From: a virus
Lineage: Duplodnaviria; Caudoviricetes
Virus record (IMG/VR): IMGVR_UViG_3300037466_002533
Span: 1-64,000 of that record
Direction: 5' to 3' (one strand)
DNA length: 64,000 bases
The notes below the pieces were generated by a model. The model worked only from the letters and a program-made list of their open reading frames with translations. It was not told the origin of the DNA and did no database searches. Numbering within the stretch: the stretch's first letter is position 1; every line of letters starts with the position of its first letter. This document shows, in pieces, positions 1-64,000 of this stretch. The position numbers were made by a program, and so were the translations under genes.

Positions 1-276
1 CGGTGCCGTCGTACCAGTTGGTGGCGGTACGGTCCAGCTTCTCCAGCCGGTCTGCAAGTTCATCCTGCATGCCTGCCAGTAGGCCGCTGGCCCTGTCCTG
101 CGCGGTATGGAACATGGCGAAGCCCTCCTTCTGCTCAGTAATTAGGAGCGCTTCGTCCAAGCGATATGTATTGACCTTTCATGGATGCACCTATAGCCCC
201 ATCACCTGCCAGGTTTTTGGCGGTGTGGGGCTACAGGCCGGAGGGAGGAATGGCGCGACGGCGCTCACTCATTACC

Positions 277-516
277 CTAGTTGGAGATCGGATACCTCAT
301 CGACATGCCGGTCAAGATGGTGAACGCGGCGGGGTCGTCGGTGCTGACCATCGGGGGCTGGACGGTTTTCGCCAGGATCACCCGCAAGGTGTCTCTCATG
401 CCCTGCCAGTAGAGCCGGGAATCTTGGGAGTACCCATGCTCGGCCCAGGCCTCTGCGGTCTCCAAGGCGGTCTCCAGTCGTGCCCGGCTGAGGTAGGTGG
501 GGCGCTGCTCTGCCAT
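277..516 (-). CDS. hypothetical protein (79 aa)
   Basis: ORF with AAGGAAAG upstream of ATG, co-oriented with neighbours. Confidence 0.55.
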   Translation of the reverse strand: MAEQRPTYLSRARLETALETAEAWAEHGYSQDSRLYWQGMRDTLRVILAKTVQPPMVSTDDPAAFTILTGMSMRYPISN

Positions 517-598
517 GACTTTCCTTTATCGTGTGGATGGAGAGGCCCGCCCGACGTCAGGCCGCTACGAATAACGCCGGGCGGAACCTCTCCGGTCT

Positions 599-2059
599 TC
601 AGGACGACGACAACATGCTGGACACCCAGTCGGCACCCAGGAAGCCCGCCAGCCAGGCCAGCGCGCCCTCCTCGTCATCGAACACTCCGTCGTCCTGTGT
701 CTCCAGGGCGGCGGACAGGATCTCTTTGAACGCAGGTCCCGGCTTCAGGCCGAGCGCGATCAGGTGGTGCCCGGTCAGGATGCCCTTGCGCGGCCGACCC
801 TGAGGCGTGCCGACCAGATGCGCCATGACCTCCCAGGGACCGGCAGGGGACTGATGGCTGGCGATGCCGCGACCGGCGTGGTCGGCGGCCACCACGGCGG
901 CCCACTGCTGGATCGTGGGCCCACGTCCATCATGGTCCAGCCGACGCAGCAGCCTACGTACCGCCGCCTTGGTGGGCTTTCCTGAGGCCACAGCCATGTG
1001 CTCACGCACAAGCGGCAGGACTTTGTCCACCAGCCACCCCGGCGCCCCGATGCGCGTCAGAAACGATCTGGCGGGTTCCACGCCAGCCTCGGCATGGCCG
1101 TGGGAGGTGATCCGGCCATCGGCCACATCCGGAATATCCGTATGCGTTGCCTTGCCCAGGTCGTGCAGCATGGCACCGAACACCACGACCATCCGGTCCG
1201 CCTCCGACCACCCCTCATTGTGAGCGGCTTGAGCGGCGGCGTCGGCCGCCAGACCCAGGTGGACATGCACCGGGCCCTCCGGATGCCAGTCAGGATCCTG
1301 CGGCACGTCACGGACGGCCAGCAGCTCCGGGAAGAACTCTTCCCACCCAGTCTGGTGCAGCACCTCCAGTGAACGAGAGGGATGTAACGCCTTGGTGGCG
1401 ATCTTCTTGAACTCCTCCCAGATCCGCTCGGTGGCCAGGTCGTAGAAACATGCGCGCAGGGTGCGACACATCTCCACCGTCTCCGGCGCCAGCACCATGT
1501 TGAACCGCCCGGCGAACTGGACCCCCCGCAATACCCGCAGCGGATCCTCGGCGAATGCCGGGGTGGTATGCCGCAGCACGCCACGGATCAGGTCTATCAG
1601 GCCGCCGTACGGGTCCACCAGCTCCTCGGTGATGGGATCCCATCCCATGGCGTTGACGGTGAAGTCGCGACGTCCAAAGGCCTGCTCCACCGTCAGGTCG
1701 TGGTCCACCCGCACCGCGAAGCCACGATGGCCGGAGCCGACCTTGGAGTCCACCCGGGGCAGCGAGACGTCGAACTCCTCGCCGTCCACATGCACCTTCA
1801 GAACGCCGAAGGACACGCCCACCTCGTCCACCCGGCCGACCAGTTGCAAGACCGTCAGCAGGTCCCCAGCGTCCGCCCCGTAGACCTCCAGGTCGATGTC
1901 CTTCGGGTTGAATGGGGTGGCGGGCACCATCCGGGTGCGCAGGGCATCGCGGACGCTGCCTCCGACCACAAGGGGGCGGCCCACGGCCTGGCAAGCGAGC
2001 ACCACCTTCCGGGCGGCGTCGGTAAGCGGCACCAGGCCCGGCATCACGCCCTCGTTCAT
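599..2059 (-). CDS. cca: CCA-adding tRNA nucleotidyltransferase with HD domain
   Basis: VGGSVRD, KDIDLE, RRDFTVNAM, EDPLRVLR class II nucleotidyltransferase motifs; HPEG...LHDLGK...HGHA HD domain. Confidence 0.9.
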   Translation of the reverse strand: MNEGVMPGLVPLTDAARKVVLACQAVGRPLVVGGSVRDALRTRMVPATPFNPKDIDLEVYGADAGDLLTVLQLVGRVDEVGVSFGVLKVHVDGEEFDVSLPRVDSKVGSGHRGFAVRVDHDLTVEQAFGRRDFTVNAMGWDPITEELVDPYGGLIDLIRGVLRHTTPAFAEDPLRVLRGVQFAGRFNMVLAPETVEMCRTLRACFYDLATERIWEEFKKIATKALHPSRSLEVLHQTGWEEFFPELLAVRDVPQDPDWHPEGPVHVHLGLAADAAAQAAHNEGWSEADRMVVVFGAMLHDLGKATHTDIPDVADGRITSHGHAEAGVEPARSFLTRIGAPGWLVDKVLPLVREHMAVASGKPTKAAVRRLLRRLDHDGRGPTIQQWAAVVAADHAGRGIASHQSPAGPWEVMAHLVGTPQGRPRKGILTGHHLIALGLKPGPAFKEILSAALETQDDGVFDDEEGALAWLAGFLGADWVSSMLSSS

Positions 2060-3288
2060 CGCCCCTCAACCTTCTCGAATTTCACCCGGGTCAGCACGGT
2101 CTGCTTCGTGCCGTTGTACTCGTCGTGCTTCTTGACGGTGGCCCGCACGATGGTCACCTTGTCGCCCTCGGTAACGTCATTGAAGATGCCGGAGGCGAAC
2201 CACTTGAACACGCGGCCCTGCTCGTCCTTGAAGGTGAACAGGGTGGTGGTGCCCCACTGGTTCTCCATCTCCCGGATCCCGGTGACGGTGACCTTGATGC
2301 CCGCCAGCTTGTCGCCTTCCTTGCCGACCCACTCGTTCACCGTCTTCACGGTCTGCCGCTCGACCCTCTCGTGGGTGTTGCGGTACCAGGAGGCGACCGT
2401 CGAGGCCACCAGGCCGAAGTGCCGGGCCTCGATGCGCTCCTGGGAGGCCAGGGCGCGCAGGTTGGTGGCGTAGTCGCTGTCGCCCTCGATGTTCTTGGCG
2501 AACTCCAGGACCTCACGGCCCAGGGTCTCGTTCTCCTCGGTCCGCAGCGCCTCGCGAGCCAGCGTGAACCACGGCTCCGGCTTGTCCTGCATCCGCTTGG
2601 ATGGGTACAGCAGCTCGAACACCAGGCTGGCGGTGGCGGTCCCGCCCCGGATCTCGGAGGTGGCCCGGGAGACGTAGCCCCGACCGTCCTGGCTGACCGC
2701 CAGCGCGGCCCGGATGACGTCCAGCGGAGTGTCGGTGCGAACCCAGCCGCCGCCGGTGGTACCACCCAGGTCGTCATCGTCGCCGACCTCGATCTCCGGC
2801 TCCCACTCCAGCGCCCACAGGCCGAGGACCTCGACGCCCAGGAAGGCCGCCAGGCAGGTCGACCCGACCTGCTTGATCTCGCCGTCGTCGTGGCGCAGCA
2901 GGTAGGTGGCCTTGCGGTAGCGGTCGATCCCGCAGTGGTCGCAGGTCTGGGTGGCGGGCCGGTATCCGTTCAGCTCCTGGCCAGGCATGACGGCGGTGAC
3001 GAAGGAACCGTCGGCCAGCACATCCAGGCGGGCCACGAAGGTCCAACCGGCGATCCGGTTGATGTCCGGGCGGACCAGCTCGTAGTTTACCATGGTGCGC
3101 TCGACGCGGTTACCGAACTGATCGGTCTTGGTGGCGGTCTCGATGGAGACGACGCGCACCTGGAAGACGTCCAGACCCAGCTTGGCAAGCTTGCGGTTGG
3201 CCTTCTCGACCCGGTCATAGACCGAGGGCATCTGGAACTGCAGGGCGCGGTAGGTCTGCACGGTGGCGGTGGTCTCGGTAGCGGTCAT
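2056..3288 (-). CDS. conserved phage protein with CDHC zinc motif and probable C-terminal OB fold
   Basis: TCDHCG...QVGSTCL motif; start reset to ATG 3288 just after a -10 box. Confidence 0.6.
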   Translation of the reverse strand: MTATETTATVQTYRALQFQMPSVYDRVEKANRKLAKLGLDVFQVRVVSIETATKTDQFGNRVERTMVNYELVRPDINRIAGWTFVARLDVLADGSFVTAVMPGQELNGYRPATQTCDHCGIDRYRKATYLLRHDDGEIKQVGSTCLAAFLGVEVLGLWALEWEPEIEVGDDDDLGGTTGGGWVRTDTPLDVIRAALAVSQDGRGYVSRATSEIRGGTATASLVFELLYPSKRMQDKPEPWFTLAREALRTEENETLGREVLEFAKNIEGDSDYATNLRALASQERIEARHFGLVASTVASWYRNTHERVERQTVKTVNEWVGKEGDKLAGIKVTVTGIREMENQWGTTTLFTFKDEQGRVFKWFASGIFNDVTEGDKVTIVRATVKKHDEYNGTKQTVLTRVKFEKVEGR

Positions 3289-3294
3289 GTACCT

Positions 3295-3317
3295 AGTATA
3301 GCACACTCAAAAAGATA
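3295..3317 (-). promoter_or_regulatory. promoter with TATCTTTT box, 9-nt spacer and TATACT
   Basis: minus strand TATCTTTT TGAGTGTGC TATACT. Confidence 0.65.
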
Positions 3318-3326
3318 ATTGCACCA

Positions 3327-3373
3327 GGAGCCGAGGAAGGCCCCAACCCCGTAACTGGGTCCTCCTCGACTCC
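3327..3373 (-). terminator. intergenic hairpin, probable terminator
   Basis: GGAG(C)CGAGGA...TCCTCG(A)CTCC inverted repeat. Confidence 0.45.
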
Positions 3374-3402
3374 TCCCCCGCCAGGTGACTTATCCCCCGG
3401 TC

Positions 3403-3768
3403 TCAGGCGTCGACCAGCTCCCTGTGGCTGGCCGCCCGGCGCTGCAGCCGGATGCGCCTCAGCTCGGTGTCGGCATCCGGGTCGATCCGCTGCACGGCGT
3501 CGATGACGGTGCCGATGCGCGATCCGCGCCGGTACAGTCGAACCAGCTCGTGCTGGCCGAGCGGCAACTCCTCCGGCACGTGCCCCAGCCCACGCTTGTC
3601 CAGCTCAGCGGAGATCTCTTGATTGATGCGCGGCGTCAGCCTGCCAGCACCAAGCGCGATTCTCAGCGAGCCCGCCCGAACTGTGGTCACGCCGTCTTCG
3701 GCGTCCACCAGGTTCTCGATCGAGGCCCAGGTGGTGTTCTCGTGAAGCTCCCTGACCATGGATGTCAT
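3403..3768 (-). CDS. hypothetical protein (121 aa)
   Basis: ORF, start reset to ATG after GGAG. Confidence 0.55.
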   Translation of the reverse strand: MTSMVRELHENTTWASIENLVDAEDGVTTVRAGSLRIALGAGRLTPRINQEISAELDKRGLGHVPEELPLGQHELVRLYRRGSRIGTVIDAVQRIDPDADTELRRIRLQRRAASHRELVDA

Positions 3769-3974
3769 TCTCCTTGGTTTGTTCCGACGGAAGTCCCCGA
3801 CTGGCCCTCCGTCTTTGTCAACACCAAGTTTGCCACACCTGACACCAGGCGTCACACAGTAAGCAATAATTTGCTCCATTGGGGGGTCAAACCACCAGTG
3901 GAGTCACGAGGTATGTGTTCTTTTGTCGCTTATCTACCGATTCTAGGTAGGTAAATTATCTTTTAGCCGGTCGA

Positions 3975-4376
3975 TCACTTCAGAAACCAGAACCTCACGT
4001 CATCCGGTAGCGCTCGCAGGCCCGCCAGGACCTCGTCCGTGCACACCCGCACCATGACTGACCTTCCCTCCCGGAAGTGCGGGCACATGGCGACTGCCAG
4101 CTTGCTGCACTTCTCGTGGCACAGGCCTGGGTCGAACTTACTGATGCCGCCCTTGCCCGGGTCAGTGTTGGAAACTGCCGCATAGCTCTCCTTCTCCAGA
4201 GGTAGACCACAGACCGTGCACAACCCGGCCAGCACGCACTCACCGATCCTGACGTCCGACCCCGCCCCGATCAGGTCGACCGAATAGGAGCTGTAGGGTA
4301 CGGGTAGGTGGTAGGTGGGGTCGTGCGGTCGGGGGAACCCTCTCACCATCGACGTATCGGCATCTACGTGAAGCAC
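3975..4376 (-). CDS. hypothetical Cys-rich protein
   Basis: CTVCG, CHEKC, CPHF motifs. Confidence 0.55.
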   Translation of the reverse strand: MLHVDADTSMVRGFPRPHDPTYHLPVPYSSYSVDLIGAGSDVRIGECVLAGLCTVCGLPLEKESYAAVSNTDPGKGGISKFDPGLCHEKCSKLAVAMCPHFREGRSVMVRVCTDEVLAGLRALPDDVRFWFLK

Positions 4377-4598
4377 TACGGGGAGACCTCTCGCTCAGGC
4401 CTGGGCGTGCATCACGTCCTGTGGCTTCCAACTGGCCCGCTCTTTGCTAGGCCTTGGGGGAGTGTAGGGGACAGGTACGACATCCACCTACAGGACACGC
4501 CGTGTCGTTATCCCCCTGTGAGATAAGGCTATCAGACCGACTGCACACCGTCACCAATGCTAAACCGGGCCAATCGGGTGAAAACCGTTCCGGGCGGC

Positions 4599-4871
4599 CT
4601 ATAGCCAATCGGATTGCTGTACCAGGCGGTACAGGGCCTTGGCCTCCACCACCTTGCAGTCCACCCCGCCGATCCGGATGATCGACCCGGGCTGAAGGGA
4701 CGCCGCCACGCTCTCGTACAGCTCCGCCGGGAACTCGTAGGCCTGGTTGAACACCAGGTCGAACACATGCGGGTCGGAGTGGAAGGGATACGGGTGATCC
4801 TCCGGGTTGGCGTAGTCCCAGGTGATCCGGACCTTGCGGTCCACCATCTCGGTCATCTTTCCGTCGGTCAT
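4599..4871 (-). CDS. hypothetical protein (90 aa)
   Basis: ORF, ATGA overlap with upstream gene. Confidence 0.6.
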   Translation of the reverse strand: MTDGKMTEMVDRKVRITWDYANPEDHPYPFHSDPHVFDLVFNQAYEFPAELYESVAASLQPGSIIRIGGVDCKVVEAKALYRLVQQSDWL

Positions 4872-5101
4872 GACCCCTCCAGTTCCAGCACCGGGTGGCG
4901 CTGCCCGTACTCCTCATGCAGGGCCGCCAGCTTGCCCTTCAGGACCGCGATGTCGTCATCCAGAGCCCTGGCGTAGGTGGTCAGCGCTTCGCTGGAGGAA
5001 GACCGCAGGAACTCCTCGGTCGGGAAGGTGGCCACGTCCGGGCTGAGGAAGCTGAGCTTCCCCGGCGAGCCCCGGTATCTCTTGCCGATGAGGTCGAACA
5101 T
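4868..5101 (-). CDS. hypothetical protein (77 aa)
   Basis: tightly packed ORF. Confidence 0.6.
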   Translation of the reverse strand: MFDLIGKRYRGSPGKLSFLSPDVATFPTEEFLRSSSSEALTTYARALDDDIAVLKGKLAALHEEYGQRHPVLELEGS

Positions 5102-5103
5102 CG

Positions 5104-6255
5104 TCAGACCCCCCTGGTGGACGGGCGGTCGTCCAGGTCCCGGTTGGTCTGCATGAACTCCAGCAGGGCGAAGGCGTGCCAGGCGACGGCGGCCATGTGT
5201 GGTGACCCGTTCAGCGGACCCTCATCGGTGTCCAGATCCTCGCCGTTCCAGAACTGCCAGAGGTGGCGGTTGAGGGCAGCGAAGCTCTTGGACCATTCGT
5301 ATCCCTTTCGCCACTGATGATCCGCGTACTTACTTGCTCCCCGGCCGTAGTGCTCGGCCAGGAGACGCAGAGGTTCGGCAGGGATCAGGTGGTAGGCGGC
5401 GAGCTTCACGCCCTTCTGGCCGCCTTTGGCTGACGTGGTGCGCACCTCGCCGGAACCGGCGTACTTGTCTCCGGCGTTGATGTCAATCTTGACCGGCTCG
5501 CCACGGTCGAACGCCTTATCGAACCCCTCCTCTGTCGTCTCCCCCTCGTGCGAGTCGATCAGGTCGCGTGCGAGCTTGGCCTTGACGTAAGGGTCGGTCA
5601 TAGTGATGAGCGTGGAGACCGGTAGGGAAATAGCAGGCTGGGTGGGGGTGGCTGGAGTTGTTGACCCCGTCGAGGGTGTCCACTTGGGGGCGCTGCTGCC
5701 GCTGGTGCTTACGTTGTAGAACGGGGCGGCGGAGTCGTTGATCGAGAAGGCTCCGGCTGTGAATGAGTCGCTTGGTCCTGTCCGCTGCAGGAACGCCTCG
5801 ATCTTGGAGGTGTCCTCGGGGTAGTAACCCTCCTCGCCGGAACCGTCATCGGTGCTCACGACGCGGGAGATGACCTCCACGTCCACAGGATCTAAGGGGG
5901 AACCGGATCCCGGGTTGTACCGGTAGATGTTCAGTCCCAGGGCCAGACCGGTGGCCACCTCGGCCCGGACACCGGCGCTGCTCTCCCATCCGGGAAGCAG
6001 GGCGACGGCCTGGGCCTCCTTGCAGATCCACTCCAGGTCGGCGCCCAGGGCGTCACGCAGGGAGAAGTTCTGACGACGCATGTCCTCGTCGCTGCCGGAG
6101 GGGGCCTGCTTGTAGTCGAAACCGGCCTCGATATCGCGCTCGGCCGGATTGAACACCACATGCCCGGCCCGGCGCAGACGGTCGGTCGCGTCGATGAATG
6201 CGGGGAAGTTGAAGTGTGGAACTCCCCTCATCTTCCCGGCCAGATAGATCTTCAT
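5104..6255 (-). CDS. fusion of DUF4406 (nucleoside deoxyribosyltransferase-like) and dATP/dGTP diphosphohydrolase (DUF5664-like)
   Basis: N-term KIYLAGKMRGVPHFNFPAF...VFNPAE...LPGWESSAG; C-term YHLIP...GASKY...W..G...AALNRHL...HMAAVAWHA. Confidence 0.75.
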   Translation of the reverse strand: MKIYLAGKMRGVPHFNFPAFIDATDRLRRAGHVVFNPAERDIEAGFDYKQAPSGSDEDMRRQNFSLRDALGADLEWICKEAQAVALLPGWESSAGVRAEVATGLALGLNIYRYNPGSGSPLDPVDVEVISRVVSTDDGSGEEGYYPEDTSKIEAFLQRTGPSDSFTAGAFSINDSAAPFYNVSTSGSSAPKWTPSTGSTTPATPTQPAISLPVSTLITMTDPYVKAKLARDLIDSHEGETTEEGFDKAFDRGEPVKIDINAGDKYAGSGEVRTTSAKGGQKGVKLAAYHLIPAEPLRLLAEHYGRGASKYADHQWRKGYEWSKSFAALNRHLWQFWNGEDLDTDEGPLNGSPHMAAVAWHAFALLEFMQTNRDLDDRPSTRGV

Positions 6256-6258
6256 CAG

Positions 6259-6462
6259 CTAGTCTTCTTCCTCTTCGGTGTAAGTTGCCTCGACCCAGAC
6301 GGTGATCTTCACGTCATTGAGGTCGACTGGGTGGCCCACCTTCTCGATGATCTCAGATGTCAGGTAATACCTAGACAGATCCAGGACGTATTTCGTCGGC
6401 AGCTTGACATCGCAGAGCTGCTCGAAGGTGTGGCCTTCCCTGGCCGAGTAGATCCGAGACAT
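6259..6462 (-). CDS. hypothetical protein (67 aa)
   Basis: tightly packed ORF. Confidence 0.55.
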   Translation of the reverse strand: MSRIYSAREGHTFEQLCDVKLPTKYVLDLSRYYLTSEIIEKVGHPVDLNDVKITVWVEATYTEEEED

Positions 6463-6463
6463 G

Positions 6464-6787
6464 TCAGCGGCTACGGCCGAAGAAGCCGTCCGGGTCGATG
6501 CCGTGCTCTGCCGCCTTGATGAGGAAATTGTTTACCGATTCGATGAATCCCTGGAACAGGGGTTGGGTCAGCTCCGGCTCAGACTCGGCGGTCCCGGTAA
6601 GCTTGCGGTACTTCTTGTACTGCGGCCTGAAAACCTCGTAGGCGACCCAGACATCGGACAACGCCTCATCGGCTTCGACCGGGTCTTCCGGCTCAAGGTT
6701 GCCCCAGTACTTGATGGCGGACATCAGCTCAGCTAGGGCGGCGTCGAACTTCTGCTGATCGAACGGCTTCTTGCTCATTTCTCCCAC
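6464..6787 (-). CDS. hypothetical protein
   Basis: tightly packed ORF. Confidence 0.55.
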   Translation of the reverse strand: MGEMSKKPFDQQKFDAALAELMSAIKYWGNLEPEDPVEADEALSDVWVAYEVFRPQYKKYRKLTGTAESEPELTQPLFQGFIESVNNFLIKAAEHGIDPDGFFGRSR

Positions 6788-6845
6788 TTCATTGGTTGGG
6801 TCTGAAAATAGAACTAGACCGATATCCCTGTCGGGGTACCGGCCT

Positions 6846-6862
6846 AGTCTATCTAATCTTTT
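6846..6862 (-). promoter_or_regulatory. AAAAGAT(A/T)-N3-TANNNT promoter
   Basis: minus strand AAAAGATT AGA TAGACT. Confidence 0.5.
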
Positions 6863-6885
6863 TGAATGAGCAAACCCTTATTAGG

Positions 6886-7065
6886 TCAGGCGGGAATCAA
6901 TTCCCTCTCGCGCCCGGCCACCACGGCGGCCACATCATCGATCTGCCCGTCCAGCCAGCGATCGAACTCGGTCTTGCTCATGCGGGAAGAGAGTCGCTGA
7001 ATGGAGAGCAGGGTACCCAGCACGGTCTTTTCGACCAACGAGTCCACTGAGGTGTGGTCGTTCAT
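6886..7065 (-). CDS. hypothetical protein (59 aa)
   Basis: ATG after AGGAG at the end of the previous gene. Confidence 0.5.
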   Translation of the reverse strand: MNDHTSVDSLVEKTVLGTLLSIQRLSSRMSKTEFDRWLDGQIDDVAAVVAGRERELIPA

Positions 7066-7067
7066 AT

Positions 7068-7568
7068 TTACTCCTTCTTGGCCTTGGAGAGCCGGTTTTC
7101 GCAGCACTGGTAACGGCAGCACCCGTGCGATAGGTCGAATCCGTCATTGACCGACAGATGCAAATCCTTGTCGTCGGGGTCTGGATGCCTGACGCCGTGG
7201 GAGCACTCACGCATCATTAGCATTCTATCGTGGTTGTACACCTGGGACAAGTTCGACATGTGGTGTAGCGAGGGATGATGGATGGAACATCCCCGGCCCT
7301 CGCAGGACTTCTCATCATGGACGTTGGTTAGGACCTGGCCGTTGGGCAGGAACAACCGATTGCCCATGGCGCAGACCTCTTCGCCGGTCTCCATGAGCTG
7401 ACCGAGCAACAGGCTCAGGTCCTCCAGGGTCTGGTTACGGTTCTTCAGACCGATCGCGAACAGGATCGACACCTTCTCCCCAGACCGGTCGGTGACAAGG
7501 ATCGCGGGCGTGTTTCGGCGGAAATCCATGTCCTCCAATCTTTCCTTGGGGGTTTTTCTCGTGGTCAT
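7068..7568 (-). CDS. hypothetical His/Cys-rich protein
   Basis: CSIHHPS and ECSHGVRHPDPDD motifs. Confidence 0.6.
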   Translation of the reverse strand: MTTRKTPKERLEDMDFRRNTPAILVTDRSGEKVSILFAIGLKNRNQTLEDLSLLLGQLMETGEEVCAMGNRLFLPNGQVLTNVHDEKSCEGRGCSIHHPSLHHMSNLSQVYNHDRMLMMRECSHGVRHPDPDDKDLHLSVNDGFDLSHGCCRYQCCENRLSKAKKE

Positions 7569-7592
7569 GGCGCCGCCTCTCAACTGTAGTAC

Positions 7593-7856
7593 CTACCTAT
7601 TGGGCGGCGCGGTAGAGTCGCATTCAACTATCCCGTAACCGGGATATGTGCTCTGAAGACACTGGGTGATCATCAACTTGACGATTCCAGCGAAGGGGCG
7701 TTTGGTGGTCACATCCACCGTCCCGTCATCCCGGGTCGACCATTCGATCGGCAGCCCACGTGAGCGCATCAGGAGGATCTGGTCCTCCACGCTGGATTCA
7801 CCAGGTGGGGGCGTTATCGCCCACTTCACCCGGCCGAACAAGTCCAGCGGATCCAT
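7593..7856 (-). CDS. hypothetical protein (87 aa)
   Basis: ORF right after promoter motif. Confidence 0.55.
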   Translation of the reverse strand: MDPLDLFGRVKWAITPPPGESSVEDQILLMRSRGLPIEWSTRDDGTVDVTTKRPFAGIVKLMITQCLQSTYPGYGIVECDSTAPPNR

Positions 7857-7862
7857 ATGGAA

Positions 7863-7879
7863 ACCCTACCATATCTTTT
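7863..7879 (-). promoter_or_regulatory. AAAAGATA-N3-TANNNT promoter
   Basis: minus strand AAAAGATA TGG TAGGGT. Confidence 0.55.
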
Positions 7880-9967
7880 TCATCTTGGGCGGCGCCCACG
7901 ACTGGGGTTGTAGTACCCTGCCATGCCTCTTCTGCGGTTGCTGGACATGGACTCGCTCAGGGAGTTGAGGCCCTTGCGGACGCTGCTAGTGGTGGCGATG
8001 CGGTCGGCCGCGAACCCGTGCGCCGGGACGCCGGGGGATGGCTTCAGCGGCACCTGACCGAGCATCATCTGTTGCCACTTGTCCAGGTTGCGCTCCAGCA
8101 TCCTGACGGTGGTCTCCATGACACAGTCGGCGAGGTCCTTGGTGGTGACCGGGCCGAAGTCCTGCTTGACCACCTTGCCATTCTTCTCCTGAAGGAACTT
8201 CAGCTCTCGCTCCAGCAGCGAGCCACCACCCAGGTCCTCATCGAAGAAGCTGTCGCGGTAGGAGTGCACCCATCCAAGGTTGATTGCGGCCTGGAACTTC
8301 TCGAATCTCTTGTAGTTCTCTTTGTCGGTGAAGGTGACTTCCTTGACCGTCGTGCGGTGTCCGTACATCTTTTTGAGCTGGGCGATCATACCGGCACTAT
8401 TCCACTGGTCGAAGGAGAACACGTCCATGGACCGATACTGGCCCAGGACCTCCTTCAGCTCCTCACCGACGGATACGAAGTCGATAATGCCGTCCGCGTA
8501 GTCCTGCGCCTTCCACACCTTCATGTAGTCGATGATGGCGTGCGGCCAGATGTTTCCCCACTCGTCCGGCTCGGGCGAATTTTCCAGGTGCCCGATGGCC
8601 ATGGCGAAGTGGGCCTTGGACTTTCCGGGGTCAACGTGGCCGTGATAGATGATGTCCATCTGGCCGTACTCCTTGGGCTCCAGCACGCGCCCATCCCAGA
8701 ACGGCTTGAACATGGCGTCGACCTTGTCCGGGTTCAGGTAGGCGTCCTCGACCTCGGCGAACTGGGCGTTATATTCGACCTTGAACTTGGATGGACTACG
8801 CTTCTCCAGGCGCTGCATGCCGACGTCATACGTCATAACGGCACGCTTGAGGCTGTACCCCAACATATCCGACGCCCGCTCCCAGTCCTCGTACAGCTCC
8901 CAGCTCGGAAGCTGAATGATGAGCATGGTGGGATCGGCGGTCAGCTCATCGAAGGTCTGCTCCGGGTCGTCTTCCAGGTTCTTGGCCAGCACCACCCTCT
9001 TGGTCACCTCGCCGGTCTTCTCCTGGTACTCCAGGACCGGAACCGAACCAGCGGTGTACAGCTCGTAGAACTTGCCGACCATGGAGAACGGAGAGGAGGG
9101 AATGTAGGTCAGGGAGTCCTTGCCGAACTGCTGCAGCGACGGCTGGTAGGCCTCGTAGACGGCCTCGGAGGTTCGGGGTCCCTGCGTGCCGACGAGCATG
9201 TGGGCCATCTCGTCGTAGGTGACCATGAACGCGGCGGCACCACGACCGGAGGAGCTGGCGCTGGTCATGGCCAGCATGCGAATGGTGGCGATCTCCCTGT
9301 CGATCGGGATTCGCCGGGCGGTGAGGTCTGCGATATGCCGGATGTCCGCTGGGGTCCGGATCATGATCACATGATCCTTAGAGGTCGCGATGTAGGGCTG
9401 TAGATACTTGCACGAGTCGACAGCTTCGCGGATGTCGGCGAACTGGAACTTCATGGCTTGGGGCAGGCTCGTGGCCACGGCGTGCCCGTAGGCATCCTTG
9501 TGAGGTTGGATGCCGTAGTGGTCCTGCCAGTTATCCAGGCTAACCATGTATGCCATCTGCTCGGCTCCCAGTACGCCGCCGGTCCATCCCTTGGAGGCAC
9601 GGCGCCCTAGTACCGCCTGGATGTGCGGGAACCGCCGGTAGCCGTTGCGCTTGAGGTAGTCGATGCGTTCCCAGATATCCGGCTGCACGCCGACCGATAT
9701 GCGGTTCCCGAAGTTCTTGCGCCACCCCTCGATAACATCCAGGTCGTACTGGGTCATGTCCTCGATTTCCAGGAACATGAGTTTGAGAAGGGTAAGCTGC
9801 CTAGGGTATGCCTTATAGCCGAGGAAGGACGGGTGAATGGTGAAGTCTACTATGGACTCCCACGGCTTGTTCGGCACTAGCCCGTTGGAGAACTGCTTCA
9901 GTAGATCTACACCGCCAGCGCCCAATCCCTGGACGAATCTGTTGGTTCGTTGAGCTGCGGTAGCCAA
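7880..9967 (-). CDS. terL: terminase large subunit
   Basis: LGRRASKG Walker A-like, VTYDEMAH Walker B, HVDPG RNase H-fold nuclease start, KDLADC C-terminal motif. Confidence 0.8.
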   Translation of the reverse strand: MATAAQRTNRFVQGLGAGGVDLLKQFSNGLVPNKPWESIVDFTIHPSFLGYKAYPRQLTLLKLMFLEIEDMTQYDLDVIEGWRKNFGNRISVGVQPDIWERIDYLKRNGYRRFPHIQAVLGRRASKGWTGGVLGAEQMAYMVSLDNWQDHYGIQPHKDAYGHAVATSLPQAMKFQFADIREAVDSCKYLQPYIATSKDHVIMIRTPADIRHIADLTARRIPIDREIATIRMLAMTSASSSGRGAAAFMVTYDEMAHMLVGTQGPRTSEAVYEAYQPSLQQFGKDSLTYIPSSPFSMVGKFYELYTAGSVPVLEYQEKTGEVTKRVVLAKNLEDDPEQTFDELTADPTMLIIQLPSWELYEDWERASDMLGYSLKRAVMTYDVGMQRLEKRSPSKFKVEYNAQFAEVEDAYLNPDKVDAMFKPFWDGRVLEPKEYGQMDIIYHGHVDPGKSKAHFAMAIGHLENSPEPDEWGNIWPHAIIDYMKVWKAQDYADGIIDFVSVGEELKEVLGQYRSMDVFSFDQWNSAGMIAQLKKMYGHRTTVKEVTFTDKENYKRFEKFQAAINLGWVHSYRDSFFDEDLGGGSLLERELKFLQEKNGKVVKQDFGPVTTKDLADCVMETTVRMLERNLDKWQQMMLGQVPLKPSPGVPAHGFAADRIATTSSVRKGLNSLSESMSSNRRRGMAGYYNPSRGRRPR

Positions 9968-9984
9968 TTAGGTTCAGGCGAATG

Positions 9985-10419
9985 TTAGAACTGGGACTTT
10001 GGGGAGAGCCAGACACCCTTTTCGTTGATGCGGCCCTCCACCCCGTCCGCCAGGCCGTGCTGGGTCTCGTCCTTGGCCCGGTCGAAGTCGAATTCGCTGT
10101 CCTCCAATCTACCTGTTATGGAGACCTCTGGAGAGATGTATGGATTATCGTCTTCATCGACCTCGATGTTGGTCATGTCGGCGAATGCCACGAATCCGAT
10201 CTCCCGGTAGCGCTCGACGGCCTCCTGCTCCAGGCTTCCGAGGTCCTTCTCCTTCTCGTCTGCGCTGCGGCTGGACCCGATGATCGCCTTGAACTTCCGC
10301 ATGAGTAGGGTCTGGATCTCCATGACCTGGATTCGCTCGGTCGGCAGTAGGTCGACCGTCTGGTGGCCGAGCTTGTCAGTGTCACTCAAAGGACTATCCT
10401 TTCCAGCAATGCTGGTCAT
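9985..10419 (-). CDS. hypothetical acidic protein
   Basis: ORF, start reset to MTSIAGK. Confidence 0.6.
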   Translation of the reverse strand: MTSIAGKDSPLSDTDKLGHQTVDLLPTERIQVMEIQTLLMRKFKAIIGSSRSADEKEKDLGSLEQEAVERYREIGFVAFADMTNIEVDEDDNPYISPEVSITGRLEDSEFDFDRAKDETQHGLADGVEGRINEKGVWLSPKSQF

Positions 10420-10570
10420 TCTGCGGGCCGTCAGTGAAGCCCGTGCAGATCTGTGTGTAGGGGTGGTGGTGGAACTCCACGGTCCGGCCCTCGTCCAGGT
10501 CCTTCCGCACGGAGTTGAGTACCGCCTGAGAGTCAACAATCGCTGGATTGATGAATACCCTCCGAGTCAC
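10394..10570 (-). CDS. small hypothetical protein (58 aa, MTRRVFINP...)
   Basis: GTG start after GGAAGGA, fills the gap; below ORF-track cutoff. Confidence 0.4.
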   Translation of the reverse strand: MTRRVFINPAIVDSQAVLNSVRKDLDEGRTVEFHHHPYTQICTGFTDGPQNDQHCWKG

Positions 10571-10664
10571 TCTATTCCTTCCATCGTTCGCCGTAGATCA
10601 ATATCCGAAAGTCGTTCTGCCACACAGTGTATCACAACGGCAAACGGAAGGAATAGCTTCCTCG

Positions 10665-11342
10665 TCACCGGATTCCGACCTGGGAGTGCAGGCGCGGCAG
10701 GGCCTTTCGGATGGCCTCAAGCTCAGCCCACTCGTCCTGCGTACGGCGGGTCAGCAGCTCCAGCTCATCCTTGCGAGCGACCAGGTCCTTGGCGACCACC
10801 ATGGCCTGCGCCAGGGTGACGGTGTGCCGATACTGCAGCCCGCGCCCCTTGGGCTTGAACTCGCCACCATCGGGCAGCGGGATATTGTCCACGCCCAGCT
10901 TGGGCAGCAGCAGGTCTATCATGGTGCTGGGGTCGGGCAGAGGGTCTTCCAGGGGCGGGGGCGGGGGAGCGATCGGTTCCAGCTCGCTCTCATCCAGCTC
11001 GTCATCCGGGTCCTCCACCTGCTCCGGAGACTCCTCCAGGGGGAGGGGCGGCACGCAGTCGAAGAACTTCACCTGCTCCTCGAACTCACCCCAGTCCTTG
11101 CCGGAGGCCGCTATCTCCTCGTTGCCGATGGCCACCCGCACCACGTCTTCGACGGAAGTGAAGTTGTATGGGGACTCCCACTCGTCGCGGAACTCCTGCT
11201 TGTGGTATATGCGCCGGTGGCGGGCATCGCAGTCGGGCATGTGGACGTGGAAGGAGAATCCCTCGGGGTCCAGCAGCCCCGGCCCTATCAACACCAGGCT
11301 CGTCATGTCCTCACTCCTTGCATCCGTGCGCCCATCAGGCAC
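10665..11342 (-). CDS. hypothetical protein with Pro/acidic linker and C-terminal coiled coil
   Basis: EPIAPPPPPLEDPLPDP linker. Confidence 0.55.
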   Translation of the reverse strand: MPDGRTDARSEDMTSLVLIGPGLLDPEGFSFHVHMPDCDARHRRIYHKQEFRDEWESPYNFTSVEDVVRVAIGNEEIAASGKDWGEFEEQVKFFDCVPPLPLEESPEQVEDPDDELDESELEPIAPPPPPLEDPLPDPSTMIDLLLPKLGVDNIPLPDGGEFKPKGRGLQYRHTVTLAQAMVVAKDLVARKDELELLTRRTQDEWAELEAIRKALPRLHSQVGIR

Positions 11343-11446
11343 TTAGCGATAAAGATACCACTCATGAGGTGGTTTCCGCCAGTAGGTGACGCGATGTCTC
11401 GGTGCGACCCGGGCGGGAGACGGTCTCGTGGTGGGTGCTCGTCGGC

Positions 11447-11668
11447 TCAGATGTAAGAGTCGAAGAAGTCCCACTCCGCTTCCGTGTACTCGATCCCGTC
11501 GTGCAACTCACGGATGTTGCCGTGGCCCCGGTTGCCCTTGTTGTTCCTCCACAGGTAGTCGGACTCCCGGCGGGTGATCCAGACCACCTCGTTCGGGCGT
11601 TCGAACTTGACGGTGTTGCGGCGCTGGTCGAAGCTCATCTTCGTCTGCGCCGGGGCGTTGGTAGCCAT
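11447..11668 (-). CDS. hypothetical protein (73 aa)
   Basis: AGGAACG RBS, ORF. Confidence 0.6.
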   Translation of the reverse strand: MATNAPAQTKMSFDQRRNTVKFERPNEVVWITRRESDYLWRNNKGNRGHGNIRELHDGIEYTEAEWDFFDSYI

Positions 11669-11725
11669 GGTCGTTCCTTCCCCTGAAGGTGGGGGCTGCT
11701 GTCTGAGCCCCCTGCTGTGATGGGT

Positions 11726-11741
11726 AGTCTAGCTATCTTTT
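11726..11741 (-). promoter_or_regulatory. AAAAGATA-N2-TANNNT promoter
   Basis: minus strand AAAAGATA GC TAGACT. Confidence 0.5.
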
Positions 11742-11777
11742 TCAAGGAGAGCCAGCCGGTCAGCCCGGCGAGTCGTC

Positions 11778-12233
11778 CTAGAAGCGCTTGCCGTGCTTGT
11801 GGGGCCTGGTGGAGTTGTAGGTCATCTTCTCCTCGGTGGCGCCCTGAACGTCGATGCGGACTGTCTCCGCGAATTCAGCCGTGCGTACGAGAATGTCGGC
11901 CAGCTCTGACGGAACACCTTCGGGCTTGCCGGTGGGTGAGGTCCAGCCCCTGAAGTGGCCGACTTCCCGAAGCGCTTCATACGCCTCGGAGACCTCGCTG
12001 ACTATCAGTAGCAGGCGCTTGGCGGCGTGCATCTCTTTCCAGGTGGCCTGGATGCCGTCGATGAAGGTCTGGACGTCATCCGGCAGCGGCCGGTGGTAGC
12101 CGATATCCAGGATCCTGCGGGCTACCTCGCCGAGGTCATCATCGTCGTGGAATCCCTTGCTCTCGGAGTGATCGAAGGCCTTCTTCTGCAGTTCTCGGAG
12201 GTTTCCGATCTGTACTGGTGTTGCGGTGGTCAT
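11778..12233 (-). CDS. MazG-like NTP pyrophosphohydrolase
   Basis: LLIVSEVSEAYEALR...GVPSELADILVR (ExxE...ExxD). Confidence 0.8.
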   Translation of the reverse strand: MTTATPVQIGNLRELQKKAFDHSESKGFHDDDDLGEVARRILDIGYHRPLPDDVQTFIDGIQATWKEMHAAKRLLLIVSEVSEAYEALREVGHFRGWTSPTGKPEGVPSELADILVRTAEFAETVRIDVQGATEEKMTYNSTRPHKHGKRF

Positions 12234-12433
12234 GTTTTCCCCTCGTAGTGGTAATTCCAGGAGTCGGGAACTAGCGGCACCGACTTACCTCTCGAATAAA
12301 TCATGTCGTCAACCTCCAGGAGTGGTGGAGGGACGGGCACACCGTTGCTGGTGCGAACATTGACATCGTGGATCTCTCCGGCCGCCGGACCACCACGAAG
12401 ATAGGCGCAGATGATTACTTCTCTGTTGGGCAC
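12230..12433 (-). CDS. hypothetical protein (67 aa)
   Basis: start reset to GTG overlapping the exonuclease end. Confidence 0.45.
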   Translation of the reverse strand: MPNREVIICAYLRGGPAAGEIHDVNVRTSNGVPVPPPLLEVDDMIYSRGKSVPLVPDSWNYHYEGKT

Positions 12434-13113
12434 TGAACCGGCCAATCGTCGTTCACCTTTTCGTTCTTGCCGATCCGCGTGAAGTAGCTCTGCAGACCGG
12501 CGGCCCACACCTTGTGGGAGTGCTGCTGCTGGCGGAACAGGTCTCGCAGATCCGTCTGCCGCAGGTACGCGCTCTTGTCCCGCATGATCTGGGCGATCTT
12601 CACCGTGGCGATGGTGTCCTCTTCCGAGGAGTGGGCGCTCTTGTTTACCACTCCGTAGTAGTCGGCAACAACAGCCAGGGTCGCCTTCTTGTTCCCGGCC
12701 ATCCGGTGAAGGACCATGGTGTCGATGACGGGGCCGGTGACCTTGAACGGCTCTTCGCCGTACCGCTCCAGTTCGGCGTTCAGCACACCGAAGTCGTAGC
12801 TGATGTTGTGCCCGGTCAAGGTGCGCCCCTCGTTCCAGCCCTGCTCGATCAGGTCTCGGAGGTCGCGGACGACCTCGGCCCCGGGTCGCGCATCCTTAAC
12901 CATGTCGTCGGTAAATCCATGGATATTGGTGGACTCCGGGGGGATCGGGATGCCGGGGTTGGCGACGAAGGTCATCGCCGTCAGATCATCGTCCCGCTCG
13001 TACACCAGGGAGGCGGTGACCACCCGGGCGGTGCGTACATCCACGCCGGTGGTCTCCAGGTCGAATCCCAGGAATGGAGAGTCAACCAGGGTGTGCTTGT
13101 TGTTGTCGGGCAT
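12415..13113 (-). CDS. dnaQ: DnaQ-like 3'-5' exonuclease (Pol III epsilon family)
   Basis: FDLETTG ExoI, GHNISYD ExoII, HSSEED ExoIII. Confidence 0.85.
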   Translation of the reverse strand: MPDNNKHTLVDSPFLGFDLETTGVDVRTARVVTASLVYERDDDLTAMTFVANPGIPIPPESTNIHGFTDDMVKDARPGAEVVRDLRDLIEQGWNEGRTLTGHNISYDFGVLNAELERYGEEPFKVTGPVIDTMVLHRMAGNKKATLAVVADYYGVVNKSAHSSEEDTIATVKIAQIMRDKSAYLRQTDLRDLFRQQQHSHKVWAAGLQSYFTRIGKNEKVNDDWPVQCPTEK

Positions 13114-13116
13114 TGT

Positions 13117-13452
13117 TCAGAATTCTCCGTAGGTGACGGGAGTGCTTTTGATATGGCGCAGAGGCTTCTCGGAAAAGATCCCTATGTTAAGATCGTCGTC
13201 GTTGATCACCATGACCATGTATCCGGTCTGGACGTAGTCGTCCAGGGTGACGCCCTCCAGCATGGGCGCCCAACCGAATGTCCTCCTGAAGTAGGAGGCA
13301 ATGGCCTTCACCTGACGGGCGGTCACATCCTGTTGTGCAGTGGAGACGATGGTGCTGTCGCCATAGGCGGACTCGAACACCAACAGCTTGACGCCATAGA
13401 TGTCGAAGTTGTACAGGAGATCACCGAAGACTGTGGGTGCCTCGGAGGACAT
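13117..13452 (-). CDS. hypothetical protein (111 aa)
   Basis: tightly packed ORF. Confidence 0.55.
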   Translation of the reverse strand: MSSEAPTVFGDLLYNFDIYGVKLLVFESAYGDSTIVSTAQQDVTARQVKAIASYFRRTFGWAPMLEGVTLDDYVQTGYMVMVINDDDLNIGIFSEKPLRHIKSTPVTYGEF

Positions 13453-13660
13453 CCTCCGCCTCCTGTCTGGCCTTGTCGTAGAAACTCGGGGCCGCCTGGA
13501 TCTTATCCTCAGGCACCGACACCTCGACGGCGGCGTTGGATATGGTCCTGCTGATGCGCCGCGCCAGCAGCCTCTCTCCGGCCTTCTGATAGGCCAGCCT
13601 GATCAGCGCCAGCAGGATGACTGCGGCGAACACCAGTAGGATGATTACTCCAGTTGACAC
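13421..13660 (-). CDS. small membrane protein
   Basis: N-terminal hydrophobic helix VIILLVFAAVILLALI. Confidence 0.55.
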   Translation of the reverse strand: MSTGVIILLVFAAVILLALIRLAYQKAGERLLARRISRTISNAAVEVSVPEDKIQAAPSFYDKARQEAEDVLRGTHSLR

Positions 13661-13666
13661 GCTGTC

Positions 13667-14662
13667 TCACACCTTCGAGAAGTCCGGGAATGGCCGCTCG
13701 CAGGTGGCGCAGCGGTCCAGCATCTGGTCGGTCCGGCCGACGAAGTCACCGGCCGTCGCCTGCAGGATGATCTTGTGACGGTAGGGGAGGTCGTCGTTGG
13801 CGACCTTGGCGAACACCTGCAGCACGTCGTAGACGGTGGGCTCATCGGGCAGCGACGAAGAAACGTCCATGATCCGGGCGATGATCCGGTTGGGCAGTTT
13901 GCGCTCGTGGGCCACATGGTAGATGAACTGAGACCGCTTGCCGACGATCGGCCGGTCGGCGGTCTGCCGGTAATCCTCCGCACGTAGCACCAGATCCTGC
14001 TTCAGGCCCAGGACAACGTTGGAGATCTCCGCCGACAATTCATCCAGGTCCTTACCCCGCAGGGAGATCTTGGAGGATACCTCGGCCACCGAGATGCCGG
14101 TGTCGTTGCCCTGGCGGTGGAAGTAGCTGGATACCGTCGGGGGCTTCTGCAGGTCCGGGTATGCAATGATCCGCAGGCCCGCACGGGCCACATCATCCTC
14201 TTCCGGGTGGTCCGAGCTGTCTCCGGGGATGGCCACAGTCCTGTCGGTCAGGACATCTACGTGAAGATATCCGGGCTCGGAGATGAACGTCTGCACCTCG
14301 TCGGTGCTGTCGAACCTGCTGGCGATCAGGTCCAGGTAGGTGGTCAGCGGGAACGCCTTGGTCTCCGGGTCCGCCAGGCTGACGATGTGGTTGTCCTGGT
14401 GGTAGATGGCCACCCGACCCTCGTTGCCCGATGCCCAGTAGTTCAGGTTGGCCGCCTGCAGCTCGGGGCTGCACTTGGACACGTACCGCAGCGGCACCTT
14501 CAGGAAGGGCGCCAGGTTGGTCAGGGCGTCAGCGTCGAAGGCGAACTCATCCTCGCCATCGACCTGTACTGATTCGGGGGTTACGGAGAGGGATGAGACC
14601 GGCACCACCTTGGGGGTCCGGAACACCCCGCCCGACAATTCCTGAAGTTCGGAGACCTGCAT
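13667..14662 (-). CDS. hypothetical protein, possibly DUF932-like
   Basis: LKVPLRYVSKCSPELQAANLNYW segment; C-terminal CATC. Confidence 0.5.
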   Translation of the reverse strand: MQVSELQELSGGVFRTPKVVPVSSLSVTPESVQVDGEDEFAFDADALTNLAPFLKVPLRYVSKCSPELQAANLNYWASGNEGRVAIYHQDNHIVSLADPETKAFPLTTYLDLIASRFDSTDEVQTFISEPGYLHVDVLTDRTVAIPGDSSDHPEEDDVARAGLRIIAYPDLQKPPTVSSYFHRQGNDTGISVAEVSSKISLRGKDLDELSAEISNVVLGLKQDLVLRAEDYRQTADRPIVGKRSQFIYHVAHERKLPNRIIARIMDVSSSLPDEPTVYDVLQVFAKVANDDLPYRHKIILQATAGDFVGRTDQMLDRCATCERPFPDFSKV

Positions 14663-14703
14663 TCATCATTCCTTACATAGGTGGGTTGATGACTTCACCG
14701 AGA

Positions 14704-14720
14704 ATCGTAGCAAATCTTTT
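14704..14720 (-). promoter_or_regulatory. AAAAGATT-N3-TANNNT promoter
   Basis: minus strand AAAAGATT TGC TACGAT. Confidence 0.5.
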
Positions 14721-15363
14721 AAGACGTCAACTCCGGCGGTGTCTCCTCCACCAATTCTGCGTCCTCGATATCTCCGCTGCGCAGTTCCTCCAGGCGGTCC
14801 ACGATGGCATTCCACAGCTCCTGGGGAACGACATCTTTTACGGCCCGCATGATCATGTTCACCTGGGCCATGGCCTCCGCCGCCGAAGTATGGTCGGCAG
14901 ACTCCCGCTCGAAGTCCTGGACGAACTTAGCCGCCTCCAGGGTCTCCTTGACGGTGGGCTGGATCTGCTCGGTGACGATCAGCTCGTGGCCCTTGCGCAT
15001 GGCGATCTCCGCCACGGAGATGGGCCGCAGGATGCTGTCGACCCCTTCTTCGAAGTCGATGCCTTCCTCGGCCGCCCGGCGCTCCAGGTACCTCCTGACC
15101 GCCTCGTCCTTGTACGGCAGGTGTTTGTGGCAGTGGTTGACCACTGACGAGTAGGAGGGGGCGCTGGGGATGGCCCTGGATTCCGCCATGTCCTGTAGCT
15201 GCCGGGTGATGTCGGCGTACGACATACCGTTGATCGCCATGCGGGTGACGAGAGTTCTGATGGGATAACCCAACCGGCAGATCCCGCAGTTACCGTGCCC
15301 TTTAACCTTCTTGATCAGGGAACTACCGACCTGGTCCTGGGGAGGCATCCGTCCGTCACTCAT
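14719..15363 (-). CDS. zinc-finger/HTH protein, possible terminase small subunit
   Basis: CGIC...HTH-like MSYADITRQL...HCHKH; TerS assignment is a guess. Confidence 0.4.
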   Translation of the reverse strand: MSDGRMPPQDQVGSSLIKKVKGHGNCGICRLGYPIRTLVTRMAINGMSYADITRQLQDMAESRAIPSAPSYSSVVNHCHKHLPYKDEAVRRYLERRAAEEGIDFEEGVDSILRPISVAEIAMRKGHELIVTEQIQPTVKETLEAAKFVQDFERESADHTSAAEAMAQVNMIMRAVKDVVPQELWNAIVDRLEELRSGDIEDAELVEETPPELTS

Positions 15364-15700
15364 TGGGCTCGCCGTCCAGGTTGGGGGTGGCGTTGCTGGA
15401 GTGCGGTCCTCGGGTCAGCGGATTGTAGGCTCTGCGGTACAGCCCGCTGAAAAGATGGGCCTCGGGGAATCCCTGTGTGGGCATGACTTCTCGGGACCGA
15501 CGCAGGTCCAACTGTGACTGGGTGAGGAAATCTCGCAGGTCGGAGTGTGAGGTTACCCCCTTGCGGGACTTGGCCAACAGGTGGGCGGCCAGCTCCTCCA
15601 ACTCCCAGTCGTCTCCGGACTTGGTGCGGGTCAACCTTTTCCCGTCATTCCGAAGGCCCTCTACCCTCTCGTCGCGCTCCCTCTCGCGGTCAGTCGCCAC
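15356..15700 (-). CDS. hypothetical protein (114 aa)
   Basis: tightly packed ORF. Confidence 0.55.
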   Translation of the reverse strand: MATDRERERDERVEGLRNDGKRLTRTKSGDDWELEELAAHLLAKSRKGVTSHSDLRDFLTQSQLDLRRSREVMPTQGFPEAHLFSGLYRRAYNPLTRGPHSSNATPNLDGEPNE

Positions 15701-16079
15701 TGTCAGCCTGCTTCCGGTACCGGGCGCTCTTACGGAAAATCTCGTCGCGGCGGGCCACGTCAGCCTCCATGAACTCCATCATCCTTCCCAGACCATAGTT
15801 CTTGTACTGCTGAACGGGTGTGGGCCAGGTGGTGAACCCCATCTTTTTGGCGACGTCGACCTCGGACAGGTCCTCAACGCACATAAGCCAGACGGCTTCA
15901 CGCTGTCTGGGCGGTAGTACGGAGAAGGCTTCGAGGATGTCGAGGTAGTGGTAGTCCTCTCCCTTGACGGTTATCGTGTGCAGGCCTGCCGACTCGACCA
16001 GGCTCTGCCAGGTGGCGAAATTCTTGAGGATCCTGGCGAACTGGCTCCGCTTGGCCTTGTATTCAGCGGTCTCTGCCAT
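15690..16079 (-). CDS. sigma-70 region 4-like HTH protein
   Basis: LPPRQREAVWLMCVEDLSEVDVAKKMG. Confidence 0.7.
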   Translation of the reverse strand: MAETAEYKAKRSQFARILKNFATWQSLVESAGLHTITVKGEDYHYLDILEAFSVLPPRQREAVWLMCVEDLSEVDVAKKMGFTTWPTPVQQYKNYGLGRMMEFMEADVARRDEIFRKSARYRKQADSGD

Positions 16080-16085
16080 GTGGTG

Positions 16086-16787
16086 CTATTCCCATCTGTT
16101 GTGCTCCGAGATCCTCCATTGCCGGATACGCTCGAAAAGCCGGGCTACTTCCTTGATCTCCCGCTCGAACACCTGGGCGTTCGAGTAGATCCAGTACCGA
16201 TACAGGTAGTTGTACCGATCATCGCGGGCCTTGCGGTTCGCCACAGCTTCCCGCTGGGGGTTGGTCCCCTGCACGGGCGACTCGAACGCGGCATGGTACT
16301 CGTCCTGGTAGACGTACCTGGCGTAGGCCGTCTCCAGGAACAGCTCCTGCACACGCTGGGATGTCACTATTTTCAGTTCTTGCAACTTCAGGAGAGTTCG
16401 CTCGATGTCATATCCATCGAGGCTCTTCCAGTCCTCCACGTAGGTCCCGTCGGGGTTCCGCTCCCAGACGGGTCTGCCATCTTTATCGGTGATGACCTGG
16501 CCGTGCTTATTCACCCGTGCCGTCCGCACGGATGTGTATATCTCATCCAGCAGTTGGAAGCTCGCCCCGTACAGGTCGGCTACCACCATTTCGGCGGCTG
16601 ACTTCAGTTGGTCGATGACGAGACGATCATCCTGCTTCCAGTCGGGCTTGACCTTGTTCTGCACCAGCCGATGCCGGGCGTACCTCTGCTCCTGGATGGT
16701 CTGGTCCTCGGCGGAGATGTCTCCGTCCACGTCCTGGGCCATTTCTCTCTCCAGGTCGTCCACCTGCTGCTGTACGGGATCGGCCAT
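16086..16787 (-). CDS. hypothetical helical protein (233 aa)
   Basis: long ORF in operon. Confidence 0.6.
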   Translation of the reverse strand: MADPVQQQVDDLEREMAQDVDGDISAEDQTIQEQRYARHRLVQNKVKPDWKQDDRLVIDQLKSAAEMVVADLYGASFQLLDEIYTSVRTARVNKHGQVITDKDGRPVWERNPDGTYVEDWKSLDGYDIERTLLKLQELKIVTSQRVQELFLETAYARYVYQDEYHAAFESPVQGTNPQREAVANRKARDDRYNYLYRYWIYSNAQVFEREIKEVARLFERIRQWRISEHNRWE

Positions 16788-16788
16788 G

Positions 16789-17313
16789 TCAGAGCCACTC
16801 TGCGTCTTCGGGGTCGGGCACAGCCCACACGCCCTTCTTCTGGCAGGCGAGACCGATGATTACCGAGTCGAATGCGTCATACTGACCAGTGGTGACGCCG
16901 AACTGACTCTTGATGTCCGGATAAAGCTCCAGCACCTTTTCCCTCACCTGAATCTTGGTGGCCTTGTGGTCGCCCACGATCGCTTTCTTGGCGGCAACCG
17001 CAGCTATCCCCTGCCATGGCAGTCTATAATGAAATGCAAGACATTTCAAGGCCGCACTGACAGAAACAACGAAATCTTTATGGCTCATGTTCCCTATCGC
17101 CGGGACGATCTCCCAGCAGACATGAGTGACTTCCCATACACGGATCAACGACAAGAACTCCAGGTACAGCTTTTCAAGCTGTTCGTTGAGCCTGTCCGTG
17201 AATGTGGCCTTCTCCGATCGGTGATGCAGCCGGGCACAATGGAGTAGCTCGCCGTCCTCGAAAATGGATACGCCGACCTTGGTGCTGCCGGGGTCTACGG
17301 ATAGGAGTCTCAT
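16789..17313 (-). CDS. ruvC: RuvC-like Holliday junction resolvase
   Basis: LLSVDPGSTKVGVSIFE, VCWE, DAFDSV catalytic pattern; start reset to 17313. Confidence 0.8.
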   Translation of the reverse strand: MRLLSVDPGSTKVGVSIFEDGELLHCARLHHRSEKATFTDRLNEQLEKLYLEFLSLIRVWEVTHVCWEIVPAIGNMSHKDFVVSVSAALKCLAFHYRLPWQGIAAVAAKKAIVGDHKATKIQVREKVLELYPDIKSQFGVTTGQYDAFDSVIIGLACQKKGVWAVPDPEDAEWL

Positions 17314-17483
17314 ACACTTCTCGTGAGTAGCAGGCCTATTTCGCTGGCGACCGACCTGCAGTAATCGCACTGGTCGGTGCCGTGTGGGTAATCATTGACC
17401 TTCAGATGTTTCTTCAGGGAGGCGTTTAGGGCCTTCCTGTTCTTGGTGACCAGCAGCAGTGCCTGGCCCGAGTATACCGCCAT
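17310..17483 (-). CDS. small hypothetical protein (57 aa, CDYC)
   Basis: ATG after GAGG; stop overlaps the ruvC start (ATGA). Confidence 0.5.
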   Translation of the reverse strand: MAVYSGQALLLVTKNRKALNASLKKHLKVNDYPHGTDQCDYCRSVASEIGLLLTRSV

Positions 17484-17493
17484 TTCTCTTACC

Positions 17494-18216
17494 TCATCTC
17501 TTGCCCTCCCAACTACATTGAATCGGGCAGAATTGTCCGTTGCCTGGCAGGCAACACGTCTGGGGAGGATCGTTGTCGGCGATGGCCTTACGAACCCTCT
17601 CCCACTTGCTGTATATCTGGTCCAGCAGCTTGGGCTCCAGGTTGACCCGGACCTCCTTGAGCCGCCAGGGTCTTCCCATCTCCGCTATCAGCACCAGGGA
17701 GGTCTTCAGGCCCAGCTTGTCCATGTACGGATGGAGCTGGTGCACCCAGGACTTGTAGGGGCTGGAGAACCGTTCGAAGCTCATGCTGTTCATGGACTTG
17801 ATGTCCACCAGCTCGCCCTTGAAACGTAGGTCGGCGTGGCCGCGCCAGTGCCGCTCCTCGTCCACCAGCTTGATCTCTACGTCGTCCTCGGTGACCAGCC
17901 CGGCGTGGATTAGCTTCTGCTGGATGACGTGGTGCATCATGGTTCCCATGAGCGGGGTCATGATGCCGGTATAGTCGTCCTGACGCTTCTTCAGTTGTTT
18001 GCGCCGAACCGGGTGGAGCATCTCGTAGAGAGCCCTTTCCCCATACAGCGCATGTGTCGAGGGGTGGAAATAGTCGTCGTCCAGGGAGTCGTGATAGTAC
18101 GGATCGGGGACTGTGAAGTTGTCGGGCCAGGTGGGGTTCAGCAGTGCTGCCTGAACATATGGGGCAACCACCTGCTTTTCCGCCATCAGACGGAACAGTG
18201 CTGATCCATATGCCAT
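17494..18216 (-). CDS. Cas4/PD-(D/E)xK family exonuclease
   Basis: GTMMH, GHAD, VDIKS, QLHPY motifs and C-terminal Cys cluster. Confidence 0.7.
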   Translation of the reverse strand: MAYGSALFRLMAEKQVVAPYVQAALLNPTWPDNFTVPDPYYHDSLDDDYFHPSTHALYGERALYEMLHPVRRKQLKKRQDDYTGIMTPLMGTMMHHVIQQKLIHAGLVTEDDVEIKLVDEERHWRGHADLRFKGELVDIKSMNSMSFERFSSPYKSWVHQLHPYMDKLGLKTSLVLIAEMGRPWRLKEVRVNLEPKLLDQIYSKWERVRKAIADNDPPQTCCLPGNGQFCPIQCSWEGKR

Positions 18217-18567
18217 TTACTTGTCGATGCCCCTCTTGGCCAATTCCATAATCATCAGTAGGTCATCCAACTGAAGAACCACATAGTCCTGTGGGTCGGC
18301 ATTGACGAACCTTACCGGTAACATGAACATCTTACCCAATTCGGCGGCCCTCTGCAACCATTCCGAGAGCATTTCCGAATTGAGCGAGTACGACTTCTTC
18401 TCCGTGCATTTACAGTCGATTATCATGGGGATCGGGTTCAGCCGGTTATGGCCGGTCGATCCGTCACCCGGATCGTTGAACTGATTGCCTGACGCGATGG
18501 TGCTGTTCAGGCCCAGGGCCTCCTGCAGCTCCCTCTCGTGGCGCTGCCAGTTCTTCTCAACTGCCAT
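18217..18567 (-). CDS. small PD-(D/E)xK nuclease, resolvase-like
   Basis: SGNQFNDPGD...IDCKCT. Confidence 0.6.
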   Translation of the reverse strand: MAVEKNWQRHERELQEALGLNSTIASGNQFNDPGDGSTGHNRLNPIPMIIDCKCTEKKSYSLNSEMLSEWLQRAAELGKMFMLPVRFVNADPQDYVVLQLDDLLMIMELAKRGIDK

Positions 18568-19729
18568 TCTTGGAGGCTGCCAATGCCTTGATCTCAGCCA
18601 GGGTCTTGGCGCCGCCCATATTGTTGTCGAAGTCTTCCAGGCTCTGCTCCGGGTCGGCGGACATGGGGACGATCTCCGACATGTCGACGGTGCCGGACTT
18701 CATCTTGTCCATGGTCTGATCGAACAGCTTCGTCCGGGCCTTCGGGTTTTCTTTCAGGAAGGCGGCGAATGCGGAGTTGCCGAGGATCTTGCCGTCCGGC
18801 AGAAGATCATGGTACAGCCAGGCACCCTTGCGCTCCACCACCTCGGTGAGCACGGAAAGCCTTGCTACTTCTTCTATCTGGTCGATGCCGAAGCCCAGGT
18901 CGTTCTTGACGTTGTAGAACCAGTAGGTGGCGATGCGGCCCGGGGCGCCGACGGAAGACTTTATGACCTTGACGTTGACCTGGTACCCGACCAGCATCTC
19001 CTCGCCGTTGATCTTCTGAAAGGCCTCGCCGTCCTTGCCCTTGGGACCACGCTTGACCTGCAGGCGCAGGGAGCAGGCATGCTTCCAGGCCCGTCCGCCG
19101 GGGGTCATGTGCCGCTGGTACCCGGACATGTCCTCGCGGATCTGGTTGATTCCGATAGTGGTGAAGTTGAACTTGCCGGACAGGGTGGTGGCATACTTGG
19201 CGAACTGGGTGATGATGCCCGAGTTACCAGCGAACTCCCTTGTGTTGGCGTCCTTCTCCAGCCCCTTGGCGGTCGGTGAGCCACCTATGGAGTCCCAGGC
19301 GATGGCGGATACCGCGCCGGACTTGGCCATATCCCGGTAGATGTTCACTCCCTCTTCGGCATCGCTGGGCTTGATGACGATCATCCGATCCGGCTCTTCG
19401 ATGAAGTTCTCGGCCCAGTCGGTCTCCAGGCGATGTTCCATGTCGATGAAACCGACGCCCCGGTCCGGAAACTGCTTGAGGTAGTTGTTGAGTGCATGGA
19501 GCACTCCGGTGGTCTTGCCGGTACCTTCGGCCCCGGCGATCTCGATCACCCTACCGAGGGGGTAGCCGCCGATCCCCAGGGCGTAGTCCAGAGATAGCGA
19601 CCCCGTGGAAACCACGTCGTAGGCCGGGATCTCCGAGAGGTGGTAAATGGCGTTGTCGCCGTACGACTTCTTGATCTGTGCAAAGATCTTTTCCAATGCA
19701 GTGCTGGTCATGTGTCCTTTTATGTCCAT
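18557..19729 (-). CDS. recA: RecA-family recombinase
   Basis: STGSLSLDYALGIGG, GAEGTGKTT Walker A, WDSI Walker B, INQIRE, TPGGRAWKH. Confidence 0.92.
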   Translation of the reverse strand: MDIKGHMTSTALEKIFAQIKKSYGDNAIYHLSEIPAYDVVSTGSLSLDYALGIGGYPLGRVIEIAGAEGTGKTTGVLHALNNYLKQFPDRGVGFIDMEHRLETDWAENFIEEPDRMIVIKPSDAEEGVNIYRDMAKSGAVSAIAWDSIGGSPTAKGLEKDANTREFAGNSGIITQFAKYATTLSGKFNFTTIGINQIREDMSGYQRHMTPGGRAWKHACSLRLQVKRGPKGKDGEAFQKINGEEMLVGYQVNVKVIKSSVGAPGRIATYWFYNVKNDLGFGIDQIEEVARLSVLTEVVERKGAWLYHDLLPDGKILGNSAFAAFLKENPKARTKLFDQTMDKMKSGTVDMSEIVPMSADPEQSLEDFDNNMGGAKTLAEIKALAASKNGS

Positions 19730-19757
19730 TCAGATATCGGTATCCCCATGTCCGGGA

Positions 19758-22700
19758 CTATACCGTGGCTTCCATTCTATCCAACCTCAAAAGATTCTTC
19801 AAGTGTACGCCCTTTTTCAGCCTTTCAACCTGGCATACGACAGGGGCGTCCTCATCCAGGAAGTGCTTGACACCGGAGTACTTGTCGGAGAACACGGTGA
19901 TCTCGAACATCTCCCCGCGCCAGTCGATGGTGATCCAGCCCATCTGGCCACCCTTCTTGTCGCGGTAGGGCCGGACCTTGCTGATCAGGCCACCGATATT
20001 GACGATCTCGTTTGGCAACAGATCATCCATCTCCGCCACGGTTTGGATGCATTCCTGCTCGATGATGTCGGCGAAGGCCCGGATCGGGTCCCTAGTGATA
20101 TAGGAGCCCACCAGGCTCTTCTCTATCTGTCCCACCACGGCATCGTCATAGAAGTCCGGGATCTCCTTGTTCTTGATCTTCCGCTGGGTGTAGAACTCCT
20201 CCAGGAGCTTCGCCCGGGGACCGAACCGGTCCAGGGCGCCGATGGAGATCAGGTTGGTGCCGACGGCGGAGTTGAAGGAACTCTTGGGCACCCGGTCCAG
20301 GATGTCGTCCAGGCCACTGAAGGGGGCGGCGAACTTGATTGCCTCGTAGGCGCTCTGGCCGAGCCCCTTGATGGCGGTCAGGCCGTAGCGGATGCCCTCG
20401 TCGGTGGCCGTGAAGTGCTCGCCAGACTCGTTGATGTCCGGCGGCAGGATCTGGACGCCCTTGCGCTGGGCCTCAGCGACATACTGGGGGATCTTCTCCG
20501 GGTCGGTGGACATGAGGGCGGTGTAGAACTCCAGCGGGTAGTAGTGCTTCATCCAGGCCTCCCAGCAGGTCAGGAGCGCATAGCCCTGGGAGTGGGACTT
20601 GTTGAAGGAGTACCCGGCGGACGGCTCGATCAGATCCCAGATCTGCCGGGCCACCGTCTCGGGCCTCTTGCCTACCGGGGTGCGACGGGCGAATTCCTCG
20701 TTCTCCAGGCAGCGCTTGATGAAGTCCTCCTTGTAGGACTTCATCTTGTCGGCCAGCTTCTTGCCCATGGCCTTTCGGAAGCTGTCGGCCTCCTCCAGGC
20801 TGTACCCGGCGAGCTGCTGCACGATGGCCATGATCTGCTCCTGGTACAGGATGACCAGCTCGGTCTCCGCCAGGATGCCCTCCATCATGGGGTGCGGCGT
20901 ACGGGCTATCTTGAGCCCGTGCCTGCGGTCGATCAGCTCATCGAGCATGCCCGCGTCGATGACGCCAGGTCGGTTGGCGGCGATCAGGGCTGCCACGTCC
21001 CGCTCGTTCTGGGGCTTCCAGCGGGCACAGACCGGTGCGGCGGAAGGAGTCTCAATCTGGAACAGGCCGAGGGTGCGACCCAGGGCCATCTCTTCGTAGA
21101 TCGCCGGGTCCTCGTACTCATCCGGCCCGAACTTGTAGTAGTCGATCCACTTGCCGTGCCGCTCGTACACCAGGTCCCGGGCCACCTGCAAGGTATCGAG
21201 GTGACGCAAGCCCAGAACGTCCAGCTTCACGAAACCGAGCCAGGCGACGTCTTCACCGAACTTGACCGAGTTCTCGAACTGGGACACCAGCCGATTGTCG
21301 CTCTTCTTGACCCGCAGCGGCAGGATGCCCAGGAAGCTGTCGTTGGACACCAGGACACCGGAGGCGTGCGAACCGGACTGGCGCACCATGCCTTCCATCT
21401 CTCCCAGCTTCTCGAACAGCTTGGGGTACTTGCGAAGCCACGGCAGCAGGTCCTTGCTCTTCTCTTCTATGAGCTGGGCCAGGCTGGGGCTCTCGGGGTC
21501 CTCATCGTCCGGATCGTATTTCCCGACCTGGTCGATGATCTTGCTCATGGCATTGGCGTCTTCGAACGGCACCTTCAGCACGCGGCACAGGTCCTTGAGG
21601 GTGCCCTTGAGCTGGGACCGGCTGATAGTGCCCACGGCACAGACGTTCATGGCGCCGTACTTGTCCACCAGGTACTGCAGCACCTCCCCACGCCGGGACT
21701 GCGGGAAGTCCAGATCGATGTCCGGCAGGGAGTCGGCGGTACCGCCGCCACGGCCACGGTTGATAAACCGCTCGAAGATCAGGCCGTAGTGGATGGGGTC
21801 GATCTCGTTGATGTCCAACAGGTATGCCACCAGGCTACCGCCGGAGGATCCACGGGAGGCGCCCACCAGCATCTTCAGTCGCTTCTTGGCGAACTTGGTG
21901 TAGTCGGCCACCACGTTGAAGTACCCGTCGAAGTCCAGACCCAGGATCAGCTCCAGCTCGTTCTCCAGGCGCTCCATGTACACGGCCTCGTCCAGGCCCT
22001 TGAGGGTGACCTTCTCGTGAAAGCCTTCCTCGATGTGGTCCAGGAATAGGGATCGGTCGGTGTCCGGGGCGCCGGTGACCGAGGGGACGCGGAGCTTGGG
22101 CTCGATGGTGACGTTGCAGCGCTCGGCTATGGCTGCCGTGTTATCGATGGCCTGCTCGATCACCGACCTCTGGATGCCGAAGCGGGACATCCACTGATAG
22201 ATCTCTTCATCGGTCATACTCCAGGCGGCAGTCTGCCCGGAATCGGTCTTGTCACCGTCGTTGTGGGTGGAGATCTCCCATACCAGGGCGTGATTCTCCC
22301 AGTCGTCCGGATGGGCGTAGTGGGAATCGTTGACCACGATCAGCGGGATGTTGTACTTGGTGGCCAGCGCCACCTTCCCCTGGTTGACCTTGGCCATGTC
22401 GTCGTTGAGCTTCTGCTCCCGTTCGGTGCGGGGATCGATGAACTGCCAGGTGTGCAGCTCCATGAAGAAGTTGTCCCGACCGAAGGTGTCGATGTACTTG
22501 CCGATCAGGTCCAGGCACTTCTCGGTGTCGTCGGCGATGATGGCCTTGGCCATGTATGACAGTAGGCAACCGTCGGTGGCGATGAGTCCGGATGCGTGCT
22601 CCGCCAACATATCCCAGTGGGCGAGCGGATTGTAGTAGAAGCTGTCCTTGTAGGCCTTGGTCGACAGGGACCACAGGTTGGACAGGCCGATGTTGTTCTC

Positions 22701-22985
22701 CGCCAGGAGAATGATGTGGGAGTAGAAGTTTCGTAGCTTCTGCTCGCGGTAGAACCCCACCGGCTGGTCGATCAGATATCCCTCCATGCCGAGGATTGGT
22801 TTGATGTCGGCGGCCAGGGCCTTCTTGTACATGGAGATATGGCCAGCCACGTCACCGTGGTCAGTGATCGCTACCGCTGGGGCGCCTATCTCTTTGGCCC
22901 GAGAGATCATCGAGTCGATGGATGCATATCCATCCAGGAAGCTGTACTCGGAATGCGAGTGCAGGTTCACGTATCGTTGTGTCAT
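19758..22985 (-). CDS. dnaE: DNA polymerase III alpha subunit
   Basis: LHSHSEYS PHP, ITDHG, SLPDIDLDF, HASG, KLDVLGL, YSFNKSHS. Confidence 0.95.
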   Translation of the reverse strand: MTQRYVNLHSHSEYSFLDGYASIDSMISRAKEIGAPAVAITDHGDVAGHISMYKKALAADIKPILGMEGYLIDQPVGFYREQKLRNFYSHIILLAENNIGLSNLWSLSTKAYKDSFYYNPLAHWDMLAEHASGLIATDGCLLSYMAKAIIADDTEKCLDLIGKYIDTFGRDNFFMELHTWQFIDPRTEREQKLNDDMAKVNQGKVALATKYNIPLIVVNDSHYAHPDDWENHALVWEISTHNDGDKTDSGQTAAWSMTDEEIYQWMSRFGIQRSVIEQAIDNTAAIAERCNVTIEPKLRVPSVTGAPDTDRSLFLDHIEEGFHEKVTLKGLDEAVYMERLENELELILGLDFDGYFNVVADYTKFAKKRLKMLVGASRGSSGGSLVAYLLDINEIDPIHYGLIFERFINRGRGGGTADSLPDIDLDFPQSRRGEVLQYLVDKYGAMNVCAVGTISRSQLKGTLKDLCRVLKVPFEDANAMSKIIDQVGKYDPDDEDPESPSLAQLIEEKSKDLLPWLRKYPKLFEKLGEMEGMVRQSGSHASGVLVSNDSFLGILPLRVKKSDNRLVSQFENSVKFGEDVAWLGFVKLDVLGLRHLDTLQVARDLVYERHGKWIDYYKFGPDEYEDPAIYEEMALGRTLGLFQIETPSAAPVCARWKPQNERDVAALIAANRPGVIDAGMLDELIDRRHGLKIARTPHPMMEGILAETELVILYQEQIMAIVQQLAGYSLEEADSFRKAMGKKLADKMKSYKEDFIKRCLENEEFARRTPVGKRPETVARQIWDLIEPSAGYSFNKSHSQGYALLTCWEAWMKHYYPLEFYTALMSTDPEKIPQYVAEAQRKGVQILPPDINESGEHFTATDEGIRYGLTAIKGLGQSAYEAIKFAAPFSGLDDILDRVPKSSFNSAVGTNLISIGALDRFGPRAKLLEEFYTQRKIKNKEIPDFYDDAVVGQIEKSLVGSYITRDPIRAFADIIEQECIQTVAEMDDLLPNEIVNIGGLISKVRPYRDKKGGQMGWITIDWRGEMFEITVFSDKYSGVKHFLDEDAPVVCQVERLKKGVHLKNLLRLDRMEATV

Positions 22986-23055
22986 GTCTGACCTGCTCCT
23001 TTAGCCCTTCCGGTCGTCAGACCTGGGCTAGATGAAAGGATCTGGTTTTGCTGCG

Positions 23056-23127
23056 TGCCATGGCGAGGGCTCGAACCTCGCTTGCCCGGTCTACCCAGGC
23101 TTTCCCGATGAGTCGTCACTCCATGGC
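23056..23127 (-). ncRNA. cryptic tRNA-like element between ssb and dnaE
   Basis: GCCATGG/CCATGGC acceptor, CGAGG-TTCGAGC-CCTCG T arm, GCCTG/CGGGC stem with loop GGTAGAC, no canonical D arm, 72 nt. Confidence 0.5.
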
Positions 23128-23200
23128 ATGACTGATGCTGGCGCTTCTGTCTTTTATACCCGAGCAGCGCTGGGGCCAGATCAGCCTCATACCAGCAGCC

Positions 23201-24136
23201 TTACTTGCTGCTGGGGTACCTCTTTGTCACCTGGGCGCGAAGCTCGGCGAAAGAGGTGGTCGCCCGGCCACCCACGGAGGCCTTGGGCTTCTCTTCCTCG
23301 GACCCCTCGTTCTCGTCGTCCTCGGACTCGTCGTCGGAATTGGAGGGGCTGGATTCGGTGCTGCCGCCGATCAGGTGGCGGTTATAGTACTCCTCGGTTC
23401 CACGCCGCTCCATCCATTGCACCAGGCGTGCGAATACCGGGTCATCCTCACCCTCGACCGGCGGGATACCGTAGTAATCCCACAGCTTCTCGGGGGTATC
23501 CAGCTCGTCATCCCTGGAGTCGGCGATGATGGTGTACTTGGTGTCCAGACCATCGCCATCACGAGTGATATCGTAGTCGCGATCGACGTAGGTTTCGAAC
23601 TTGGCGTAGTACCCGTTGACCGCAGCCCAGAAGCCCTTGACGCCCTGCTTGACGACGCCGAACGTCGGGCACTCCACCTTCTGCGTGGGTCCGTCGGGGT
23701 CGTTTGGGTCTACCAGGATCTCCAGCTCCTGAGGGCGCTCCACGTTGGTCTTGCTGGGGCGATCGTAGTCCTTCACCGCGACGATGGCGATGACGACCGT
23801 GCGTGGCTTGACCGGAACGATCTTCTCGTTGCCGGACTTGTCGGTCACCTTTCTGGTGATGTTCTTGCAGATCCAGCATGGCCGCTGAAGGGGGCCGTCC
23901 AACTGGTCGGTGCAGACGAAGTCGCGAGACTTGTTGTCACGGCACTTGACGAACTCGTGGAAGCCGATCTTCAACACGTTCTCGGTGAGGATGCGGACCG
24001 CGAAATTCTCCTTGTCCTTCCAGCTCACCGGACGCAGGACGTCGATCGGATGAGCTGCCTTGCCGAAGTCGCCACCGCTGCTGGCGGCGGCCTCGATTGC
24101 CTCCTTGACGGCGGAGAAGCCGGTCTGGTAACCCAT
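23201..24136 (-). CDS. single-stranded DNA-binding protein (gp32-like)
   Basis: H/C...CWIC zinc site, acidic C-terminal region, replisome context. Confidence 0.65.
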   Translation of the reverse strand: MGYQTGFSAVKEAIEAAASSGGDFGKAAHPIDVLRPVSWKDKENFAVRILTENVLKIGFHEFVKCRDNKSRDFVCTDQLDGPLQRPCWICKNITRKVTDKSGNEKIVPVKPRTVVIAIVAVKDYDRPSKTNVERPQELEILVDPNDPDGPTQKVECPTFGVVKQGVKGFWAAVNGYYAKFETYVDRDYDITRDGDGLDTKYTIIADSRDDELDTPEKLWDYYGIPPVEGEDDPVFARLVQWMERRGTEEYYNRHLIGGSTESSPSNSDDESEDDENEGSEEEKPKASVGGRATTSFAELRAQVTKRYPSSK

Positions 24137-24168
24137 GTCGTGCCTTTCTTGAATGTTGGCCCGTGGCC

Positions 24169-24855
24169 TTAGTCCGTGTGTTTCTTGAATAGGTTCGTCA
24201 GGACGTGGAATGCGATGAAGAAGTTGGGTTCGATGTGTTCGGGGATGACCAGGTACTCTCTTGCTCCTATGCGCCGGACGTTGAATCCCTGCACCTTTTC
24301 AAGCGATATACGCACCCTACCATATGCCCCGTATAAGCGATAAACCGCTCCTACGACCTCATACCATCTATCGACCTTGTCGCGATCCTCGCTCAGGGCC
24401 AGGTAGCTGTATCCCTTGTCCCGCTCTGAATCTTCCTCTTTCCGGGGTGGGACCCAGGTCGGATCGGCCCATCTCAGGGCCTCCACCTCGACCTCTCCCA
24501 GAAAGACGTGCCCGGGCGGTGTTCTGTTGTACTCCTGCCGGGTGGTCGGGTCGGATAGCGTTTCATAGGCCTGCAACAGGAGCCTGAACTCCTCCGGGTC
24601 TCCCCCGGCATCTGGGTGCGCCAGCTTGGCCTTCTGTTTGAAAGACCTGCGAATCTTGCCGATGTCGGCCCACGGGGTAACACCCAACATCCGGTAGTAC
24701 CCGTTGGGGTCATTGAAGTTCAGCGGCATCCTCTGGAGTACTGCCGAGGTGATGGGAAACCCCCCGCTGCCGAACATCCGGAGCTGCTCAGATGGGGGAC
24801 TTGTCCGGAGGGGTTGGCCGAAGAGGAGTGGGTCCTTCCACCAGGGTTCGCTCAT
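24169..24855 (-). CDS. J-domain (DnaJ N-terminal) protein
   Basis: YYRMLGV...AKLAHPDAGG...AYETLSD with intact HPD. Confidence 0.85.
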   Translation of the reverse strand: MSEPWWKDPLLFGQPLRTSPPSEQLRMFGSGGFPITSAVLQRMPLNFNDPNGYYRMLGVTPWADIGKIRRSFKQKAKLAHPDAGGDPEEFRLLLQAYETLSDPTTRQEYNRTPPGHVFLGEVEVEALRWADPTWVPPRKEEDSERDKGYSYLALSEDRDKVDRWYEVVGAVYRLYGAYGRVRISLEKVQGFNVRRIGAREYLVIPEHIEPNFFIAFHVLTNLFKKHTD

Positions 24856-24894
24856 CCGCCGGTTCCTTCGCCTTCTTGGTCCTGCGTGGCTGCC

Positions 24895-26055
24895 TTACCA
24901 CCTTCGAATCTTCGACCTTGTTGAACTTTTTGAATCCCATTTCCGTTTCACCTCCTCGATCCTGTCCTTGAAGGTGCCGATGACCAGCGCCCCCAGTCTC
25001 TTTCCGTCTAACCAGGCGTCCAGATGGGCAGGCTTCGTGAGATCGCCGATGTCCATTCCCTCTGGAGCGTCAACGATGTAGACCTTGCAGAAGTTCTTCA
25101 GCCCGTTGTACAGCTTGACGGTCCCGGACCAACCGCTGATGTCGTTGTCCATGACCAATATCACGGTACCAAATCTTTTAAGCAATTCAACCTGGGTCGG
25201 GTTGACCTTTCCAGAGAACGTCCCGACCAGGTTTCCGTATTCCTCGAAACCCTCGTCCACCCAGGTCTCAGCCTTCAATATGGACATCACCGATTCCACC
25301 ACAACTACCGTATCGAATCCCCGATCGACCACATTGTCGTAATTAAAGAGGGTGGACTCCTTGGGAAACCCCGGCGAGTTGTGATACTTGGGCGGAGGCT
25401 CCACGCCTTCGCTGGTGATGAGCATCGGGGTCTGCGGCCAGCGGGGGTCGCTCAGGGCGCGCTTCTGGTACCCGACCAGCTTGCCGCCCCAGAAGTGCGG
25501 AATGACGATCTTAACGTCTTCCTGGTCGTACCCCACCTTGTACCGCACGATGGTGTTCTCGGAGATGCCCCGCTCCTCAGTCATGTACGGGTGGATGGCC
25601 AGCCACGGCTCCAGGATGAACGTGGAGTAGGTCGGCATGGGGGTCTCGAAGTCGTTGTTGGCCAGGAGCTTACGGACGGTCTCCAGGACGTTCTGGGCGC
25701 CGCTGTCCTGCCAGTCCACCGCACCGATGCGGGCCAGCTTGTCCAGGGCCTGGACGCGGTCGCACCGCTCCATCTCCTGGATGAACCACAGCAGGTCCCC
25801 ACCACCGCCGGTGAAGCAGTTGTACACCAGCTTCTCGGTGTTGAGGGCCGCCGACGGGGAGCGGTCGCCGTTGGTGTGGTGCGGATAGACCCTGTCCAGT
25901 AGGCACGAGTGGATGATCTCGTCGCCCTTGCGGTAGATGTTCTGTGCACCATAGTGATCCAGGACCGCATCCGGGTTGACGCGCCGCAGGATAGAGCGGT
26001 ACATGTCCCTGTTGGTATGTTCCTGTACGGCGCCATACCCGGTCTTGTAGCTCAT
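24895..26055 (-). CDS. DNA primase (zinc-binding domain plus TOPRIM)
   Basis: HSC...YNCF zinc domain, VVVVES and MDNDISG TOPRIM. Confidence 0.85.
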   Translation of the reverse strand: MSYKTGYGAVQEHTNRDMYRSILRRVNPDAVLDHYGAQNIYRKGDEIIHSCLLDRVYPHHTNGDRSPSAALNTEKLVYNCFTGGGGDLLWFIQEMERCDRVQALDKLARIGAVDWQDSGAQNVLETVRKLLANNDFETPMPTYSTFILEPWLAIHPYMTEERGISENTIVRYKVGYDQEDVKIVIPHFWGGKLVGYQKRALSDPRWPQTPMLITSEGVEPPPKYHNSPGFPKESTLFNYDNVVDRGFDTVVVVESVMSILKAETWVDEGFEEYGNLVGTFSGKVNPTQVELLKRFGTVILVMDNDISGWSGTVKLYNGLKNFCKVYIVDAPEGMDIGDLTKPAHLDAWLDGKRLGALVIGTFKDRIEEVKRKWDSKSSTRSKIRRW

Positions 26056-27308
26056 AAGTCGGACTCGGATAGCTCGCGGTCGACACTGATCTCGGTGTAG
26101 TTCTTCAGGTGCCAGTTTAGGAGCCAGTGCTTGGGGGCGCCACGGCGATGCTTCATGGTCTGGAACAGCATGGCATTGTTCACGGCCATCTCTTCGGTCC
26201 GGACGATGGCGAAGGCATGGTCGGCCACCTGCTCGATGTTGGACGACAGGCCAATCTTCTCCAGGGATGCCTTGCCGGACTTGGCCATCTCCCGGTTGAA
26301 CTGGGCGGCCACGACCACTGACAGGAACTTGGACTCCTCTTCGGACACCTCGGTCTTGATGTCGTTGGTTATCTCGGCGATGACCTGGTCCCGGCGCTCA
26401 TGCCGGTTCGTTCTCGGCTGGATGAAGCTGAGCTGGTCCAGCAGCAGATAGTTGGCGCCCCTCTGGCGGGCCCTGTTGATGATGCTCTGGACCGTGCGCT
26501 CCTCCATGGGCGGATGGTCCACGAACAGCGATCCGGTGTCTCCAAGCCACTCCTGGGCCCGTTTGAGGGCATCCACCTGTTCCTTGTCCAGCTCGCCCCG
26601 GGTCAGGGCCGTGTAGGGCACGCCGGATGCCAGGCAGTCGATCCTGTCTTCGATGTCCTTGCGGGACAGCTCCAGGGTCACCAGATACGGAGTCCATCCG
26701 GCCTTCAGTGCGGAGATGGCGGCGTTGGCCAGGAACCAGCTCTTGCCGGTGCCGGTCCATCCGACGAGGTAGGCCACCTCGGAGGGCAGGATGCCGTAGA
26801 TGTGGTTGTCGATCTCCGGCAGCCCCAGTGGGGCACCCCGGACGCTGCCGTCGAAGGTGGCCCGCTCGATGTATCGGTTCAGCCGATCGTCGGCGTTCTC
26901 GGACATGTCGGACAGAGAGCGCCGGTTGGTGATGGCCTGGGTGATCTCCCAGGACATCTTGGACATCTTCTCCAGGGCCAGCTCTCCCTGGTCCTTGCTC
27001 AAGTGGTCGGCCACCGTCTCGATGGCCTCGACCAGGTTGGCATCCCGCCATTGCCTTTTTATCGCATCCACCAGCCACGACAGGGTCTCTTTGGGCTTGG
27101 TGAACTTGAAGCTGGGGAACTCGTGGTGAATGACGTCGTCGGTCGGCGCAGACTGTCGGTCGCTATCAAACCAATACTGCAGGGTGAACTCGAATATCGC
27201 CCTGTTGATCGGAGACTGGAAGTGCTTAGCCTGCAGGCCTAGATCCCAGGCCTTTTCGATATCTTCACTGGTGCCGAGCGACGAGAGGATGTTGTCCTCA
27301 AGATTCAA
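26052..27308 (-). CDS. dnaB: DnaB-like replicative helicase
   Basis: GWTGTGKS Walker A, LLLDQL, AAQFNR, EQVAD, KHRRG. Confidence 0.88.
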   Translation of the reverse strand: MNLEDNILSSLGTSEDIEKAWDLGLQAKHFQSPINRAIFEFTLQYWFDSDRQSAPTDDVIHHEFPSFKFTKPKETLSWLVDAIKRQWRDANLVEAIETVADHLSKDQGELALEKMSKMSWEITQAITNRRSLSDMSENADDRLNRYIERATFDGSVRGAPLGLPEIDNHIYGILPSEVAYLVGWTGTGKSWFLANAAISALKAGWTPYLVTLELSRKDIEDRIDCLASGVPYTALTRGELDKEQVDALKRAQEWLGDTGSLFVDHPPMEERTVQSIINRARQRGANYLLLDQLSFIQPRTNRHERRDQVIAEITNDIKTEVSEEESKFLSVVVAAQFNREMAKSGKASLEKIGLSSNIEQVADHAFAIVRTEEMAVNNAMLFQTMKHRRGAPKHWLLNWHLKNYTEISVDRELSESDL

Positions 27309-27323
27309 GGAGGGACACCTCTC

Positions 27324-28112
27324 TCAGACTATTGGTCGGATGTTTCCTGAGCGCACTTCATCGAAGGTCCTGGACCGTGCCTTTTGCCGGAAGTCCTTGC
27401 CCCTCACTTCTTGAAGGATAGCATTTTCGCTTAGGAGGCTGATCACTGCGGACCCGTACCCCTGCCGCAACTGATCTTCGCTCATGTTGGTGGTGATGAA
27501 GGTGGGCCTGCCGTGCTGGACGCGGGTCCGGAGCAGGAAGTCGAAGGTGGTCTCCGACAGGTTGGTCTTGGTCTTGTACTCCCGGCCGAGGTCATCCAGG
27601 AGCAGCACCTGGGACATGACGACCCGCTGCTGGAAAAGGGTCTTGTCCTCCTTGGACGCCCATCCTGCGGTGAACATCTCCATCATCCCGGCGAACGTCG
27701 TGGCGAAGCACGAGTACCCCTCGTGCAGAAGCGACTTCAGCAGCAGGTTCATGGCCAGCGTCTTACCCACGCCGTATTCGCCGGTGAGGATGATGCTGAC
27801 TCCGGAGCTGATCATGCGCTGATGGTTTTTCAGGTACGCATCGACGGTCCTGCGAAGCTCCGGATCGCCCTCGTAGTCGTCCCACGATAGGCGCTGGTAC
27901 AGAACACCTATCCCGGCGTTGAGGTAGTGCTTGTGGTACTGGAGCTGCTGTCGGCAGTCGCACTTATGCTCGACTCCCTGCCACTTGTACGTGCCCTCCT
28001 TGTTGCAGGTGGGGCAATACTCGTCAGGATCTGGCCGGAGGTCTGGATGTTGCTGGTACAGACGGTGTGCATCATCGTCCGACAGGAACCTCTTATCAAG
28101 AGGCAAAGGCAT
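27324..28112 (-). CDS. DnaC/IstB-like AAA+ helicase loader
   Basis: CPTC zinc motif, GEYGVGKT, LLLDDLG, TFITTN. Confidence 0.85.
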   Translation of the reverse strand: MPLPLDKRFLSDDDAHRLYQQHPDLRPDPDEYCPTCNKEGTYKWQGVEHKCDCRQQLQYHKHYLNAGIGVLYQRLSWDDYEGDPELRRTVDAYLKNHQRMISSGVSIILTGEYGVGKTLAMNLLLKSLLHEGYSCFATTFAGMMEMFTAGWASKEDKTLFQQRVVMSQVLLLDDLGREYKTKTNLSETTFDFLLRTRVQHGRPTFITTNMSEDQLRQGYGSAVISLLSENAILQEVRGKDFRQKARSRTFDEVRSGNIRPIV

Positions 28113-28497
28113 TGGCGAAGTCCCGGAACGATGCGAAGCTGCTGGTGGCAGACACCCTGGAGGGCTTGGAGAACGCGATCATGGCCTCGGAGTGTATCTT
28201 GTCGGTCCACCACTTGTTGGCGACGCAGAACCAGGCGGTCTGGAATCCCTCGCCGTTCTTCTGTCCACCATACTGATAGAAGATCCACTTCAGCATTAGT
28301 CCGGCGCCCTCCTTGCCGTACATGGTGACCAGACGGCGCATGATGGAGCGATCCTTGCCCTGCACGAACGCGATGCGGTACCCCAGGGTCTTCTTGGCCA
28401 TGGCCTGCAGGTAGGGGAGGTAGTCGTCCAGGGCGAACTTATGAACCGGCTTCCCCAGCAATCTCTCGCCGTGATCCAGCTCGTTAAAGTCTTCCAT
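28096..28497 (-). CDS. hypothetical protein adjacent to helicase loader
   Basis: ORF overlapping loader gene. Confidence 0.55.
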   Translation of the reverse strand: MEDFNELDHGERLLGKPVHKFALDDYLPYLQAMAKKTLGYRIAFVQGKDRSIMRRLVTMYGKEGAGLMLKWIFYQYGGQKNGEGFQTAWFCVANKWWTDKIHSEAMIAFSKPSRVSATSSFASFRDFANAFAS

Positions 28498-28897
28498 CGG
28501 ACCCTCCTCTGTCTAGTGACAAGTATTTACGTGACTTGGAGGCGAATGTGCTCTGATGGTTTCTCACAATCACCCGATTGTCTTCCAGGAGATCGGCGGT
28601 CGTGACGGGAGACTCCTTGATGAAGGAGATGCTGCTGATGGGGATCCAGCAGAACCTGGTGTCGTATTGCACCAGGCTCAGCCACTCCTCATCGATTCCC
28701 GCTGGGAATCCTTCGATCTCACCGGCCGTGGTGACCACGATGATGGCGTACCCTCGCGATGCCTTGTTCGCCAACATCTTCACGAAGATCGCATCGGCGG
28801 GCAACACCAAGGTGTCGGTCTTGGGTGGTGTCACAGTTCGTTCCTCAGTTCCATAGAGATCCCTGGTCGAGTTTGGCGACCAGGGAATCCAGCTCAT
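28484..28897 (-). CDS. hypothetical protein (start may be GTG near 28834)
   Basis: ORF in operon. Confidence 0.5.
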   Translation of the reverse strand: MSWIPWSPNSTRDLYGTEERTVTPPKTDTLVLPADAIFVKMLANKASRGYAIIVVTTAGEIEGFPAGIDEEWLSLVQYDTRFCWIPISSISFIKESPVTTADLLEDNRVIVRNHQSTFASKSRKYLSLDRGGSDGRL

Positions 28898-29732
28898 ACC
28901 TGGCCAGATACTCTCTGAGGCCGGGCTTGTGGGAGTTTGGGTCCCACACTCCGATCTCGTCGGGTATCAGATCCAGGAACCTTTCCCCGTCCAGACGGAT
29001 CATGTCGTAGTTCTGCATGACCAGCTCGGCATAGGGGGCGATCTTGGGTTCTTTCTTGATTACCTCGTAAAGGTCGCCGTGAGCCAGGATCATCTTCGTG
29101 GCGGTCTTCGGGCCGATGCCCTTGACACCGACCACTCCGTCCCCCGAATCACCCATGAGCGCCCACATCTTCGGCAATTGCTCTGGAGTGAGTCCGTACT
29201 TGTCCTGCACGACCTTCGGCGTGTAGAACACCTCTGGCGTCTTGCCGATCGACGGCCTGTACACCGTCACTGTATCAGAGGCAAGTTGTAAAAGATCGTG
29301 ATCAGCGGAGACGATGGTTGTCTCTACGCCCTGCGCCTTGTTGACGATGGCGGCAATCAGGTCGTCGGCCTCAACCCCCTGGGAGTGTATCCAGGTAATG
29401 CCGACCAGGTCCAGGAAGTCCTGGAACATGGAGAACTGGGGCTTGGGGTCGAACGGGAAGGGGCTTTCCTTGCGGTTGGACTTGTACTCGGCCCGGATAT
29501 CTTGCCGGAACTTGGATCTGCCCCAATCGAAGGTGAAAACGATGCAGCGGCAAGGTACTTCACGAAGCAGCTTGCGGAGCGAGTTGATGGAGCCCAGAAC
29601 CATACTGGTCGGCACACCGTCGGATGTCTGAAGTACCTCTCCGTCGGCCCGGAATCCCATACCACCGGCGTTGCGCAGGCAGAAGTTGTTCCCGTCGACC
29701 ACCAGGAGCGGTACCGGTCTAGCTAGCCTCAC
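28845..29732 (-). CDS. 5'-3' exonuclease (Pol I N-terminal / flap endonuclease family)
   Basis: VVDGNN, FTFD, YKSNR, EADDLI, SADHDLLQL, LMGDSGDGVVGVKGIGPKTA. Confidence 0.92.
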   Translation of the reverse strand: MRLARPVPLLVVDGNNFCLRNAGGMGFRADGEVLQTSDGVPTSMVLGSINSLRKLLREVPCRCIVFTFDWGRSKFRQDIRAEYKSNRKESPFPFDPKPQFSMFQDFLDLVGITWIHSQGVEADDLIAAIVNKAQGVETTIVSADHDLLQLASDTVTVYRPSIGKTPEVFYTPKVVQDKYGLTPEQLPKMWALMGDSGDGVVGVKGIGPKTATKMILAHGDLYEVIKKEPKIAPYAELVMQNYDMIRLDGERFLDLIPDEIGVWDPNSHKPGLREYLARYELDSLVAKLDQGSLWN

Positions 29733-29982
29733 CGGGTATGTCCCAGCCGAATTGAGCCAGGCCACTCAGGTCGTCCGGAACCTCATCCGGATAGTCGACG
29801 TAGGCGCGGATCTCGTGGATGGCCCGGTTGAACCCCTGTGCCCATGCGTACAGGTACAGTTGGTAGTCTTGCGGGGTCTGCTCCGGTGGAAGGTCCAGCC
29901 TGAACTGGGCGCTCGCCAGACTGTCAGCCAGCTTGGTGCAGAACTCTCTGGCTGTCTCGCGGTCGATCTCTTCGAGGCTCAT
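29719..29982 (-). CDS. hypothetical protein (87 aa)
   Basis: tightly packed ORF. Confidence 0.55.
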   Translation of the reverse strand: MSLEEIDRETAREFCTKLADSLASAQFRLDLPPEQTPQDYQLYLYAWAQGFNRAIHEIRAYVDYPDEVPDDLSGLAQFGWDIPGEAS

Positions 29983-30476
29983 GTTATCTCCATAGCTTTC
30001 AGTACCGAATCGAAACCCTCGTCATCGCCCGCGACGGCATAGACCTTGGCCAGGGTTCGTAGGTATTCGGGGTAGATCTCCCCGCTATCGGTCCACAGAA
30101 CAGTGGCGGACTGAACTGATCCCAGTCCAGCGATCAGGCGCAGCTCATCGATCGAGGTGACTCCATCGAGATGAACGGGCTTGGTGAAGTTCTCGTCCTG
30201 CAGCAGCCAAAGGCACACCTGCAGCTTGGTGAACTTGAAGTGGTCGCGAGACTCCTGCCAGGGGAAGGCCTCCGGTATCCGGAAGTGTAAGAATGCCGGA
30301 ACGACAAGGGTATCCACGTCCGGGTCCTCGTTCAGAGTGCGGAGGTCGACTGCGAATTCTTCGAAGCTGCCATTGACCCTGGGCTGCGGAAGCGTCTCCA
30401 GCCTCTTCAGGTCCTCTTTCCGGTTCCTGACCATCGGCCAATACGAACCGGGATTGTATTTCACATACAGCTTCAC
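29979..30476 (-). CDS. hypothetical protein (165 aa)
   Basis: tightly packed ORF. Confidence 0.55.
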   Translation of the reverse strand: MKLYVKYNPGSYWPMVRNRKEDLKRLETLPQPRVNGSFEEFAVDLRTLNEDPDVDTLVVPAFLHFRIPEAFPWQESRDHFKFTKLQVCLWLLQDENFTKPVHLDGVTSIDELRLIAGLGSVQSATVLWTDSGEIYPEYLRTLAKVYAVAGDDEGFDSVLKAMEIT

Positions 30477-31039
30477 GCCGCCACCTCCATGGGAGGATCA
30501 TACACTATCTTTTCCAAGGATTCCCGGAGCTTGCTGCGGGCGCTGGATAGATAGAATGCCACCCTGGACTTGGACAGGCCGAATATGGACCCGATCTCGG
30601 CCTGTGTTTGTTCGGCCCAGTAGAGCCGGAACACCATTTCCCGTTCGCGGTCATCGTCCAGTTTGGCCACCGCCTGGCGGACGGCCTCGCGGATGTCGCC
30701 GGTCTCCACCATCAACATGTCATGGTCGGTCAACGGCTGGTCGTACTGTTCCGGGGCGACGTCGATCGATTCTGTCTGGCGTCGGAGGGGATCTATGGAG
30801 TTGCCTGGGCGGCGCTCGGATCCGGTCCAGGAACGCCGCTTCACAGCAGTGATGATGGCATTCTTGACTGAGTTCACGTAATATCCGTGGCCGACATCAT
30901 GATGGTCGCTATCTATCCTGCATACGACTATACGGGCTTCCTGCATAACATCGTCCCGAATTGACGGGTCCTTGCACACCTGTGAGGTGAATATCTGAAT
31001 GAATGGCTCAATGTAGGCCAGACGATCTTCTATGTTCAT
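30473..31039 (-). CDS. ECF-like sigma-70 family factor
   Basis: DDVMQEARI region 2; LDDDREREMVFRLYWAEQTQAEIGSIFGLSKSRV region 4. Confidence 0.78.
   Translation of the reverse strand: MNIEDRLAYIEPFIQIFTSQVCKDPSIRDDVMQEARIVVCRIDSDHHDVGHGYYVNSVKNAIITAVKRRSWTGSERRPGNSIDPLRRQTESIDVAPEQYDQPLTDHDMLMVETGDIREAVRQAVAKLDDDREREMVFRLYWAEQTQAEIGSIFGLSKSRVAFYLSSARSKLRESLEKIVYDPPMEVAA
30497..30513 (-). promoter_or_regulatory. AAAAGATA-N3-TANNNT promoter inside the sigma gene 3' end
   Basis: minus strand AAAAGATA GTG TATGAT. Confidence 0.55.
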
Positions 31040-31059
31040 TTGTGGTTTGGGCTTCTCTT

Positions 31060-31746
31060 TTACTCGAATCCATGCTTCTTGCGGTAGGCGGCATCGGTGT
31101 ATGGCTCCAGCGAGCCGGTGGTCTTGCCGATCAGTTCGAACTTACCGGATCGTACCGCTACAACGTACCCGGTCCGCTGCGCCATCCAGGTGGGCAGCGT
31201 GTCGATGAGCTTGTGCACCTTGGGCGTGTCGCCCTTGGCCTTGACCACGGCCTGCAGGATCTCGGCCACCGGCCGGATGACCGGCTGGCGGGGTCGCACC
31301 GGCCCCCAGAAGGAGTTCCAGGCGATCTGAGAGGCCGTCTCCCGGATCCAGGGGCATGGTGGTACCGCAGGCACCGTGAAGGTGCTGGGGGACTGCTGGG
31401 CGGCGATCTGGGGCGTTGCAGGGATGGTCTCCGGGGCCACCTGGCGCCAGTCGAACTCGGAGTTGGAAAAGTCCCCCGGACGCATGAAGTAGCGCACCGT
31501 GGTGGTGAGCTGCACCACCGCGAAACAGATCCGATCCGGGGTCAGGTTGTTGTGGCACTGGTAGGTGACCGTCTCGCCCCACTGGTTGTCAGGCTTGACG
31601 CGGATCGGCGTCATGAGGCGGTGACACACCGGACACTGGACCTCCTTGGCCCAGTCTGGCAGGGCCTTCTTCAGGTCCTCCACGGTCAGGGAGGGCTTCC
31701 CAGCCTTCTCCATGCGGGTCGGCGGGAGCTTCAATTTCCTACTCAC
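31060..31746 (-). CDS. hypothetical protein with zinc ribbon
   Basis: CPVC...QCHN...RIC. Confidence 0.55.
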   Translation of the reverse strand: MSRKLKLPPTRMEKAGKPSLTVEDLKKALPDWAKEVQCPVCHRLMTPIRVKPDNQWGETVTYQCHNNLTPDRICFAVVQLTTTVRYFMRPGDFSNSEFDWRQVAPETIPATPQIAAQQSPSTFTVPAVPPCPWIRETASQIAWNSFWGPVRPRQPVIRPVAEILQAVVKAKGDTPKVHKLIDTLPTWMAQRTGYVVAVRSGKFELIGKTTGSLEPYTDAAYRKKHGFE

Positions 31747-32311
31747 CAGGATTCATCCCCAAGATGTCTTCGACAAACTCACCGATATGGTCACTGGCCT
31801 CATCGACATCCGAGCTGACCGGTACGGCCATATACCGGTCGGCCACCTCATTCCAGGCCTCGGCCGGAGTCTTGGCCGATGGGTCGGGCATGAAGAAAAG
31901 CATCGGCTTATATCTTCGCACATATTCTTTCAAAAGATATTCCAGCAGATGGACCTGATGGGCGAACATCATGCCATAGGAGTGAACGGGCAGTTCAGCG
32001 GCATCGTTTTCCAGATGGATCCTCTGCATCGTAGCCATCCGAGCCTTGGCCAGAGCCAGGGACGCATACAGGGAGTCCTGGACGACCTCCAGGGCGTTCT
32101 CATCCTTCCGGTGCTCAACCTCGTTCTCTAGCTGGACGAAGGGCCAGGTGGGGGCACCGAACACCGTCGGAAGCTCCAGGTCGCGCCGCAGGTACAGACC
32201 AGCGGACTGCTCCAGGACCTCGATGACATACGCATGCACGATCTTGCAGACCTCGCCGACTGCGTCCTGGTCACTTCCGAAAAGGACGATGGTCCTGGCC
32301 AATTTACTCAC
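31739..32311 (-). CDS. hypothetical protein (190 aa)
   Basis: overlap-coupled ORF. Confidence 0.55.
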   Translation of the reverse strand: MSKLARTIVLFGSDQDAVGEVCKIVHAYVIEVLEQSAGLYLRRDLELPTVFGAPTWPFVQLENEVEHRKDENALEVVQDSLYASLALAKARMATMQRIHLENDAAELPVHSYGMMFAHQVHLLEYLLKEYVRRYKPMLFFMPDPSAKTPAEAWNEVADRYMAVPVSSDVDEASDHIGEFVEDILGMNPGE

Positions 32312-32619
32312 CTCTCCCTGCCGGGCATGAAAGCAGATATCCGGCGAGTGACTTTCTCGTAATGATCGGGATCTATCTTACCGAATCTCTTTAGAGAGTC
32401 AGCCATGGCCTGGGTGGTAGTCAGAGAATACCGGTGCCGAGGTCGGGCGGTGTCGGCGTGATCGATCCGGGTGGGTTCTATCCTGGTGCCGTCCGGCCAC
32501 CGCAGGTTGCCGTTCAGAGAGTGCAGGTACACCCACTGCTTGGTGCGCCCGAAGAACAGACCCACCTCCTGCAAGGACAGGAGGCGGGTCCGGGGCACTC
32601 CCCTCTTCAGGTTGCTCAC
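32308..32619 (-). CDS. helix-turn-helix DNA-binding protein
   Basis: LLSLQEVGLFFGRTKQWVY; true start GTG 32619 overlaps upstream stop. Confidence 0.6.
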   Translation of the reverse strand: MSNLKRGVPRTRLLSLQEVGLFFGRTKQWVYLHSLNGNLRWPDGTRIEPTRIDHADTARPRHRYSLTTTQAMADSLKRFGKIDPDHYEKVTRRISAFMPGRER

Positions 32620-33356
32620 TTCTGCTTCGGGACGTCCCGCACGACCAGCCGGGTGGTCTTCGGGGCGCCGGGGACGATAGCCTCGCGTACCTGCTCGATC
32701 AGCTCCGGGTTGCGGGCCAGGAACGCGGTCAGCCGGTCCTCGTTCAGGACCTCCTCGGTGCGGGCCGGGATGACCTGCCGGGGGATCTTGACGGTGTCGA
32801 AGACCTGCTTGGCCTGGTCGCCCAGGGCCTCCTTCAGAGTATCGGTGTCGAAGGTGGGGTCCTGCCGACCGCCGCCCTCGCGGGCGAACTTGCGGCCCTG
32901 GGTCTCGACCACGATCTCGCCCGGCTGAAGCTCGGGGTCCTCGACACCGGCCAGCTCGTTGGTCAGGGTCAGGGAGCCGAACACCATCTCCTTGACGCGG
33001 TCCTTGCGAGCCTTGATTGCGACCTCGGCCTCGGTGATGGCCGTCCACTCCTCCATGAGGAGAGCGGCCTGGGTCTTGTCCAGAACGACCGGCTCGTTGG
33101 CGTCGAAGACCGCGAACACGTCGGGCACGGCCTCGAAGATCTCGCGCAGCTTGTCGCGCTGGTCCTGGCTGAGGTGGTGCTTCTTCCAGGACTCCAGGCG
33201 GGCCTTCTTGGTGGCGGTGGGCTCGGCGCCCTGGTCGACGCGGGCCTTGGCCAGCTCACGCATGAGCTGGGACAGGTCCAGGGTGGGGGCGGTGTCGGGG
33301 GTGGTTGCCAGGGTGGCGGTCACGTTGTGCTCCTTCGGGGACTCGGGGTTGATCAT
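32616..33356 (-). CDS. hypothetical protein (start possibly GTG 33323)
   Basis: strong phage codon usage. Confidence 0.6.
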   Translation of the reverse strand: MINPESPKEHNVTATLATTPDTAPTLDLSQLMRELAKARVDQGAEPTATKKARLESWKKHHLSQDQRDKLREIFEAVPDVFAVFDANEPVVLDKTQAALLMEEWTAITEAEVAIKARKDRVKEMVFGSLTLTNELAGVEDPELQPGEIVVETQGRKFAREGGGRQDPTFDTDTLKEALGDQAKQVFDTVKIPRQVIPARTEEVLNEDRLTAFLARNPELIEQVREAIVPGAPKTTRLVVRDVPKQK

Positions 33357-33392
33357 GAGAAGATTTTATCCTGGGGGTCCGACAGTGGTCGG

Positions 33393-33701
33393 TTAGGGCG
33401 CTACCACGTCGAACGCGAGCCCCTGCCGCGTGCGGAACGACTTGATCGGCACCATGGCCTTGGCGACCTGATCCGACGTGAGCTGGTGGCGGGCGCCGTT
33501 GCGCTCCTGACGCTGGGCCTCCTGGATCAGGGTCATGAGCTTGGACGCGGCCTTCGCAGGAGCCTGCCAGTACGGCCAGCCGTCGCTGTTGGCGTTGACG
33601 GCATCGCGCAGGTTCGACAGCGTCACGCACGCCGAAGACAGCACGGTGTCGTACTCGAACTGATCCAGTGCCTCATCGATCTCGTACTCGTTCATCCACA
33701 T
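33393..33701 (-). CDS. hypothetical protein (102 aa)
   Basis: AGGAGG RBS downstream of promoter. Confidence 0.65.
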   Translation of the reverse strand: MWMNEYEIDEALDQFEYDTVLSSACVTLSNLRDAVNANSDGWPYWQAPAKAASKLMTLIQEAQRQERNGARHQLTSDQVAKAMVPIKSFRTRQGLAFDVVAP

Positions 33702-33736
33702 GACCTGTGACCTCCTGTGGTGGGCTGAGTACCTCT

Positions 33737-33759
33737 AGTATACCACACCCAAAAAGATA
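33737..33759 (-). promoter_or_regulatory. promoter with TATCTTTT box, 9-nt spacer and TATACT
   Basis: minus strand TATCTTTT TGGGTGTGG TATACT, near-identical to 3295-3317. Confidence 0.65.
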
Positions 33760-33825
33760 ATCACCCGACGGATAGCCTGCGGATCTGCCACGGCCACCCT
33801 GCGAATCTACCACGGCTGGACTCCT

Positions 33826-33846
33826 AAAAGATAGATGTGATATACT
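33826..33846 (+). promoter_or_regulatory. divergent promoter with AAAAGATA box
   Basis: AAAAGATA GATGTGA TATACT. Confidence 0.55.
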
Positions 33847-33890
33847 GGTGCCGAGGATCACCCCTTCGAGCACCTGGAGTGTGCGCCGTG

Positions 33891-34085
33891 ATGATGCCGG
33901 ACATCGACAAACTGATCGCCTTCGAGTCGGGCGAGCTGGATCAGGACGCGACCGTGGAGCTGTTCCAGGACCTGGTCAACAGCGGGCTGGTGTGGAGCCT
34001 GCAGGGCTTCTACGGCCGGACGGCGAACGACCTGATCGACGCGGGGCTGGTGACGCTCCCGCAGAGTGAGGAGGATGAGGGATGA
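33891..34085 (+). CDS. small conserved phage protein
   Basis: FESGELD...LFQDLVNSGLVWSLQGFYGRTA. Confidence 0.65.
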   Translation: MMPDIDKLIAFESGELDQDATVELFQDLVNSGLVWSLQGFYGRTANDLIDAGLVTLPQSEEDEG

Positions 34086-34243
34086 GCAAGCATAAGGCAG
34101 CCGCTGGGCGCCGGACCGACGAGCACCAGAGGATGGTGCTAGGTCTCCGGTCGTCCGGGGCTGCCCGCTGGGACCACCGCCCTCGGCGTCTTCGCACCCG
34201 AGCCGACGTTAAGCGTCAGGCCCTGCGGGACCAGCAAGGATGA
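34082..34243 (+). CDS. small basic protein (53 aa)
   Basis: ATGA overlap, GAGG RBS, MSKHKAAAG...RQALRDQQG. Confidence 0.5.
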   Translation: MSKHKAAAGRRTDEHQRMVLGLRSSGAARWDHRPRRLRTRADVKRQALRDQQG

Positions 34244-34323
34244 GTGGGCGCCCCGCGTGTTGCCACGCGAAGTTGTGGTGTGGTCGTTTAAGCCTGAGCA
34301 CGCGCACGGGCTAGGACCCACTC
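34242..34323. terminator. structured element between convergent genes
   Basis: GAGTGGG/CCCACTC closing stem with internal CGCGT/ACGCG hairpin. Confidence 0.35.
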
Positions 34324-34330
34324 GATCGCC

Positions 34331-34741
34331 TTAGGCTGGCTTCCCGAACGCCATATCTCTGCCTCGCTTGAGGACTCGAATGACCCTGTTCAGTTCCGGC
34401 CAATTGAGCACGGAGAACACCGAATTGTACCCGAACTCTCGGGGTCCGTGCCCACCACTGGACACGATGCCCAGGATCCGTGCGCCTACGTCACGGGTAG
34501 ACAGGTCGGAGAGGTTGGCGTCGAGCACCGCTCGGCCAATGCGCGCCAGCGTCTCCGGGTCGCCGTACAACTGGTCCACCAGGCTCTTGTCGAAGTTCTT
34601 GGTGGTGACCCCCACCCGAACCTCCTGGCCGCCGCTCTCCTCGCCCTTGCCCCAGAGGACTTCTACGTCGAAGTTTCCTCCGCTACTGCTGATGTGTTCC
34701 TTTGGCATCTCGCCATCTCTCTTTCCGCCCATCACGGGCAT
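34331..34741 (-). CDS. hypothetical protein
   Basis: ORF with phage codon usage. Confidence 0.55.
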   Translation of the reverse strand: MPVMGGKRDGEMPKEHISSSGGNFDVEVLWGKGEESGGQEVRVGVTTKNFDKSLVDQLYGDPETLARIGRAVLDANLSDLSTRDVGARILGIVSSGGHGPREFGYNSVFSVLNWPELNRVIRVLKRGRDMAFGKPA

Positions 34742-34779
34742 CTTTTATAACTCTCCGGACCCTAGCGGCCGGAATCTTA

Positions 34780-35091
34780 TCAAGCTCGCGCTGGGGCAGT
34801 CCACTGGCCCTGGTCGTCACCCTGGGTCCGGCTGGTGGCCCAGAAGATGTCGTTGCCGTCCAGCAACACCGAGAGGTTCACAGAATCATTGGAGAGGTTA
34901 CCCCACACGCGCACGACAACTGCCGGGTATACGTCACCGGCGTAAGCATGATTGCCGACGTGGGCGACGTGCCCAGTATCAGGGCCGCCAGCCTTGCGAT
35001 AATCGTTGAAGTCCTTTCGCCGCCTGTTGATGGCGTCAGCATCGTACTGAGTCAAGGTATACAGGACGATACTGCCCGGTGATGCAATCAT
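34780..35091 (-). CDS. hypothetical protein (103 aa)
   Basis: ORF. Confidence 0.6.
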   Translation of the reverse strand: MIASPGSIVLYTLTQYDADAINRRRKDFNDYRKAGGPDTGHVAHVGNHAYAGDVYPAVVVRVWGNLSNDSVNLSVLLDGNDIFWATSRTQGDDQGQWTAPARA

Positions 35092-35108
35092 GAATGTGTG
35101 TATCCTCT

Positions 35109-35360
35109 CTAGGCGTTGATCTGCTGAAGTCGATCCTGCGACTCCTTGATGACGTGGGCCACGATCGGCTCCACGATCTCCCGGTTCAGGAACTCGGTGG
35201 CTCCAGCCACCTGTTCCTCGGTGGGAATTCCCTGCCAGCTCACAGAGGCCTCTACGCCGGGCTTTATCCAGTTCTGGAGCTGTCCGCCGGAGCTGATCGA
35301 CAGGGATGCGTCCAGCTTCATCGTCAGGGTGAACCGGTCCACCGGTGCATCATCGGACAT
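35109..35360 (-). CDS. hypothetical protein (83 aa)
   Basis: ORF. Confidence 0.55.
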   Translation of the reverse strand: MSDDAPVDRFTLTMKLDASLSISSGGQLQNWIKPGVEASVSWQGIPTEEQVAGATEFLNREIVEPIVAHVIKESQDRLQQINA

Positions 35361-35561
35361 TTAGTTTTCCTCCTCGATCTCCACCAGGTATCCGTTGTTC
35401 TCCAGGTGGATGATGATGTCTTCGCCCAGCGTCGTGGGGGTTTGTCCACGACGGCCACTCTCCAGGAGCGGGGTGCCCCTGCCTCGGTTGACGACATGTA
35501 TGACGTAGTCCTTGGCGGCAGACTTCTCCTCGGCGCTCTGCGTCTTCTTCTCGACCTGCAT
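35361..35561 (-). CDS. hypothetical protein (66 aa)
   Basis: start reset to TAATG overlap. Confidence 0.5.
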   Translation of the reverse strand: MQVEKKTQSAEEKSAAKDYVIHVVNRGRGTPLLESGRRGQTPTTLGEDIIIHLENNGYLVEIEEEN

Positions 35562-35899
35562 TACTTCCGGAACTCCTTTATGACGTTCTTGGTGTTCAGG
35601 TCGGTCAGTATGATGATCTCTGCGCCGGAGTTGGCCCACGAGTGAAACTGGCTCTCGGCGTCCGCCGATCCGGAGAAGAACTTCACCCTGGAGGTCTTCT
35701 GTTCCCCGGCTATCGTCCGATATGCCTGCTCGACTCGGTAGTTGTAGAACGACGACACGCTTTCTTCCACCTTCTCGATATTCGCCATGTAGCCGAATTC
35801 GGCCAGTTGGCCGATTATCTGGTCGCCCCACCTGGAGTCGAGCAGGGGTCGCTGTTCACGACCCTCGTCCGGCTCCACACGAATCAGATGGTATCCCAC
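35561..35899 (-). CDS. hypothetical protein (112 aa)
   Basis: ORF after promoter motif. Confidence 0.55.
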   Translation of the reverse strand: MGYHLIRVEPDEGREQRPLLDSRWGDQIIGQLAEFGYMANIEKVEESVSSFYNYRVEQAYRTIAGEQKTSRVKFFSGSADAESQFHSWANSGAEIIILTDLNTKNVIKEFRK

Positions 35900-35905
35900 C
35901 AGGGA

Positions 35906-35922
35906 AGTATAGAGTATCTTTT
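35906..35922 (-). promoter_or_regulatory. AAAAGATA-N3-TANNNT promoter
   Basis: minus strand AAAAGATA CTC TATACT. Confidence 0.6.
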
Positions 35923-36385
35923 AGTACCTTGCATTCCGACCGGAGATGAGCTGACCCCTTTGCGGGACGAAAGGCTTCCATAGCGGGATCATACCCGCCT
36001 CCTCCGGGGTACGGTCGCGCTTCTTGACGTTGCAGGTCTTGCAGGCGGCGATGGTGTTGGTCCAGGTGGACTTGCCACCCTTGGATACCGGGTGGACATG
36101 GTCTATGGTGTTGGCGGCCCCGCCGCAGTAGGCACACTTGTACTTGTCCCGCCGCAGCACGCCGGACTTACTCCAGACGATCGGCTTGGAGTAGAACCAG
36201 TCCAGCTTCTGGTACTTGATCAGGCGCATCGACAGCGGGAACGGAAACGGCCCGAAAGGGCGGTCCTCATCTACCTCATCGAACTCCGCCACGTTCCGGA
36301 TGTACATGCGGATGGCGTGACCTGGAGTGACGTAGAGGATGGGTTCCATTCCGGCGTTCTTCACCAGAACACTCTTGCGGGCCAC
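35921..36385 (-). CDS. HNH endonuclease
   Basis: CAYCG...TIDHVHPVSKGGKSTWTNTIAACKTCNVKK. Confidence 0.88.
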   Translation of the reverse strand: MARKSVLVKNAGMEPILYVTPGHAIRMYIRNVAEFDEVDEDRPFGPFPFPLSMRLIKYQKLDWFYSKPIVWSKSGVLRRDKYKCAYCGGAANTIDHVHPVSKGGKSTWTNTIAACKTCNVKKRDRTPEEAGMIPLWKPFVPQRGQLISGRNARY

Positions 36386-36476
36386 GGGGATTCAATTCCC
36401 TTTCCTATCCGCCGCCCTCACACAAGGCGAACCTCATTCCTCTGAGGCATCCTATCAGAATAGGTCCAAAGAGATA

Positions 36477-36935
36477 TCAGATCTTCAGCGCTTCGAGGGC
36501 GAGAGAGTACTTGTTCATCAGTCGACTGCGGGTGGCCTCGTCCAGCCTGGCCAGTCTTTCAGGGTCGGTGTTGTGGGCGATGTCGGCCAACTTCACCAGG
36601 CGGGCCACCCGGTGATTCCTGACTCGGGCCCAGTACTTCTCGTTGGTCTCATCCGGAAGATGGGTCAGAATGAGCACCAATGTCACCACGTAGCTCGGGA
36701 ACCCCTTGTCGAGCAGCGATATCGCAGCCTTCAGGCCGCCGCAGTCCTCGATGACGTCGTGAAGCCATGCCACAGCCTCCAGGAGGTCGATCTCCGGATC
36801 GTCCGCATGCCGCTCGCGCACGATCCTGGCCACGGCCTCGGGGTGATCGTAGTACGGTGCCCCCAGCTTGTCGGTCTGACCCAGATGAGACGATATGGCG
36901 AACTGCCTGGCATTGTCCACAAGAATGGAGTCCAT
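36477..36935 (-). CDS. HD-domain hydrolase, RelA/SpoT hydrolase (SAH/Mesh1)-like
   Basis: HLGQTDKLGAPYYDHP, WLHDVIED, LTH, VKLADIAHN. Confidence 0.78.
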   Translation of the reverse strand: MDSILVDNARQFAISSHLGQTDKLGAPYYDHPEAVARIVRERHADDPEIDLLEAVAWLHDVIEDCGGLKAAISLLDKGFPSYVVTLVLILTHLPDETNEKYWARVRNHRVARLVKLADIAHNTDPERLARLDEATRSRLMNKYSLALEALKI

Positions 36936-36938
36936 CGA

Positions 36939-37421
36939 TCAATCGCCTTTCACGTTCAGCACCTGACGAAGCTCGTGCTTGATCTCCACCAGATCCTCCT
37001 CATAATTGTTCGAGCGCTTCATTTCCTTAAGTAGATCGGAAACCCTCTTCGAGAGATCAACATCCCTCGGATCTCTCCTCAGCAGCCTTCCCTTATCATC
37101 TCGCATCCTGGGAGGCCTATTATCGAACCAGAGTAGTGCCAGATCGGCCTGGTCTCGCTTCAGCACCAGGTACGGAAGCATATCACGTAACAACGACGCG
37201 GCCCCACAGCCACTGGTCTGATATATGTAGGCGCAGCGACGAGACTCTCTTTTCAACTCACATATGGCTCCGTCGTACTTGTCACGGAGGTTATAGAATA
37301 TCCGATCCACCTTTGGCGACCTATTCTGGGTTATCTGAACACGGAGTGTTCTACCAGTTCCTCCCCCGGCATAGGTGCCAATATTCCCCTCCCCATCGAA
37401 GAATCCGACAAGATAAGACAT
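36939..37421 (-). mobile_element. LAGLIDADG homing endonuclease fused to the displaced RtcB C-terminus
   Basis: YLVGFFDGEG motif; last 18 aa DLVEIKHELRQVLNVKGD duplicate the RtcB end; lower GC. Confidence 0.82.
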
Positions 37422-37428
37422 CTCAACA

Positions 37429-38586
37429 CTAGTCGCCCTTGATGTTGACGATCTGTCTGAGGACATATCTCACCTCCACCAGATCAGAAGAGTCATTCAT
37501 AACTACTTCGACGTCCTTGTAGGCGTCCGGGTGCTCGTCCAGGAAGGCATCGGACTCGCCCCAAGCGATGCCCTCCATGCGGGCGTCCAGGTCCTCCCGG
37601 GTGAATCTGGACTTGGCCTTCGAGCGGGAGTACTCCCTACCGGCACCGTGCGGTGCGGAATTGAAGGACGACTCGTTGCCAAGCCCCTGGACCACGTAAG
37701 AACGAGTTCCCATGGATCCGGGGATCAACCCCCACTGTCCGGGCTCTGCGTTGATCGCGCCCTTGCGGGACAGCCACACACCATCGCCCAACTTCTCGGT
37801 GTAGTTGTGATGGCAAGAGATGTCCTGACGCCACTGCACGAACTCCCGCCCCATGAACAGGGACAGGGCGAAGGATACCCGGCCCATCATCTCGATCCGG
37901 TTGAGTAGAGCGAACTGCTGTGCCCAGTTGAGAGCTTCGATATAGGAGTCGAACTCGCTGGTTCCCTCCTCCAGATAGGCCAGGTCGCGATTCGGCAGTT
38001 TCTTGCCGTCGCAGAGCTTCTGAGCCACCTCGATGTGCTTCTGGGCCAGCCTGTTGCCCACCCCACGGGATCCGGAGTGCAGGAACATCCACACCCGGTC
38101 ATCCTCGTCCAGGCTGACCTCGATGAAGTGGTTGCCCGAACCCAGGGATCCAAGCTGCAGCCGCCAATTGGGAGATACCTCCTCGGCCTGCTCGATGCCG
38201 GGGAGGGACTCCAGGGCGAAGATCCGGGAGGATTTGGCGCGGCCGGAGGGGCTGTTGTACTTCCCCGCCGACAGCGGGATATCCTTCGAGATAGCTGCAT
38301 GCAGGACACGCAGATCGCCTGCGGCCAGCAGGTCATCGCGCCTGAACTGGGTCAACACCGCGTTCATGCCGCAGCCGATGTCCACACCGACGGCGGCAGG
38401 CATGATCGCGCCCATGGTCGGGATGACGGAGCCTACGGTGGCACCCTTGCCCAGATGGGCATCCGGCATCAGAGCCAGCCAGGGCTGTACGAACGGCATG
38501 GAGGCGGTCTGGAAGGCCTGCTCCAGCGTCTGCGGCGCGATGATCGACGCCCAGTTGAGCAGCTTGTCGTTCAGGATCTGCATCAT
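37429..38586 (-). CDS. rtcB: RtcB RNA 2',3'-cyclic phosphate/5'-OH ligase
   Basis: MPDAHLGKG, VGVDIGCG, LGSGNHF, HSGSRG, HHNY, PGSMG, HGAGR, AYKD. Confidence 0.95.
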   Translation of the reverse strand: MMQILNDKLLNWASIIAPQTLEQAFQTASMPFVQPWLALMPDAHLGKGATVGSVIPTMGAIMPAAVGVDIGCGMNAVLTQFRRDDLLAAGDLRVLHAAISKDIPLSAGKYNSPSGRAKSSRIFALESLPGIEQAEEVSPNWRLQLGSLGSGNHFIEVSLDEDDRVWMFLHSGSRGVGNRLAQKHIEVAQKLCDGKKLPNRDLAYLEEGTSEFDSYIEALNWAQQFALLNRIEMMGRVSFALSLFMGREFVQWRQDISCHHNYTEKLGDGVWLSRKGAINAEPGQWGLIPGSMGTRSYVVQGLGNESSFNSAPHGAGREYSRSKAKSRFTREDLDARMEGIAWGESDAFLDEHPDAYKDVEVVMNDSSDLVEVRYVLRQIVNIKGD

Positions 38587-38593
38587 GCCCTAA

Positions 38594-38610
38594 ACGATAG
38601 CATATCTCTT
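38594..38610 (-). promoter_or_regulatory. AAGAGATA-N3-TANNNT promoter for rtcB
   Basis: minus strand AAGAGATA TGC TATCGT. Confidence 0.5.
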
Positions 38611-38668
38611 AAGCAAAAGGCCCCTGCGCATTTGAGCATCGTGGAGAGGCTTGGCAGGGGCTCGGTTG

Positions 38669-38738
38669 CTGCCAGGGTAGGTGTCGAACCTACACCACGA
38701 GGGTCAAAGCCTCGCTGCCCTGCCGAGAGCACCTGGCA
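38669..38738 (-). tRNA. tRNA-Gln(TTG), shortened D arm
   Basis: TGCCAGG/CCTGGCA, CGAGG-CTTTGAC-CCTCG, T loop TTCGACA. Confidence 0.8.
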
Positions 38739-38743
38739 ATAGG

Positions 38744-38815
38744 CCGACGCGGCTGGATTCGAACCGAGCTTCCCGAGCTTTGCCACCCGTGGTCCACCAT
38801 GGACTCTTCACGTCG
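38744..38815 (-). tRNA. degenerate tRNA-like gene with 8-nt anticodon loop (TGGCAAAG)
   Basis: CGACGTG/CGCGTCG acceptor, GTCC/GGAC D stem, bulged T stem with TTCGAAT. Confidence 0.45.
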
Positions 38816-38819
38816 CCGG

Positions 38820-38892
38820 AGCCCGAGACCTGATTCGAACAGGCGCTTCCACGTTACGAGGGTGGCGTGCTACCGCTAGACACTACCCGGGC
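38820..38892 (-). tRNA. tRNA-Thr(CGT)
   Basis: cloverleaf, loop CT-CGT-AA. Confidence 0.88.
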
Positions 38893-38893
38893 G

Positions 38894-38967
38894 AGCCCCA
38901 AGCCGAGTATGATTCGGCACCTTCGCTTTACAAGAGCGACGTTCTAGCCGGTTGAAACTATTGGGGC
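38894..38967 (-). tRNA. tRNA-Thr(TGT), T loop ATCATAC
   Basis: cloverleaf, loop CT-TGT-AA. Confidence 0.8.
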
Positions 38968-39053
38968 TAGTGCACGGTGCTCTATCCCCTGAGCTACATC
39001 GCGTCCCATGAGGGATAGCAGGCACGGATTCGAACCGTGCGACCTCCGCGCCG
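38968..39053 (-). ncRNA. circularly permuted tRNA mimic (T arm, capped acceptor region, D arm)
   Basis: CGCGG AGGTC GCACGG TTCGAAT CCGTGC ... TCCC TCAT GGGA ... TA GCTC AGGGGATA GAGC A CCGTG; CCGTG pairs with CGCGG. Confidence 0.7.
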
Positions 39054-39125
39054 AGCCCATGCCGAGATTCGAACTCGGTCTTCCATCGTACCAGGATGGC
39101 GTACCACCAGTAATACTTCACGGGC
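39054..39125 (-). tRNA. tRNA-Thr(GGT)
   Basis: cloverleaf, loop CT-GGT-AC. Confidence 0.88.
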
Positions 39126-39273
39126 CTGCCCCTCTTCGCCCACCCGCTTCCAGGCGCGATGGCGACGATGTCCGACGCGGCTCCTGGACGGCTCATCCGA
39201 GCCAGACGCATCGGTGGATTGGTCGGGGACTCAACCCTCTGGGGTACACTACGGTTGCCGTGCGAGCCCATAG

Positions 39274-39347
39274 TCAGCCACCCGCGAGTCGAACGCGGTA
39301 TCTCTGCAATCCCGATGCAGCGGATTATGCCGTTTTCCCAGTGGCTG
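39274..39347 (-). tRNA. tRNA-Pro(GGG)
   Basis: cloverleaf, loop TC-GGG-AT (C at 33). Confidence 0.75.
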
Positions 39348-39363
39348 GTATTCAGTTATAGCG

Positions 39364-39437
39364 TCGGGATGGCAGGAGTTGAACCTGCTATCTTCCGGAT
39401 CCGAACCGGACGGATTATGCCGTTTTCCCACATCCCG
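39364..39437 (-). tRNA. tRNA-Pro(CGG)
   Basis: cloverleaf, loop TT-CGG-AT. Confidence 0.88.
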
Positions 39438-39521
39438 TTAGCCCGAGGTTTGTCTGGATGGCTTACATCCACCGGCCGCGCCGGAGGGTCATCGCCGCTT
39501 CGCGATCCTCGGATCCCTTCG

Positions 39522-39594
39522 TCGGGGAGGTGGGACTCGAACCCACGTTCTCCTGCCTCCAAAGCAGGCGGCCTTGCCGCTGGCCTACACCCCG
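39522..39594 (-). tRNA. tRNA-Pro(TGG)
   Basis: cloverleaf, loop TT-TGG-AG. Confidence 0.92.
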
Positions 39595-39694
39595 TTAGCC
39601 AGATCCCTGCTAGAGGAGCTGGGTTTCGCCTTAGGTCCGGTCTAGCAGTACGCGCCGGGTTTCAAGCCTCGGCCGCAACCGAACCACGGCTACG

Positions 39695-39769
39695 TGCCCC
39701 CGGCACGATTCGAACGTGCGACCCACTACTTAAAAGGAAGCTGCTCTGGCCAGACTGAGCTACGGAGGC
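39695..39769 (-). tRNA. tRNA-Lys(TTT)
   Basis: cloverleaf, loop CT-TTT-AA. Confidence 0.9.
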
Positions 39770-39785
39770 ATATTAAGTTGTAACG

Positions 39786-39859
39786 CTCCGGTAGAAGGGT
39801 TCGAACCTACAACTTCCTCCTTAACAGGGAGGCACTCTGCCTAGTTGAGTTATACCGGA
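39786..39859 (-). tRNA. tRNA-Asn(GTT)
   Basis: cloverleaf, loop CT-GTT-AA. Confidence 0.92.
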
Positions 39860-39873
39860 ATAACGGTACTGCG

Positions 39874-39947
39874 CCCACCTGGTTCGATTCGAACGAACGA
39901 CATACCCGGCTTCAACGGGTCCCTCTCCCAGACTGAGGTACAGGTGG
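39874..39947 (-). tRNA. tRNA-Phe(GAA)
   Basis: cloverleaf, loop TT-GAA-GC, G73. Confidence 0.85.
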
Positions 39948-40046
39948 TTAGATGTTCACTTATTACATCAACATCTTCTTTAGTGACTTAGGCTGAACCC
40001 CCCAGACGCCAGCTCCTCTATGCGTCTATCTATATCGACTGCCACG

Positions 40047-40132
40047 CGGAAAGCTGAGGTCACGATCCCCAGCCGGTCTCCCGGCCCAACTCTTTAGCAA
40101 AGAGCGCCCACGCCCTGGTGGGTTAACCTTCC
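40047..40132 (-). tRNA. tRNA-Ser(GCT), T loop ATCGTGA
   Basis: long variable arm, loop TT-GCT-AA, G73. Confidence 0.8.
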
Positions 40133-40176
40133 ATGTCAGAAGTTTACCACTTTCGGTAAACTTCCGTCAACTCTAT

Positions 40177-40398
40177 TTAGTTGTCACCGCCGTCTTCGGC
40201 TACGGGGATGGAGATCTTGATATTCAGCCTGTCCTCGGAGTCTCGCCAGACCTCGATCTCCATCTCGTCCAGGACAGGGGTTAGGTCCTCGGAGTCCACC
40301 CTGCTAGCCACTGCGGCCAGGGTCCGGACGATCGCCTCGAACCAATGGTCCTGCTTGTCCTGCTGCAGGACGGAGTGGGCTCTAACCATTGACGCCAT
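40177..40398 (-). CDS. hypothetical protein (73 aa) inside tRNA array
   Basis: ORF filling the gap between tRNAs. Confidence 0.55.
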   Translation of the reverse strand: MASMVRAHSVLQQDKQDHWFEAIVRTLAAVASRVDSEDLTPVLDEMEIEVWRDSEDRLNIKISIPVAEDGGDN

Positions 40399-40421
40399 AT
40401 TAAGTTTCCTTAGTTTTCACG

Positions 40422-40492
40422 AGGGGATGACGAGAATCGAACTCGCGTATTCAGTTTGGAAGACTGACGCTCTACCGTTGAGCTACATCCCC
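40422..40492 (-). tRNA. tRNA-Gly(TCC)
   Basis: cloverleaf, loop CT-TCC-AA. Confidence 0.93.
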
Positions 40493-40630
40493 ATGCTAGC
40501 TGCGTCGATCGACATACGTTCCGCCACCACGGCGGTCGCCACGCCAACCTGCACGCTAGGTGCTGCATCCATAGCCGCCGCCAGTGAATGGGTGGTTGGG
40601 CCGTCCAGTCAGCGGTACACATGGATCGCG

Positions 40631-40702
40631 AGGCCCCGACGTGATTCGAACACGCACATAACAGGGTTGCAGCCTGCTGCCTTACCATTCAGCCACGGGA
40701 CC
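40631..40702 (-). tRNA. tRNA-Cys(GCA)
   Basis: cloverleaf, loop CT-GCA-AC, U73. Confidence 0.92.
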
Positions 40703-40731
40703 ATCATCTAACTATTAAGTTGTACTCGCAC

Positions 40732-40748
40732 ATCATACCATATCTCTT
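40732..40748 (-). promoter_or_regulatory. AAGAGATA-N3-TANNNT promoter in tRNA array
   Basis: minus strand AAGAGATA TGG TATGAT. Confidence 0.5.
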
Positions 40749-40750
40749 TG

Positions 40751-40825
40751 TACCCCAGCCAGGGCTCGAACCTGGACCTTTCGGTTTTTAAGACCGTGCC
40801 ATACTACCAGTTGGGCTACTGGGGC
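40751..40825 (-). tRNA. tRNA-Leu(TAA), short variable loop
   Basis: loop CT-TAA-AA, A73. Confidence 0.8.
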
Positions 40826-40826
40826 G

Positions 40827-40910
40827 CGGAGGCCGGAGGGCACGATCCCCTGCGACTGAACGCTCAACCCGCTTCGAACGGGCGCCTGCCACCTGGCAGA
40901 TTCAGCCTCC
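40827..40910 (-). tRNA. tRNA-Ser(CGA), T loop ATCGTGC
   Basis: long variable arm, loop TT-CGA-AG, G73. Confidence 0.78.
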
Positions 40911-40911
40911 A

Positions 40912-40997
40912 TGGCGGAAAGGCGGAGAATTGAACTCCACGGCTGTTAGACCGCGCTGACTTTCCAGATCAGCTCCGGGACCACCCGGTGCCCTTCC
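40912..40997 (-). tRNA. tRNA-Ser(GGA), CCA encoded
   Basis: long variable arm, loop CT-GGA-AA. Confidence 0.85.
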
Positions 40998-40998
40998 G

Positions 40999-41081
40999 AG
41001 GAGGGTAACAGTAACGATCTGTCAGGCTTGCACCTGGCCGAGTTTTCAAGACTCGCAGCCGGACCTCCGGCACTACCCTCC
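40999..41081 (-). tRNA. tRNA-Ser(TGA), T loop ATCGTTA
   Basis: long variable arm, loop CT-TGA-AA, U73. Confidence 0.75.
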
Positions 41082-41086
41082 GAGCG

Positions 41087-41160
41087 TACTCCTGGCCGGA
41101 TTCGAACCGGCACTGGACGGGACTTGAGACCGTTGCCGCTGCCAATTGGGCTACAGGAGC
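41087..41160 (-). tRNA. tRNA-Leu(CAA), short variable loop
   Basis: loop CT-CAA-GT, A73. Confidence 0.85.
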
Positions 41161-41171
41161 ATTACTGGAAT

Positions 41172-41265
41172 GCCATGTCGGCTCTCACCCGGGTCGAACG
41201 GGCTCCGCCTTGATCAGGGACGAATCGGGAGGGATCAGCTCCACAGCCTAGCTCGCCGACATAGC
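41172..41265 (-). ncRNA. tRNA-like cloverleaf without a normal anticodon loop
   Basis: 11-bp closing stem, AGCT/AGCT arm, TGATC/GATCA arm with 17-nt loop, GCCCG-TTCGACC-CGGGT T arm. Confidence 0.5.
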
Positions 41266-41271
41266 ACGCCG

Positions 41272-41347
41272 TACTCACGGAGGGATTCGAACCCACAACG
41301 CACCGGATCTGAGCCGGAGTCCTCTGCCAAAATTGGGATACGTGAGC
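41272..41347 (-). tRNA. tRNA-Leu(CAG), short variable loop
   Basis: loop CT-CAG-AT, A73. Confidence 0.88.
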
Positions 41348-41370
41348 ATGTTCAGTTCTTGTACTACAAG

Positions 41371-41443
41371 TGCCGCAGACGGGGGTCGAACCCGCATCAT
41401 CCACCTTGAAAGGGTGGCGCCCTGACCATTAGACCACTGCGAC
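41371..41443 (-). tRNA. tRNA-Glu(TTC)
   Basis: cloverleaf, loop CT-TTC-AA. Confidence 0.9.
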
Positions 41444-41444
41444 G

Positions 41445-41517
41445 TACCCCAGGAGGGAATTGAACCCCCGACAGGTTGGATATAAGCCAACTGCTCTCAC
41501 CACTGAGCTACTGGGGC
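41445..41517 (-). tRNA. tRNA-Ile(TAT)
   Basis: cloverleaf, loop CT-TAT-AT, A73. Confidence 0.88.
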
Positions 41518-41673
41518 AAGACGTGCCCGGCGGGATCCATACCGGTCGGGCAAACGCTGCGTCGTCACGGAGGCTACCCGATGAAACGACTGGACCTGCA
41601 GCGACGGACTATCTCCAGCCTTATCCGTCCATGATTAGCTTGGCCCGGAAGCCATCCCGGGTTGCATCTGGAG

Positions 41674-41748
41674 TACTCTCGGAAGGATTTGAACCTTCGC
41701 ATCCCACCTTATCAGGGTGGTGCCTTAACCGGACTTGGCCACGAGAGC
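41674..41748 (-). tRNA. tRNA-Ile(GAT)
   Basis: cloverleaf, loop CT-GAT-AA. Confidence 0.92.
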
Positions 41749-41753
41749 TTGCG

Positions 41754-41826
41754 TACTCCGAGAGGGACTCGAACCCTCGACCCACCGATTAAGAGTCGGT
41801 TGCCTCTGCCGCTGAGCTACCGGAGC
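41754..41826 (-). tRNA. tRNA-Lys(CTT)
   Basis: cloverleaf, loop CT-CTT-AA. Confidence 0.92.
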
Positions 41827-41844
41827 ATGTTCAGTTGTCCTACG

Positions 41845-41918
41845 AGGGGTAGACGGGGTTCGAACCCGCGACCTTCACCTTGGCAAGGTGACGCGCTGAC
41901 CAACTGCGCTACTACCCC
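41845..41918 (-). tRNA. tRNA-Gly(GCC)
   Basis: cloverleaf, loop TT-GCC-AA. Confidence 0.95.
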
Positions 41919-42044
41919 AGTGCAGCCCAAGGGGAGATTCTCGACGCTCACCACGCCATGTGACCATGCGGAGCTGGCCTGGGGCCAGGAGCTGGTCTCG
42001 GCATCGCAGGGAGCTACCCTGATACCGACGTTCAAGGACTGTCG

Positions 42045-42113
42045 AGCCCCCCGAGCGAGTCGAACGCTCCTGCCGAGATTCGTAGTCTCAGCGATGGATC
42101 CGCCATGGAAGGC
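42045..42113 (-). tRNA. tRNA-Arg(ACG), reduced D arm
   Basis: loop CT-ACG-AA, T loop TTCGACT, 69 nt. Confidence 0.72.
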
Positions 42114-42119
42114 ATGTCG

Positions 42120-42338
42120 CTAGAAGGTCTCTAGCTGCTGCTCCGGTAATCTTACTACAGTGATATGACGTTGTCTAGTGCTTATCTCATCCCCGTGAAC
42201 CTGGATCTTGACATTGCCCAGCTCGTCGGTGTCTACGCCGTGAACTCGCCAGTCCTGGTCCCATACCTTGAGGCCGTCGCCGGTCTTCACCCTGCAAGCC
42301 TTCTTGAGCCGTGTCCGTCCCATGTACATGCCGGGCAT
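42120..42338 (-). CDS. hypothetical protein (about 70 aa)
   Basis: ORF filling the gap between tRNAs. Confidence 0.5.
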   Translation of the reverse strand: MPGMYMGRTRLKKACRVKTGDGLKVWDQDWRVHGVDTDELGNVKIQVHGDEISTRQRHITVVRLPEQQLETF

Positions 42339-42385
42339 TGTACCACACCTACCTATTGGTGGCTCCCAAGGGTAGGCACCCTACG

Positions 42386-42455
42386 TACCCGCACTGAGAG
42401 TCGAACTCAGCAACCGAACCTTCGGAGGGTTCGGCGCGCATCCGGCGCTACGGGT
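42386..42455 (-). tRNA. tRNA-Arg(CCG), atypical (no 8-9 connector, 7-bp anticodon stem)
   Basis: ACCCGTA GCGC CGGAT GCGC G CCGAACC CT-CCG-AA GGTTCGG TTG CTGAG TTCGACT CTCAG TGCGGGT A. Confidence 0.7.
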
Positions 42456-42456
42456 C

Positions 42457-42533
42457 TGGCGCCCCAGGCAGGATTCGAACCCGCATCGTCCGTTACGGCT
42501 GAACTGCTTAGAAGACAGTGCCGGTACTGGGGC
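42457..42533 (-). tRNA. tRNA-Arg(TCT), D-armless with long variable arm, CCA encoded
   Basis: GCCCCAG TACCGGC ACTGT CT-TCT-AA GCAGT [18 nt] GCGGG TTCGAAT CCTGC CTGGGGC G CCA. Confidence 0.7.
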
Positions 42534-42538
42534 CAGCG

Positions 42539-42610
42539 TCTCCCAGGAGGGATTCGAACCCCCAACCTAGACGTTAGGACCGTCTTGCTCTTCCGTTGAG
42601 CTACTAGGAG
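42539..42610 (-). tRNA. tRNA-Arg(CCT)
   Basis: cloverleaf, loop GT-CCT-AA. Confidence 0.88.
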
Positions 42611-42617
42611 ATATGAT

Positions 42618-42827
42618 CTACTTGCGGAGCACTATGGCCGCGAAGATCACGACCACGATGGTCAAAACCAGGGCCAGTGCGAATGCTCCCCAGAGCGGGG
42701 CAGTCACCCACCACCAGGACCAGGAGATCACACCGACCAGCTTCAGGACGAGGAACACCACGAAGAGGACGAACCCAACCCCCATGGGCTGAGAGTTGAC
42801 CTTGACCGATATTTCTCCGCTGAACAT
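42618..42827 (-). CDS. small two-TM membrane protein
   Basis: VLFVVFLVLKLVGVISWSWWWVTAPLWG. Confidence 0.75.
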   Translation of the reverse strand: MFSGEISVKVNSQPMGVGFVLFVVFLVLKLVGVISWSWWWVTAPLWGAFALALVLTIVVVIFAAIVLRK

Positions 42828-42852
42828 CTTTCCCTTTTCCTTCTCTTGAGAG

Positions 42853-42927
42853 TGCTCTCGAAGCGATTCGAACGCTCACTGTCAACGATCTCGGCGTTGT
42901 CCCTCTGCCAGATTGGGGTACGAGAGC
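42853..42927 (-). tRNA. tRNA-Leu(GAG), short variable loop
   Basis: loop CC-GAG-AT, A73. Confidence 0.85.
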
Positions 42928-42942
42928 CAGGTTTTCAGTTAT

Positions 42943-43110
42943 TCACCATCGAGACATGGCGTCGAGGTATTCCTCTCGGCCGCACGGAGGGCAGTATACC
43001 ACATAGTTGTACGGTGCGTCGGCGACTTTCTGGGCCTCCTCCGGAGCGAGTTCCCGCAGGACCTTGCCGCAGGACTGGCACTCCAGAACGGCCACCATCA
43101 TCTGGGCCAT
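42943..43110 (-). CDS. small zinc-ribbon protein (55 aa)
   Basis: GGAGG RBS, CQSC...CPPC. Confidence 0.65.
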   Translation of the reverse strand: MAQMMVAVLECQSCGKVLRELAPEEAQKVADAPYNYVVYCPPCGREEYLDAMSRW

Positions 43111-43314
43111 GGGGCACCTCCACTCTTGTTGTGGCACGGCAGATTCGCTTCTCGCGGGGTCTCCCCTTGTGGGAGAGAATGCCCAATCCACTTCACCGTG
43201 CCCGGCTCTTTCGCCGTCTGCCACTTGAGTTCGTAGACTGACTACATCCGGCTGGCTAGACCGGACCAAGCCATTCCGATGGCCTGATACCCAAAGGGGC
43301 CTAGTTGCGCCCCG

Positions 43315-43388
43315 TGCTCCCGAGGCGATTCGAACGCCCACTGGCCAGGATCTAAGCCTGGTGCCTCTGCCAATTGGGCTACGGGAGC
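43315..43388 (-). tRNA. tRNA-Leu(TAG), short variable loop
   Basis: loop CT-TAG-AT, A73. Confidence 0.9.
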
Positions 43389-43394
43389 TTTCGT

Positions 43395-43637
43395 TCAGAC
43401 CAGGACGGACTCGGCCAGGGACCTCTGGAACTTGCGCTGCGAGTCCCGGAGGTTGCGCTTGCCGTCGACGTTCCAGCGGGGCCCGACCGGGATGAAGTTT
43501 CCGGTCTTGAGGACAATGACACCGTAGTGCGATCCTCGTGGGCGACTCTTCTGGACGTGAGCTTCTGACCTGAACTTGATATGCTCGCCACGCTTGGTAC
43601 GGGCGACCCAGATGACATCCTTGATCTTGGCGGACAT
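43395..43637 (-). CDS. basic hypothetical protein (80 aa)
   Basis: AGGAG RBS, ORF. Confidence 0.6.
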   Translation of the reverse strand: MSAKIKDVIWVARTKRGEHIKFRSEAHVQKSRPRGSHYGVIVLKTGNFIPVGPRWNVDGKRNLRDSQRKFQRSLAESVLV

Positions 43638-43690
43638 TTGAAGGTCTCCTCATTCGTTGTGTCCGGCTTTCTTACCCGGATCCTACGATG

Positions 43691-43707
43691 AGTGTATCCT
43701 ATCTTTT
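43691..43707 (-). promoter_or_regulatory. AAAAGATA-N3-TANNNT promoter
   Basis: minus strand AAAAGATA GGA TACACT. Confidence 0.6.
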
Positions 43708-43719
43708 TCATCGATCCAA

Positions 43720-44031
43720 CTAGGCGTGAGACAGCTCGTGAGCCTCCAGGTCGGTGGGGTCCAGGTCGACCCGGGCCTTCTGTTTGCCCCCGGACCAGCT
43801 CAACACGATGCGGATGGGGCACTCCACCTGAGCCCCGCACGTCAGACAGTTGATGAGCACGAAAGTCTTTGGTGCACGGTCCATCTCGGGCTTCAGAACC
43901 AGGGCGTAGTGGGCGGCGAAGATGCTGCGATAGTCCTGGTTGTCCTCGGACTTGCTCTTACGCCACTGCGACCCTGCCCAGAACGCCAGGACGGACAAGA
44001 GGACCATGAACACGGCTAGCGTCGGGATCAA
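43720..44031 (-). CDS. membrane-anchored protein with CLTC motif
   Basis: N-terminal hydrophobic helix. Confidence 0.6.
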   Translation of the reverse strand: MIPTLAVFMVLLSVLAFWAGSQWRKSKSEDNQDYRSIFAAHYALVLKPEMDRAPKTFVLINCLTCGAQVECPIRIVLSWSGGKQKARVDLDPTDLEAHELSHA

Positions 44032-44038
44032 AGCGATA

Positions 44039-44086
44039 CCCCCTCGGCTACAGGATTCCTATTTATTAGGCCTGCAGCCGAGGGGG
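44039..44086. terminator. strong hairpin downstream of the Ro gene
   Basis: CCCCCTCGGCT(A)CAGG...CCTG(C)AGCCGAGGGGG. Confidence 0.5.
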
Positions 44087-44139
44087 CTCGTATTAGCTGG
44101 TACGGCTATTGTACCCTCATACGGTACGATAGCCGACGA

Positions 44140-45801
44140 TCAGGACTCCCAGGGCCAGCTTCCGAATCCAGCCGCCTCGATGTTCTGCATCATGGCGAAC
44201 GCCGAGTCGGTCAAGCCTCCGACCGCGTAGAAGTTCCCGCGACCCTGCGGCGCATGAGCCGCCTGGTACCCGGCGACGTTGAACGTGAAGGTCGTGACAT
44301 CGGCGGGAACCACGTCCGGCAGGGACTTGCCGTAGTAGTCGGCCTGCTCGTCGGTGACGATCACCAACCGGTTGACGGCGCCTCGGAACCGACGCAGCAA
44401 CGTCTCGGCGACCTGAACGGTCCTGGTGCCTCCGGCGATGGGTAGCTCCTTGTAGAACCTCTGAATGTTGGACAGCAGCGAGGCGCTGTAGTCCACCGTG
44501 AACGGATCAGACCGGTCGTCGTAGGCGAACACCACGGCGTTCTCCGCACGCAGCGCCAGGGCCAGGCCGAAGGCCACTGCGTTGTCGTACCGGCTCACGG
44601 TTGAGTTGCCCGAAAGGAGGTCACTCATCGATCCGGAACGGTCGATCATCACCAGGGTGTCACCGGACAGCTCCGGCACCGAGCGCAGGGAGATGTCCAG
44701 GGCCTTGGACAGTGCTGGCTCCCACAGCTTGCGGTACTTGGGCTGTACGGCCTCCGACACAGTCCGGAGTCCGTAGTACCCGGCGGGCTGCGGAGCGACG
44801 GCGCGGTACGCGGACAGGAACCGCAGCGGGAGCTGCCTGGACGACAGCACCGCCTCCTCATCAGCGATCTTCTCGGCCACGAACTTGGCGTAGGAGTCCG
44901 AGATTCCGGCCTTTGCGAAGTTGCGGAGGTTGCGGATCAGCGCCATGTACCCCATGTTCGGGATCACGGACTCCCAGAAGGTCGCGGTCAACTCACCACC
45001 GAACCAGGATGCCAGGGACTCCCAGGTGTGTCCGGCGAGCCGGGCGGCATCCGGGTGATCCTTCAGGAACGCCTCACGTTCCTCCCGAGGGATGTCCGCC
45101 ATGACCTGGCGGTCGACCAGCGTCGTTAATCCCTGGTATCTGGATAGGTCGACGTTGTCGTATCGGCGATCCTGCGCGTAGGCGAAAACCGCTGCCTTGT
45201 AGGGGCTGTCGGTAGTGTCGACCTGAGACAGGGAGATGACGTCGCCGAAACGGATTGCGGCGCCCTGAGAGTCGTACTTCAGGACCGACTTCTCGTTGTA
45301 CAGGGCCTTCGCGGCATCACCCAGGGCGCGCTTGAACCACTTGGGCAACGGCTTGCCGTAGTTGGCCAGCCAATAGCCCAGGGCCTCGCTCGGCTCGTCG
45401 GCGCGCTGCAGCACGGAGCGTAGCACGGCACGAGGGGTGAGGCTGTCGAACGGAGCACGCCCGCTGACCGTCCGGCCATACTCGATGGCGCCGGTGATCG
45501 CGGCGGTGCGGATGTTCCCGCTGGTGCGCAGCCAGGAGAGGAAGTTGGCCACCCACTCCGGGTCGGCCTTTGCCACGGAGCGAATCAACTCGACGTAGCG
45601 GCTGTCGCGAGCCTCGGCGGACTCGTAATAGGTATCCTGGCCGGTGAAGTTGGTGACCCCCAGGAGGAACAGGGCGGACTTCTCGGCGTACGCGAATCCC
45701 TTGCCGCCGTTGCCGGTCGGCACGTCGGACTTCGGGGACGCGGTCAGCACCGAGGTGTTGCCACTCGGCGCGGTGCGCACGTTCTTGGTGAAGCGAGCCA
45801 C
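44140..45801 (-). CDS. rsr: Ro60/TROVE-domain RNA-binding protein with vWA domain
   Basis: GNIRTAAI, YDSQG, GYMALIRNLRN, SRQLPLRFLSAY TROVE motifs; IDRSGSMS and IVTDEQ vWA MIDAS; start reset to GTG 45801 after GGAGG. Confidence 0.92.
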   Translation of the reverse strand: MARFTKNVRTAPSGNTSVLTASPKSDVPTGNGGKGFAYAEKSALFLLGVTNFTGQDTYYESAEARDSRYVELIRSVAKADPEWVANFLSWLRTSGNIRTAAITGAIEYGRTVSGRAPFDSLTPRAVLRSVLQRADEPSEALGYWLANYGKPLPKWFKRALGDAAKALYNEKSVLKYDSQGAAIRFGDVISLSQVDTTDSPYKAAVFAYAQDRRYDNVDLSRYQGLTTLVDRQVMADIPREEREAFLKDHPDAARLAGHTWESLASWFGGELTATFWESVIPNMGYMALIRNLRNFAKAGISDSYAKFVAEKIADEEAVLSSRQLPLRFLSAYRAVAPQPAGYYGLRTVSEAVQPKYRKLWEPALSKALDISLRSVPELSGDTLVMIDRSGSMSDLLSGNSTVSRYDNAVAFGLALALRAENAVVFAYDDRSDPFTVDYSASLLSNIQRFYKELPIAGGTRTVQVAETLLRRFRGAVNRLVIVTDEQADYYGKSLPDVVPADVTTFTFNVAGYQAAHAPQGRGNFYAVGGLTDSAFAMMQNIEAAGFGSWPWES

Positions 45802-45821
45802 GATGTTCCTCCACTGGGTTG

Positions 45822-45894
45822 GGTTCCGATATAAGGGTGGGATCGGTTGGGTTTCCATTATGAGTGAAGTAACCGAACCCAGCACACCGGAACC
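45822..45894 (-). ncRNA. minimal Y RNA (YrlB-like, no tRNA domain)
   Basis: GGTTCC GGTGTG ... GTTACTTC ... TTATATC GGAACC; same terminal motifs as the two adjacent YrlA. Confidence 0.7.
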
Positions 45895-45906
45895 GATGTC
45901 ACGAGT

Positions 45907-45924
45907 AGTGTAGCACAATCTTTT
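45907..45924 (-). promoter_or_regulatory. AAAAGATT-N4-TANNNT promoter for minimal Y RNA and rsr
   Basis: minus strand AAAAGATT GTGC TACACT. Confidence 0.55.
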
Positions 45925-45932
45925 TGCATGGC

Positions 45933-46071
45933 GGACAGATATAGAGGCGGCCTTGGTCTTTCGTCAGCCCGCTCTACCACTTGAGCTACCAGCCCCGAAA
46001 TGGAACTGGACGGGATTCGAACCCGCAACCTAGCTGGTTCATAGAAGTATCCATGACCTGCGCACCTGTCC
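45933..46071 (-). ncRNA. yrlA: YrlA-type Y RNA 1
   Basis: GGACA GGTGCG...GATACTTC...GCGGG TTCGAAT CCCGT CCAGTTCC ATTTC GGGGCTGG TA GCTC AAGTGGTA GAGC...TATATC TGTCC. Confidence 0.88.
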
Positions 46072-46083
46072 TACCAGGTAGCT

Positions 46084-46214
46084 GAGCAGATATAAGTCGC
46101 ACGAGGAAATGTTAGCGCTCTGCCATTGAGCTACCGCCCCATTGGAGCGGCCGGGACTCGAACCCGGATCTCTCTGTTCATAATCAGAAGTAACCTCGAA
46201 CTACGCACCTGCTC
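46084..46214 (-). ncRNA. yrlA: YrlA-type Y RNA 2
   Basis: GAGCA GGTGCG...GTTACTTC...CCGGG TTCGAGT CCCGG CCGCTCC AAT GGGGCGG TA GCTC AATGGCA GAGC...TTATATC TGCTC. Confidence 0.88.
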
Positions 46215-46301
46215 TGGTGAGGATGGAGGGATTCGAACCCCCTAAGCCAATGGCGGCGCGGTTACGGCGCGCTACGACCACTCCATCGTCGTCGCATCCT
46301 C
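46215..46301 (-). tRNA. tRNA-Tyr(GTA), CCA encoded
   Basis: long variable arm, loop CC-GTA-AC, A73. Confidence 0.82.
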
Positions 46302-46451
46302 AGATTCACCGCTTGACCTGCCATACCGTTGCGCAATACGAAGGCAGTATCTTCATGTCTCCTCAAACCAGTCGGGGACGACACTTCTGGCCCTGCCCTG
46401 GCTGACATTGACTGGCTAGTTATCGCAGGCCGCAGGCGGTGAAGGCCATAG

Positions 46452-46524
46452 CACGGGTGACAAGATTCGAACTCGCAACCAACGACTTTGGAGATCGCTG
46501 CTCTCCCAATTGAGCTACACCCGT
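46452..46524 (-). tRNA. tRNA-Trp(CCA)
   Basis: cloverleaf, loop CT-CCA-AA, G73. Confidence 0.92.
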
Positions 46525-46553
46525 ATATGTTCTCTGTTGAGTTGTCTTGTGAC

Positions 46554-46570
46554 AGCCTACGCTATCTCTT
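46554..46570 (-). promoter_or_regulatory. AAGAGATA-N3-TANNNT promoter
   Basis: minus strand AAGAGATA GCG TAGGCT. Confidence 0.5.
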
Positions 46571-46754
46571 ACCTGTCCGCAACCAGCTTTTCGAGCTGGC
46601 TCGGGTCGGTGGCCTTCGAGTGATTGTCTCCCCGGTACCGGACGAACACCCAGGTGTTGTTGACCGAGGTGATGACCCCGTCCTCCCTGGAGCCGTTGCC
46701 GTTCTTGTACACAACTCCGGCGCCCAGGAGGCTCTTGGCCTCTTCGATCGTCAT
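46569..46754 (-). CDS. hypothetical protein (61 aa)
   Basis: GGAGGAG RBS. Confidence 0.65.
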   Translation of the reverse strand: MTIEEAKSLLGAGVVYKNGNGSREDGVITSVNNTWVFVRYRGDNHSKATDPSQLEKLVADR

Positions 46755-46778
46755 AGCTCCTCCATGCGATCTTCCTAG

Positions 46779-46853
46779 CGATTCGTACGGGATTCGAACC
46801 CGTGTTCTCCACCGTGACAGGGTGGCGCTTTCGGCCAGCTAAGCTAACGAACC
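46779..46853 (-). tRNA. tRNA-Asp(GTC)
   Basis: cloverleaf, loop CT-GTC-AC, G73. Confidence 0.93.
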
Positions 46854-46854
46854 T

Positions 46855-46928
46855 TGGGGTGGCCGGACGGTAATGATCCGTCTTCCCCGCAGTCACAGTG
46901 CAGTGCATTACCTTTATGCTACGGCCAC
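46855..46928 (-). tRNA. tRNA-His(GTG), T loop ATCATTA, CCA encoded
   Basis: loop CT-GTG-AC, C73; encoded -1 base is T. Confidence 0.82.
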
Positions 46929-46930
46929 AG

Positions 46931-47002
46931 TACCGGTACCCTGAGTCGAACAGGGGCACGGAGGGTATGAGTCTCCTGCTCTCGCCACTGAGCTATACCG
47001 GC
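46931..47002 (-). tRNA. tRNA-Met or Ile2 (CAT)
   Basis: cloverleaf, loop CT-CAT-AC. Confidence 0.85.
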
Positions 47003-47036
47003 ATATGTAGTTGTAATTTCCTGCGACTTAATTGCG

Positions 47037-47109
47037 CTGCCCCCGAAGGATTCGAACCTCCACCCAAGACATTCAGAATGTCCGACACTGCCGATTATGC
47101 TAGAGGGCA
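47037..47109 (-). tRNA. tRNA-Gln(CTG)
   Basis: U1-A72, loop TT-CTG-AA, G73. Confidence 0.88.
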
Positions 47110-47125
47110 CTGTTCAGCTATGTAG

Positions 47126-47199
47126 TGGCGGGGGCCAGATTCGAACTGACGACCTTCAGCTTATGAGGCTGACGAGCTACCGAGCTGCTCTACCCCGCA
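47126..47199 (-). tRNA. tRNA-Met(CAT), initiator-like
   Basis: U1-C72 mismatch and fMet-type D arm GAGCAGCTCGGTAGCTC. Confidence 0.85.
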
Positions 47200-47364
47200 T
47201 TGATCTGGAGCCTTCCTTTACAGGGCGCTCCAGCATACCCCGGCCGCAGTGCGGTGATCTTCCGCAGTAACGGACTTTGATCGATGGCTTCGTCCCCAGA
47301 TGCCTTTTCGCTAAGTGGCACCATGATATGGGGATAACCCAACCATCGATCCTCTTTGGTGTGG

Positions 47365-47374
47365 ATTCTACACA
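47365..47374 (-). promoter_or_regulatory. extended -10 element
   Basis: minus strand TGTG TAGAAT upstream of the structured spacer at 47205-47345. Confidence 0.4.
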
Positions 47375-47391
47375 GTTCGAACCCTAACCAG

Positions 47392-47460
47392 TGGAGGATA
47401 CCGGAATCGAACCGGTCTAGGGACCGTGCAAAGGTCCCGTGATTTCCCAGATCATCCCCC
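47392..47460 (-). tRNA. tRNA-Ala(TGC), reduced D arm
   Basis: G3-U70, GGGACC-TTTGCAC-GGTCCC, 69 nt. Confidence 0.78.
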
Positions 47461-47563
47461 GGGGAACAGCTATTAAGTTAGGAACGTCACCACATGCCTA
47501 CTAGGATAGCCAACATCAAAATGGATCTCAGCGGATCATCCTAAGCACTATTCAGTTGTCGAG

Positions 47564-47634
47564 CACCCCATGGCGGTTACGATCCGCCTCCGCCTGACTG
47601 AGAATCAGGAAGACTGCCATTATCCGAATGGGGC
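47564..47634 (-). tRNA. tRNA-Glu(CTC), T loop ATCGTAA
   Basis: loop TT-CTC-AG. Confidence 0.8.
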
Positions 47635-47808
47635 TTGTTGTGCCGGTCGAGCGGGCCTGGTAGGCGGCCAACCACCGGCACTAGGGTAGGAATCCGGACC
47701 CTATCCGGCCCTTCCCCCAGCCACTGCCGCCCCGGCTACCACCCCGGTTTAGCATTTCCATGGGAGCAGTTTATGTCGAAAGACGACAGTTCCATACTCC
47801 AGGGAACG

Positions 47809-47881
47809 TACACCCGGCAGGACTCGAACCTGCGATAAGCTGTGTGTAAAACAGCCGCCTTAGCCGCTAGACGACGGGTGC
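47809..47881 (-). tRNA. tRNA-Val(TAC)
   Basis: cloverleaf, loop TT-TAC-AC, A73. Confidence 0.9.
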
Positions 47882-47889
47882 AAGATTTG

Positions 47890-48135
47890 ATGAGCTACTA
47901 AGCCTGGCCGGGTACCCTCGGCAACTGTCGGCTGTTCGCTCACTGGATCGCTGAGCCTCACCGCTCCCATCCGGCTCTCCAGACCCTGGTGAGGGGCCTC
48001 GGAGCTAACGTCTCTGTGAAGTTAGGTGCCCTGTTAGCCGGGGCCAGGCCCGGGACCGTTGTTACCCATTGTCCCGGAGCAGGGGCGGAGATTATGTGTG
48101 ACCCTCACCCTCTCCGCTAGGTGAGGCACGTCTTG
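47890..48135 (-). ncRNA. unassigned pseudoknotted structured RNA heading the tRNA array
   Basis: H-type pseudoknot CCTCACC/GGTGAGG with GCGGAGA/TCTCCGC; CCGGGAC hairpin; GCCTGGCC/GGCCAGGC closing a multibranch domain. Confidence 0.55.
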
Positions 48136-48147
48136 GTGATGTCTGAG

Positions 48148-48165
48148 ACTCTACACTAAAAGATA
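48148..48165 (-). promoter_or_regulatory. promoter at head of RNA island
   Basis: minus strand TATCTTTT AGTG TAGAGT. Confidence 0.45.
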
Positions 48166-48330
48166 CGGTGGCGCAAGTGGTTTTTGAGGAGGGGATGGCT
48201 GACCCGGACTATCTATCGCCGACCACCTTCGCCCGGACCCATTGCCGACGGCTCGGCCTTCCCCTTGGTGCGTCTTTGAAGTTGTCCCTATATCTTAGAC
48301 TATGGACCCTGTCTTGTCCATACTATCTCT

Positions 48331-48795
48331 TCAGTGGTTGTCGTCCAGGCGGGCCTGCAGCTCCTCCGCCGTGATGTACCCCTTCCTGAGGGACGTTAGG
48401 CCCGACTTGACCCTCCATCGATACACGGCGAAGTCCACCGTGTCGACCGGCGTCACCACCAGTTCGGCATCGTTGAACTTGACCGACATGGTGTAGCCGG
48501 TCTCCTGGGTCTCCCGGAGCATCTCCTTGGCCAGGTCATTCACGTATCGGCCGAGCGCGACGTGGCCCGGAACGGTCTTGGTGATCCCGTTGGGCTTGAC
48601 CGGCTCCTTGGCAGTGATCTCCACTCCGGCCTGGTGTGCGGCGAAGGCTCGGTTCCTCCGAACGGAGATGTCCTCATCGCCGACCTGCGGCCCAGGCATG
48701 ATTCTGGCGCCGCAGGTGCAAAGGTCCGGCGTACTACCGAGCATGCCCAAGGCTGCCCGCTGGTGTTGTTCCAGCACGTCTCTGACGCTACTCAT
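48331..48795 (-). CDS. hypothetical protein (154 aa)
   Basis: ORF with CTCG. Confidence 0.6.
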   Translation of the reverse strand: MSSVRDVLEQHQRAALGMLGSTPDLCTCGARIMPGPQVGDEDISVRRNRAFAAHQAGVEITAKEPVKPNGITKTVPGHVALGRYVNDLAKEMLRETQETGYTMSVKFNDAELVVTPVDTVDFAVYRWRVKSGLTSLRKGYITAEELQARLDDNH

Positions 48796-48796
48796 C

Positions 48797-49267
48797 TCAC
48801 TCCTCCGTTCCGAAGATGTCGACGCCGTTCTCCATCATGATGATCTTGAGGATGAAGGACGCCTCTATGCCCATCATCTTCTCCACCAGGGACAGCTCCT
48901 CCTGGCAGAACCGCCAGTCGTGATTGCCGGGGGTGCGGGCGTGAGCCAGCTCGTGCAGCACGACCAGCTCGCGCATGGCCCAGCGGTCCAGCAGTGGGAT
49001 GGCGATGGTGTTGGTGTCCCGTTCATAGTGGGACTTGGTCTGACCTCGGCGCTCGCGCACCTTCGGCGGATCCATGCCCAGGATCTTGCAGACCTGTGCC
49101 AGGTAGGCCTCGATGTTGGCTAGCTGGCCGAAGTTCCGCTCCATCGGAACGATGATCTTGGAGCCAGCTATCTCAATGATCGGGTAGTCGTACTGCCGCT
49201 TCAGGATCCGGCCGAACTCGTCCTCGGCGTCGTAGACGCGCTGCCGCTGGCCGTCGCGCACGCTCAT
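48797..49267 (-). CDS. TIGR04338-family HEXXH metallohydrolase (Rv0185-like)
   Basis: RDGQRQRVYDAE N-terminus, AHY-like KSHY, AIP, RWAMRELVVLHELAH. Confidence 0.8.
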   Translation of the reverse strand: MSVRDGQRQRVYDAEDEFGRILKRQYDYPIIEIAGSKIIVPMERNFGQLANIEAYLAQVCKILGMDPPKVRERRGQTKSHYERDTNTIAIPLLDRWAMRELVVLHELAHARTPGNHDWRFCQEELSLVEKMMGIEASFILKIIMMENGVDIFGTEE

Positions 49268-49431
49268 TCGTTACCTTCCAGATAGGTAGCGATGAGCGCC
49301 GTATCGGCGGTGTGGTACTCCACACCCGCTTCCTCAGCAGCCTCGATCGCTGCCATGCGCTTCCTCGGGGTTGCCTTGTTCCAGTCATCCAACATCTGCC
49401 TGATGATCTCGCGGATCTCCTGAACGGTCAT
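49264..49431 (-). CDS. small hypothetical protein (55 aa)
   Basis: start reset to ATG after promoter. Confidence 0.5.
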   Translation of the reverse strand: MTVQEIREIIRQMLDDWNKATPRKRMAAIEAAEEAGVEYHTADTALIATYLEGNE

Positions 49432-49438
49432 GATGGTG

Positions 49439-49459
49439 ATTCTACCCTTCCAAAAGATA
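49439..49459 (-). promoter_or_regulatory. promoter with TATCTTTT box, 7-nt spacer and TAGAAT
   Basis: minus strand TATCTTTT GGAAGGG TAGAAT. Confidence 0.5.
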
Positions 49460-49594
49460 GATGTCCACCGGACTCGCGAAGGTCCCGCTCGCGGCATCCC
49501 CATCCCCGGCACAGCCACACATCGACCAAGCGCCCGATCAGGGTTTTGATCACGTAGTGCCGTTGCCACCGTCCGCAGTACGGACAGGTGGGGA

Positions 49595-49792
49595 TCACTG
49601 CTCCTTCTTGGTGCCGGGCAAGCCGTCCTGGACATAGCCGCAGAACAGCATGCCGGACTCGTTGCGGTAGTAGAACATCCCCCGGGCTACGCGGGTGACC
49701 ATGCAGATGTCGGGGCGGGCGGTCCCGGCCTTCGGGCTGCCGACGATCATGCTCTTGTGGGCGAACCGGTCGCCGCGCTTGATGTTGTTCAC
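49595..49792 (-). CDS. small hypothetical protein (65 aa)
   Basis: GTGA overlap with upstream gene. Confidence 0.5.
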   Translation of the reverse strand: MNNIKRGDRFAHKSMIVGSPKAGTARPDICMVTRVARGMFYYRNESGMLFCGYVQDGLPGTKKEQ

Positions 49793-50034
49793 AGACCAGC
49801 ACTTCCCATCACGATGAGTGCGACGATGATGATAGCGATCGTCAGCAGGAACAGCGACCCCACGACGGCGTTCTCCGCCGTGGTGTGCCGGGGCTGGGGA
49901 GGGTACTGCCAGCAGCAGTCGCACAGGATGCCGTCATCGGTCGTCCAGTACTGCTGACCCTCCGGGACCGGCCGGTGGCATGTGTCGCAGTCCACCGACC
50001 GGCCCAGGACAGCCGTGAGACGCCTGGCGGTCAT
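49789..50034 (-). CDS. zinc-binding membrane protein (81 aa)
   Basis: CDTC...CDCC and C-terminal TM helix. Confidence 0.6.
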   Translation of the reverse strand: MTARRLTAVLGRSVDCDTCHRPVPEGQQYWTTDDGILCDCCWQYPPQPRHTTAENAVVGSLFLLTIAIIIVALIVMGSAGL

Positions 50035-50882
50035 ACCAGGGCCTTCCGGGCACCGCCGAGGGCCGCCGAGCCCCCCAAACGCGCACGGCGGCCTGCCGAG
50101 TCACCAGCGCCGGTGGCGTGGGACGAATGCGAACCGGCCTGGCTGCCCTTCCAGGTGCCACGGGCCTTGCTGTGGGTCTTATAGAAGTCCTGGACCTCCA
50201 GCTCGGTGGCGCGGATCGCCAGGGCGGTCGAGGTGGACCCCTCAGCCACTCGACCCTCCAGATAGTCCTGCTCGTTCCGTAGCGCCTCGTCATCCAGCGC
50301 CTGCTGCTCGGCTTGCTTCTTGGCCTCCGTCAGGCGGGTCCCGATGCGGTTGGCGTAGGCCTCCTGGAAGTTGATCCGGGCGGTCCGGCCGGACACCGGG
50401 AAGTGGCCCCAGTCGCGGTAGGATCCCCAGGCTTCGTCGTGATACGTGCCGATGCGCAAGACCGTCTCGTTCTTGTACTCGCCCTTGCGGATGTAGGCGT
50501 CGGATGCCGCCACCATCTGCGGGAGCACGGAGGCGTAGATCGCCTCGGTCAGCTCGATGTCCTCGGCGAAACCGAAGGCGATCACGTAGGTGGAGTTGTG
50601 GGCGATGTTGAACTTGACGTTGTTCGCCCTGCCGATGGCCAGGAACAGGTCGCAGTAGGTGCCCAGGCCCTTCTTGCCAGCATCGCCGATGCTGATGGTG
50701 CGCTGGATCGGCGTCTGGCGCCGCTCTTTCTGGGCGGTGATCTGCCGGGCCTTCGCCAGGTCGATGGAGTAGGTGGTGGCCAGGCGCTGCGCGGCCTGCA
50801 GGTAGGCGTCGGCTTCGTGCTCGTTCTTGGTGCTCTCGGCCTTGCGCAGCAGGTTGCCAATCTTGACCAGGATGTCTGACAT
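50031..50882 (-). CDS. DUF2786-domain protein (Rv0184-like)
   Basis: ILVKIGNLLRKAESTKNEHEADAYLQAAQRLATTYSID; start reset to ATG 50882. Confidence 0.82.
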   Translation of the reverse strand: MSDILVKIGNLLRKAESTKNEHEADAYLQAAQRLATTYSIDLAKARQITAQKERRQTPIQRTISIGDAGKKGLGTYCDLFLAIGRANNVKFNIAHNSTYVIAFGFAEDIELTEAIYASVLPQMVAASDAYIRKGEYKNETVLRIGTYHDEAWGSYRDWGHFPVSGRTARINFQEAYANRIGTRLTEAKKQAEQQALDDEALRNEQDYLEGRVAEGSTSTALAIRATELEVQDFYKTHSKARGTWKGSQAGSHSSHATGAGDSAGRRARLGGSAALGGARKALV

Positions 50883-50943
50883 GGGGCTGTGACCCTCCAT
50901 GGGACGTGCCGGTCGACTGGGTGCCACCGGCGGTACAGGGACA

Positions 50944-50965
50944 ATCATACCACATGGAAAAGATA
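50944..50965 (-). promoter_or_regulatory. promoter with TATCTTTT box, 8-nt spacer and TATGAT
   Basis: minus strand TATCTTTT CCATGTGG TATGAT. Confidence 0.6.
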
Positions 50966-51002
50966 GTCTGGCAAGACTCGCTGATCAGGATGGGTTGTGC
51001 CC

Positions 51003-51024
51003 TATCTTTTTGGTGTGGTAGGAT
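51003..51024 (+). promoter_or_regulatory. divergent promoter with TATCTTTT box, 8-nt spacer and TAGGAT
   Basis: TATCTTTT TGGTGTGG TAGGAT. Confidence 0.6.
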
Positions 51025-51063
51025 GGATGCTGTCAGGGTCACTGCCACCCCGGGAGACACCAG

Positions 51064-51375
51064 ATGACCACCACCGTGACCGGCCAGCTCGTCTTCGAGA
51101 TCGCCGCGTGCGACGGCCACTTCCGCTACAACGTTACCTTCCAGGGGCCGGACGCCTCGGCGCAGGCGATGACCTACATCGAGCGCCAGGAAAAGAAGCA
51201 CCAGCGCTCGGACGGCCTGGGCCAGATCGTGTGGGACCTCGACTTCGACCGTTCCGACGAGTCGCTGGTCTCCGAGGAGCTGTCCTCCTTCCTGTGGCCG
51301 TCTTGCGAGCACGGGCTGAGCCTGCGGCTCTGCGCCGGTCCGGGCCACTACCCGATCTATCACCCCTACAACTGA
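51064..51375 (+). CDS. hypothetical protein (CEHG...CAGPGHYP)
   Basis: GGGAG RBS, phage codon usage. Confidence 0.65.
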   Translation: MTTTVTGQLVFEIAACDGHFRYNVTFQGPDASAQAMTYIERQEKKHQRSDGLGQIVWDLDFDRSDESLVSEELSSFLWPSCEHGLSLRLCAGPGHYPIYHPYN

Positions 51376-51417
51376 TCCCGCCCGTCCCGATTCCCCACCT
51401 GCACGAGGAGAAGAGTC

Positions 51418-52053
51418 ATGAAGTTCGACCCGATTGCCCGAACCCTGACCCTGGAGTCCACCGACTGTCGGAACTGCTCCGGCGGCCGAGCCGGGGCAGG
51501 ACGTCAGTTCGCCCGGAAGACCTGCCTGGACTGCGGCGGCTCCGGCAAGGGCAAGCGCGGCAAGCGTGGCGGCTGCAACAAGTGCATCGGCCAGGGCACG
51601 GTCATCGACTTCGACAACACGGTGCTCTGCCCGGTCTGCCAGGGCGACTTCCAGGACGCCTCGTTCGAGAACTGGTGCGATACCGCACCGTCGGCGGCCA
51701 TGGCCACTCTGGAAGTCCAGGTCGTCCGGCAGAACCGGGAGACCACCTGGAACGAGCAGTTCCTCGGGGTCAACTGCTTCTGGTCCTGCACCGACTACGG
51801 CACCCAGTGGGACAAGGGCGAGGCGGGTGATCGCGAGCTGGCGGTGTCGGTGTACAACGAACTGTGCAACAGCCGTGTGCAGGCCGTCAAGCTGTGGCCG
51901 CGCAGCCAGTACGACTCGAAGGCCACCACCATGCCGATGCCGGAGCGGGCGTACGTGATCGTCAGCCGCAGCGGCTACTCGGTGCGTCCGGAGGTCCCGC
52001 GTGTGACCGGCGCGTTGCCCCGGAACACCTACGACGCGATCATCTCGGAGTGA
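51418..52053 (+). CDS. protein with DnaJ-type CxxCxGxG zinc finger
   Basis: CRNCSGG, CLDCGGSG, CNKCIGQG, CPVCQG. Confidence 0.7.
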   Translation: MKFDPIARTLTLESTDCRNCSGGRAGAGRQFARKTCLDCGGSGKGKRGKRGGCNKCIGQGTVIDFDNTVLCPVCQGDFQDASFENWCDTAPSAAMATLEVQVVRQNRETTWNEQFLGVNCFWSCTDYGTQWDKGEAGDRELAVSVYNELCNSRVQAVKLWPRSQYDSKATTMPMPERAYVIVSRSGYSVRPEVPRVTGALPRNTYDAIISE

Positions 52054-52055
52054 CC

Positions 52056-52484
52056 ATGACTGCCACTGATTCGTTCGACCCGGACGCCATCTCCGACAAC
52101 GAGTGGACTGAGCACCCGCTTGGCCTCATGCAGGACGGCAGCTCGGTAGGGGGTGACGTGCAGGCGTCCGACCCGTGGTCTCGCCGGTTCGCCCGGCGTG
52201 CGGAAGATGTGGTGGGGCGCTTCGAGGTCCTGACGTTCTACGGCTACTGGGCCATTGACGACATCAACGGCAACCCGAACGAACCGGACGAGCCGCGTGG
52301 CATCACGGTGCAGGTGGAGTACGTCGAATGCACCGACCCGAACGATCCCGGCATCACCGAGACGTATTCGAACTACCTCTACTGGGACCACCAGGAGGAC
52401 GACATCACGACCGATCCACGCGAGCGCATCGAGCGCCTATCCCCGGATGACTTCTACTCGGCCATGGAGCAGGTGACGGTATGA
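52056..52484 (+). CDS. acidic hypothetical protein (142 aa)
   Basis: start reset to ATG 52056. Confidence 0.6.
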   Translation: MTATDSFDPDAISDNEWTEHPLGLMQDGSSVGGDVQASDPWSRRFARRAEDVVGRFEVLTFYGYWAIDDINGNPNEPDEPRGITVQVEYVECTDPNDPGITETYSNYLYWDHQEDDITTDPRERIERLSPDDFYSAMEQVTV

Positions 52485-52915
52485 CCACCACGAAGCCCTA
52501 CACCTACGAGGTGGGCCAACCGGTCTACGTCATCGACCAAAGCACGAAGATGGTGCTCCGGCTGGAGGTCACCGAGATCACGCCCGGCAACAACATCCGC
52601 GTGTTCCGTCCAGAATACAACCCCCGGGGCTACACCTTCGCCAACGACGATGTCGGGGCGAACGGAAAGGTCCGAGCCACCTCCCTGTCCTTCCTGGACG
52701 GCACCATGTTCCCCCGGGACCACCCGGAGACTCACCGGAGGTGGCTGGCCCAGGAGCTGCACCGGCTGGTGCGGGCCACCCAGACCGCCGTCATCGGGGT
52801 AGAGCAGCACCCGTCCGACGAGACTCTGAAGGACCTGGAGAATATCATCCGGGACCTGGATGAGACCGTCGCCAGCTACCGGGGCGCCCACAACAAAGCG
52901 AAAGGACACCGATGA
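52481..52915 (+). CDS. hypothetical protein (144 aa)
   Basis: ATGA overlap. Confidence 0.65.
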   Translation: MTTTKPYTYEVGQPVYVIDQSTKMVLRLEVTEITPGNNIRVFRPEYNPRGYTFANDDVGANGKVRATSLSFLDGTMFPRDHPETHRRWLAQELHRLVRATQTAVIGVEQHPSDETLKDLENIIRDLDETVASYRGAHNKAKGHR

Positions 52916-53205
52916 AGACCGAAGAACTCGGGCCGCTGACGATGGATGACGTGATCGCCCTGTCGGCCCTGTGGGACCACATCGGCCAGGCCGTTCGGTG
53001 GCTGGACACCGACGACCGGGAGCGCTGCGGGGTGATCCGGGGCCTGCGGGCCGAGGAGGGCAGCGACGGCTACGTCCGGCAGGGCCAGGACGTCCGTACC
53101 ACCTACATCCGCATCACCGACATCGACACCGGCTGGGAGCTGTGGCGGGAGACCATGTGGTTCGCCAAGCTACTCACCTCTGGCCAGGCCGCACTGCGGG
53201 ATTGA
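52912..53205 (+). CDS. hypothetical protein (97 aa)
   Basis: ATGA overlap. Confidence 0.65.
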   Translation: MKTEELGPLTMDDVIALSALWDHIGQAVRWLDTDDRERCGVIRGLRAEEGSDGYVRQGQDVRTTYIRITDIDTGWELWRETMWFAKLLTSGQAALRD

Positions 53206-53225
53206 GCCGGGAGTGACAACCTCAT

Positions 53226-53444
53226 ATGATTATCCCTGTGATCACACGGGAGAACCTGGCCGAGGCCCTGTGCATGCAGTTCTCCGACGAGCCGGGTCTG
53301 TTCTGGAACGGTCTGTCCGACCAGAGTCAGGAGGCCTGGCTCTCCACGGCAGATTCGATCCTGAACCGGCTGGAGGTGATGCAGAACGTGGACAGGGCCG
53401 GTGTGGGTCTGCTACCGGCGCGACTCCATCAGGGTCAGGAGTAG
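53226..53444 (+). CDS. hypothetical protein (72 aa)
   Basis: ORF. Confidence 0.55.
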   Translation: MIIPVITRENLAEALCMQFSDEPGLFWNGLSDQSQEAWLSTADSILNRLEVMQNVDRAGVGLLPARLHQGQE

Positions 53445-53585
53445 TTCTGGGTCGATCTGGTCCACGAACGCCGCCCAGTGCTCCTGGCAGAAGAAGGTCT
53501 TCTTCTTGCCGATCTTGATCATCATGAAGTCCTCGGTCTGCACGTCGCAGGCCGAGCAGGCGCGAACCTTAGAGGTACTGCTCAT
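53412..53585 (-). CDS. small zinc-finger protein (57 aa)
   Basis: CSAC...CQEH; below ORF-track cutoff. Confidence 0.5.
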   Translation of the reverse strand: MSSTSKVRACSACDVQTEDFMMIKIGKKKTFFCQEHWAAFVDQIDPELLLTLMESRR

Positions 53586-54843
53586 CAACCCACCTGTCGG
53601 TCTCGGTGATCACTGCGGACAGCATGCCGGGAGGGCAGATGGTTCCGGCGTACTCGGAGAAGTGCGGGGATCCGCCGTCCATGGTTCTGGTCTGGCGCCA
53701 CAGGCAGGAGCCCCAGTTGGTTCCAGCGTCGTGGTGGAAGTGGTGCGTGATCAAGACATCGGAGTCGCCGATCGGAGTGCGTCCGGCGGCCTGCCGCATG
53801 AACCAGTTGCGGGCCTTGATCTCCGGGGAGGTCCCGGCGGTCTTGCCGAAGACGTGCCCGTGAGTGGTGCCCAGGATCCAGCCGTTGACGTTCATGGTCT
53901 TGGACAGGCTATCGGTGGCGATGTTGAAGCCGACGTGCGACAGGCGCGGATCCCGCTCGGCCGCCGCCGCAGCGTGCTCGAAGACTGCGCAGTCGTCGTT
54001 GTCGCTGAGGTTGACCCGCTCCTGCTCGATGCGGTGCTCGCCGTGGTTACCGCCGACCACCATGACGTCGACCTTGTCGAAGTGCGGCGCCAGCCGGTCC
54101 AGCCCCTCCAGGATCAGGTTGCGGCACAGGTTGATCTGACCGCGTCGGTCAAGGTCGATCTGGTAGGCCTGATTCTTGAAGACGGCACAGTTTTCGATCA
54201 TGTCGCCGCCGCCGATGATGACGAGCTGACCCAGGCCCCGGCCGATGATCCGCAGCTCCTCCACCCTCGCGATGGCCGCGTTGAAGGATGCGTCCAGGCG
54301 CTCCACGATCTGCTGGGACCCCTCCCCCTCACGCAGCCACTTGCCGACCTGCCAGTCGTTCCAGGACAGCACGAAAGCCGCCGGGCCGTCGTACTTGGGC
54401 TGGATGCGAGTGCGGTCCTTGCGGAGTCTGAGGAGAGTGTCTACGCCGTCCTCGGGAGAGATCTGCACGGGGATCTGCTCGACGGCGAAGCGATAGCGCC
54501 ACACCGGCCGGGTGACCGCCGGTGACTTGGTGCGCTTGCTGCTGTTGTCCTCCCCCGGGTGCCCCATGAACTCCGTGTTCCGGTGCCAGGCCGCAGGGTC
54601 GTACTTGGCCTCAACCAGGCGCAGGCGATAACCATCTGGGACCGGGATGCCCATCGAAGCCACCGCCTCGTCCCAATCCTTCTGGGCCTGCAGGTGCGGA
54701 AGTAGGTCGGTGGTGATCTCTGTCGGATATCCGTCGCCGCCGTACTTCACGCCAGGCTCGAAGCCCTTGGGGTGCGGATTCTTCCGAGCGCGCCGGGCGT
54801 CTTCGAGGTCCTTGGCCTCGGTCAGCTTCTCATACAAGCCCAT
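53569..54843 (-). CDS. calcineurin-like metallophosphoesterase
   Basis: WNDWQVGK, GGDMIE, GGNHGE, THGH, THHFHH; start reset to MGLYEK. Confidence 0.75.
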   Translation of the reverse strand: MGLYEKLTEAKDLEDARRARKNPHPKGFEPGVKYGGDGYPTEITTDLLPHLQAQKDWDEAVASMGIPVPDGYRLRLVEAKYDPAAWHRNTEFMGHPGEDNSSKRTKSPAVTRPVWRYRFAVEQIPVQISPEDGVDTLLRLRKDRTRIQPKYDGPAAFVLSWNDWQVGKWLREGEGSQQIVERLDASFNAAIARVEELRIIGRGLGQLVIIGGGDMIENCAVFKNQAYQIDLDRRGQINLCRNLILEGLDRLAPHFDKVDVMVVGGNHGEHRIEQERVNLSDNDDCAVFEHAAAAAERDPRLSHVGFNIATDSLSKTMNVNGWILGTTHGHVFGKTAGTSPEIKARNWFMRQAAGRTPIGDSDVLITHHFHHDAGTNWGSCLWRQTRTMDGGSPHFSEYAGTICPPGMLSAVITETDRWVDEQYL

Positions 54844-54890
54844 GTCAGGGAACACCAGCCTTCTTGGAATGCGGGCTGGGTAGCAAAGAA

Positions 54891-55151
54891 TCAGTAGGCA
54901 CAGGCGCACCGGTGAGCGGCATGTTCCTTGACGTGCCAATACTCGATGTCGTAAAGGGGTGTGCCGTCCTTGTTCTTCTCGGACTTGATCAGGGCGGTGA
55001 CATTGGTCAGGGACACGTCCCGAACCTGGAACACTGCCTCCAGAGCCTCTCGGTCCCTCTTCGGCATTTCCGCCATGATGCTGGCAATAGCGCAACCGGT
55101 CCGACGATTCTTCTTAACCGCCGGGTCCGCCAATTTGTCAGCCAAACTCAT
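54891..55151 (-). CDS. hypothetical protein with C-terminal H/C motif
   Basis: start reset to MSLADK; HAAHRCAC. Confidence 0.55.
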   Translation of the reverse strand: MSLADKLADPAVKKNRRTGCAIASIMAEMPKRDREALEAVFQVRDVSLTNVTALIKSEKNKDGTPLYDIEYWHVKEHAAHRCACAY

Positions 55152-55232
55152 CCTGCTACCTCCAACTATTACGCCATCTCGGGCGCCAGTTACCACCACT
55201 GTAGCAGATAAGGATCTAAAAGATACTCTCCG

Positions 55233-55559
55233 TCACTTCCCGGAGGATTCGTGGGCCGCCCGGCGCCTCTGCATCTCCTGGGTGTAGGCCGCCTGGAAGA
55301 CGATGAGCTGCCGCACCACCCAAGGCTGGGAGTCGTAGAAGGGCCGCCCGCCGCCGGTGAAGTTGTTGTACAGCAGCAGCAGAGCATTGGCCAACTGGTC
55401 AGGGTTGTAGACCTTGGTCCCACCGTCGTAGTCGATGACGGTGCCGCCAGCGGTGATGTGCTTGGCCAGGTTCTCCGCCAGCTCGATGATGTCCTTCTCG
55501 TACTGACGGGTGGCCGACTGGAGGATCTGGGTCCTCTCGATCGGGTTCTTCCAGTCCAT
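55233..55559 (-). CDS. hypothetical protein (108 aa)
   Basis: GGAGGAG RBS. Confidence 0.65.
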   Translation of the reverse strand: MDWKNPIERTQILQSATRQYEKDIIELAENLAKHITAGGTVIDYDGGTKVYNPDQLANALLLLYNNFTGGGRPFYDSQPWVVRQLIVFQAAYTQEMQRRRAAHESSGK

Positions 55560-55631
55560 GTCGCCCTCCTCCGTCGACCAAGATCAACTTCCGGCCAATA
55601 CTCTTAGTAGTATTCTTGATGATACTCAGAG

Positions 55632-55648
55632 AGTATAAACTATCTTTT
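55632..55648 (-). promoter_or_regulatory. AAAAGATA-N3-TANNNT promoter
   Basis: minus strand AAAAGATA GTT TATACT. Confidence 0.6.
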
Positions 55649-55672
55649 AAGAGTACTTATATAGATCAAATA

Positions 55673-55703
55673 GGAGCCCCCGAAGGGGGCTCTTAGGGGG
55701 GTA
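55673..55703 (-). terminator. intrinsic terminator after SNF2 helicase
   Basis: GAGCCCCC-TTCG-GGGGCTC then CTATTT. Confidence 0.7.
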
Positions 55704-55779
55704 GAGACCTTCATTGCAACGGCCAGAGATGGTCTCTATTCCCGGGAACCCTTGGAATTCTCGAATTCACCCATTCGGC

Positions 55780-57582
55780 TCAGCCGAAGAGGATCTTCTC
55801 CAGCTCCTCATCCTCGGGCTCAGGTCTGCTAAGCGCCTCGGTGGATCCTTGGATCGAAGCTGCAATCTTCCGGCGTCGATTGTTGATGCCCCAGATCCTC
55901 TCCTCGACGGTGTCCTCGGTGTAGAACCCGAAACAGGTCAGTCCGTCGAGGTGGGAGTCGGCCCGGTCGATCCTGGAGTTCCTCTGGAGCAAAGTGTCGT
56001 AGCTGTAAGGGATCTCGTAGTTGATGACGTACCTGGCCTGCTGGAACGACAGACCATGAGATCCGGCGTCGGACGACAGGAACACGGTGATCGATGGGTC
56101 CTGGCGGAAGGTGTCCTGAGCCTGCTGGGCCTCGGCCGGGGACATTCCGCCGTGGTGAGTGACCACACTGATCTTCCGGCGTCTCAGCTCCTTCTCGATC
56201 AGGAACAACCCCAAGTTGGTCAGCTCGGTGAACACGATGACCTTTTCCCCGGCGTCGGCCATGTCCTCGATCAATTCCATCACCGCCGACATCTTGGCGG
56301 AGGTCTTCGAGGAGAGGTCCGGCCGGGCTTCGGTGATGATCTGAGCGATCTCCGACTCGGAGTGCTTCAGAGACTCGGCGGTGTTGCACAGGTACCTCAG
56401 TACCCGGTAGTACTGACCCCAGTTGTTCGGGTGATCCTTGCCCCCAACCTCGGTGATCAGGTCATACAGCTCCCGGTCCTCCTTGGACATCTTCACCGGC
56501 ACCGGGATGAACTCCAGACCCTTGAAGAACTCCCGGACCCCGGGATCGGTCTTACGGACGACGTGTGTCAGGTGGTGGACCCGGTGCCGGACCTCGGCCA
56601 GCTTCTTGGTGGACCAGTGATAGGTGACCTGTGTGCCCCAGGGAGTCTGCACTAGGGTCTGGGAGTCGCTGTAGTCGTCCCTGAAGCTCGAAAGGGTCCC
56701 CAGTGGGTTCTTGCCCTTGGGGAGGTCGAAGAGGCGCCAGAATCGCTCGGGATCGCTGTTGATGACCGTCGCGGACATTGGCCACACCCAGGGGGTTTTG
56801 ACCTCGCGTATGAGGCTCCTGATGCCCTTCCCGGCCCGGTTTGGAGAGCCGTCTGTGTACCGCAGGACCTTCTGCACCTCGTCCAGGATGAACAGCACCC
56901 GGCGACCCTTGATCAGCTCCTGCAGTTCGGCGTAGTCGTGGTCTGCCTTCTCGTAGTTCAGGACATAGACCTCGGCGTCGGCGGCCCGGTACTCGGCCTG
57001 TCGCTTTGTCTTGGTGCCGTCCACGACCTTGGCGGTCAGGGCGGTCTTCTCGTTCACCTCGCGGCACAGGTTGATCTTGTTCTTGGTGATGGTGAACATG
57101 AGGGCGACGTCGATCTGACCCCGGTTGAACAGCTCCTGCGCGCCCGCAGCGGCCTGCAGACCCTTGCCGCAGCCGGTGGCGTGGTTGAAGAAGAAGAATC
57201 TTCCAGGGGCGCTCAGGGCCTTGTTGAGGGCGTACTGCTGGAAGGGGAACAGGGACCCGGGCTTGCCGTCTCTAAAAGGTAGGGTAAGGTGTTCTACGTG
57301 AAGCGGCCTGGACCATTCGGCCGACTGCTCCAGGACAGCCTTGGCCGAGGGGAGAACATATACCAGATAACCGTCTGATTCGAGCTGGCGGACGAACTCG
57401 TCCCACATGCCGGTCTCCAGAAGTACGGAAAACTCCGACAGGTACTCGGGAACATACTTAGACAACAAGGTCGACGGGTCTAGCGACTGGATGAGCAGTT
57501 GCCCTGAATAGCAGATAGCCTCTTCCACCACAACAGACTCCGCGCCTAGCGGAACCTCAGCTACGTGCTGAACAAACAACAT
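55780..57582 (-). CDS. SNF2-family helicase
   Basis: HATGCGKG motif I, ILDEVQ, MSAT, LSSDAGSHGLSFQ, QRNSRIDR. Confidence 0.85.
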   Translation of the reverse strand: MLFVQHVAEVPLGAESVVVEEAICYSGQLLIQSLDPSTLLSKYVPEYLSEFSVLLETGMWDEFVRQLESDGYLVYVLPSAKAVLEQSAEWSRPLHVEHLTLPFRDGKPGSLFPFQQYALNKALSAPGRFFFFNHATGCGKGLQAAAGAQELFNRGQIDVALMFTITKNKINLCREVNEKTALTAKVVDGTKTKRQAEYRAADAEVYVLNYEKADHDYAELQELIKGRRVLFILDEVQKVLRYTDGSPNRAGKGIRSLIREVKTPWVWPMSATVINSDPERFWRLFDLPKGKNPLGTLSSFRDDYSDSQTLVQTPWGTQVTYHWSTKKLAEVRHRVHHLTHVVRKTDPGVREFFKGLEFIPVPVKMSKEDRELYDLITEVGGKDHPNNWGQYYRVLRYLCNTAESLKHSESEIAQIITEARPDLSSKTSAKMSAVMELIEDMADAGEKVIVFTELTNLGLFLIEKELRRRKISVVTHHGGMSPAEAQQAQDTFRQDPSITVFLSSDAGSHGLSFQQARYVINYEIPYSYDTLLQRNSRIDRADSHLDGLTCFGFYTEDTVEERIWGINNRRRKIAASIQGSTEALSRPEPEDEELEKILFG

Positions 57583-57651
57583 TAGTGAACCAATTCAATC
57601 TTTCGTTCGGAAACCCCGACTTCAAAAGTACCAGTTAGAATCTTTTCCTGC

Positions 57652-57933
57652 TCAGGAGAGGGTTGCGGTCTTCCATGCGGAGCCGTCCCATACCTTCAGT
57701 GCGTTCGTCGCACCGCTGGTGTCCAGCCATACCGGACTGACCGAGTGGTCGGGAGCTGAGTCTCCGATCGCTATCTTGGCGTACCCAGGTCCATCAGACA
57801 CAATCGGAGTCGGAGGAGTTACGACATCTCCATCGGCATCGCGCAGACTTGAGCGACTGGCCTGTTGCTCACCCTGGAACAGTCCAGGGTAGGTGGAGGT
57901 GTCCACGGTGCCGCTGTAGGCGATGAATGTCAT
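57652..57933 (-). CDS. small virion structural protein
   Basis: VWLDT...LKVWDGSAWK tail-associated motif; follows baseplate genes. Confidence 0.55.
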   Translation of the reverse strand: MTFIAYSGTVDTSTYPGLFQGEQQASRSSLRDADGDVVTPPTPIVSDGPGYAKIAIGDSAPDHSVSPVWLDTSGATNALKVWDGSAWKTATLS

Positions 57934-58001
57934 AGCTGTTACACTCCTTATTCAGGGTTGTTCGACAACCCTTAATCAGACCCTCTACTATTTAGGGTTC
58001 T

Positions 58002-61000
58002 TCAGTACAGGTATACGGGTGTTACGGTGATTCCGTAGACGTACTGATCGGTCCGGTACATGGTGATACGAAAGACCAGGCGGTTGTCGGCGGTCGGGAA
58101 CACCAGGAACTTGTTCGGCTCATTGACGATGTCGACTGCCTGGAAGAAATGCCCCCCGTCATCATTGGAGATTTCGTAGCTGGTCATCGACCGCTGATCA
58201 AAGAGGCTTGAGACGTAGATAGTCTCCTCCTCGGTGCCGTCGAGGATCAGGTTTATCCTCCAGTTGTCGGCGGTGCCTGAGGCGTCGGCCGGGATCAGGT
58301 CGAAGAAGCTGCTCTTGTACGAGGTCCACACGCCCGGAGTCGGGTCGATGACGAACTCCTTCAGGATCGACCCTGAGATCGGCGTGGTGTCTTCGAGCTG
58401 GATCTTGATGATGTTACCGGTCTTCGCCGGACGCAGCAGATCCACGCAGATGCGGATCAAGCAGCGGCCTGTCTCGATCTGCGCCGAGCAGACACCGGCG
58501 GCGCCGACACCGGCTGCGCGAAACACCTTGGATGCGATTCTTCCACGGTAGGACAGATTCGAGTCCAGGTCGACACCGACGAGGGCGCTGCTGGCGCCCC
58601 AGTTGGCGACCGTGTCGGACCATACAGCCGTATCCGAGGACCAGAAGGCGGACCCGTCATTGTTAAGGCCCAGTGGGTTGATCGAGCTGTTGTTGTCCAG
58701 CAACCAGGACTCGAAGGCGCTGCCCTGGATAGACACTGCCACCTTGTTGAAGGTGCCGACGGAGTTGAACGTCTTGGTGGCAACGATTGTGGGGATCTGT
58801 CCCGTGATGAATCCCCACTGAATGCCGCGAGATACCGTGCCAGAGCCCGGTAGCTGCGTGGCAGTCCAAGATATCCCATCGCTGGAGGTGAAGACCTTCC
58901 TGCTCTCGTCGGCGTTACTGAAGGTGCACACCGTGGCCAGCTCCTCCAGTGCGGGAGACCAGGAGACGATGTTGGAAGACGACGGGAGTGTGTACCTGGT
59001 CGTCCAAGCCAGCGCATCTGAGGATGTGACGATGTCATTGGAGTTTATGGCACAGAACAGGTTGAGGCCTTCGAACCAACCAATGAAGCTGAAGGCTACC
59101 ACACCGGTCAAGCCGGTCGGAGTGGACATGGTCCAGGACTGACCGTCTGCGGACAAAAGGATCTTGGAGGATGCGGACGTCACTAGAACGAACTTGTTGA
59201 TGGAGGATGACCAGCAGGAGGCGTTGCTCAGGAAGCTGGATCCGGTCGTGGACTGTAGACCCCCGTCTACGGACCAGGTTTCCCCAAGGTCATCAGAGTA
59301 GGCAACAGCATTGCCCCATCCGGTGATCGACCCGGCGACGATGATGCGGTCCGTCGATCCCGTGGCCGTGGTGACGGACCAATCGGTCCCCAGACCTCCC
59401 AGCGGAAGGGTAATCGGATCCCAGGTCTGGCCGTCGCGGGACAGGACGATCTTCTTGCTCTGGATTCCGATGAACACGTCGAGGGTGTCGATGTGGACCA
59501 TCCGGTTGAAGGTGATTCCGTCGTCATAGACGCTGTTCCAGTTCACGCCGTCCGTGCTGACTTCGATGCTACTGCCGTCGGTACCGGCAAAGATCTTGTT
59601 GGTGGGTGAATACCAGAAGCTGAACGGAACCGAGGTATCTGTCGGGTGGAAGGACCAGTTGGTATCGTCGGTGGATCCGTACGAACCGGAGCTGGATCCC
59701 TGCGCGACCACCACCCACTGCGGCACATCGGCGATGTATCCGCCACCGATGCCGGTACCCTCATCCGGATCTCCGGACCATCCATGGACGGGAGTGGTGG
59801 GCGTGCCCGGCATGACTCCTTGACTGTTGTCGGCGTCGATGACCGACTCATCGATCACCGGCAGGACGTACTTGTCGGAGTCGACTGGAACGGTGTAGTC
59901 GTCCTGGAAGATCTGGACCTCTCGCAGACCGGCGAAGTAGGCGATGGCGGCATCCCTTGTTGCTGTTGCCGTCTCATACCGGTGCACCGACACGTTGATG
60001 AATCGGGTGCGCTTGGTGTTCAGCTCGGAGGAGCTGACCGGCTTCTCGGTGCTGGTGGAGGTGTTGACGATCTGGTCCATGACCTCGGCGCCGATGCGCA
60101 GCTCGCCACCGGGCAGCGTCCACCAGCCCGGTGTGCGGGACCCGAGCACGCCGGACTCGCTGGCGTCGGATATCCTGGTCGGGTCCGTGCGGGACAGCAG
60201 GTCCTGGACGCTGTCGTTCTGGGTGGCCATCGGCAGAACGCTGTTCACCGGGCCGCTAGGAGAGTCGTAGAGCCGCACCAGGGCCGAGGACAGGTGAGTG
60301 GTGTTGTTGGCGCTGGCGGCCTGCAGGGAGCCGTTCAGGGCCGTTTCCTGGGCCATCGCCGAGGAGTCGTAGGATGACTGGTTGCGGATGTCGGAAACGA
60401 TCTGCGATCCGGTGAACACCCGGGTCTTCGGGAGGAAGTCCCGAGGCGTGTTGCTGTTGATAGACCGGTTGATCGGCAATGTTCTGGGAAGACCTACGCC
60501 GGTTCCCCGATCGTTGGAGATCGCGGTGTTGTCTTGGACTCCGCTGAGCGACCCGGTGATCGCCGAGTCCGGGAACTTCAGGTATGGTACGGTCACGCCC
60601 TCCTCGTGGATGGGGTAGGGCTGTGCCACCAGGTGGGAGAACTCGAACTTTAGGTGCTTGGCGTAGATCGGGGCTGGGAGGTACAGGAACCCGCGCTCGG
60701 TGATCCAGTCCATCCAGATGGGGGTCCACATCTTCTCGGTGTAGAACTCTTCGCCGACACCGCCGTATCCGTCGACGCCGGAGGTGTACTCCCCCACGTA
60801 GACGGCGTTGTCCAGCGGGCTGCTGTACAGGCCGCCCTGCTTCTGCTGGTTCCCGGCCTGGGGCCGCAGGTATGCGTAGGGGTCGGTGATGAAGGACTGG
60901 ATGGAGCTTTCCCGCTCGTTCGACGTTCCAATCTTGATGATGGCGGCGCGCAGAAGTCCAAGAGGCGCAGGGAAGGTCAGCTCGGCGTTCTTGGAGTACA

Positions 61001-62264
61001 GCTTCGCCAGGCCCTGGTAGTTGCCGCTCGGAGTGAAGGTCACGCTGGTGTCGGACACCACGCTGCCGGACACGGACACCACCAGCCGGGCGGTGAGGTC
61101 CCCTGCGGTCTCGGCCTGGGAGACGGCGCATACGATCTGCAGCCGGGTTCCTGGGATGTACGGTACGGAGCTGGAGGCTACTGCGGAGGATCCGGTGCCG
61201 CCGACGTCGAAGGAGAACACGCCGGTGGAGGTGTTGTAGGTCAGGACCGGTCCAGCCGGTGCGTCGTTCGCCGTAGTCTGCTGGAAAATAGTTGGGCTGC
61301 CGGTCAATCCGGCGGCCAGGTCCAGCTCCAGGCCGATCCATCCGATCTTCGGGGCTGGGAAGTTGGCGCTGCCGGATCCGGGAGTGGTCAATAGGGCTCC
61401 GGTGTGGATCTGGTAGCTGCCGGACTCCTGCAGGTCAATCCCCTTGGTACCCAGGAAGTTGGTGCTAACCAGGGCAGACTTGTTGCGCATCGGCTGAGGG
61501 TGCACGACACCGATATTGTCGTCGTTGGAGTAGTACACGTTCAGGGTGCAGCCGGTATAGGTCGGGTCGATCCAGATGCGGTCGATCCGGGAGGCTCTCC
61601 AGTCCGAGGCGGACGGGTCGGAAACGGTGACGTAGAAGTTCACCACGGCGTTCGGGGACGGCTGAGGTGCACTACGCCACATAGTGAACGAGTCGGAGTC
61701 CACAGCCAGATCGGCGCCCCACTGCTTGATCTGGCGGCGCACGACGTTGCCCAGGCTGTCGATCTCCAGACCGATTGGATACAGGGAGTCCTCGGCCGAG
61801 TGTACGGCGTTCTTGATCAGGATGTCGCGAATGCCCAGCGAGTACAGGTCGGACTTGTTGGAGGTCTCCCGGCGCTGCACCCGGAACTCCAAGCTGGTGA
61901 CGGCCATCGTCAAAAGCTGACGGGAGATCGGCACCCAGGACTGGTCGCCGAGGGTGGATCCTACCGAGCCGGATACCTTACCGCTGAACTGCTTCTGGTT
62001 GACGTCCAGCAGCATGAACCGCACACCGGACGTGGTGGTGCCGTATACCTCGTAGTTCTGCGGGACGTTCAACAGGGAGAAGCTGATGCTGTTGACCGTT
62101 GCGGGACTGCGCATCTTGACGGTGATGATCTCCCAGGTGGGGTCGGTCGAGACACGCGGGTTGGACAGCCAGTAGCGGTCATTGTCACGCTTGTTGGTAA
62201 ACTCAGACTGTTGCGCGGCAACCTGGGCCTGGGAGTATCGGCCATTGATGAGGATGTCAGACAT
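58002..62264 (-). CDS. large baseplate/tail structural protein with inserted Asp-box (BNR) module
   Basis: 1420 aa, beta-rich, six SxDGxxW-type repeats, downstream of baseplate genes. Confidence 0.65.
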   Translation of the reverse strand: MSDILINGRYSQAQVAAQQSEFTNKRDNDRYWLSNPRVSTDPTWEIITVKMRSPATVNSISFSLLNVPQNYEVYGTTTSGVRFMLLDVNQKQFSGKVSGSVGSTLGDQSWVPISRQLLTMAVTSLEFRVQRRETSNKSDLYSLGIRDILIKNAVHSAEDSLYPIGLEIDSLGNVVRRQIKQWGADLAVDSDSFTMWRSAPQPSPNAVVNFYVTVSDPSASDWRASRIDRIWIDPTYTGCTLNVYYSNDDNIGVVHPQPMRNKSALVSTNFLGTKGIDLQESGSYQIHTGALLTTPGSGSANFPAPKIGWIGLELDLAAGLTGSPTIFQQTTANDAPAGPVLTYNTSTGVFSFDVGGTGSSAVASSSVPYIPGTRLQIVCAVSQAETAGDLTARLVVSVSGSVVSDTSVTFTPSGNYQGLAKLYSKNAELTFPAPLGLLRAAIIKIGTSNERESSIQSFITDPYAYLRPQAGNQQKQGGLYSSPLDNAVYVGEYTSGVDGYGGVGEEFYTEKMWTPIWMDWITERGFLYLPAPIYAKHLKFEFSHLVAQPYPIHEEGVTVPYLKFPDSAITGSLSGVQDNTAISNDRGTGVGLPRTLPINRSINSNTPRDFLPKTRVFTGSQIVSDIRNQSSYDSSAMAQETALNGSLQAASANNTTHLSSALVRLYDSPSGPVNSVLPMATQNDSVQDLLSRTDPTRISDASESGVLGSRTPGWWTLPGGELRIGAEVMDQIVNTSTSTEKPVSSSELNTKRTRFINVSVHRYETATATRDAAIAYFAGLREVQIFQDDYTVPVDSDKYVLPVIDESVIDADNSQGVMPGTPTTPVHGWSGDPDEGTGIGGGYIADVPQWVVVAQGSSSGSYGSTDDTNWSFHPTDTSVPFSFWYSPTNKIFAGTDGSSIEVSTDGVNWNSVYDDGITFNRMVHIDTLDVFIGIQSKKIVLSRDGQTWDPITLPLGGLGTDWSVTTATGSTDRIIVAGSITGWGNAVAYSDDLGETWSVDGGLQSTTGSSFLSNASCWSSSINKFVLVTSASSKILLSADGQSWTMSTPTGLTGVVAFSFIGWFEGLNLFCAINSNDIVTSSDALAWTTRYTLPSSSNIVSWSPALEELATVCTFSNADESRKVFTSSDGISWTATQLPGSGTVSRGIQWGFITGQIPTIVATKTFNSVGTFNKVAVSIQGSAFESWLLDNNSSINPLGLNNDGSAFWSSDTAVWSDTVANWGASSALVGVDLDSNLSYRGRIASKVFRAAGVGAAGVCSAQIETGRCLIRICVDLLRPAKTGNIIKIQLEDTTPISGSILKEFVIDPTPGVWTSYKSSFFDLIPADASGTADNWRINLILDGTEEETIYVSSLFDQRSMTSYEISNDDGGHFFQAVDIVNEPNKFLVFPTADNRLVFRITMYRTDQYVYGITVTPVYLY

Positions 62265-63633
62265 TAGGCAGCACCGGCAGTTCTATCCTGGTGGAGATTC
62301 GGTTGAACCAAGGAGAGGACACGGAGGAGGGCTTAGCCGGAGGTGCTGCCGCAACGGCCATATCCGGGGTCCACACCTTTCTGATGGCCTCAGTGAACTT
62401 CAGCGGAAGGCGGTAAGCTACCTCGGTGGTCTCGCCGTTCGGTAGTTTAGCCACCTGGAAGGCCTCAGGGTAGTATCGACCCTGTGTGCTCTCCAGGATG
62501 TTCCGCTTGATGTCGTCTATGTATTCCTGCTGGCTCTGGAAGCCGAATGTGTATGGGCGCTGGGCCGGGATGGTAAGGGCCGGTGCTTGATCGGGGTGGA
62601 TACCGTACTTACCACCAGGGTAGTTGTCCGGCGAGTCGGCCTTCTGGTACGGAATCCATGGAGTCCAGGCGGTGACGTCCCTGCTGGTGATCTTGTAATT
62701 GTCCTCGGCGAATACTCCACCGTGTGGATCCTCGGAGCTATAGGTGACGCTGTCGACGTTACCGGTATCCACCGTGAAGTACTGCGAGAACTCCTGGGAG
62801 GCGTTGAAGGCGGCCTGCGGCGCCCGCACCTCCTGTCCCTCCTGCACCCAGCGGTAGGACCCGTTGGGTTCCAGGGAGGCGTCGAGAGTGGAGTTGGCAC
62901 CCCCGGTGACGTACGGCTCCAGAACGTAGTAGGTGGACGATGCCAGGGCATTGAGGGTGTCCTGCTTGAGGTTCGGAGTGACACCCGTACCAACCAGGGT
63001 AACTATGGAGTCCACCGGAGCCAGGCGGCGCAGTAGGGCGCGGAGCTGCGCCTGTTCCACCGTTGCCAGGTTCTTGTGAGCCCGGATGATGATCTCGTTT
63101 CGGGCTACGCCGCCGGTCTGGGACAGGGCCACTAGGGACGGGTAACTGATGTATCCGTCGGTGAACTTCCACATCTCGTAGATGTCGCAGTCCGCTGATA
63201 TGGCAGACTTCACCAGGAGCCTCAGACCGTCCGGACTTCCGCCCAGAGCGATGGCCTTGAAGAACATCTTGATCCGGGCGCGGTACCAGGAGTCTTTGAT
63301 CTGGATCTCGTCCCACTGGTCGCTGGTCAGGATATCGGTGGATGGGTTGTAGGAGTAGGACTCCGAGGCGAACCTGGTGAGCTGAGTCATCGTGCCGAAG
63401 ATGTCGTCCAGGTCGGAGAAGTAGGTGGTGTCCAGGCTCTGCGACAGGCGGGCCAGGAGGAGCTGCTTCTTCAGTGTCCCCACGCCGCCGTCGCCGATCA
63501 GGGCGTCCATGAAGTTGTAGAGGTTGGAACCCTCTTCGTTTCGATAGACGGTAGGCGAGAACGACCGCATGCGCCACGACGTCGACTTGGTCGGGAGTAG
63601 CGGTGCTGTCGCCTGGTCTACAGGTGATGTCAT
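62257..63633 (-). CDS. baseplate wedge / tail-I-like protein
   Basis: follows baseplate J-like gene; YRARIKMFFKAIALGGSPDGL. Confidence 0.55.
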   Translation of the reverse strand: MTSPVDQATAPLLPTKSTSWRMRSFSPTVYRNEEGSNLYNFMDALIGDGGVGTLKKQLLLARLSQSLDTTYFSDLDDIFGTMTQLTRFASESYSYNPSTDILTSDQWDEIQIKDSWYRARIKMFFKAIALGGSPDGLRLLVKSAISADCDIYEMWKFTDGYISYPSLVALSQTGGVARNEIIIRAHKNLATVEQAQLRALLRRLAPVDSIVTLVGTGVTPNLKQDTLNALASSTYYVLEPYVTGGANSTLDASLEPNGSYRWVQEGQEVRAPQAAFNASQEFSQYFTVDTGNVDSVTYSSEDPHGGVFAEDNYKITSRDVTAWTPWIPYQKADSPDNYPGGKYGIHPDQAPALTIPAQRPYTFGFQSQQEYIDDIKRNILESTQGRYYPEAFQVAKLPNGETTEVAYRLPLKFTEAIRKVWTPDMAVAAAPPAKPSSVSSPWFNRISTRIELPVLPNV

Positions 63634-63636
63634 GGG

Positions 63637-64000
63637 TCAGCTACCGAAGTTGTTGGTGGAGCGGCGGATGAACAGGCTGTTGATGTCTCCCGGAAGGTCT
63701 AGGACTGCGATGCTGTCATCATCCAATTGGAAGTCGCTGGTGTAGCTGGTCACCACGGACCCGTTCTTCAGCTCGGCCGCCGAGTACGGTGCTCCGTCGG
63801 TGGTCTTGGCGATCCTGCAGTTATCGACGCCGGTTGTGTTATGCACGATGGCGGTCAGGTCGGAAAGCTGCACCCAGGAGCCGAAGGGCAGATTGTTGAT
63901 GTAGTTCTGTAGAGCCGTGACGATCTGGGCGTTGGTGTTCTGCACACTGGCGCCGGTGTCGTACATGACCACGAAGTAGAACCTCAAGCTCTTCTGAACT
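63637..64000 (-). CDS. baseplate J-like protein, C-terminal part (runs off window)
   Basis: ALQNYINNLPFGSWVQLSDL...VHNTTGVDN. Confidence 0.55.
   Translation of the reverse strand, partial: VQKSLRFYFVVMYDTGASVQNTNAQIVTALQNYINNLPFGSWVQLSDLTAIVHNTTGVDNCRIAKTTDGAPYSAAELKNGSVVTSYTSDFQLDDDSIAVLDLPGDINSLFIRRSTNNFGS

Follow-up and report, generated by a model that had tools for sequence, protein, structure and literature searches.

A single-instance, lineage-specific leader with clustered hairpins at the head of a phage tRNA array

The GOLLD and ROOL RNAs, large and ornate molecules that combine pseudoknots with multi-branch domains and form families with covariation, are often encoded beside phage tRNAs. 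The tRNA cluster of phage T4 reportedly includes two stable RNAs that are not tRNAs, species 1 and 2, of unknown function, which are said to be co-transcribed with the tRNAs and released by tRNA-processing enzymes. In rRNA operons, a leader-trailer helix brackets the 16S rRNA (PMC10250234), in a role comparable to that considered here for a phage leader. The genes of bacterial Y RNAs are located no more than about 2 kb from rsr, and homology searches miss some of them; a Ro-binding motif, GNCGAA(N0-1)G, lies near the Y RNA 5′ end (PMC4201824).

Here we analysed the non-coding stretch that heads a tRNA array in an uncultivated phage (Duplodnaviria; Caudoviricetes) from soil. The window, meaning the whole stretch of DNA that was analysed, comprises the first 64 kb (64,000 nucleotides) of an 88.7-kb IMG/VR viral contig (IMGVR_UViG_3300037466_002533), the completeness of which is estimated at 59%. 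Its G+C content is about 60%, and the likely genes that were checked all lie on the minus strand. The phage is probably an actinobacterial one, as two similarities point to such a host. Among GTDB species genomes, that of Marinactinospora rubrisoli (NZ_JBHTBH010000012.1; 42% identity) alone encodes an Rsr protein with exact 8-residue words in common with Ro60 of the phage, and a DUF2786 gene of the phage has a 72.6% DNA match to a Mycobacterium phage. ARAGORN called 37 co-oriented tRNAs on the minus strand, from 47881 to 38668, in an array of 9.5 kb. A TROVE/Ro60 gene (rsr; 44140–45918, minus strand; TROVE, 4.6e-16) lies within the tRNA block, and an RtcB ligase gene (rtcB; 37429–38586, minus strand) belongs to the same block. 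The first tRNA of the array is tRNA-Val(UAC) (47808–47881, minus strand), which was found by ARAGORN and scored 57.3 bits with the Rfam tRNA model; its 5′ end sets the 3′ end of the leader. On the other side, the ORF list places an ORFan gene of 154 aa (48331–48795, minus strand), which adjoins a 156-aa ORF (48797–49267, minus strand) featuring a HELAH (HExxH-like) motif. This latter ORF had no Pfam match and no relative in IMG/VR.

A preliminary description of this DNA had proposed an RNA of about 245 nt at 47890–48135 on the minus strand, starting just after a promoter at 48148–48165. The stretch turned out to be the 3′ 245 nt of a longer non-coding gap, which extends over 449 nt from the stop codon of the ORFan to tRNA-Val (48330–47882, minus strand) according to the ORF list. 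The absence of a credible ORF was borne out, the leader ORFs having GC3 values of 0.59–0.69, as compared with 0.82–0.89 in six real phage genes. Two small ORFs, of 31 aa (GC3 0.69) and 36 aa (GC3 0.59), were rejected for their low GC3; one of them enters tRNA-Val. The proposed promoter was less convincing. It consists of TTGCGC (48176–48171), a 17-nt spacer and TAGAGT (48153–48148), a weak site (48148–48176, minus strand) that fits just 7 of the 12 consensus positions and was absent from our scan list, and its −10-like sequence, GTGTAGAGTC, recurs as GTGTAGAATC at 47373–47364, a count within chance. The scan did list a promoter-like site directly after the upstream stop codon (TGGACA-17-TAAGAT; 48292–48320, minus strand), which agrees with the consensus at 9 of 12 positions. 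Because of this site at 48320–48292, the RNA could start about 140 nt further upstream, or it could be read-through from the upstream gene. Of the gaps in the region, 48142–48330 alone is A+T-richer, with a GC of 0.53.

All of the helices named in the preliminary description are present on the minus strand at the positions that it gave. The two at the 5′ side, S1 and S2 (48085–48126, minus strand), are perfect 7-bp helices: CCTCACC (48126–48120) pairs with GGTGAGG (48109–48103), and GCGGAGA (48117–48111) with TCTCCGC (48091–48085), in the interleaved order of an H-type pseudoknot with loops of 2, 1 and 11 nt. S1 and S2 form either this pseudoknot, which is sterically sound, or two mutually exclusive hairpins. 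Their stacking energies are −15.4 and −16.0 kcal/mol, respectively, as against −15.5 kcal/mol for the best nested local fold; the −31.4 kcal/mol of stacking in the pseudoknot would plausibly outweigh a typical pseudoknot penalty. Further downstream, a CCGGGAC/GTCCCGG hairpin with a 14-nt loop (48077–48050, minus strand) is the best-supported single helix, with a pair probability of 0.94, and the only local energy outlier (z −3.08; 1 of 200 shuffles). Its loop contains GGGTA, and the distal TACCC to which this had been proposed to pair lies at 47914–47910. It is followed by a small CUAAC/GUUAG hairpin (48005–48025, minus strand; pair probability 0.91) and by a second CCTCACC/GGTGAGG hairpin with a 25-nt loop (47994–47956, minus strand). 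Both copies of the CCTCACC/GGTGAGG hairpin have GGAGAG in the loop and a GGTGAGG(G/C)TCA tail. When the two copies are paired crosswise, two 8-bp helices result, each one pair longer than the local 7-bp helix, and one of them (A1:B2) appears in the MFE fold with a probability of 0.57. Finally, the 8-bp GCCTGGCC/GGCCAGGC helix (48049–48042 with 47909–47902) closes a 150-nt fold (47902–48049, minus strand; z −1.31) and is missing from the MFE of the wider, 507-nt context.

To what extent these pairings exceed chance depends on the feature considered. The folding energy of the leader is ordinary: its z value is −0.94 over 264 nt and −1.06 on the opposite strand, and the full 449-nt gap gives −0.28. 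The 7+7 H-type pseudoknot is the only case in both strands of the window (128 kb); dinucleotide-shuffled windows contain 0.3 such pseudoknots on average, and 19% of them hold at least one. The pseudoknot alone is not more than chance. The cluster of hairpins and the duplicated hairpin, on the other hand, are. A search restricted to perfect Watson-Crick stems found four local hairpins of at least 7 bp in the 260-nt leader, where 0.47 were expected and none of 300 shuffles did as well, and the hairpin count was at expectation in ten other spacers of the array and in three genes. The window has two copies of the CCTCACC...GGTGAGG hairpin where 0.02 are expected; both are in the leader, and the rest of the 88.7-kb genome has none.

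These figures bear on the simplest alternative, in which the leader is a neutral spacer: a local duplication of a hairpin-bearing segment in G+C-rich DNA would have left inverted repeats devoid of function, and the transcript would be discarded after the RNase P cut. Folding energies like those of shuffled sequence on either strand and a pseudoknot within chance agree with this account, and the loop and tail motifs shared by the two CCTCACC/GGTGAGG copies are what a duplication would leave; so, too, does the absence of the element from all relatives, whose leaders are short (see below). A duplication, however, explains only two of the four perfect hairpins, and accounts neither for the other two nor for four blocks of complementarity in the spacer after tRNA-Val, and the other long spacers of the array are free of such clustering. 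We consider the neutral account somewhat unlikely.

A reading at the level of DNA has also to be weighed, since all four stems are perfectly Watson-Crick paired and both strands fold equally well. The inverted repeats could bind a phage or host protein, as an operator or a roadblock immediately downstream of the promoter, or be part of a replication or packaging site. Their position next to the promoter-like sites in the A+T-richer gap suits such a role, and the cumulative GC skew is lowest at about 48–57 kb. The skew minimum is broad, however, in a window whose genes all lie on one strand, and the perfection of the stems is partly built in by a search that took perfect Watson-Crick stems only. 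Moreover, the half-site copies are spaced by 10 bp in one case and 25 bp in the other, a poor fit to one dimeric binder, and the motif occurs nowhere else in the genome. Sites acting as DNA seem improbable to us.

The leader is complementary to the spacer between tRNA-Val and tRNA-Glu (173 nt; 47635–47807, minus strand; hereafter referred to as the trailer). Four blocks of 11–13 nt, with no more than one mismatch each, were found on the minus strand. Three of them, 47791–47781 with 47933–47923, 47770–47760 with 47970–47960 and 47741–47729 with 48044–48032, are nested around tRNA-Val, and the fourth, 47737–47727 with 48088–48078, falls outside this nested set. By comparison, 0.44 blocks were expected and none of 1000 shuffles had four, in a test that was chosen after the list of repeats had been seen. 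Among the 120 pairs of spacers in the array, the leader and the trailer are the densest in such blocks, the native background rate giving about 0.3; after correction for the 120 pairs, this post hoc signal retains a P of about 0.04 only. The 507-nt segment from the leader to the trailer folds with −216.7 kcal/mol (z −1.64) on the transcribed strand and with −202.5 kcal/mol (z −0.22) on the opposite strand. Its MFE structure draws a leader-trailer helix with a probability of 0.5–0.6, formed by pairs other than those of the four blocks. Two further ideas about the relation between leader and trailer were rejected. For a decayed inverted duplication, the best local alignment was a single 13-mer (P 0.16), with no extended alignment; for a duplex over the whole length of both, the energy had a z of −1.97 only and was no outlier per nucleotide.

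One of the closest parallels to this arrangement is the leader of rRNA operons. By analogy, the phage leader would be promoter-proximal, untranslated and structured, would head an operon of stable RNAs and would pair with the spacer behind the first mature RNA, which a long-range helix would thus bracket; its removal by processing is proposed here. The two differ in that the phage leader would bracket a tRNA rather than 16S rRNA, and in that its blocks are 11–13 nt with mismatches rather than a long RNase III duplex. No boxA was found in the leader with the E. coli core and up to 3 mismatches, for which the counts across the window are those of chance.

We searched for relatives of the leader by sequence, pattern, synteny and structure. 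In agreement with the preliminary description, it belongs to no recognised family: a search of Rfam 15 returned nothing at gathering score in 47890–48135, and the sole match there at E≤10 was bxd_1, at 12.1 bits against a cut-off of 75. In INPHARED, blastn with 47600–48400 and with 44001–52000 retrieved tRNAs and one unrelated gene only. The upstream ORFan had no tblastn match in phage records and only itself as a match among 5.8 billion proteins, and three neighbouring proteins had no relatives in IMG/VR. An exact 26-nt pattern of the pseudoknot found no match in IMG/VR, and a pseudoknot-core pattern was not found in GTDB genomes; 12 IMG/VR matches to a degenerate pattern of the hairpin module were dismissed, as they look like chance and are without nearby tRNAs or wider similarity. 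Synteny around Rsr yielded loci at 27–48% protein identity from IMG/VR, JGI metagenomes and GTDB genomes. Searches with the 449-nt gap by nhmmer and blastn gave nothing in the Rsr-synteny loci of IMG/VR and JGI metagenomes (best Rsr identity 48%), and neither did BLAST against five whole related phage records. A covariance model (R1; 181 nt and 31 pairs, built on 47950–48130) matched only itself in whole phage records and 21 loci. The array heads of more distant relatives and of Streptomyces phage Karimac have leaders of only 65–80 nt.

Three studies of soil or rhizosphere metagenomes supplied DNA runs, three in all, with pieces identical to the window (46000–50000); the long and exact pieces match it letter for letter, and one of the runs is probably the source sample. 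As every other occurrence is thus an unchanged copy of this phage, there is no variation in which to count compensatory changes. The sequencing runs listed as holding the stretch comprise three of DNA and none of RNA. We therefore describe the element as a single-instance, lineage-specific structured leader; being a single instance, it cannot be claimed as a new class of RNA.

This outcome weighs on the interpretation given in the preliminary description, namely a new class of phage ncRNA, an RNA switch or a nuclease block that protects the tRNA precursor. In the form considered here, the stretch would be a free-standing structured ncRNA, or a ligand- or factor-sensing switch, with a 5′ H-type pseudoknot, in which the exchange between local (7-bp) and crosswise (8-bp) pairings would control the array or act in trans. 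The sound geometry and predicted stacking energy of the pseudoknot, the extra pair in both crosswise helices and the non-random clustering of the hairpins are what such an RNA would have. Against it stand the single instance without a family, the failure of sequence, pattern and covariance model alike to find a homolog, and the lack of strand asymmetry in the leader itself, while for a switch neither a terminator nor a start codon follows that could serve as a platform. The leader shares with the H-type pseudoknot riboswitches (preQ1, SAM-II, guanidine-III and fluoride) and with the put antiterminator RNA of phage HK022 a compact pseudoknot or hairpin pair just downstream of a promoter, a putative one here; it differs from the riboswitches in having no match to a riboswitch family of Rfam and no expression platform. 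With GOLLD and ROOL it has in common its occurrence in a phage, beside tRNAs, and a predicted pseudoknot and multi-branch domain. Unlike these RNAs, both of which we take to be in Rfam 15, it had no match at gathering score and none to such a family at E≤10, and it is, at 245–450 nt, shorter than they are and a single instance. The species 1 and 2 RNAs of T4 bear no sequence relation to it and occupy another position in their cluster, and T4 is unrelated to this high-G+C phage. A free-standing RNA or switch is, in our judgement, distinctly unlikely.

The proximity of the Ro60 gene raises one more alternative, namely that the leader, which lies about 2 kb upstream of rsr, gives rise to a YrlB-like RNA that the phage Ro60 (Rsr) binds in the manner of a Y RNA. 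Like the Y RNAs of the YrlA and YrlB types, it has a Ro60 gene in its neighbourhood and shares its locus with RtcB, rsr and rtcB being members of the same array, and the distance between the start of rsr (45918) and the 3′ end of the leader (47882) is within about 2 kb. It is unlike them in lacking a tRNA-like module and, over 48135–47890, the Ro-binding motif GNCGAA(N0-1)G; a regular-expression scan of 48330–47882 found one match in the gap, at 48233–48226, which is upstream of the putative promoter. The stretch has no YrlA match at E≤10, its 245 nt compare with only 114 positions, or roughly half as many, in the YrlA model of Rfam, and YrlA-like modules exist elsewhere, directly upstream of rsr. 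We regard a Y RNA in the leader as very improbable.

Several other RNA elements were noted in the array. The YrlA-like modules are a pair of sub-threshold matches (45966–46034 and 46117–46170, minus strand; 37.1 and 36.0 bits; E about 1e-6), with a mimic of the T-arm, acceptor and D-arm, and ARAGORN calls part of one of them a tRNA-Arg (46002–46080). In the 363-nt spacer 47200–47562, the segment 47341–47416 (minus strand) has a T-arm-like sequence, GGTTCGATTCC, at 47413–47403 and is matched weakly by two tmRNA models, cyano_tmRNA (E 0.19) and permuted-tmRNA (E 9.4); this segment could represent a tRNA-like element in degenerate or permuted form. Between tRNA-Gln, the last of the tRNAs, and the start codon of rtcB is a strong match to the abiF RNA motif of Rfam (38622–38658, minus strand; E 5.6e-9), which scored 51 bits where the cut-off is 37, and no Abi_2/AbiF gene was found in the 88.7-kb record. 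A preprint treats this motif as part of how RNA regulates an AbiF system that a phage encodes in C. difficile (bioRxiv 10.1101/2025.04.15.648962). The orphan copy may be an antitoxin mimic and serve as an anti-defence decoy; alternatively, the motif may have a broader function beside RNA-repair genes.

Having weighed these alternatives, we tentatively favour, with a probability of roughly 0.45, a 5′ leader that belongs to the tRNA precursor, is specific to this lineage and acts in cis; RNase P would remove it, and it may pair with the trailer around tRNA-Val. The stretch would be the promoter-proximal, untranslated 5′ leader, or external transcribed spacer, of the array precursor, transcribed from a nearby promoter. 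From the general way in which tRNA 5′ ends are made, RNase P would cut at the 5′ end of tRNA-Val and release the leader. The hairpins, built around the duplicated CCUCACC-GGAGAG-GGUGAGG module, most likely act in cis with the trailer complementarity, such that tRNA-Val would be enclosed between leader and trailer in one folded domain, about 500 nt long. This domain might guide or time processing and buffer the 5′ end of the precursor against decay. The non-random cluster of hairpins, the duplicated module and the complementarity of the tRNA-Val trailer argue for some selected role rather than a random spacer, and they suit a leader acting in cis no less well than a free-standing RNA. The site itself, between the ORFan and the first of the 37 tRNAs, with non-coding GC3 and promoter-like sites upstream, points the same way. 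Other observations speak against a cis-acting leader. Its folding energy is ordinary and equal on both strands, so that the four perfect stems need not have originated at the level of RNA; the leaders of the relatives, 65–80 nt in length, indicate that a long leader is unnecessary for a phage tRNA array; and the MFE fold joins leader and trailer by other pairs than the blocks, for which the corrected P is about 0.04 in a post hoc test.

A more elaborate version of the cis-acting leader can be envisaged, in which the approximately 500 nt from the promoter region to tRNA-Glu constitute one phage-specific RNA domain, with the pseudoknot and the interchangeable CCUCACC/GGUGAGG helices caging or releasing tRNA-Val. 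Whether the first tRNA matures, or whether the 9.5-kb array is transcribed at all, would then hinge on a factor from the co-encoded module of Ro60, Y RNA and RtcB, or on attack by a host nuclease. We would give this scheme a slim chance of being correct.

For the present, the value of the leader is that of a marked candidate, to be taken up when relatives or the host emerge, and the surrounding locus, with its Ro60, Y RNAs, RtcB and orphan abiF RNA, is more interesting than the leader itself. If the leader does bracket and gate tRNA-Val, it would represent leader-trailer control of the rRNA style applied to a phage tRNA array, and would open a way to study the expression of untranslated arrays of such great length in phages.
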